Source: Eledone cirrhosa (lineage: Eukaryota). Taken from it: DNA of 64,000 bases. Shown here piece after piece: positions 1 through 64,000 of this stretch. The notes under the pieces were generated by a model. It saw nothing but the letters and a program-made list of their open reading frames with translations. It ran no database searches and was not told where the DNA came from. Each line of letters opens with the position of its first letter. Within the stretch, counting starts at the first letter, position 1. The stretch spans positions 103,788,001 to 103,852,000 of the forward strand of contig OZ024741.1 of NCBI GenBank assembly GCA_964016885.1, read 5' to 3'. A program made the position numbers and the translations under genes.

Positions 1-304
1 ACACCTTGCCCAATCTTGCACCTTAGAGAGGAACTTTTCAAATGCGAGCCAATTGCTAGCCATGATCGAATGGAACCTTTAATATCATTGCTATTAAAGA
101 CACAGTTATGTTCAATTTTAAACTTTTTTTATTAGATTTTATTTTCATATTTTATTATGAAACTATGTATATCGAGAAAAGTTGTTTATAGATTTAGAAT
201 GTTGTTCTTCTAAACAAACTACAATAGACTCATATGGAATTGTGAAACAAAAACTGTCAAAAAAGTTAAAATTTGAACGTAGTCCTATCGTTAATTGTAT
301 GTGA

Positions 305-396
<92 letters not shown>

Positions 397-534
397 CTAT
401 TTATATGTATAAGTTTGTGTACGTATGTGAGTATGTGGGGAGTGCGTGCGTGTATATGTGTGTATGTGAACGTGCAGAAGTAAATACGGACAGAGAAATA
501 AGAGGGAGTGACAAAGTACGAGATAAATAGATAG

Positions 535-565
<31 letters not shown>

Positions 566-832
566 GATAGATAGTGTTTGTGAGAGAGTGGGGGGAGAGA
601 AAGAAATAGGGAAAGAACAAGAGAGTCTGCTACTAAGTGGCTAACTTTTATTTCTCTTCCACTTTGATAAACTGATGTTGGCCAATAAAAGATTATTTAT
701 GAAACTCTAAAAATGTTTGCTCAAGACGGAACAACAACAATAATAACAAAAATAATATCAACAACAACAAAAACAACGACGTACATGAAATCACTTCTCA
801 TAAAGTTAAGGAGCCATGAGTGTATATATATA

Positions 833-873
<41 letters not shown>

Positions 874-945
874 GTGACGGAGCGTATGGGTATGTAGAGT
901 GTTTATGTACATAAAGGTGTGTTGTGTGCATCTATGTATGTGTGC

Positions 946-1011
<66 letters not shown>

Positions 1012-1178
1012 CAGATGAAACTCTTTAAACAGAAAAAATACTTTTGGTATAAATTGCGGTTTGTATATTATGCTTATGTGTCTATATAAATGTTCGTATG
1101 CACAGAGAGAGGGAGAGGGAGAGAGAGAGAGGGAGAGAGAGAGAGAGAGGGGGGGCGGAGAATCACAGACAGACTGTC

Positions 1179-1209
<31 letters not shown>

Positions 1210-1224
1210 AAGATAGATAGATAC

Positions 1225-1290
<66 letters not shown>

Positions 1291-1578
1291 TTCTTTATTA
1301 GCCACAAGGGCGCAACAAGAAAAGTGGACAATACAAAGACATGCCGGGGGTTTTACATACAGTCGTGTAAAAAATATAAAAACAAACAATAGATAGATAG
1401 ATAGATAGATAGATAGAAAATAGGTATGTGTAAGTGTATGTACTCAAATGAATGTGTATATCGGAAGCGCGGATAATCACACACATTGATAACGATACAT
1501 ATGTATGCGTGTGTGTGTGTATGTGTGTATGTATTTATGTATGTATATATATATATATATTGAATGCAGATTTGAAAA

Positions 1579-1614
<36 letters not shown>

Positions 1615-1626
1615 GGTACGGTCTGA

Positions 1627-1666
<40 letters not shown>

Positions 1667-1967
1667 TCCCTGCATAAATATTGAGTGGGTATGTCTGTAT
1701 GATTGTGTGAAAACGCGCGCGCATTTGCGTGCATTAGGGAGTGAGAGAAAGGAAGGGGAAGAAAGAGGGAAAGAGCGTGGGAGAGTGAGGGAGAAAGAAA
1801 GGAAGATAGTGTGAGGGGGAGGAGTAGAGATCATAAGCAATAGAAAAATAAATAACCAGACATAACAATATTTATTTAATAAACAATCCACATATTGGAG
1901 GTTTGAAAATTCTCGTCAAATAGGCACCACCATTATTACATACTCACGCGCATACTCACACACACAC

Positions 1968-2036
<69 letters not shown>

Positions 2037-2071
2037 CGGACATTAAATGATGATGATGATGATGATGATAC

Positions 2072-2243
<172 letters not shown>

Positions 2244-2776
2244 ATATATATATAGATACCATCATCATTTAATGTCCGTTTTCTCTGCTAGCGAGATTTG
2301 GACGGTTCCCCACAAACTGTGTCAATACTCAAGTGAACTTACTGGACTCTCAAATAGACCGAAGGGTTTGCATCTAACTTACACACGTTCTCGTGCTCTG
2401 TTGACTGCATTTTACCGTAGCACCAACACTGCGGAGGTTTTTGTATCTTTTACACAGCTTAAGGGTGTGCTCTGCCCTTTACTTGGCAGGTTATCTACGA
2501 CTGGATGACTAGCATATTAACAATCACTTCACAGAATTATCGTGTCGACCATCAATATTAAGGTTGTCAAATTTTTTTGACACAACTGAAGAGTACTACC
2601 GACCCTTTATTTGTCAAAATCTCTATGCCCTTGCTATCGCCAGTAACTTTACAAAGAGTACTGGCTGCATTTTCAGGTCCTTACTCTTTATAATATAACC
2701 ATACTCTACTACCCCAAGTATTGAGTACTCTGTTGAGTAATGGTCTAAATAATTTCAAACTGAAATCCATCCTGAA

Positions 2777-2809
<33 letters not shown>

Positions 2810-2877
2810 TGGGGTACGGTCTGAGTGTGTGTATATAAAATATTATATATATACACATACACACACATCATATGTGA

Positions 2878-2960
<83 letters not shown>

Positions 2961-2979
2961 CACATATATATATACATAT

Positions 2980-3086
<107 letters not shown>

Positions 3087-3214
3087 TATGTGTGGTGTGT
3101 GTGCAGTGTGTGTATATGTGTGTATGTAGGTATGTATGTGTATGTGCGTGTGTATAATGTCATTCTGGTCAGATATACGAAGTGTTTTTTTATATTTTCC
3201 TTCCTCGTAATGAA

Positions 3215-3560
3215 TTGATGCAGCATGGTCGAATGGTTAAGGACTTCGATTCGCAATCATAAGGTTCCGGGTCAATGCCAACTGCCAGGCAACTTGGACA
3301 GGTATCATTTGCAATAAATTCATGTCGACTCATATATATGAGTTGAATTAGATAGACGAAAAATGTTTGGAAGTCCATCAGGTGGACTGTACTTGTGATA
3401 TAACAGGTCAGCCTTGCCATACACTCTGACATGCTGAATCTCCCTGAGAATTATGTGAATGCTACATATGATCAACCACTTACTCATTAATTACATGTGT
3501 ATGCTGTTCTGTTGATCGAATAAATTGCAACTCTCATCGCTGAAACCGACGGAGGTGCAT
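3215..3560 (+). mobile_element. Decayed tRNA-headed SINE (second family)
   Basis: A/B-box-like head (catggtcgaatggttaagg...ggttccgggtcaatgcc); body 'gctgaatctccctgagaatta' recurs in reverse at about 5250-5530 and related sequence at about 7900-8010. Confidence 0.55.
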
Positions 3561-4100
3561 TGTACCCTAAACGAAGTGTCGAGAAAATATGTTACTATTT
3601 ATTTTTTCCCTCTTAAACCTTTTATTTTAAATTGTTTATATCTAACTAAAAACCTTCTATCATAATTTTAAGCAAAACCCGGCACCAGCTTAATACTGAG
3701 AAAGTTTGCGATTTTACTAAATCCCTCCAAATTCTTGATAATTTTCGAAATTATTTGAAAATTATAGAAAATACTGTCCTTCATTAGAGATATAGCTCCG
3801 AAATAGTTAAGTTTCGCTGTTGGGGTGTTGGACTCATGATCGAAAAAACGTGTGCTAAATTCTTCAACAAGACATTTCACATTGTCCTAGTCCCCTCAGC
3901 TAGAATGAAATGAGTTCCGTCAGCAACTGGAAGATAATACAACTACAGTAGAAGACACTTCCCGTAGGTATCACGCAGTGGGACAGAACTCGAAACCACG
4001 TTGTTGCTAAGCGAACTCCATAATCACATAAACATGCTTGTATGCATATATATTTGTATAAATACATGCATCCACACTCGCACGCACACATACACACACA

Positions 4101-4154
<54 letters not shown>

Positions 4155-4394
4155 CATGCAGGATATCTATAGATGGAAGGTCAAGGAAAACAATGCTCAA
4201 TCTATTGCAAGAGAGCTTATATAGAATAAAGTTTCATACACTTAATATGTATGCGCAACCTCTGGTTTCGGGGTCCAGTTATGTCTACAGCTGTATAGTG
4301 AGGGAGCGACTTCAAAACTGGCCTTAAATCAGGAGTTTAGACAAAAATGCGAAAAAGGAAACGTAGATATGTTTCTATATCTATACGCGCTAAA

Positions 4395-4697
4395 TAAACA
4401 GAGAGATATCAAGAAATTGGACTGAGGAGTTGGAGACAGGGATGGTGAAGGTGAGGACAGGATGAACAGACTGTACAAAAGAAAGAAAGGAGTCGAACTG
4501 TTCACGGAGGGAGAGGTGGCGACGATACAAGCGTCGATGCAACGACCGTATAGCTCAGGAGTCAGACCAGTGTACAGGTTTAAAATAAAGGCCTCAGTGT
4601 AGCCAACAAACAAATTGGCGTAGTTAGGGCCTATTCTTGTACCCATGGCTACCCCAGAGACTTGTTGGTAAAACTCTCCGGAAAAGGAAAACCATTG
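4395..4697 (-). mobile_element. Penelope-like element reverse transcriptase fragment
   Basis: FSFSGEFYQQVSGVAMGTRIGPNYANLFVGY...YGRCID (decayed YxDD), then frameshifted 'VQFLDI'; the GxAMG..P.YANLF signature is typical of PLE RT. Confidence 0.85.
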
Positions 4698-4798
<101 letters not shown>

Positions 4799-5998
4799 GA
4801 GAGAGAGAGAGAGACATATTCATTTACATATACACATACATATATACATATATATGTGCATGTACATATACATATGCATATACATATACATACAAATGTG
4901 ATGAAATTATTATCATATACTTATAAAACTTTTCAGTCACAGATATCAGTGCATCGTTGAATTACTACATAATTTCCACATACTGATAAACACTAACATC
5001 TATCACTAAGCCGAACAGCTGGCGCCACCTCGCAACAACCAAGCTAAACGACATAAAATAACCGACGCCATTTTTACAGCAAATTTAATCCACGTTCGAA
5101 CACCTGTGTTTCTATTAAAATCATTAGATCGAAGATCAAATTCTCTTCTCACGGCAAACTTGACAGAACCCCAATCTTCGTGTATTTTAATTAATTAGTA
5201 CGTTTAGTTATTGAAGGGGAATTTGTAAAAAAAAGATAACAGAATGAAATGGACCTCCGTCGTATCCGACGAATGTGTGTTCCAGTTGTTCCATGAACGG
5301 AACAGCCTGCTCGTGAAATGAACGTGCAAATGGCTGAGCATTCGATAGATACGTATACTGATAGCATACTTCACAGGGATAATCAATGTTATCTGATGTG
5401 CGACCATGTTGGTCCCTTAAATTACAGATGCAGCTCATCTTGTAATATAGTGTAAATAGTGGAATATTCTACAGATATGTGTACCTTTAATGTAATTCTC
5501 AGGGAGATTCAGCATTATACTGAATCTCCCTTTGAATTACATGTGTAATATTTTACCTTGATAGGGATTCGAACTCAGAACGCAGAGATCTGGAACAACT
5601 ACTTTCAGGTACATAGTCCAAGGCTCCAAACAATATGACTAATCCATCGTCCCTGGACTTTTTTTTATCAATACCGAAAAAATGAAAGGCAAAGTTGAAC
5701 TCGGTGGTAGTGATGGCGGCGGCGGCAGTGGGGGTGATGGTAGTAGTAGTAGTAGTAGTAGTAGTAATTCAGCCCTAAGTCAACCCCTGATCGAGTGTTG
5801 TTATTTTGTGATGGTGCTTGCCGAAGTTGATGTTGTTATTGTTACTGTTGCTGATAATGATTATCATTGATATTATTGTTGTTGCCGTTGTTGACACAGA
5901 TGTAAGATGTAGGAGTTGTAGCTGTTGTTGTTCAGTACATACACACATACACACACACATATATGTGTGCGTGTATGTATATATATATATATATATAT

Positions 5999-6054
<56 letters not shown>

Positions 6055-6122
6055 TGACGCTGGGTGAAAAATAAAGAAATAAGGCAAGAAAAGTAATAGG
6101 TAGATAGGTAGATAGATAGACA

Positions 6123-6169
<47 letters not shown>

Positions 6170-6213
6170 CATATATATGCAGACACACACACACACAAAC
6201 ATATATATATATA

Positions 6214-6276
<63 letters not shown>

Positions 6277-6369
6277 GTGTGTGTGTGTGTGTACGTATGT
6301 GTGTATATATATATATGTGTGTATATATGCATAGATTTATATATAAAAAAATATATACATACATATATA

Positions 6370-6447
<78 letters not shown>

Positions 6448-7384
6448 GGGGGGGGGGGGGGGGACTAGCATATATTCCGTCGTCCGACTCTTCTTCTGTC
6501 GTCTGCTATTCAACAGTGACAAGCCTTCTGACAGTAATTGGGTGGATGTTATTAAAAAGTTCAAAGCGACCACCATCTCGGGTAGATTATCAAAGCAACC
6601 ACGAATGAAAATACCCAACCATCCAATAATACTTATTCAACTGGATCAGTTTATATTTATTCACTGATTTTTTTGTGTGTTTTGTTGTTTTTTATTCCTT
6701 TCTTTTAATGTTTTTATTGTTGTTGTTCGGGACGGGAAGACAAAGACAACACGAACACGTCTCGTCTTCTTCGCACGCACTGAGACCAGTCCAGTATCTA
6801 TCTATCTATCTATCTATTTATCTATCTATCTATATGTCTGTCTATCTATCTATCTGTCTGTCTGTCTATTTATATATCCAAACAATATATCTATCTAACT
6901 ATCTATCTACCTATCCATCTATCTAGCTAGCAATGTAACTATCTATCTTTTCGTATCTATCAACTGCCTGTATATCTATATATCCAAACTATGTATATAT
7001 CTAACTATCTATTATCTATCTGTCTGTCTGTCTATCTATATATCTATTTGTCTGTCTATCTAACTATATATCTATCTATTTATCTATCTAATTGTCTCTC
7101 TTTCTACCTATTGCTATTGCTATCATTTGTCTTTATTGGGTATGGAGAAATATTATCACAGACATGCTCATCGTCATTCTAGCTTGTCAATGGAGTGGAC
7201 TTCATCCATACAATATTGCTTGCTCTCCACCACCTGTCTTTTGGCGACGACAAACTGTTAGGACGGTTGTTGTTGGTAGAAGGGCGGGGGGTCGTCGTCT
7301 GGTAGCTATGGTGAAAGAACTAGGAATATCTCACTGGCAAATAGTTGTGCCGAATTAAATTTTGTGAGTTTGTAAGCTGTATAA

Positions 7385-7735
7385 AGCTTGGTGTGGTATG
7401 GTGTGCTATGGTGTAATAGAGTGTGGTGTTATGTTGTGTGGTGTGATGTGGTGTGGTTGGATTTAGTATAGTGTGGCTGGGTGTAGAGTGATGTGGTGTG
7501 GTGTGGAGTGGTGTAGTGTAATGTTATGTGTGATGTAGTGTAGTGTGGTATGTGATGTAGTGCAGTGGCGGATTAACACTTGATGAAATCCTTAGCTGTA
7601 TAAAGTTTGATGAAGTTGGAATAGTGTAGTGTGTGGTGTGGTGTAGTGCTGTGTAGTGTGGTGTAGTGTCATGTAGTGTCATGCTTGATGCTGTTTCGGA
7701 TTAACACATGGTGAAGTTCTAAGCTGTATAAAGCT
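7385..7735. repeat. (GTGTG/GTGTA)n pentamer array interleaved with a repeated unique block
   Basis: 'agctgtataaag' three times and 'cggattaacac..tgaa' twice between pentamer tracts. Confidence 0.7.
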
Positions 7736-8523
7736 GGGGGGAGGGGGGCTCTCGTTAAAAAAAATAACAGAAAGTGTCACAAAAAGATGTAAACATTATT
7801 TTGAGGTCTTTCTTTACTTCAGACCTTCAGCATCTGCTTATTTTGTTTAATGGTTAATGGGTGGCTATTGGCAAAATGTAACATTGTCAGTGAAGTCTAT
7901 CCACAGTATGGACTGGAATGGGCCAATTATTCGATCAATGGAACACCCTGACCGTGAAATAAACGTGTAAGTGGTTGAGTATTCCATATACATGTGTACC
8001 TTTAACAAAATTTACCCAAGATACCACGTAATGAGATCGAAGTCGTGACTTAATGATGGCGAAATGAATTTATTAACAATTCAACCATGGTGCGTCTATA
8101 ATGTGTATTCACTCAAACACCTATACGAAAAGTATTAGTCAGTATTTGTTACAGCTCTCTGCGTTCTGAGTTCAGATCCCGCCGAGAATAACTATGCCTT
8201 TCATCTTTTCGAAGTCTATAAAATACAATAGCAATCCATGGGCGTGGATTTGCAGAAATGTTAGAGCATTGGACGAGGTTTCCTGCAGTAGTAGTTCCGG
8301 ATGTCAGTGTTTTGAGTTCAATCTCATTCTGCGATGTAGTCTAGTTGAGAACAAGATTTTGGAGCTTGTCATATTGCAAGCATTCATACCAGGGCTGCAG
8401 TTGAAAAGTACCTTCTCCCAATTTTTCCATCAGACTGGGAAGTCCTGAAAAGGTTAGGAGCAAAGCACTTCCCCAACTCATTAAACAATGCAAAACAACA
8501 AATTATGAACGTATTTGTACATA

Positions 8524-8564
<41 letters not shown>

Positions 8565-8684
8565 TTATATATATGGGGGGGGGGGCATGAATACATTATA
8601 TATAGGCCTCTCTCTCTTTCTCTCTATCCCTTCCATATACTATACTGTACCGATTGTGTTGTTATTTCTGTTTACTTTTTACAT

Positions 8685-8715
<31 letters not shown>

Positions 8716-9067
8716 CACGTATATACATACATAGGTGCATACATACACACACAGCACACACATACACATACACACACACACACACATATATATATATATG
8801 AAAACAGGGAGAAAGAGACGATTATGAGGAAGAAAAATATATTTTTTTCATTTTTTTTTTCTCTCTCCCTCTTTTTTCTGGGTTAGAAAATGATTAAAAC
8901 GAAATGTTTTACTTTGTGTGAAGTGTTAAGGTATTAGTTGATTTATTTATTATTTAACAATGGCATTTATTTATCTATTTATATATTTAATTATTGTCTA
9001 TTACCGGTTTCTGCATTTATATGCATTATCAAATGATAATGATATGTATTAGTGTGGTGTCGCACAT

Positions 9068-11050
9068 GTTAAACAGAAGGTGCAGAAAGAATAATGTTAT
9101 ATACAAACAAGGTTTAAGAAGTGAAAAGAAAAAAGAAAAAGGGAAAAAAACGTGCATAATGTGGAACAATAACATTAACTTTTCTTCCACATTAACTTTT
9201 TACGTTCCACATTATGCACGGTTTTTTTCCTTTTTCTTTTTTCTTTTCACTTCTTAAACCTTGTTTGTATATAACATTATTCTTTCTGCACCTTCTGTTT
9301 AACCAGACACCACAGACTAGAAGAGATGAAACAAATACTTATCAAGAGAAAATATCCCCAGAATTCAACAATAGGGTACATAAAAGAAATAATAGTATGT
9401 CAGATTATAACATACATAGCCATAGTAGAAATTTATCTTCTGAAACATACACTTCATATAATAAAAATTCTAGAGTTAAGACCCATCAAAACCCTCTTAC
9501 AGTAATTTAAATACTGTGACCAACCCTAAATGTGTAGATTATAAGGATAAAATCCTAATGTTAGATATTAATAAGAATAACCGTACTATAGATGAGTTTA
9601 CTTCTAGACATTTTAATACTGAACATAATATTTCTGCAGATGATCGTAATAAATATCAAGTAAGCACTAGTTAATAAAAAATTATGGTGAAACAATGCGA
9701 AATATAATCCTCTTTCTGGGGCTTTGTCTAATCTATCAAAGTTATATATTTTGTTATATTATCTAAAATAACTTCTTGTCTGAAAATAGATTCTATAAAG
9801 TTATTAATAAAAATACAATTAAAGTTCATTTTCCGCAACACATAGATTAGCGGATAATGTAGCTTTTAGTAACGATAAGAAAATGAAAGGATATATGACA
9901 AATTCTAATAAATGTGCAAGCAATGTTGTATTAAATAATCCATTAGCTAAGTTAAATAAAGCAACAAACGTACTAAACAGGGAATCTAATAACAGAAATA
10001 TTAAAAATATTTCCACCCCGAGCCTATTTTCTCAGCATGACAACATGGTACATTGAATATCTGCAAAGAGTAAATCAGCAAATTTGGAGAGTAGTCGCAG
10101 AATCCCTGAGAATTGCCTCCTTAGTAAGAATTTAGTGTATAAATGTACAGCTCTCACAGCAAATAGGAAACATTCTTATACGGTTGCTATATCTAACTCG
10201 TTTAAGAAACGATGCTATTTGCATTTACATTATTTTAAAAATGAAAATAAGAAAATCGCAACATCACAATTTATTTTGGATTTTCGTGATTTCAACATAA
10301 AATATTGCCTACAATGGTCTACACTTAATACTGGCAGTTTTTACAAAAAAGATGGTTCTAAACATAATCTATGCTCTGTAGAAGCTCTGGAAATAACAAT
10401 GCATGATTTACTACTTTTGAAGAGATTATTTGCTGCCTTCACAAAATTCTTTCTTTTTTTAAATGGTTTATGACCCTGCATGGATAGTAAGTTTTTCTTC
10501 TTTGGAGGATTATCATTCTTTCTTTAAATTTTCTACAATCAAATCTCCATTTTTTTTTTTTATATTGGGGAAATTTTAAAGCTTTCTTAAACATTTTGAA
10601 AAATGTTTTCTAACCCTAACTCCTCTATCTTTAGTAAAACAATATTAAATAGTAAATTTCACTTTGGAAATATATATTTGCTTATACACAAGTAACAATT
10701 ATACACTTGTTTCTTTTCGATTTTTTTTCTCATTAAAGATATCTGAACATAATTAAATAAATAACTTTTTATTTATTGTATAAATTTTTTATATTATCTA
10801 ATGGACATCTTTTTTTATTTTTTGCATATTGGCATTAAAGGCTTAGTTATGCAAAACACAAAATAACTAGCTTATATATATATATATGCATATATTATGA
10901 GTATATACATTTATATTCCAGTAGTATCTTTATAAAATTGATCAGTAAATTAGAATGTTCACACACTTAATTTACTCAACAATTTTCTTTTCACTTCTTA
11001 ATTTCCCTTATTTTCTTTTGTATTTCGTTTTCTCTGTACCCTCATAATAC
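9068..11050 (+). mobile_element. Non-autonomous Penelope-like element with decayed GIY-YIG endonuclease and inverted pseudo-LTR
   Basis: 10084-10430 reads CLLSKNLVYKC..YTVAISNSFKKRCYLH..F..TS..LQWS..NLCSVEA (PLE GIY-YIG pattern); 100-bp inverted repeat 9068-9168/9203-9303; 'ttttcttttcacttcttaa' repeats directly near 10985. Confidence 0.7.
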
Positions 11051-11309
11051 GAAATAATATTTTGCTAATATACGTCAATTAAAGTGAACTTCTGGCTTCC
11101 CTGTAATCCATAAATCATCGTATATTATACTTTAAATCTACTTATAATATATAACCAGCAATTTCTCTGTCTGTCTGTCCGACAGTGGAAACACGTGCGC
11201 GCGTGCGAATGTTTTTTGCGCACGCGTAGAGAGAGAGTGAGAGTGAAAGAAAGAGACAGACTACAAGAGGGGGATAGCGGGAGGGAGAGAGGGAGGAATT
11301 GAGGAGTGC

Positions 11310-11467
11310 TACAGAAACATATATACATTTCTGTGTGTGTGTAATATATATATATATACACACACAGAAATATATATATATACACACAGAAATATATATA
11401 CATTTCTGTGTGTGTAATATATATATATATATACACACACAGAAATATATATACATTTCTGTGTGTG

Positions 11468-11544
<77 letters not shown>

Positions 11545-11570
11545 GAAATATATATACATTTCTGTGTGTG

Positions 11571-11617
<47 letters not shown>

Positions 11618-11635
11618 GAAATGTATATATATTTC

Positions 11636-11666
<31 letters not shown>

Positions 11667-11720
11667 TACACACACAGAAATGTATATATATATATACACA
11701 CAGAAATATATATACATCCC
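11310..11720. repeat. Minisatellite of palindromic units atttctgtgtgtgt-(at)n-acacacacagaaat
   Basis: Several units, each an inverted repeat; second array at 12320-12710. Confidence 0.85.
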
Positions 11721-11744
11721 TTAGCTACTGTACTGTATCTGTTG

Positions 11745-11817
<73 letters not shown>

Positions 11818-12010
11818 GCTATCCCTCTCTTTTAGTCTGTCTGTTTCTCTCACTCTCACTCTTTCTCTTTGTAACACACTAACATTCCTCCCCTCTATCG
11901 CTGTGACGAATGGGGAGATGGAAGAGGAGGAGGAGGAGAGAGTCACTTCGTCACTTTACCTCTGCCTTTCTTTCTCTCCCCTCTCACTCCCTCATTACGT
12001 ACAGACATTA

Positions 12011-12202
12011 GGTCGGTGGATTGGCAGAATCTGTAGAGAGTCGGACACCATGCTTCATAGCATGGAGTTACGTCCCTTTACGGTCTGAGTTCAAATACCG
12101 CCGAGGTTAACTTTGCCTTTCATCCTCACGGGGTCGATAAAATAAAGTACCAGTAATGTACTGGGTAATTGCTGGCCTTGTGCCAAAAGTAGAAACAATT
12201 AT
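12011..12202 (+). mobile_element. tRNA-derived SINE (family A; core resembles Meta/Sauria-type domain)
   Basis: ggtggattggcaga A box, gagttcaaatacc B box, core gccgaggttaactttgcctttcatcc..ggggtcgataaaataaagtacc. Confidence 0.85.
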
Positions 12203-12319
12203 TAGAAACATTGCTTCATTTTTACATATCTAAGCATTAGTAAAATAACTAATAATTTCAAAAGTAATTTTTCAATTCCAATTGTTATGAACAGCAAAAT
12301 ATTAATAATAATTTTGTTC

Positions 12320-12517
12320 TAAGAAATATATATACATTTCTGTGTGTGTAATATATATATACACACACAGAAATATATATGCATTTCTGTGTGTGTAATA
12401 TATATATATATACACACACAGAAATATATATATATACACACAGAAATATATATACATTTCTGTGTGTGTAATATATATATATATACACACAGAAATATAT
12501 ATACATTTCTGTGTGTG

Positions 12518-12602
<85 letters not shown>

Positions 12603-12628
12603 GAAATATATATACATTTCTGTGTGTG

Positions 12629-12693
<65 letters not shown>

Positions 12694-12710
12694 GAAATAT
12701 ATGGGCATTT
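12320..12710. repeat. Second array of the palindromic-unit minisatellite
   Basis: Same unit as 11310-11720. Confidence 0.85.
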
Positions 12711-13205
12711 CTCTGTTTGTCTGTCTGTCTGTCTGTCCTTCCCTAAAACTCAAATGTAGGTGCTACAGAAATATTACCTTCCCCTTCCTTTCTCCACTTT
12801 GGTACTACCAAGAGAAACACTGTCGCTATAGAAACATTACCTTCCCCTCTCCACTGACTTTGGTCACTGAGGCCGAGGGAATCGCTGGTTGCTATAGAGA
12901 CACCTTGCACAAGCCAGAAGTAACCAGTTCGAGGCGGTTCTGACTTGACACCATGCCAAGGACCATTTGAAGATATATTTCCATCGTTATATCATAACGT
13001 TTATGTATCATAACGTTTATATTTCCGTCACTAATCTCTTTTTCTCCTTTTTCGTTTTAACATATATTTATTTCAAAGATTTCACCGTATAGATAACATA
13101 TATATTTATACATGCATAAAAGACACACCGAGAGACGGTGAACATGTGTTGCCGAAAACATTTCTCATCCAAATCTCAACAATATCAGTATATGCACTAG
13201 ATTTG

Positions 13206-13730
13206 CTAGCAGAAAACCGCCCACCGGGTGGTTTTCTGCTAGTCTATATATATAAAACTGAGGTTGTCTGTCTGTCTGTCTGTCTGTCTACTAAAACGGT
13301 CGGCACACATCTCCTCTTAAACCGTACGTTCAAATTTCGGTGAAATTGCTACACTTACAGATGAAGGTCCGGCAGAAACATCGGTCAAAAGATTTTTCAA
13401 ATCGACCCACGCCAAGTGCAAAAATCGAATTTGTAATGTATTGATTTTTCAGTTCAAATGTATAAATAGAGATGAGAGACGAGTTATTTCCCTTTTATGG
13501 CGTCATTTGTTTATCTTTTTACGTTACGAATAAACGTGCAAAGGTACAAAAATACGCGAACAGTTTTCGGGTCAGCAAAATTTTAACCTGCAAAATTCAT
13601 GAGTTCGAAGTTTCAACATTAAGCTTCCATTTTGCTTCATTTCCATTAAAAAGTCTTTTAAAACAATATTTCAGCGCATCAGCCTCGCCATCACCCGAGG
13701 CAACGCTGCGAGTGTGCTGGCTTGCCTCAA
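13206..13730 (+). mobile_element. Non-autonomous Helitron-like element preceded by a CTAG-bounded hairpin
   Basis: Starts TCTATATATATAAAA..(TGTC)n at 13243, directly after hairpin ctagcagaaaacc..ggttttctgctag; decayed 3' motif cccgaggcaacgc near 13700. Confidence 0.5.
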
Positions 13731-14147
13731 AATTAGAGAGGTTGCCCAGTACTCGCGACGTTATTGTCTTTTGCTCTGGTGTTGGCTCCGTTGTTCACAC
13801 CTCCCTTTACATTTTCTTTAATATTGTAGTTTATGTATATATTTAAAATATATTTGTTATGTTATTCTACTGTAGATATATTTATATGCTGTTTATACCC
13901 TCAAAAATCTATGAAACTACATACATGTTACAACTCTCTCTATATATATATCACACAGACACACATATACATATACATCTCAAGAGAGACAAGAGAGAAA
14001 GGGAGATGTAGAGAGAGAGAGAGTGAGATAGGTCGTTATACAGAGAGAGGTACAATCTAATCAGATAGAGAGTCAGAGAGAGAGAGAGAGGATGGCGACG
14101 AACGCTGGTTCACACACACGCGCGCGCGCGCAAACACATATATATAT

Positions 14148-14203
<56 letters not shown>

Positions 14204-14265
14204 CTGTGCGTTCTTTATTATTCTCCATTATGTAGGAGGAAGAGAGAGAGAGGGGGGATATGAGT

Positions 14266-14296
<31 letters not shown>

Positions 14297-14689
14297 GGTA
14301 TGAGAAAAAAGGCAGAGGGGTTGAGAAAGAAAGAAAGTTTAAGCAAAGAATCGCTGCTTTCAACATTAACGGGATCTTCTTAAACTAAAAATTTCAATCT
14401 GTGAACGCAGAATTAAATATTTCGAGAAACGTTGCAACCGAAGGAAAACAGAAAGACGATATTTTGGTTCGTGAAGACGTACCCTGGTAATGAACGGAAA
14501 AAAAACGAGGATAATACGTCGTTGTGTGGATTGAGAAGAACAATTTCATACAAAGACAAGACCAAGTTTATGGTGTAAATGGAGTCGTTAGACTAATATT
14601 CTATTTAAAATAACCGAATAATTTCCAGCCCCGGAGTTTAAGAATGATGTAAATAAAATTGTAAACGAAAATGACAGAGGTTATTAAAA

Positions 14690-14810
14690 TAGTTGTTTCT
14701 ACTTTTGGCACAAGGCCAGCAATTACCTAGTACATTACTCGTACTTTATTTTATCGACCCTGTAAGGATGGAGGGCAAAGTTAACCTCGACGGGATTTTA
14801 ACTTTGCCTT
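14690..14810 (-). mobile_element. SINE family A, 3' fragment
   Basis: Reverse complement of core and tail of the 12011 copy. Confidence 0.75.
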
Positions 14811-15496
14811 AAAATAGTAAAAGTAAAGTGAAGATTTAGGCCAGTACATATGTATGCGCCGACGAACATACACATACATATACATACGCACACACAAATA
14901 AATACACACACACGTGCGCGTGTGTGTAAACCTTATGCATTTCTACAGTATTTTCACCAAACTTAAGACATAGGTTACTTATGTACTCCGGATGGTCATG
15001 GGCACTTTCATTTTTCCAGATATTGATTATAGGGCCTCCCGGCAGATAACCCCCTTTAACCACTTCCTTGGAGTCGACTGAAGCACTGCAGTGCAATGCA
15101 AAAAAACGTCATAACTTCTGGAGTTCGCAACCGATTTTCACAAAACTTGACACATGGGCTACGTTTGTTCTACATATATCCCTTTCGGTTTTAAATAATG
15201 GTTTTTAATTAATAATAAATTTTATAATCTTAATGTTTTTAAAAACTTCAATAACACAATCAAGATTCAGTTGTTTCATTTATAGATTAGATTACATGAT
15301 ACTAATTTTGTTAAATATTAGTTCGTTAAATATTTGTTCGTATTGTAGTTTTACCGTCTCTCATAGCCTTTAATATTACCCTTAATATTCCGTATATTGT
15401 TTACAAATATTCTGAACTTATAATCTCCATTGTAGTAATACTTTTATTTGTATATTCTATTATGTTTTATTATATTCATATCGGGGGGAGGGGGGG

Positions 15497-15655
15497 GGCA
15501 GTATCGGTAGGGCATAGACCACCGGCTATTTACGTTCTGAGTTCAAATACTGCCATGGTTAGCTTTACCTTTCATCCTAACGGCGTTGATAAAATAAAGT
15601 ACTACTAACACACTGAAATGTATTTAATCTTGTGCCAAAATTAGAAACAATTATA
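15497..15655 (+). mobile_element. SINE family A, decayed copy
   Basis: ggcagtatcggtag..gagttcaaatac..cctttcatcc..gataaaataaagtac..tgtgccaaaattagaaacaattat. Confidence 0.7.
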
Positions 15656-15695
15656 TCCATAGATAATTTCTAATGTCGTCTCTATTTCCGCTTAA

Positions 15696-15916
15696 CCCTT
15701 TAGCATTCACATTACTCTATATATACTATTGTATTTTTGTAGTAAACACTTTATCTTACATAATTACGTCACATAATATCGAATCTACGAGATTTTGATG
15801 TTATTTATTTTAAGAACAATACCTTAACATCAGTATAAGCAGCCAGTTTCAACTGGTTTGAACAGAAAAAGGTGAGACATTTCTAGCCAGATATGGCCTG
15901 TTTGAGTGCTAAAGGG
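15696..15916. mobile_element. piggyBac-type MITE (221 bp)
   Basis: TTAA|CCCTTTAGCATTCA...TGAGTGCTAAAGGG|TTAA; TTAA target duplication and CCC/GGG termini; same end seen near 39662. Confidence 0.85.
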
Positions 15917-16613
15917 TTAATACATTTTTAATATTTCTTACTCAGTCGATTTCGAATGTTTTCACTCTAATATAATACCTATCACGTCATTCTATTTCTT
16001 TCTTTCTTTCATTTTCTCTTTAACTTCGGGAAATATAACTGTTTCTACATTTGACACAAGCCCAACAATTTGAAGGAAGCAGGAAAGTCGATTAAATCGA
16101 CCCCATTGAGTGCTTTATTTTATCGACTCCGTAAGGATGAAAGGTACACACCGCCCAAATACATAGCTCAATCCAGAATAGCTAAAATATCCTAACGATT
16201 ACAACTTGATTCAAAATTTGCATTAAAAATTGACATAAAAACAAACAAAAGCACACAATATTTGACAGGAACACGCACATACAACATTATAGACATGCCA
16301 GTGCACAGACGACGCCATCCACCATTACTTCCGGTTGCTATAAACAGACCACCGCTTGCAAACAAATAAAGTAAGATGACATGCCTATAACAACAAAAGC
16401 ACAAACTTTGAATCAGTTTCTTATTATAATCTTCTGATGAAGAAATTTTAGTCCCGAAATATTAGGATCAGTAAAATAACTGGTGACACATTAATATCAT
16501 TGTTTTCACTATTTTCCAAAATCAACCGTCCATTTTGCATTGTAGCGTTCGCATACCATACTACTTTATACACTTACTTCGAGCAAAATATAACACTCTC
16601 TTATATATCATTA

Positions 16614-17537
16614 TCTATAAAAGGCAGATTTTTGTGTCTGTATGTATGTTTCAATTTTATGCATTTGCACAATTTCAAACCGATTCGACTGAATGTCTGT
16701 AAGAATGTTGTGAATGGTCTAACTTAGGTCAACGACTATTTATTTATTTCAAACTCACCCACAATTACGGAAATAATCGATAAAACTAAATACATGACGC
16801 TTTATCCCTCTAATAGAATCTGCTTACCTCTCTCTACTCCCCTTAAAATTCGATAAAACTACATACATGCTGCAACTTTCTCTTATACGCTTAAACTTAC
16901 AAACTTCCTTTAGGAACGCCAAAGAGAGGAGAGAGAGAAAGAGAGCGTTTGTTTTTTAGTGTGGAACGGTCAAACATTTATTTACTTCAATGACAACAAA
17001 GATTATTACATTTCATACGAAACAACAATTATTCAAAAGCAACAGATAAATTTATTCAACAACAAAAAAACAGCGATAAATCTTTTTTAAAACATCACTC
17101 AACGAACGTGGAAGAAAGAAGTATCAATTTATTTACTATACACAATAATATACTCTATGGGTTCACTAAACCTGCTAGAAACAGCAGCTAACTCTCCCCC
17201 ATATCTTACCCCTCCCTACTGTTTTAAATTTAGAAAACACACATTAGACAACCATGCAGAACAACTCCATCGCAGCTCTGTTGTTCGGCTGGCATCGTCT
17301 ACACGCGTGTTGCGCAAGTACTGTGAAACAATAAATTTCAACACTTCTTTGCACAGAAATAATATCCATAGGCGAAACTACAATTGTAACTGCTGGCGCA
17401 GCTCCTGCTTCGGCAGTCCAGGTCTGCAATTCATTCACCCAGTGCCTGGCAGACAAAAAAGTGCTGCCATAAAATGGGTGGTGCAACCTAACTTTGGTAA
17501 CTTACTGACCCCGAGCAACGCCGGGCTTTAATGCTAG
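16614..17537 (+). mobile_element. Non-autonomous Helitron
   Basis: A|TCTATAAAAGG 5' end; 3' hairpin CCCG-agcaacgc-CGGG followed by CTAG|T; contains a SINE-like insert near 17150-17260. Confidence 0.75.
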
Positions 17538-18070
17538 TATGTATATATATTCTAACACTGAGGGAATTTTACCCAATTTTCTCGGATATTTTTATACTAT
17601 ATATATATAGAGAGAGAGGGGGGGGGGGGCAGAGAACAAAATGCATGCAAGTGGTGGTAAGAAACTCTCAGGAGAGCTGGACAACAGAAGGTATTCAGAG
17701 AAGAAACCTCCTCAAGCAAGCGTTTCGGCCCATGACTTCTTACACTCAAAGGGGGCCAGGCTGCATCCAGGTCATGACTCCTGGGTGTCCTTCTGCTGAC
17801 ATTTAGCCATTCGAATATCGAAGACTTAAACTGTATAGATATTTTGTTGACAGAATCTAGCTGGAACTGATCTCTGTTACTTTTGCTTTCACACTTATAT
17901 TCAAACGAATTCTTAAGTTTGGAAAGATAACGTTGTTAGTTATGCTAACAGTGAGATGGCAACAGTGTCACCACCAATACTGCAACCAAGAGTCACTGAG
18001 AGTTACTTTCCTTAGCGTTCACTAAAATACCAACACGGTGTTCTGAAACCGTATAATATCATGTAATAAT

Positions 18071-18256
18071 TGTTTCTACTTTTAGCACGAGGCCAGCAAT
18101 TATCCCAGTGCATTACTGGTACTTTATTTTATCGACCCCGTAAGGATGAAAGGCAAAGTTAACCTCGACGGGATTTGAACTCAGGCCGTAAAGGGACCTA
18201 ACTATTCTGCAAAGCATGGCGTCCGACCCTCTACCGATACTGCCAATTCACCGCCC
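18071..18256 (-). mobile_element. SINE family A, full length with 17-bp TSD
   Basis: TSD taatatcatgtaataat at 18054-18070 and 18257-18273. Confidence 0.9.
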
Positions 18257-18452
18257 TAATATCATGTAATAATGAAAAGTATTGTGTCCAGTGCTCAGAT
18301 GCACCATAATTCATCAAAGGTGCATGTATAGTACATAATATATTGTACAGAAGTCAGGAAAGTGAACAGTGTATGAGTCATGATATACATAGAGACACAC
18401 ATACACACACACATGCGTGCGTGCGTATGGATGGGGAATATCAGGTGTAGTG

Positions 18453-19035
18453 TTAACGAATTTCAGGAAGCATGGAAGTTTCGAAAGAGGTATTGTCCCG
18501 ACAGCTAACAATTGATGCAGGTAGTTTGTTCCCTGCTTCAGCAACTCTGAGCGTGAAAAAATGTTTCCGAAAGTCATGGGAGCTATGCTGTTTTCTGATT
18601 TTATAAGTATGTCCACGGGTGTTAGATATATGGAATTCAAAAAGGTGTCCAGGTTTGTTGTTGGAAAGCTGGTTAATAATCTTATGGGTGTCTACCAAGT
18701 CAGTTGCCAGACGTCGGAGCCTTAATGTATCCATGCCCAGGGAAGCAAGGCTTTCAGAGTATGGTAGATGCCTGATGGGGGGGGGGGGGGGGGGGGTTCG
18801 TCTCTGAACAGTTTCCAGATCAATATTCTGAGCAAGGTAGGTGTTCCAGACTGGTGATGCAAATTCTAAGTGTGGATGCTTTAAATAGATAGCAGGAGAG
18901 CAGCTGACAAAGGTCTTATTGTGTGATGCTAAGATACCCTCGGCCTTCTTGGCAATTTTAGATATGTGCTTTGTCCAACGCAAATCACTGTTGTACAGTA
19001 ATGCCCAGGTCACGTTCACAAGAAGACTTCCTAAT
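18453..19035 (-). mobile_element. CR1-like LINE ORF2 C-terminal fragment (decayed)
   Basis: PHLEFASPVWN..LETVQRR..LPYSESL..LRLRR..DL..THKII..TRGHTYKI..RKHFFTLRV..NKLP. Confidence 0.85.
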
Positions 19036-19179
19036 ATTGGTGTTGTGGAAGGAGTATGTGAAATCTGGATTTCAGCTTATGATGATATATATATACATGG
19101 CAAGTTGTTCTTGTTTAGTTTCCCACAGCTTTTTCATTGCCAGCTATTGTGGATACACTATGCTCAGACCAACTGATAT

Positions 19180-20325
19180 ATAGATTGTTTTAGTCACCTT
19201 GACAAAATCCAGCTGGAACTCTTCCGCTACCTCTGATATTGCCTTTAGGGCTTTGGTCCTGGTCTTCCTAAAGACTGAAAATTGTTTCACGAGACTAGCG
19301 TATTTTTCGGTCTTGAACACGTATGCTTCTTCTATTCTATTTTAAAATGGCAAGGTAAGTTCAATAAAAATCAGCTGTTTTGATGAACTGGAATGGAGTA
19401 CAATATCCGGCCTCAAGTTACTCTTCCTGGTGATTTCTGGTTGCTTTGCTGATCCTGGGAAGTCTGCTGTACACCCCCAGTCGTTTGCACCACTCAGAAT
19501 ACTCGATTCCCATGCTCTGTATGGCATAGCTGTTCCTGGACATGATTTGCTGCCTCCTGTCGTATAGAATGCTGTTAGAGATTCTTGCGCCACGGGTTTT
19601 ACTTTTGCTGTACTTGTCACATGTACGATCTTTTTAAGTACTTGATTGTGTCTCCACATCTACCTTCCTTGGGCTAAGGCTACTCTGTATGAACTCAGAA
19701 CGTGTTTCACCGTCTGTCTACCCTGGCAAAGTGGGCACTCAGGTTTATCTGATTTTTTCCACTTCACTAGATTCGTATTCGATGAGAAAACTGATTCTAA
19801 GAGGTGCCCCATGCCACAAGTCATTCCAACTGAGACACTTCTTGAGTGCACCTTCCCACGTCGTTCACTGGCTCTCTTGGTTCTGCTTAACTGCCTTCTG
19901 GAGTCCTTTTTTTTTTTCACCTCCTATAAAATCAGATCTCTCATATTTCCCTTGGCCTCTGACCGATCACCATTTCATTTTTGTTACGTCCAGTCCCTAC
20001 CTATTGGCCCGAGTGTGTCCCATTATTTCTCTGACCGTAAGGCTTTCCTTTGCTGCACCCACCGCCTCTTGGACTTTCCATTTTCTGCCTCTCTTCAGCT
20101 TGTGCCGGATCGACCTCATGATCTTGTCTTCCGAGTTCTAGAGCATGGCCAAGGGATTTGTTTTTCCGATTTTGTACTCTTCAACGATAGATTTGAGAGG
20201 TAGCATCATCTTGGGCTGGCGACAGTAGAGTGCAGTATCAATGAGTCCTACTGGAACATCAAGCCACATCCTTGTGTATTTGTTGATGTTTGCCTTGCGT
20301 TTCTCCATGTTATGTCTTCGTATTA
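19180..20325 (-). mobile_element. HERO/NeSL-like RLE non-LTR retrotransposon, 5'-truncated and frameshifted
   Basis: CPLCQGRQTVKHVLSS.RVALAQGR.WRHNQVL knuckle region; LRPDIVL..KQLIFIELTLPF restriction-like endonuclease; upstream ALYC..LPLKSIVEEYK. Confidence 0.85.
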
Positions 20326-20478
20326 AAATTAATAATAAATATATATATATATACATACATTGTTTGCGTTTTGTCCTCCTATTAGTTAACAGACGAAATT
20401 TCCCCAATATGCCACAATGTGGTTGAACACAGCCACGGTACTATTTTATATTACTTATTCGGTATATTTACATGTAGT

Positions 20479-20552
<74 letters not shown>

Positions 20553-21174
20553 TAAATTATTCAAGTAACAGTTTTTTTCAAATTTTATTCATAAATAATG
20601 AGAAAAATAAGAAACTTTTTTTAATAAATGAAACCAGAGTTTATTCATATTCTCTACAGCAATGTTATGAAATATATAATCATTTCTTATCGTGTCAGAA
20701 AGAGCATTATATATATATATATATATATTAGAAAGTGAGGGTTTTTTTACAAAATGAAAAATAACCGAGGTGTCCTACACGAGTGAAAGTATAAAGAAAA
20801 AAAGATGAAATCGAAAATGCAACTGGAGTTTTATTTTTTAAAATATATATATATTTATTTGGTTCCTTTACCGGTTTCGCAGTTCTTCTGCTTTTCAAAA
20901 GTAGAGTTGAGATGGAGGGTCTGTGGTTTTTCTCACATCTTTTCTCACATATATATATATTTGAGGCAGGATATCCTTAAATTAAAAAATGGCAGCATAA
21001 GAGCGACACAAAATACCTTTCTCCGAATTACTCTCTTCAAATATACTTTTGATGAAGACAGATTGTCCAAAAATATAAGGAACATTAAACACCTCTAAAT
21101 TAACATCCAACACCTTTGTTATATTTTTACAATTAATGTCTAATTCGCATTTGTGGTAGCCTTCTAATAAAACC

Positions 21175-21214
<40 letters not shown>

Positions 21215-21945
21215 CACATACAATCGTAATAATAGATACAAACACCAAAATCCAGAGAGGGCTCGATAAGGGATGCGCGCGTGCATGCGTGTGTGTTCTC
21301 TTCTTCATCCACATACCTATTTGCTCCATGGATATATATATATATATATATATATTTTTTTTGCTCTAAAAATTTTTCCGCCCTACCCGTCTCCTCAATC
21401 TTTCTATTTCGTCTTTAATTTCTTATTCTGTCTCCTGGTGGAGGAAGAGAGAGTCACACATGTATACGTTCATGCGCCGTGCAATGGGCTTCTACAGTTT
21501 CCGTCAAACAAATTCCACTCACAAGGCACTGATCAACTCGAGGCTATGGTCGAAGATAATTCATTAATGTATCTATACGTTTGTTCTTATCAAAAAATAA
21601 GGAAACTGCTGAGTATGTGTATCAACTAAAATAAACAACGAGTAGTAAACATTCTTAACGTCTTTTAAAACACTTTAAAGGGAAATAACTCAAAATATAA
21701 AACTTGCAATTCTGTATTCAAGGGATATAACAAACGAAATTTGCCTGCCTACTTGCCTGTCTAGGGGAAACAACTTTAAACGTTGGACGACATTCCAAGA
21801 ATTGCCATATAAAGATCTTTTACAGCAACATTAAACTAATAATATATTGGAACAAAGAACATAGATGGATGGAAGTAAATATCATGAAACATTATTATTT
21901 AGTCTGCTACTCTGCCATTCCACCGTCTTCTAGAGAAAATATAAT

Positions 21946-22129
21946 TGTTTCTACTTTTGGCACAAGGCCATCAATTAACCCAGTGCATTACTGGTACTTT
22001 ATTTTATCGACCTCGTAAGGATGAAAGGCAAAGTCAACCTCGGCGGGATTTGAACTCAGATCGTAAAGGGACGTAACTATGCTGGAAAGCATGGTGTCTG
22101 ACCCTCTACCGATACTGCCAATCCACCGC
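21946..22129 (-). mobile_element. SINE family A, full length with 16-bp TSD
   Basis: TSD ctagagaaaatataat at 21930-21945 and 22130-22145. Confidence 0.9.
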
Positions 22130-22739
22130 CTAGAGAAAATATAATGTTTAAGTATATTACTTCTAGAATCAACCTCTCTTTCTCTCTCTTCTTCGAGATA
22201 AGTTGGATAAAGTCTAATTTTTGTTGTTTTGTTTTTTTGTTTAGATATATCTTTGTATTTGTGAAAAGTGAACGGCATTGTGAAAGCTAACCACTACAGT
22301 TTTAAAGATGTCAAAGTTATCTGAAATAGACAAATGGAAACCACCTGAATATTGGTTCATCATGATGATTCCTGTTGTGCATCAAAATTCCGCAATTATG
22401 ACAGCAGCCCAATGTTCTTTGAACAATGTGATAGCAATAAGACATCAAAGGAAGAGCTACAATGGAGTGTACGATGCCGTGGCTTGTAGGAAAGAACACA
22501 GCATTCATTCTGACTGCCTCCATACACCAGAATTTTTGCAATAACTACAGGAGAAAGTGATGTAACACCTTGACAAGGGAATGCAAGCTTTATATATATG
22601 TGGAAGCATCGTTAGAACGTCGAATATACTGCTTTGCGGTATCTGTTCCTGCACTCTGAGTTAATCTCCACTAAAGTCAACTGTACCCTTCAGCTTTTCG
22701 AGGTTGATAAAATATCAGTTCAATACCGCCGCCGCCGCA

Positions 22740-23256
22740 AGGGGTGGTGTAGATAGCGGTGAGGGTAGGGGTAGTCGGACGGAGGTGTATTTTGGTTAAG
22801 AGGTGCCTACTGACTGTAGGTTTCGCTTTGTACTTAGGCAAGGCGGGTCTTCTATATTACTGGGTAGCACCAAAGATCTAGGTCCAGTGACATTGTCTTG
22901 CAGAGGTGTAAGTGTGTGAGGTCGGAATTTATCAAGTCGTCCCAGGTTTTTCTGGGTCTACCTACTCCGTAGCTACCGTCTATTTGATCACCCTGCACTT
23001 TTTTTATACAGCTGTCGTCTTTCATGCGCATCACGTGACCATACCAACGTAGTCTTCTCTCAAGTGAACAGCATCTCATCCCTCTTATTCCTAATTTCTC
23101 ACTTAGTTCATTTATGCTTTGCCGTTCGCGTATATTACTATTACACATCCAACGGAGCATGCAAGCTTCGTTCCTCTCCAGTCTGCGTATATCCTCTTCA
23201 TATAGGCCCATGTCTCACTGCCATGTAACATCATTGTTCATATGCAGGCATCATAC
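22740..23256 (-). mobile_element. RTE LINE fragment (ORF C-terminus and start of 3' UTR)
   Basis: [37 protein letters not shown]; begins in the tail of the 23262-25305 copy. Confidence 0.9.
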
Positions 23257-23261
23257 ATATA

Positions 23262-25305
23262 TATATCATCATCATCATCGTTTAACGTCCATCTTCCACG
23301 CTTGCATGGGTTTGGACGGGAGTTTTCCTACTTGAGGCAAGATTTGTTGTCCTGCTCGTATAGGACTGTCTGGCGGGTTTTCTACGGCTGGATGCCCTTC
23401 CTAACACCAACCACGTTTACAGTGTGGACTGGGAGGTTTTTACCGTGTTACCTACACGGCCACATTACAGCGTGGATTGTGTGTTTTTTTGTCGTGACAC
23501 CTACACGTCTGGCGGGTTTTCTACGGCTGGGTGCCCTTCCCAACACCAACCACGTTTACAGTGTGGACTGGGAGGTTTTTACCGTGTTACCTACACGGCC
23601 ACATTACAGCGTGGACTGTGTGTTTTTTTGTCGTGACACCTACACGACCTCATTTGTTTCGGACTGGATGTTGTGGTACCAACATAACTTCACATTTAAG
23701 GGGGTGGTGTGGATGGGGTAGGGGTAGTGGTACGGGGGTGTATATTTGGTTAAGAGGTGCCTACTGACTGTAGGTTTCGCTTTGTACTTAGGCAAGGCGG
23801 GTCTTCTGTATGACTGTGTAGCGCCAAAGATCTCGGTCCAGTGACATTGTCTTGGAGAGGTGTAAGTGTGTGAGGTCGGAATTTATCAAGTCGTCCCAGG
23901 TTTTTCTGGGTCTACCTACTCCGTGGCTACCGTCTATTTTTATCGCCCTGCACTTTTTTATACAGCTGTTTCTCATGCGCATCACGTGACCGTACCAACG
24001 TAGCCTTCTCTCGAATAAACATCTGATCCCTCTTATTCCTAATTTCTCCCTTAGTTCATTTATGCTTTGCCGTTCACGTATATTACTATTACACATCCAG
24101 CAGAGCATGCAAGCTTCGTTCCTCTCCAGTCTGCGTATATCCTCTGCACACAATGCCCAGGTCTCACTGCCATGTAACATGGCTGTTCGTATGCAGGCAT
24201 CATACAGCCTGCCTTTCATTTTTAGAGAGAGCCCTTTAGCGGCCAATAGTGGTATAACCTCTCTGAACTTTTTCCATCCCATTCTGACTCTAGCTACTGT
24301 ACTTTCAGAGCACCCTCCCCCACTGCTGATTCTGTCACCCAGGTAACGGAAGCTGTCCACTATTTCTATAGAACCATCTGTGCAATGGAATGAGCTAGTA
24401 TTCTGTGGGCACTTGCTGCTACTTATTGCACCAGAGCACCGGCCACATATAAAATCTATATTCTTAGTTAGCTTACCTGTGATCCCACTACATCTTTTAT
24501 GCACCCATACTTTGCATTTGGGACATAAAATGGAGTTTCTGTCTACTCCTTTCCTACACACTGAGCATGGCCATTGCCCAGGTGGGACCGGTGCCCTATT
24601 TTCCTTCCTACAAACTAGAACTTTAGTCTTAGACAAGTTAACTTTAAGGCCTTTTGATTCTAGGCCATGCTTCGATGTTTGGAATTTCTTCTCTAGTTCA
24701 GCCATTGATTCAGCTATGAGCGTTAGATCATCTGCATATAGGAGTTCCCATGGGCAGCCGGTCTTGAACTCCTCTGTTATAGCCTGAAGGGCAATAATAA
24801 ATAGTAGGGGGCTAAGAACGGAGCCCTGATGAACACCAACTTTTACGCTAAACTCTTCACTATATTCGTTGTTAATTCTAACCTTGCTGACTGTTTCTTT
24901 ATACATGGCTTGTATAGCTCTCACAAGCCATTCGTCAACACCTAGTTTTCTAAGAGCCCACCAGATAATGGAGCGGGGGACTCTGTCAAAAGCTTTCTCT
25001 AAGTCAACAAAAGCTAAGTATAGGGGTTTACTTTTAGCTAGATACTTCTCCTGTAGTTGTCGTACAATGAAAAGAGCGTCTGTGGTACTTTTACCTGACA
25101 CAAACCCGAACTGCATTTCATCTAGATCAATTCTCTCTCTGATTAGTTGCGCTATTACTTTTTCTGTGACCTTCATGACCTGGTCGATTAATTTAATGCC
25201 TCTATAGTTACCCCTATCTAGGGCATCTCCTTTACCCTTGTAGCAGTTAATGATGATACTGCTACGCCAGTCCTTCGGAACGGCCCCATTCTGTATGACT
25301 TGGTT
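23262..25305 (-). mobile_element. RTE-clade LINE, 5'-truncated; open RT ORF with internal PHD-like finger, full 3' UTR and (GAT)n(AT)n tail
   Basis: ORF about 25303-23788: NYRGIKL, QFGF, AFVDLEKAFD, GVHQGSVLSP, LYADD, FRYLG, GRPRKTW; roughly 127-bp tandem duplication in the 3' UTR. Confidence 0.95.
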
Positions 25306-25436
25306 ATATATATATATATAAATAAATAAATATGTATATATATAAGATGATGGTGATATTAATATCAGTGAATGATTAGTACTTTATTTTATACACCCAG
25401 CAAAGATGAATGTTATAAAAAACAATAACAATATAA

Positions 25437-25653
25437 TGATTTCTAATTTAAACACAAGGCCAGCAAATTTGGGGGAAAGGTGAAGCTGATTAAATTAAAC
25501 CCAGTACTTAACAGGTACTTTATTTTATCGACCTCAGAAGGAAGGATGAAAGGCAAAGTTGACCTCGGCGGGATTAGAACTCAGATCATAAAGGGACGTA
25601 ACTCTATGCTTCAAAGCATGGTGTCCGACTCTCTACCGATACTGCCAATCCAC
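25437..25653 (-). mobile_element. SINE family A copy
   Basis: Reverse complement of head, core and tail. Confidence 0.8.
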
Positions 25654-25764
25654 CAAATAATAATAATGATTTTCTAACATAGGCATGAGCGTAAACATGT
25701 TTGTGGAAGGAGATATTGCAAGCAGGGAAAAAGCGGACGTAAAAATGAAATGATGATTAATAAA

Positions 25765-26095
25765 AGGAATTCCAACTTTGTCTGATTTACTCGTTTTATT
25801 TACAATCCTTTAAAATTTATAATGGTATTAGAATGAAATAGTATGGTAGAATATTAAATGTTAAGTGTTAATTGATAATGTGTGGTGACAGTCAAGTTTG
25901 CAATTTTCAGTTGAAAATTGCAAACTTGACTGTCACCACACATTATGAACCTGAAGATTGCGAAAGCATGAAAGTACTTGTTCAATTAACACTTAACATT
26001 TAATATTCTACCATACTATTTCATTCTAATACCATTATAAATTTTAAAGGATTGTAAATAAAACGAGTAAATCAGACAAAGTTGGAATTCCTTTT
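25765..26095. repeat. About 330-bp fold-back palindrome (Penelope-like pseudo-LTR remnant)
   Basis: Near-perfect inverted arms centred near 25910; only the right arm contains a hammerhead motif. Confidence 0.85.
25946..25984 (+). ncRNA. Minimal type I hammerhead ribozyme motif
   Basis: tgaac CTGAAGA t TGC-gaaa-GCA t GAAA gtac TT gttca: stem I tgaac/gttca, palindromic stem III, predicted CUU site. Confidence 0.7.
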
Positions 26096-26129
26096 ATCAC
26101 AATCATACACACCCGTGTATATTTATCTA

Positions 26130-26176
<47 letters not shown>

Positions 26177-26210
26177 ACCTCAGTATTTGACTGGTATTAT
26201 TTTATTAACA

Positions 26211-26600
26211 GGGCGGTGGATTGGCAGTATCGGTAGAGGGTCGGACGCCATGCTTTCCAGCATAGTTACGTCTCTTTACGATCTGAGTTCAAATCCCGCC
26301 GAGGTTGACTTTTCCTTTCATCCTTACGGGGTCGATAAAATAAAGTACCAGTAATGCACTGGGTAATTGCTGGCCTTGTGCCTAAAGTAGAAACAATTAT
26401 TTTATTAACAGGGCGCTGAATTGGCAGTATCAGTAGAGGGTTGGACGCCATGCTTTCTAGCATAGTTACATCCCTTTACAGTCTGAATACAAATCCCGCC
26501 GAGGTTAACTTTGCCTTTCATCCTTACGGGGTCGATTAAATAAAGTACCAGTAATGTACTGGGTAATTGCTGGCCTTGTGCCAAAAGTAGAAACAATTAT
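26211..26600 (+). mobile_element. Head-to-tail dimer of SINE family A (200-bp period)
   Basis: attattttattaacaggg repeated at 26196, 26396 and 26596, flanking and separating two full copies. Confidence 0.9.
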
Positions 26601-26606
26601 TTTATT
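26601..26606 (-). terminator. Candidate poly(A) signal (AATAAA) of the ENTPD5/6-like gene
   Basis: First AATAAA seen on the minus strand, about 690 nt after the stop codon; it lies within a SINE target-site duplication. Confidence 0.45.
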
Positions 26607-26874
26607 AACAGGGGGAAAAATAAAAATTGAAGTCAACAAATAGTGAAAATAATAAAGATATTAAAATTTAAAATTTAGAAAATATAAAAAATAGAGAACA
26701 CAAAAACTAAATGTAACCCCAAAGTGTAAATAATTTAACAAAATTTATGCTTTCTGTTAATTCACAGATTCTGTCCCCAACAAAAAAAAACGAAAATGTA
26801 AATGACACCAACCCAAAACCCATGTCAACACTCACTCCACACCTTCAGCACCATCCACTCAACATTTTTGGCAC

Positions 26875-27178
26875 CATTAACACATTCGTCACTGCCCACT
26901 CAATACATTTGTCACTGCCCACTCAACTCATTCGTCACTGCCCACTCAATACATTTGTCACTGCCCACTCAACTCATTCGTCACTACCCACTCAACTCAT
27001 TCGTCACTACCCACTCAACTCATTCGTCACTACCCACTCAACTCATTCGTCACTGCCCACTCAACACATTCGTCACTGCCCACTCAATACATTTGTCACT
27101 GCCCACTCAACACATTCGTCACTGCCCACTCAACACATTCGTCACTGCCCACTCAATACATTTGTCACTGCCCACCCA
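26875..27178. repeat. 23-bp minisatellite (about 13 copies) in the predicted ENTPD 3' UTR
   Basis: Unit cactcaa(ct/ta/ca)catt(c/t)gtcact(g/a)cc. Confidence 0.9.
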
Positions 27179-27296
27179 ACAAGTTCAGCACCATTCACTA
27201 TACACCTCCATCATCAATACCACACCTCCCACACCTTCATTACCATAAATTCCAAGATGACTTTACTGTTCTCTTGTCTTCTCACTACTCCATCAT

Positions 27297-44439
<17,143 letters not shown>

Positions 44440-44827
44440 CTAAAAAGAGAAGGAAGATATTGCCACATATAATATCTGTGATTATTGATTATTTTCAGTA
44501 ACAACAACAACAATAACATACACATAACTACAGACCATATATATCACCACTGATAGACCACTACTGCATACACATCCTCATGCAAGATTACATATACCTC
44601 TACATGCCTATCCACTTTATTCCTCCTGGTAACCTCAGCCCACTTTTCTTTTTCCTTCCTAATCCCTTTCTTCTTTTCCAACCTCTCCTCTTTCCTAACT
44701 TCACTCTCTTCACAGTCTTGATGAAGGACTAATGTCCAATATGTTGCAAACACTTATTTCTCCTTTTCCTACAAGTGTTAACCGAATAATACTTTTTGTA
44801 ATTGCTTTCCATGTTTGTCTTTCAAAA

Positions 44828-44884
<57 letters not shown>

Positions 44885-44888
<4 letters not shown>

Positions 44889-45363
44889 GATGAGCTGATA
44901 AACTCCGACCTCACACACTTACACCTCTCCAAGACAATGTCACTGGACCGAGACCTTTGGCGGTACTCAGTAACAGAGAAGACCCGCCTTGCCAGTAGGC
45001 ATCTCTAACAAAATACACCCCGTCCCGCCACCACCCCCACCCCATCCACACCACCCCGTTCTATGTAAAGTTATGTTGGTGCCGCGCCATCCAGGCCGAA
45101 ACAAATGAGATTGTGTAGGTGTCACGACAAAAAAACACACAGTCCACGCTGTAATGTGGCCGTGTAGGCAACACGGTAAAAACCTCCCAGACCCACACTG
45201 TAAATGTGGTTGGTGTTAGGAAGGGCATCCAACTGTAGAAAACCTGCCAGACAGTCCTATGAGAGCAAGACAATTACTCTTGCCTCAAGTGGGACTACCC
45301 CCGTCCAAACCCATGCAAGCGTGGAACACGGACGTTAAACGTTGATGATGATGATGATGATGA
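44885..45363 (+). mobile_element. RTE 3' fragment
   Basis: [14 protein letters not shown], 3' UTR and (GAT)n tail; nearly identical to 46124-46601. Confidence 0.92.
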
Positions 45364-45381
45364 TATATATATATATATATG

Positions 45382-45482
<101 letters not shown>

Positions 45483-45555
45483 ATATATATGTATGTATAT
45501 ATATATGTATGTATATATATATATATGTATGTATATATATATGTATGTATATATA

Positions 45556-46601
45556 CATAGACTTTACATGTGGCCGGTGTTCTGGTGCAATAAGTAGCAG
45601 CAAGTGCCCACAAAATACTAGCTCTTTCAATTGCGCAGAGGGTTCTATAGAAATAGTGGACAGCTTCCGTTACCTGGGCGATAAAATCAGCAGTGGGGGA
45701 GGGTGCTCTGAAAGTACTGTAGCTAGAGTCAGAACTGGTTGGAAAAAGTTCAGAGAGCTTATACCACTATTAGCTGCTAAAGGGTTCTCCCTAAAAATGA
45801 AAGGCAGGTTGTACGATGCCTGCATACGAACAGCAATGTTGCATGGTAGTGAGACCTGGGCATTGTGTGCAGAGGATATACGCAGACTAGAGAGGAACGA
45901 AGCTTGCATGCTCCGCTGGATGTGTAACAGTAATATACGTGAACGGCAAAGCATAAACGAACTAAGGAAAAAATTAGAGATAAGAGGGATCAGATGTTGT
46001 TTACTCGAGAGAAGGCTGCGTTGGTATGGACACGTGATGCGCATGAAAGTCGATAGCTGTATTACAAAGTGCAGGGCAATAAAGATAGACGGTAGCCACG
46101 GAATAGGCAGACCTAGAAAAACATGGGATGAGCTGATAAACTCCGACCTCACACACTTACACCTCTCCAAGACAATGTCACTGGACCGTGACCTTTGGCG
46201 GTACTCAGTAACAGAGAAGACCCGCCTTGCCAGTAGGCATCTCTAACAAACTACACCCCGTCCCGCCACCACCCCCACCCCATCCACACCACCCCGTTCT
46301 ATGTAAAGTTATGTTGGTGCCGCGCCATCCAGGCCGAAACAAATGAGATCGTGTAGGTGTCACGACAAAAAAACACACAGTCCACGCTGTAATGTGGCCG
46401 TGTAGGCAACACGGTAAAAACCTCCCAGACCCACACTGTAAATGTGGTTGGTGTTAGGAAGGGCATCCAACTGTAGAAAACCTGCCAGACAGTCCTATGC
46501 GAGCAAGACAATCACTCTTGCCTCAAGTGGGACTACCCCCGTCCAAACCCATGCAAGCGTGGAACACGGACGTTAAACGTTGATGATGATGATGATGATG
46601 A
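45556..46601 (+). mobile_element. RTE LINE, 5'-truncated
   Basis: DFTCGRC..FRYLG..LHGSETW..GRPRKTW, stop at 46246, 3' UTR, (GAT)n tail. Confidence 0.95.
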
Positions 46602-46750
46602 TATATATATATACATACATACATATATATACATATACACATATATATATACACATATACATCTATATATATACATATATATATATACATATATATACAT
46701 ATATATATATACATATATATATATATACATATATATACATATATATATAC

Positions 46751-46781
<31 letters not shown>

Positions 46782-46802
46782 CATATACATATATACATAT
46801 AC

Positions 46803-46834
<32 letters not shown>

Positions 46835-47040
46835 ACATATACATATATATATATATACATATACATATACATATATATACATATATATATATATATACAT
46901 ATATATATACATATATATATACATATACATATATATATACATATACATATACATATATATACATATATATATACATATACATATATATACATATATATAT
47001 ACATATACATATACATATATATACATATATATACATATAC

Positions 47041-47075
<35 letters not shown>

Positions 47076-47309
47076 CATATATATATACATATATATATAT
47101 ACATATATATATATACATATACATATACATATATATATATACATATACATATACAAATACATATATACATATACATATACAAATACATATATATATACAT
47201 ATACATATATATACATATATATACATATACATATATATACATATACATATATATATATATACATATACATATATATACATATACATATATATACATATAC
47301 ATATACATA

Positions 47310-47345
<36 letters not shown>

Positions 47346-47806
47346 CATATATATATACATATACATATACATATATATATACATACATATACATATATAC
47401 ATATATACATATACATATATACATATATATATAGATATATACATATACATATATACATATATATATAGATATATATATATATACATATACATATAGATAT
47501 ATAGATATATACATATACATATATACATATATATACATATACATATATATACATATACATATATATACATATATATACATATATATACATATATATACAT
47601 ATACATATATATACACATATATATATACATATATATACACATATATATATACATATATATATACATATATATACACATATATATATACATATATATACAC
47701 ATATATATATATACATATATATACACATATATATATATACATATATATATACATATATACATATACATATATATATACATATATATATACATATATACAT
47801 ATATAC

Positions 47807-47869
<63 letters not shown>

Positions 47870-47974
47870 TATATACATATACATATATATACATATATAT
47901 ACATATATATATACATATATATATATACATATATATATACATATATATATACATATATATATATACATATATAT

Positions 47975-48013
<39 letters not shown>

Positions 48014-48316
48014 TATATACATATATATATATACATATATATATACATATATATATATACATATATATATACATATATATATACATATATATATATACAT
48101 ATATATATACATATATATATATATACATATATATATACATATATATATACATATATATATATACATATATATATACATATATATATACATATATATATAC
48201 ATATATATGTATACATATATACATATATATATATATACATATACATATATATATATACATATACATATATACATATATATATATATACATATATATACAT
48301 ATACATATATATATAC

Positions 48317-48347
<31 letters not shown>

Positions 48348-48370
48348 CATATACATATATATACATATAC

Positions 48371-48404
<34 letters not shown>

Positions 48405-48455
48405 ATACATATATATATATATACATATATATACATATATACATATACATATACC

Positions 48456-48506
<51 letters not shown>

Positions 48507-48530
48507 AAACATATACATATATATATATAC

Positions 48531-48565
<35 letters not shown>

Positions 48566-48713
48566 CATATATATATAGATATATATATATATATATATAT
48601 ACATATATATATAGATATATATATATATATATACATATATATATAGATATATATATATACATATATATATAGATATATATATATATATATATATACATAT
48701 ATATATACATATA

Positions 48714-48744
<31 letters not shown>

Positions 48745-48879
48745 ACATATACATATATATACATATATATACATATACATATATATACATATATATATAT
48801 ACATATATATATACATATATATATATATACATATATATACATATATATACATATATATATATATACATATGTATATACA

Positions 48880-48945
<66 letters not shown>

Positions 48946-48974
48946 CATATATATACATATACATATGTATATAC

Positions 48975-49009
<35 letters not shown>

Positions 49010-49020
49010 CATATATATAC

Positions 49021-49103
<83 letters not shown>

Positions 49104-49381
49104 CATATATATATACATATATATACATATATACATATATATACATACATATACATACATATATATATACATATATATATACATATATATATACATATAT
49201 ATATATATACATATATATATACATATATATACATATATATATACATATATATATACATATATATACATATATATATACATATACATATATATATACATAT
49301 ATATATACATATACATATATATATACATATATATACATATATATATATACATATATATATACATATATATATACATATACA

Positions 49382-49417
<36 letters not shown>

Positions 49418-49437
49418 CATATATATATACATATACA

Positions 49438-49473
<36 letters not shown>

Positions 49474-49600
49474 CATATATATATACATATACATATATAT
49501 ATATATATACATATATATATACATATACATATATATATATATATACATATATATATACATATATATATACATATATATATACATATATATATATACATAT
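46602..49600. repeat. About 3-kb compound (AT)n/(ATAC)n microsatellite
   Basis: Direct inspection. Confidence 0.95.
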
Positions 49601-50208
49601 GGTGGCTGCCAACTCGTTTTCGAGTACGGCCACTACTTTATATCCATGTAGGAGAACCCCTACCGATGCGCTGAACGAGTGTGACTTTTTAGTCCAGCCA
49701 GCGACTTGAAAACTCTGGTACAAACACTACACTTGTGACAATTATTGACACATAGTGCTTTACCTTTGGTACCATGTGACGACAAGTGCAGAGAGATCTC
49801 CAGATACAAAGCAATGCCTGTGCCATGAAGCTTTTATAGTGAGCAAAGGCACTGCACAAAGCCAGTCCCACTCTCTTAACCAAGATGATATTTACCAAAA
49901 AGAAGAACAAGTCAACATCATTGGATACCATCAGGGTTGCAGGTGTTATATCAGAGTTTTCCTTCTCCTAGAATTCTGCCTTGACAAAGGCTAAGGGGTC
50001 ATCTCTCCCAGTGATTTTGGATGGCCATTGACTCTTAAGAGCTCCTTTGCCCTTTGACAGGTTTTGTTTTAGTCCTGCAGGATGTCCAAAGTCACCCTCC
50101 TCACCAAGAAACCTTGGTGGGGTTGCCAGTTTAGTCGCCAACGACCCGACCATGAGACAGGTTGTACTGGGATACATGTTACCAATAGCACCAAGTGGTG
50201 ACCTGACA
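49601..50208 (-). mobile_element. Short bipartite RTE-derived non-autonomous element (5' UTR plus C2H2-encoding 3' end)
   Basis: RTE-type 5' UTR motif ctaggagaaggaaaactctga; 3' part reads [23 protein letters not shown] (49731-49660). Confidence 0.65.
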
Positions 50209-50232
50209 TAATATATATATATATACATATAC

Positions 50233-50279
<47 letters not shown>

Positions 50280-50668
50280 CATATATATATACATATATAT
50301 ATACATATATATATATATACATATATATATACATATATATATACATATATATATATACATATATATATATATACATATATATATACATATATATATATAT
50401 ACATATATATATACATATATATATACATATATATATATATACATATATATATACATATATATACATATATATATACATATATATACATATATATATACAT
50501 ATATATATACATATATATATATATACATATATATATATACATATATATATATATACATATATATATACATATATATATACATATATATATACATATATAT
50601 ATACATATATATATACATATATATATATACATATATATATACATATATATATACATATATATATATAC

Positions 50669-50699
<31 letters not shown>

Positions 50700-50912
50700 C
50701 ATATATACATATATATATATATACATATATATACATATACATATATACATATATATATACATATATATATATATATACATATATATATACATATATACAT
50801 ATATATATATATACATATATATACATATACATATATACATATATATATACATATACATATATATATATATATACATATATATATACATATATATATACAT
50901 ATATATATATAC

Positions 50913-50966
<54 letters not shown>

Positions 50967-51160
50967 ATACATATACATACACATATATATATACATATAC
51001 ATATATATATACATATACATATATATATATATATATACATACATATATATATATACATATACACATATATATATATATATATATACATCTATATATATAC
51101 ATATATATACATATATATACATATATATATATACATATATATATATATACATATATATAC

Positions 51161-51207
<47 letters not shown>

Positions 51208-51228
51208 CATATACATATATACATATAC

Positions 51229-51260
<32 letters not shown>

Positions 51261-51311
51261 ATACATATACATATATATATACATATACATATATATATAT
51301 ATACATATACA

Positions 51312-51347
<36 letters not shown>

Positions 51348-51705
51348 CATATATATATACATATACATATATATATACATATACATATACATATATATAT
51401 ACATATACATATATATACATATATATATACATATACATATACATATATATACATATATATACATATACATATATATATATACATATATATATATACATAT
51501 ATATATACATATATATATATACATATATATATATACATATACATATACATATATATATATACATATACATGATACAAATACATATATACATATACATATA
51601 CAAATACATATATATATACATATACATATATATACATATACATATATATACATATACATATATATATATATACATATACATATATATACATATACATATA
51701 TATAC

Positions 51706-51746
<41 letters not shown>

Positions 51747-52084
51747 TATATACATATACATATACATATACATATATATATATACATACATATACATATA
51801 TACATATATATATACATACATATACATATATACATATATATATAGATATATAGATATATACATATACATATATACATATACATATAGATATATAGATATA
51901 TACATATATATATAGATATATATATACATATACATATATATATACATATACATATACATATACATATATATATACATATACATATATATATACATATACA
52001 TATATATACATATACATATATATACATATACATATACACATATATATATACATATATATACACATATATATATACATACATATA

Positions 52085-52117
<33 letters not shown>

Positions 52118-52158
52118 ATATATACATATACATATACATATATATATACATATATATA

Positions 52159-52191
<33 letters not shown>

Positions 52192-52293
52192 ATATATATA
52201 CATATACATATATACATATATATATATATACATATACATATATATACATATACATATATATACATATATATATACATATACATATATATACAT

Positions 52294-52340
<47 letters not shown>

Positions 52341-52660
52341 TATATACATATATATATATACATATATATATACATATATATATACATATATATATACATA
52401 TATATATATACATATATATATACATATATATATACATATACATATATATAATACATATATATATACATATACATATATATATATACATATATATATACAT
52501 ACATATATATACATATATATACATATACATATATATATACATATACATATATATATATACATATATATATACATATATATATATATACATATACATATAC
52601 ATATATATATATATACATATACATATATATATATATACATATACATATATATACATATAC

Positions 52661-52734
<74 letters not shown>

Positions 52735-52970
52735 ACATATACATATATACATATACATATATATACATATATACATATACATATATATATATACATATAT
52801 ATATATACATATATATATACATATACATATATACATATACATATATATACATATATACATATACATATATATATATACATATATATATATACATATACAT
52901 ATATATATACATATATATATATACATATATATATACATATACATATATATACATATACATATATATATAC

Positions 52971-53016
<46 letters not shown>

Positions 53017-53052
53017 TATATACATATATATATAATATATATATATATATAC

Positions 53053-53103
<51 letters not shown>

Positions 53104-53362
53104 CATATATATATACATATACATATACATATATATACATATATATATACATATACATATATATACATATATATATACATATATAATATATATATATACA
53201 TATACATATATATACATATATATATACATATATATATACATATATATATATATACATATATATACATATATATATACATATATATATATACATATACTAT
53301 ATACATATATATATATACATATATATATATATACATATATATATATACATATATATATATAC

Positions 53363-53393
<31 letters not shown>

Positions 53394-53448
53394 CATATAT
53401 ATATACATATATATATATATACATATATATATATACATATATATATAC

Positions 53449-53479
<31 letters not shown>

Positions 53480-53492
53480 CATATATATATAC

Positions 53493-53523
<31 letters not shown>

Positions 53524-53536
53524 CATATATATATAC

Positions 53537-53567
<31 letters not shown>

Positions 53568-53806
53568 CATATATATATACATATATATATATATACATAT
53601 ATATATATACATATATATATATATACATATATATATACATATATATATATATACATATATATATATACATATATATATATATACATATATATATACATAT
53701 ATATATATATATACATATATATATACATATATATATATATACATATATATATACATATATATATACATATATATATATATACATATATATATACATATAT
53801 ATATAC

Positions 53807-53861
<55 letters not shown>

Positions 53862-54010
53862 CATATATATATACATATATATACACATATATATATACAT
53901 ATATATATACATATATATACATATATATATACATATATATAATATACATATATATATACATATATATACATATATATATACATATATATATACATATATA
54001 TATACATATA
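50209..54010. repeat. At least 3.8 kb of compound microsatellite running into the assembly gap
   Basis: Direct inspection. Confidence 0.95.
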
Positions 54011-54210
54011 NNNNNNNNNNNNNNNNNNNNNNNNNNNNNNNNNNNNNNNNNNNNNNNNNNNNNNNNNNNNNNNNNNNNNNNNNNNNNNNNNNNNNNNNNN
54101 NNNNNNNNNNNNNNNNNNNNNNNNNNNNNNNNNNNNNNNNNNNNNNNNNNNNNNNNNNNNNNNNNNNNNNNNNNNNNNNNNNNNNNNNNNNNNNNNNNNN
54201 NNNNNNNNNN
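54011..54210. other. Assembly gap (200 N)
   Basis: Run of n. Confidence 1.
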
Positions 54211-54221
54211 TTCTATAAATT

Positions 54222-54300
<79 letters not shown>

Positions 54301-54352
54301 TTATATATATATATATAATATAAGATCAAAAGATGGTTATAAGAGTTCCAAG

Positions 54353-54423
54353 TATTTTATTATGCGCATTTCAAAAACAAATATCATCCTGGGATGATAT
54401 CTGCGTTTTCATCAGATAAAATA
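54353..54423 (-). ncRNA. Type I hammerhead ribozyme motif, intact core
   Basis: tattttat CTGATGA aaacgcagatatcatc-ccag-gatgatatttgttttt GAAA tgcgca TA ataaaata: 8-bp stem I, long stem II, palindromic stem III, AUA site. Confidence 0.8.
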
Positions 54424-54790
54424 GGGATACATGATATGAAGCTTAAAAAACACTTGTGAATAGTGAAGTTTTAAATCAACATAAGTTTGAAATGAGCATA
54501 ATAAAATACTTGGAACTCTTTTAACCATCTTTTGATCTTATATTATTTATACTCCAGTCCTACAAACTGTAGAGTGCTACTTATCCGATATTTGCATTGC
54601 TTTATTGTGCTACAATAAAACTCACCTCCTACATATATATATATATATATATATATAGGAACGAGTAGGACCCCGACGGCTGAGCTCAGCCATCGGGGTC
54701 CTACTCGTTCCTATTACCCACTCTACTACCCTAAGTATTGAGTACTTTGGTGCGTTATGGTCCACCTGGTTCCTTACCACATTTCCTTCG

Positions 54791-54855
<65 letters not shown>

Positions 54856-55104
54856 TGTAATAAACAACATAAGGCAATTATTCCATTTACCAGTGGTTTC
54901 TTAAAAGCAAAAAATTTTGCTTTCAATCATCAGAAAGAAAAAATAGTAATAATAATAAATTTGAAGACTAAAATCCAAAGAGGGCTCAATAAGGATAAAG
55001 ATATATATATATATATATATAATACAATATGTAGAAAAGATAACACACTAGAGAGAGAGAGATAATGCGCCATCAGTCAAACAGGGAAAAACCACCAGTG
55101 TATG

Positions 55105-55529
55105 GCAGAGTAGACACACAATAATTAAAAGTATAAATTAAAGTGTAAATACATACCTCGATAACTATCTAACACACATGTACAAATCGAAAAAGATCTG
55201 TTTCGCCAAGTTCTGTGGTTGAGCACACCTCTCTGAGTGGTTTGGGCTGCCCTTTCTAGCAGCTCATCCCTTAGAAGCCACTGGTTACTGCCCTAGGCAC
55301 GCTGTGAATTCTCTCTCCCACGTGTGGCTGGACGGTCGCTTTAGATTCTCTTAGAGTTGTCTGAAATGTATAGCCTTACACACGCTGATGAACCATGGGC
55401 TAATCATTTCTGTCAACAACTTATTTGGCGAAACAGATCTTTTTGGATTTGTACGTGTGTGTTAGATAGTTATCGAGGTACGTATTTACACTTTAATTTA
55501 TACTTTTAATTATTGTGTGTCTACTCTGC
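55105..55529. repeat. Fold-back element, arms 55105-55209 and 55425-55529
   Basis: About 105-bp inverted arms; the right arm overlaps the hammerhead. Confidence 0.85.
55378..55460 (+). ncRNA. Type I hammerhead ribozyme, intact core with stable stem III
   Basis: acacacg CTGATGA a CCA..TGG c GAAA cagatc-tttttg-gatttg TA cgtgtgt; predicted GUA cleavage after 55453. Confidence 0.85.
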
Positions 55530-55649
55530 TTTCCATGGGCTAATTATCTTTTCTACATATTGTATTATAAAGAGCTCGGGATTCCTTCTCCTTTGAGCAC
55601 ATTACTGACAGGGAATAGCGAGAGTCTATGGCTCCGTTAATTTATCATG

Positions 55650-55681
<32 letters not shown>

Positions 55682-56224
55682 AAAAGGTAAACAGAAATAA
55701 CAACACAATCGGTACAGTATATGGAAGGAATATATTTATTTAACGCTAGTCCTCCATCAGAAGAAGGAATGAGTCATTAGAAAGAATGAAAGGATGAGCA
55801 GAGCAGAATCGGAAAAAAAATGTTTTTAGAAAAAAATAACAGGCTCATTCATGTTGCCATCTCTTGGAAACTGTTATATATCATTTCATTTCATTTCATT
55901 TTACGTCCGCTTTTTCCCTGCTTGCAAGGGTGGGATGGAAACTGATGGTGGCTTGATTTCTACAGCTGGATGCCCTTCCTAACACCAACCTCATTTACAG
56001 TGAGTGCTGGGTGCTTTTTTGCCGTGGTACCTCCACGACCACTTTGCAGTGGAATGATATGGACCCCAGTTCCTATCATCTCATTTCTACAGCTGAGTAA
56101 ACTGGAGCAATGTGAAATAAAGTGTCTTGCTCAAGGAAGCAACACATCACCCGGTCTGAGAATTGAACTCACAACCTTTCGATTGCAAGGCCAATGCTCT
56201 AACTACTAAGCCATGTACCTCCAT

Positions 56225-56227
<3 letters not shown>

Positions 56228-56283
<56 letters not shown>

Positions 56284-56326
56284 GTATATATATGTATATA
56301 TATATATATGTATATGTATATATATG

Positions 56327-56375
<49 letters not shown>

Positions 56376-56476
56376 GTATATGTATATATATATGTATATG
56401 TATATATATATGTATATATATATATATGTATATGTGTATATATATATGTATATGTATATGTATATGTATATATATG

Positions 56477-56548
<72 letters not shown>

Positions 56549-56602
56549 TATGTATATGTATATATATATGTATATGTATATATATATATATGTATATGTA
56601 TG

Positions 56603-56657
<55 letters not shown>
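56228..56657. repeat. (AT)n/(ATGT)n microsatellite
   Basis: Direct inspection. Confidence 0.95.
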
Positions 56658-56661
<4 letters not shown>

Positions 56662-56849
56662 TTTTTTTTGCTCTACGGTTCTTATATATTTGATATATAT
56701 ATTTATCCTTATCGAGCCCTCTTTGGATTTTAGTCTTCAAATTTTTATTATTACTATATATATATATATACATATATATAAGCATGAACCTAATACCTAA
56801 CTCCTTTCGCAACTCCTTGTTGTTATTACTGGAATAGCTGGTGGGAAAT

Positions 56850-58393
56850 TTATTATACAAAATATATAAATAAATTTACAGTAGAATTACATAACAAATA
56901 TGTTTTAAATATATACATAAATAACATTACAAATGCTTAGATAACATTATAAATTGCTCGCGATTCTTTCAGAAGGATATAGTCTTTTAATGTTGCAATT
57001 AAAGAAAATGTAAAGGGAGGGGGTGAACAACCGAGTCAACACCAGAGCAAAAGACAGTAGCGTCGCGAGGGGTACCGGGCAACCTCTCTAAAGATTTTTG
57101 AGGCAAGCCAGCACACTCGCAGCGTTGCCACGGGTGATGGCGGGGCTAATGCGCTGGAACAACCAAGTGCCCTCGCGAGATTCGCCAGTTACCTCTATTA
57201 GGCGAGCCGCCAGTGAAGAAAGGAACCTCAAAGTCACCGGCCCCCAAATGTCTCGAAAGCCAGAGGCTGAAAATGTAGCTAGCCGACAGATCACAGTATT
57301 TGAGGGTCCTACTCCGCTCGGCTGCGGAAGCTGTGGCTCTCGTCCTAACCGCAGCATCCAGGATGTGGGAAAGAGCAAACAGTGACGTCCCAGACAAGGC
57401 ACCTGCCTCTCGACCAGGGGCATAGGGTAAGGCCGTCAGGTCTTTTGCCGTCACTTATAGACAACCCAGATGGTTCTAAAATTGAGGGGATGTTCGCCCG
57501 GGCCAAAGCTCTCTTGAGAATGAGGTTTTGCTCCGTGTGACGCATGAAGCGGCCAGCATTCAGACGGCAAGAAAGACCGTGGAGTCGAGGAGCTTGCTGC
57601 ATCAGCACCTCAAACCCATGCAGACGTCAGCTCCCACTCTGAGGGCGATGGAGACACAAAGTTTGTCCAGGCAGAGTTGGCCACGGGTAGGGCATCAACC
57701 CAGTCACCTGAGTATTTGACGCTGGCAGATAGTAAGCGGCACCTTGCTAACTGATCTGACTGGACAAAGAGGGAGTTGAAGGTGGCCTTCGAACTTATGC
57801 TGTCCCAAGTTCTCTGACTTCGACTGTCCTCCACCTCAGGAAGAGACAAGCCCAACTCACTCCATTGCTGGAGAGCTTCACCCAACTCACTGTTGGAAGT
57901 AGTCCATGTTGGAGAGGAGAGGATACTGTTCACCAGGGTGGATGAAAGGAAGCAGGCGAGAGAGAGGGACGAACACTTACGAAGACCAAGACCCCCAAAT
58001 CGCTTGGGCAACGCAGCCTGATCGCGGGAGTCTGGAGAGAATCTAACATTGACCAGGCACTCGAATCTCTCGTAGATTAGGTCGTCGAAGCATTGGAGGC
58101 AGGACAGAAATCTGTGAGAGGGGCTGACCCTGAGCACATACAGAAGCTTAGGAATAGACAGCTAGTTCCTGAGTATGAAGAAACCTTGATGGGGTTCGAT
58201 AACTTCAATATTCTTCAGCAGCTGCTCAAGGCCAACCATCTTCGATTGGAAGATTGACTCGAAGGCAAGGTCTGTGATTGGCGCTCCTAAGGAGCACCAA
58301 GCCGAAGGGGGTGGGACCGCGATGGAGGAAAGGACTTTGCAAACAGGTCGATTAGCTGTTGGTGTTGAGAAGCCGGGTGGTTGAAAATCCATT
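56850..58393 (-). mobile_element. CRE-like RLE non-LTR retrotransposon, 5'-truncated, frameshifted
   Basis: LGAPI; LPKRFGGLG; GDWVDALPV; HGLSCR..AGRFMRH; LEPSGL..DGKRPDGLTLCPWSRG..LVWDVT; WLFQRISxAIxRGNAASVL. Confidence 0.85.
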
Positions 58394-58435
58394 TCCAATA
58401 TATATATATATATATTGTTTTTTTTAATTTGTTTT

Positions 58436-58928
58436 GAAAGATTTCTTATCTGAAAACGTGTGTTGAAACAGATATTGTTATACTTTGGAAGGGTCATGCT
58501 GCCAATAAAAAAACACATGCACCTGGTGATTTTTCACTTCAATTTATAAATTTCCAGTTGGTTCAATAATTGGATGGTTGTTTATATATTGTCAAAGCTC
58601 TTTTGTCACACATTCTGTGACCTCCTCAGTGACTGGGTTTTCATTTTGTGTCTCTCCTTTGTTCTGTCCTACACCATCTTGTTTTTGTGTAGATGGTGTA
58701 GGATAGAACAAAAGAGAGACATAAAATGAAAACTCAGTCACTGAGAAGGCCACAGAATGTGTGACGAAAGAGCTTTGACAATATATAAACAGCCATCCAG
58801 TTATCGAACCAACCAACCAACTGGAATTTGATAATAAATTCAAGGGAAAACCAACAGGTGCCTGTGTTTTTATTGGCAGCATGACCCTTCCAAAGTATAA
58901 CAATATCTGTTTCAGATAAGAAATCTTG
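58436..58928. repeat. About 490-bp fold-back element with a decayed hammerhead in each arm
   Basis: Arms 58436-58679 and 58691-58928; motifs at 58591-58633 (-) and 58737-58779 (+); related fold-back at 60100-60250. Confidence 0.8.
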
Positions 58929-59244
58929 CAAAATATACATATATATATATTTGTAAACGATATACAAGGATATATCAATTGAGAAACAAGCTAGTAGATT
59001 TAGATACTAGTTTAAAGCCATATACATAGAATACTTATAAGTATTCTATGTATGGCTTTAAATCTACTATGGAAGTATAGCCATCTAAGTACAGCATAAT
59101 CTTTATGTGAGTACAGCAATCTAACACATATGTGTATGACTTTAAATTTGTATTTAAATCTATATATCATTTGCTATGTATGTATATATGTAAAAAATGC
59201 TAGTTTGTTTTTTAATTGATATATCCTCACATATCACTTACAAA

Positions 59245-59460
59245 TCTATACTAATAAAGCTGACGGCTGTATGTATGTAACAAACTTTTCGCACCAAACA
59301 GCACCAAATTTGCACCATAGATGTAACTTTTTCCAAGTAAGAAAGTGAGGATATTTTTGTCTACTAAATTTTGATAAAAGATTAAAGATATTATTTAAAT
59401 ATTCACTTCTTTAAAATTTTCAAATGTCAACACTTGCGGTTATACGACATTCCTCTCTCT
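59245..59460 (+). mobile_element. Helitron-like 5' fragment
   Basis: A|TCTATACTAATAAAG..(tgta)n..caccaaatttgcac; no 3' end seen. Confidence 0.4.
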
Positions 59461-59717
59461 TTCTTAGTCTGTCTTTTTAGATAGATACATAGCTATAACG
59501 TCGCGCCCTTACAATATGTCTCTGTATGTCTGGCTGTCTGCATTATGAAAACCATTCTGTACATTGACTTCGTTATCTGCGTGTGTGTGTATATATGTAT
59601 ATATATAGTGTGTATATATATATGTGTGTGTATATATATATATGTATGTATATATACGTATAAAGGAATGCTGTAATAAAATGTACAAATCAAACTGTCT
59701 CTTATTTATGATACTAA

Positions 59718-59790
<73 letters not shown>

Positions 59791-59818
59791 ATCAAAAGAT
59801 GGTTAAAAGAGTTCCAAG

Positions 59819-59889
59819 TATTTTATTATGCGCATTTCAAAAAAAAATATCATCATGAGATGATATCTGCGTTTTCATCGGATAAAATA
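59819..59889 (-). ncRNA. Hammerhead motif, second copy of the 54353 family (core CCGATGA)
   Basis: Within direct duplicate 59788-60085 of 54320-54655; U4C change in the core. Confidence 0.6.
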
Positions 59890-60734
59890 GGGATACATGA
59901 TATGAAGCTTAAAAAACATTTGTGAATAGTGAAGTTTTAAATCAACATATGTTTTTGAAATGTGCATAATAAAATACTTTGAACTCTTTTAACCATCTTT
60001 TGATCTTACCTACAAACTGTAGAGTGCTACTTATCCGATATTTGCATTGCTTTATTGTGCTACAATAAAACTCACCTCCTATATATATATATATATATAT
60101 ATTGTTATACTTTGGGAGAGTCATGTTGCCAATAAGAAACACATGCACCAGTTGCTTTCACTCCAATTTATTATAAATTAAATTGGAGTGAAAGCAACTG
60201 GTGCGTGTGTTTCTTATTGGCAACATGCCCCTCCCAAAGTATAACAATATCGGTTTCAACACACGTTTTCAGATAAAGAATCTTGCTAAACAAATTCAGA
60301 AACGAAATATATATATATATATATATATATATAGTATTAATTCCAATATTTTTAATGCTTACACTATTTTTAATACTTACATTATTTCTCCACACACAGA
60401 CTATAACAATCATATAAAGAATTCGTCACCAGATCAACCAACCTAACACTCTCGATTACCTGCTTAAGTGCTTCTACTACACGTAACTCTCTGCCACACT
60501 ATATAAACAAGACGCACGTGCTTGCCACACATATAACCTTTGCACTATATAACCGCTTAATTTCATGTATTTTTACCTGTATTTTTGATTGTATCTTTTA
60601 ATACGAATGTAATCTCTAAGTGTGTACTGCCACTCTAAATGCTGTAATGAATGTTGACCCACAATATTTGCATATGTATCTGTATGTCTCTTGGGTGAAA
60701 AGGAGGTCATATAAGTGTTCATTCAATAATAAAT

Positions 60735-60781
60735 TGCTCCGAAGAATCCAAACCTCGGTTTGGAGGAAACAGTTGTAAGCA
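60735..60781 (+). ncRNA. Hammerhead motif with one core change (CCGAAGA)
   Basis: tgct CCGAAGA a TCCAAAC-ctcg-GTTTGGA g GAAA cagttg TA agca. Confidence 0.6.
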
Positions 60782-60959
60782 TAAAAATGTTTTGAACAGT
60801 TCTTTGATTCTTATAATTCATATATATATATATATATATAGTGTTAATATCATAAATAAGAGACAGTTTAATTTGTGTATATATATATAGTGTTAGTATC
60901 ATAAATAAGAGACAGTTTAATTTGTACATTTTTATTACAGCATTCCTTTATACGTATAT

Positions 60960-60974
<15 letters not shown>

Positions 60975-60999
<25 letters not shown>

Positions 61000-61250
61000 T
61001 ATATATATATATATATATACACTATATATATATATATATATATACACTATATATATATATATATATATACACTATATATATATATATATATACACTATAT
61101 ATATATATATACACTATATATATATATATATATACACTATATATATATATATATATATACACTATATATATATATATATATACACTATATATATATATAT
61201 ATATACACTATATATATATATATATATATACACACACTATATATACATAT
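60975..61250. repeat. ACACT(AT)n tandem array
   Basis: About a dozen units of tacactatatatatatata. Confidence 0.85.
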
Positions 61251-61454
61251 ATACACACACACAGATAACAAAGTCAATGAACAGAATGTAATAAAATGTA
61301 CAAATTAAAGTGTCTCTTATTTATAATACTAACACTATATATATATATATATATATATATAATGAAGGAAATGTGGTAAGGAACCAGGTGGACCATAACG
61401 CACCAAAGTACTCAATACTTAGGGTAGTAGAGTGGGTAATAGGAACAAGTAGGA

Positions 61455-61547
61455 CCCCGACGGCTGAGCTCAAGCCGTTTCAACGGCTAATTCTGGACTT
61501 AATAAACATTTTTATCCTGGTATTTGAATAGCTGAGCTTCTCAGGGG
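61455..61547 (-). ncRNA. Decayed hammerhead motif with long stem III (GUC site)
   Basis: ccc CTGA-GA ..about 60 nt.. GAAA cggct-tgagctc-agccg TC gggg; same family at 44055-44270 (+) and 54655-54713. Confidence 0.5.
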
Positions 61548-62705
61548 CTAATTCCATATATGGTAAAAGTGATTGTCACAAGGATTGGTCAAAAGTTTGT
61601 TGTTGAGACATAATAATTCTATCATGGCAATTTGTGGAGGGAAGGGGTAGCTGAACCTGCCAGTAGAAGAAAGAGGGAGAGGGGGTGGAGGAAACCCAGT
61701 CGTGGTGCGTTGATAGTGCCAACTACAGCTGGGCATGAGGTCAAAGAAGATACTAGGGGGGGGGGGTAGTCGAAACAATAAGTAAAACAATATGGGGTAA
61801 ATATATAGAGAAATACCGAGAGTGTTAAAAAACAATTAAATATAAAAAAAAAAAAAAACAATTTCTGGTTACTATAACCTAAGGACAGCTATCAAGTCTC
61901 TCACTGGTACTGCTAGACTAAAGAAAGGTTTACTAGGTGGGACGGAATTATAATGAGAACCTTTTAAGAGGTATAAGTAAACAACCGAATATATCTTACG
62001 GTGACGGGTCAACAAGTGGGGGGCCAAAATACTAAAGAAACTACCACGAAATAATAATTCAGAGTCCTGAGGCCAGTACGAAATAAAGGTTTCTACCCCA
62101 GGCACAAGGCCAGCAACCACCCAGTGCAAAAAAAAAATAAACTAATACGAAATAATAATTCAGAATCCCAAAAAAGAAAACTAATACTATCTCTAAGGGT
62201 GCCGCCACGATACAAAAATTCTAGTGCAAACTACATAAATGCTCGTACGAAGTATATGTAAGATTTGATATGGAAAATTAATTCATTGTTTCAATTTTCA
62301 TTTTTATTGTTTATATATATATATATATGTTTCCATGTCTTTTTTTCTTTTCTTATATAAATAATAAAAATATTTACACGCACAAAACCCACATTGTACC
62401 GTCCTGTGCCGTCTGTAATGTTTTTCTTGATGTCAGCTCTTGTGGCCAATAAAGAAATCATTATTATTATTATTATTATTATTATTGGCATCCTACATAG
62501 TAAATCATATTATCGTGAGCTCCGCAAAGGTTTGTTATTTTCACTTGTTTAAAATTGCCATTTATGGAAAATCTTTATTGTTAACTGTATATAAGTGCAC
62601 ATACATTGTTTTCTGAAAAGGACACTCAAAAAGATTGGGGCCTTGTGCCCAAAATTTAAACTTTTATAATTATCAAACAAAAAAAAAAAATTTCTTTGAA
62701 AGATC

Positions 62706-64000
62706 ATGGCCGACTCACAGCTGAACCCAGTAGCTGAGAGCCTTCCTCACAAACTAAGACCTCACACCGACACCACCATTGTAAATATTACTACGTTTGC
62801 CAACACTAAAAATATAAGCAGTAGCAATATTTTAAATTTGTCTCAAGCAGACATTCATTTCCCGCCATTACCAATGACTGCAGGTGTCGAAGCCGCCACC
62901 CCACCACCACCACAGCGACAACAGAAACAAAAGAAAAAAATAAATTATCTCGTGATATCGAAACGAATTCAGCCAAAATGAACTCTTCCACGCCGAACAC
63001 CACTGACGCCACCACCACCACAACTGAAACTAAAATCAACAATAACAAAAATAACGATAACAACAACAGCAACAATGAGAATAAGAAAACCCTGTCTTTT
63101 GCCAGAGTAGCAAAAATGTGCGAAGCATTCCAGGTAACTCAGGAGGAATTAGAAGAAGCCAAAAAAATGGTAAAGAAAGATGGGTACAGGGTCAGCCCCC
63201 CCCCCCCCCCCCCTAATAAAATGGAGCATCAGCGCCTATGGACCGTGTCTTATTGGACGATTAACATAAAATCGCGCCGAGTGGAACGGGCATCCGAGTC
63301 CCAAATCCAAAAAGCTTTGGGACATGTGTGGGCAAAAAAAAACCACATCAGACGTGGGCAGAAATATGGAACCGTGGACGTGTTCTTTGAAACACCACAG
63401 GAGGCCAGAGAACACTCCATGGCCCCATTAAGAAGTGACGACTTCACACTCGTCCCGAGCTATTGTGGTCAGAGACTCGTGAAGATCAGAGTGACCCACA
63501 TTCCACCGGCCATCGAAATTCCCTGGCTAATGGCTGCCGTCCTCGCCGGCATCGAAGCCAACACCAAGATAATCGAAATAGCGAAAGAAAAGCAGGAGAC
63601 TGCTCCGGATCTGGGATGGACCTCCTGATCCAAGCATAAAAGCATTGAGGAGATCCCAGAGGTAATAGACCTCACTGACGGCAGCCACCTCACTGTAATC
63701 GTTGAGGGCAGAAGGCCGATGTGTGTCGTTTGTGGTGAAGGAACCCACCTAAGGGCTTTCTGCCCTCAGGCTAAAAGGTTGAGGCCACCTATCTTACCCA
63801 CCGCAGTGACTCAACCATCAACACCACCAGCAGCAGAAATGGCAGCAACAACAGAAGCAACTGTAACAGCAACAACCCCAGCAACAGTAGCAAAACCAAC
63901 ACCACTACCACCCAACGCGCCAGAACTAGCACCAGCACCTACACCATCCACCACGCCACAACCAAAACCAACGCCTGTGGAGGATTTTCCACTCCCCGAC
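62706..64000 (+). mobile_element. Tx1/L1-like LINE ORF1 (gag-like), disrupted, continues beyond the window
   Basis: SFARVA motif; RRM-like VDVFF..KIRVTHIP; after the TGA at 63626, VIVEGRRPM-CVVCGEGTHLRAFC (CX2CX4HX4C) and a Pro/Thr/Ala-rich tail; probable frameshift near 62935. Confidence 0.8.

What the first reader, a model, noticed from the sequence alone, without database searches (positions are those of the whole stretch)
54211..61560. 7-kb island of nested fold-back elements carrying at least seven hammerhead motifs of five families
Seen: motifs at 54353(-), 55378(+), 58591(-), 58737(+), 59819(-), 60735(+) and 61455(-), with unrelated stems between families, in short non-coding modules mostly bounded by (TA)n. 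Modules are duplicated directly (54320-54655 vs 59788-60085) or inverted (54655-54800 vs 61360-61470; 59555-59730 vs 60880-61290; 54950-55010 vs 56690-56755). Known: Penelope-like pseudo-LTRs and retrozymes carry hammerheads. Inference: this is a hotspot of non-autonomous ribozyme-bearing retroelements, possibly undescribed families that could yield small linear, circular or double-stranded RNAs.
Basis: partly seen in the sequence, partly recalled or inferred. Interest (0 to 1): 0.8.

Follow-up and report, generated by a model that had tools for sequence, protein, structure and literature searches.

The report
Pile-up of Penelope hammerhead retroelement ends
This stretch is a pile of leftover tail ends of very common Penelope-type jumping genes that landed in TA repeats; one genome holds at least 80,000 of their predicted self-cutting RNA motifs, and the way their mirror-image copies end suggests that both ends of a DNA break are likely copied into at once.

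Summary
The seven motifs are real and an eighth was missed (54933, minus strand), but only 3 of 8 keep the canonical core. Four of the five families (A, B, E: Hydra clade; D: Neptune/Nematis type) are not non-autonomous: they are 5'-truncated 3' ends of Penelope-like elements whose longer copies carry RT and GIY-YIG. Only family C is non-autonomous, a closed 540-nt retrozyme-like unit without an ORF. The 'island' is a modest excess (5 descriptor hits in 7.5 kb; up to 4 per 10 kb in 40 control stretches), because such motifs fill this genome: at least 83,000 exact pattern matches, roughly 200,000 extrapolated. Two things go beyond what I found in print. (1) In 98 of 100 classifiable inverted pairs from five families (and 5 of 5 in E) one arm ends at the far and the other at the near of two fixed end sites, which points to two cDNAs primed from both ends of one break. 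(2) Families B and E spread with fixed non-canonical cores. No RNA data were available. The scan noted a similar Penelope-mobilised unit in another genome, not this DNA.

The parts
54321..54631 (.). Family A copy 1: inverted pair of Hydra-clade PLE 3' ends; left arm (minus, near end site) carries an intact hammerhead (C3 at 54415, palindromic helix III); right arm (plus) carries the 83-89 nt tail
   Evidence: same subfamily runs into GIY-YIG frame in L017 and RT in L019
54655..54789 (.). Family B copy 1: fold-back joined at the helix III palindrome; lacks the 5' core, so no complete hammerhead
54852..54945 (-).
54946..55000 (-). Family G terminal fragment (PLE-like end with two end sites 86 nt apart; hammerhead-like motif lies upstream in longer copies, not here)
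55018..55649 (.). Family C: inverted pair of a non-autonomous 540-nt closed unit; hammerhead C3 at 55385(+), 8-bp helix I, 6-7-bp helix III; plus arm has an internal deletion
55875..56230 (.). Dispersed SINE-like repeat with a tRNA-like part (Rfam tRNA 26.3 bits, below gathering 29); not part of the PLE set
56667..56750 (+). Family G terminal fragment, second copy
56790..58390 (-). Broken non-LTR retrotransposon 3' part; CRE-like by recalled motifs, label not confirmed by any search
   Evidence: frames; searches gave no family name
58420..58935 (.). Family D: old inverted pair (arms 83% alike) of a Neptune/Nematis-type PLE 3' end; both hammerheads (58629 minus, 58741 plus) carry private core mutations
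58950..59245 (.). Unclassified fold-back repeat (H), no hammerhead found
59247..59720 (+). Repeat F, copy 1: dispersed non-coding repeat without hammerhead; Helitron-like start by recall, untested
59787..60081 (.). Family A copy 2: inverted pair; hammerhead (C3 at 59881, minus) damaged (U4C, helix II base)
60099..60305 (.). D-group terminal fold-back without hammerhead (one near end, one far end)
60340..60812 (+). Family E: 5'-truncated 3' UTR of a 4.2-kb Hydra-clade PLE; hammerhead C3 at 60739 with family-wide U4C core
60830..61335 (.). Repeat F, copy 2 (rearranged, with TA-rich arrays)
61364..62285 (-).

Best explanation
The region is a row of independent insertions, between TA microsatellites, of 5'-truncated and often mirror-image 3' ends of four protein-coding Penelope-like element families and one non-coding 540-nt unit that is likely mobilised by them, each end carrying a predicted hammerhead ribozyme. 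Shown: family identity, RT/GIY-YIG frames upstream in A, B, D and E, the closed ORF-less unit of C, copy numbers, two fixed 3' end sites per family (55-166 nt apart), and the one-far/one-near pairing of inverted arms. Inferred: the element's endonuclease cuts both strands of a (TA)n tract, a dimeric RT primes one cDNA from each DNA end, one at each of the two start sites, and the two prematurely ended cDNAs join head to head, often at a short palindrome, giving a fold-back with a one-sided tail. Each insertion leaves (TA)n on both sides, so targets persist and insertions accumulate locally. cDNA starts 45-270 nt downstream of the predicted cleavage site and runs through it, so the template is uncleaved or re-ligated RNA; cleavage is probably not needed for insertion, which would let B and E spread with non-canonical cores. 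Most copies here are probably inert fossils.
For: ORF linkage: E full length, pLTRs 4.17-4.19 kb apart; A-group full length, 3,334 bp, 738-aa frame with an inverted copy at its 5' end (L228); B; D (RVT_1 E=7e-4, GIY-YIG E=1.4e-4, both just under cut-off). Hydra motifs RW(R/I), DKT, CxCx5C, YRDD, CxxC, CxH in A, B, E match section 11 and the supplement alignment of PMC8557442. C: 24 of 45 loci (43 distinct places) hold a contiguous copy longer than one unit, one head-to-tail dimer with two hammerheads 537 nt apart, longest frame 79 aa; the unit junction also stands in contigs of three runs of one other sample. Pairing: of 121 inverted pairs in A, B, C, D, G, 98 one-far/one-near, 1 far/far, 1 near/near, 21 with an arm ending elsewhere; p=8e-27 against 50%; E 5 of 5 clean pairs. 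In 45 of the 98 the near-site arm reaches further 5' than the far-site arm, which snap-back copying of one cDNA cannot give. PMC11167929 shows in vitro two start sites, cutting and extension of both strands, a predicted dimer and insertion by hammerhead-dead RNA. Helix II keeps its shape with compensating changes across A-group subfamilies (25 of 33 distinct sequences fold at z<-2).
Against: No RNA or cleavage data. Loci were best hits, first-listed pattern hits, bystanders and controls, not a random draw of pairs. 16 of the 35 B pairs are joined in one palindrome where arm limits are ambiguous. For circular C the 'reach' argument is weaker in a few pairs. The window's own D pair has both arms running into the tail (counted among the 21 unclassified). 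Pfam and PDB gave no hit for the Hydra-type frames; clade assignment rests on motifs read by eye, no tree. The partner that moves C was not found. Families G and I were not linked to an ORF.
Confidence: 0.85

Rival explanations
1. All modules are non-autonomous ribozyme retroelements (retrozyme-like) gathered in a special hotspot.
For: Family C fits; most copies of all families are short; the region has 5 descriptor hits against 0.96 expected (Poisson P=0.003).
Against: A, B, D, E continue into GIY-YIG/RT frames; controls reach 4 hits per 10 kb and P=0.003 predicts over a thousand such windows in 3 Gb.
Confidence: 0.07
2. The fold-backs arise by snap-back: one cDNA folds on itself and is copied back, stopping short of the tail.
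For: Explains a tail on one side only and junctions at palindromes; 31 of 98 pairs have equal reach and 22 have the far-site arm longer; arms often share subfamily variants.
Against: 45 of 98 pairs have the near-site arm reaching further 5' than the far-site arm; the near end is fixed to a few bases and is also used by the longer arm.
Confidence: 0.12
3. The modules are MITE-like DNA transposons or local duplications and the hammerhead look is a by-product of hairpins.
For: Terminal inverted arms, TA flanks, Rfam silent.
Against: Variable 5' truncation with fixed 3' ends, RT/GIY-YIG upstream, 63,713 and 15,976 exact pattern matches against 0 for reversed patterns, conserved cores around variable compensating stems.
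Confidence: 0.02

Closest known systems
Hydra clade of EN+ Penelope-like elements (Craig et al. 2021, PMC8557442), including Hydra-1_Obim
   Same: RT then GIY-YIG, RW(K/R) and DKT motifs, CxCx5C linker, CxxC and CxH in EN, (TA)n insertion, inverted truncated copies, tail on one end, hammerhead near the 3' end.
   Different: A, B, E are other families than Hydra-1_Obim (different hammerhead sequence); longer (3.3-4.2 kb against mostly under 3 kb); tails of 76-166 nt against 30-40; the paper reports canonical hammerheads throughout Hydra, whereas B and E have fixed non-canonical cores; copy numbers in the tens of thousands for the A group.
Minimal hammerheads of metazoan PLEs (Cervera and de la Pena 2014, PMC4209133)
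   Same: Type I, short palindromic helix III (A, D, E, I), extra base after A9 (D).
   Different: A10.1-U11.1 instead of G-C (A, ancestral C); long stable helix III in B and C, which that paper links to fungal and protist PLEs; about 9,000 motifs was its largest count (X. tropicalis).
Animal non-LTR retrozymes (PMC7229834; preprint 10.64898/2026.07.22.740005)
   Same: Family C: non-coding closed unit with one type I hammerhead per unit, head-to-tail dimer, proposed PLE origin.
   Different: 540 nt; mostly dispersed 0.5-1.5-mers with PLE-type inverted arms and tails instead of long arrays; circular RNA not shown.
Poseidon element PAc studied in vitro (Frangieh et al. 2024, PMC11167929)
   Same: Two RT start sites bounding the tail, AT-rich targets, both strands cut and extended, hammerhead dispensable.
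   Different: The parts I read report no start-site difference between strands and no rule for inverted pairs; here the two ends of an insertion use different sites in 98 of 100 pairs, and TA-like bases adjoin the end sites.

Membership tests
EN+ Penelope-like elements (A, B, D, E) | RT followed by GIY-YIG in one frame upstream of the module | tested here: met
   relatives carry PF26215, one PF00078
EN+ Penelope-like elements (A, B, D, E) | pLTR from partial tandem; inverted 5'-truncated copy; tail | tested here: met
   L121, L122 (E), L228 (A group), L229 (D group), L123 (B, inverted)
Hydra clade (A, B, E) | RWK-like and DKT motifs, CxCx5C linker, CxxC/CxH, no CCHH | tested here: met
   read by eye (RWR/RWI in place of RWK)
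Hydra clade (A, B, E) | (TA)n insertion | tested here: met
   alignments end in (TA)n
Hydra clade (A, B, E) | Canonical hammerhead | tested here: inconclusive
   met in A; B has CUGAGAAG in 97 of 100 listed of 839 matches, none canonical; E has U4C, no canonical U4 in 100 listed of 306. Described as common to the clade, not as its definition.
Hydra clade (A, B, E) | RT phylogeny | not tested
   reference proteins were only seen in the paper's supplement
Neptune or Nematis clade (D) | CX2-5CxxC linker and CCHH-type EN | tested here: met
   L229 frame; which of the two clades was not resolved
Non-LTR retrozyme (C) | Non-coding unit with type I hammerhead in consecutive tandem units | tested here: met
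   540-nt unit, longest frame 79 aa, dimer in L196; only 1 such dimer among 85 pattern matches
Non-LTR retrozyme (C) | Self-cleavage and circular RNA | not testable with these tools
   no RNA run listed
Non-LTR retrozyme (A, B, D, E) | No coding capacity in the family | tested here: not met

The most novel reading that the evidence does not exclude
This genome carries on the order of 200,000 hammerhead motifs, the densest ribozyme load I could find reported for an animal, and its Penelope-like elements insert by double-ended priming: a dimeric RT assigns one of its two RNA start sites to each end of a double-strand break, which explains the long-puzzling inverted copies with one-sided tails; a 540-nt circular-RNA retrozyme rides the same machinery, and two successful families have dispensed with (or re-wired) the hammerhead core.
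Probability: 0.55. Interest if true: 0.68.

Novelty: new member of a known kind. Interest (0 to 1): 0.5.

Why it matters
The locus itself is repeat debris, but it opens three testable points. The one-far/one-near rule ties the two in vitro start sites of Penelope RT to a specific integration geometry and rules out simple snap-back for many copies. At least 83,000 core-matching motifs (about 28 per Mb; axolotl has 126,247 in 28 Gb) would put predicted self-cleaving RNAs into many introns and are invisible to Rfam. Families B and E are natural tests of whether the hammerhead matters for Penelope-like element spread.

Tried and rejected
Rfam at gathering and at E<=10: no hammerhead model hit, only hairpin look-alikes. 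Pfam on Hydra-type frames and on the LINE fragment: nothing useful; PDB by sequence: nothing; ESM Atlas for the LINE fragment: unnamed eukaryotic clusters only. RNA evidence: no RNA holder listed for the C unit; the three runs laid are contigs of unknown kind from one sample and say nothing on expression. Search for C's partner by similarity to other fetched loci: only C-like relatives. Family I: six loci, no clear link to an ORF. A library-based enrichment figure (10 insertions in 7.4 kb against 34 in 400 kb) was set aside because the library came from this region; the descriptor count was used instead. A reading of C with a 7-nt insertion after A9 was dropped: a sister subfamily pairs A10.1-U11.1 directly. 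Repeat F as a PLE end: rejected. In one search family E seemed to break the pairing rule (4 of 7 pairs same-ended) because my reference stopped at the near site; E was left out and redone. Literature searches that found no report of these points: hammerheads in octopus/cephalopod; twin priming in Penelope; retrozymes in molluscs; subscription journals, Repbase/Dfam and preprint supplements were not seen, so families may already be catalogued there.
Full report
Setting. The window is G000:C2:103,788,001-103,852,000 in a 3.0-Gb animal assembly. The taxon is not given by any tool; the repeat landscape looks cephalopod to me (inference from recall). The finding starts right after a 200-base gap and a 7-kb TA-rich array.

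Observation. A descriptor scan and inspection recover all seven motifs and an eighth at 54933(-). The descriptor gave 5 hits in 7.5 kb against a mean of 0.5 in 20 shuffles; it misses the two D copies and B because of core changes. Only 54415, 54933 and 55385 keep CUGAnGA/GAAA/UH. Rfam has no hit. The stated duplications are present but are separate insertions: genomic copies of A match at 99-100%, the local second copy at 94%.

Families. Searches with each module returned 1,454-4,157 first-look candidates, 40 scored each. B and E copies share sequence more than 1.5 kb upstream, with variable 5' truncation, ending in GIY-YIG frames. Two E loci have pLTRs about 4.2 kb apart around RT frames. The window's A subfamily runs into a GIY-YIG frame (L017) and RT (L019); a sister subfamily is full length in L228 (3,334 bp, 738-aa frame). 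D runs into a CCHH-type EN (L078, L092), and the D group shows RT and EN in L229. A, B and E show the Hydra-clade motifs of PMC8557442 (section 11 and supplement passages seen). D is Neptune or Nematis type. No tree was built.

Family C. Its 3' tail runs back into its own start, closing a 540-nt unit with no frame over 79 aa. 24 of 45 loci (two pairs are the same place) hold more than one unit; L196 has two hammerheads 537 nt apart, the only such dimer among 85 pattern matches. It meets the DNA-level retrozyme definition of the 2026 preprint (parts 1-2 of 5 read) and resembles PMC7229834 (passages). It inserts exactly like the PLEs, which supports mobilisation in trans (inferred). A control stretch, L171, holds another such family, three hammerheads 528 nt apart.

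Is it an island? In 40 stretches of 10 kb chosen at round positions on 17 large contigs the descriptor found 51 hits, 17 after shuffling, up to 4 per stretch. The region's 5 compare with 0.96 expected (P=0.003). Other families of my library occur near A, C, D and E copies at 0.14-0.23 per kb against 0.085 overall, and near B copies at 0.06-0.09: mild co-clustering at shared (TA)n targets. Whole-genome exact counts: A group 63,713, D group 15,976, I 3,619, C 85, each with 0 for the reversed pattern; the D and C patterns do not include the cleavage triplet. Extrapolation gives about 255,000; the controls held 12 A-group matches against 8.5 expected, so about 180,000 is as plausible. For scale: 126,247 type I motifs in axolotl (PMC7229834 passage), about 9,000 in X. 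tropicalis (PMC4209133, parts 1-2 of 4 read), 235 by Rfam in giant squid (PMC6962438 passage). A 2026 O. vulgaris repeat annotation lists Penelope-like families and does not mention ribozymes in its main text (PMC13282606 passages).

Core variants. B reads CUGAGAAG (G8A, or loss of N7 plus the extra base after A9) in 97 of the first 100 listed of 839 matches, none canonical. E reads CCGAAGA; none of 100 listed of 306 has U4, and full-length copies share it. Both families have copies 97-98% alike, so they spread recently. The C3-G8 pair is described as covarying, and U4C as much less active in vitro yet tolerated in a viroid (PMC3088659 passages). A-group helix II varies widely but keeps its fold (25 of 33 distinct sequences at z<-2), so the fold has been under selection in that group.

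How the fold-backs form. Each family has two fixed 3' ends: 83-89 nt apart in A, 76 in B, 84 in C, 55 in D, 86 in G, 166 in E. Of 121 head-to-head pairs in A, B, C, D, G, 98 have one arm at each site, 1 both far, 1 both near, 21 have an interrupted arm; E adds 5 of 5. In 45 of 98 the near-site arm reaches further 5', 31 equal, 22 shorter. A tail on one end only is known (PMC8557442, Fig. 2 legend). PMC11167929 (parts 1-2 of 4 read) shows two start sites, both strands cut and extended, a predicted dimer and hammerhead-independent insertion. The simplest joint reading, inferred, is two cDNAs primed from the two ends of one break, one per start site, joined at their truncated ends. I found no statement of this rule; coverage is limited to open literature.

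Verdict. The locus is a dense but not unique heap of PLE ends: new families of known kinds.

Noticed in passing
L171:6470-7990 (G000:C3, 310.006-310.008 Mb): A second retrozyme-like family: about 2.9 tandem 528-nt units, each with an intact hammerhead, an inverted piece at the 5' end and (TA)n on both sides.
   Followed up: partly
L186:5800-6230: Inverted pair of hammerheads with the same architecture as family C (long helix I and III) but different sequence; possible further non-autonomous family.
   Followed up: no
L009:1196-1375: Family G carries a hammerhead-like motif with CAGAAGA (U4A) in both arms; a third possible fixed core variant.
   Followed up: no
window 56790-58390 (-): Frameshifted non-LTR element end, CRE-like by recall, flanked by (TA)n; part of it recurs at window 13669-13822.
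   Followed up: partly
window 62825-64000 (+): Reading frames resembling a LINE ORF1 with a zinc knuckle (recalled, no family hit).
   Followed up: no
window 31631-39514 and 46601-54010: Two 7-8 kb TA-rich microsatellite arrays; the second ends at an assembly gap just before the finding.
   Followed up: no
window 25951 (+) and 28965 (-): Two more hammerhead-shaped motifs with canonical cores outside the finding.
   Followed up: no
window 59247-59720 and 60830-61335: Repeat F is itself often interrupted by an inverted piece of its own sequence at an internal TA tract in other loci (L219, L223-L227).
   Followed up: partly
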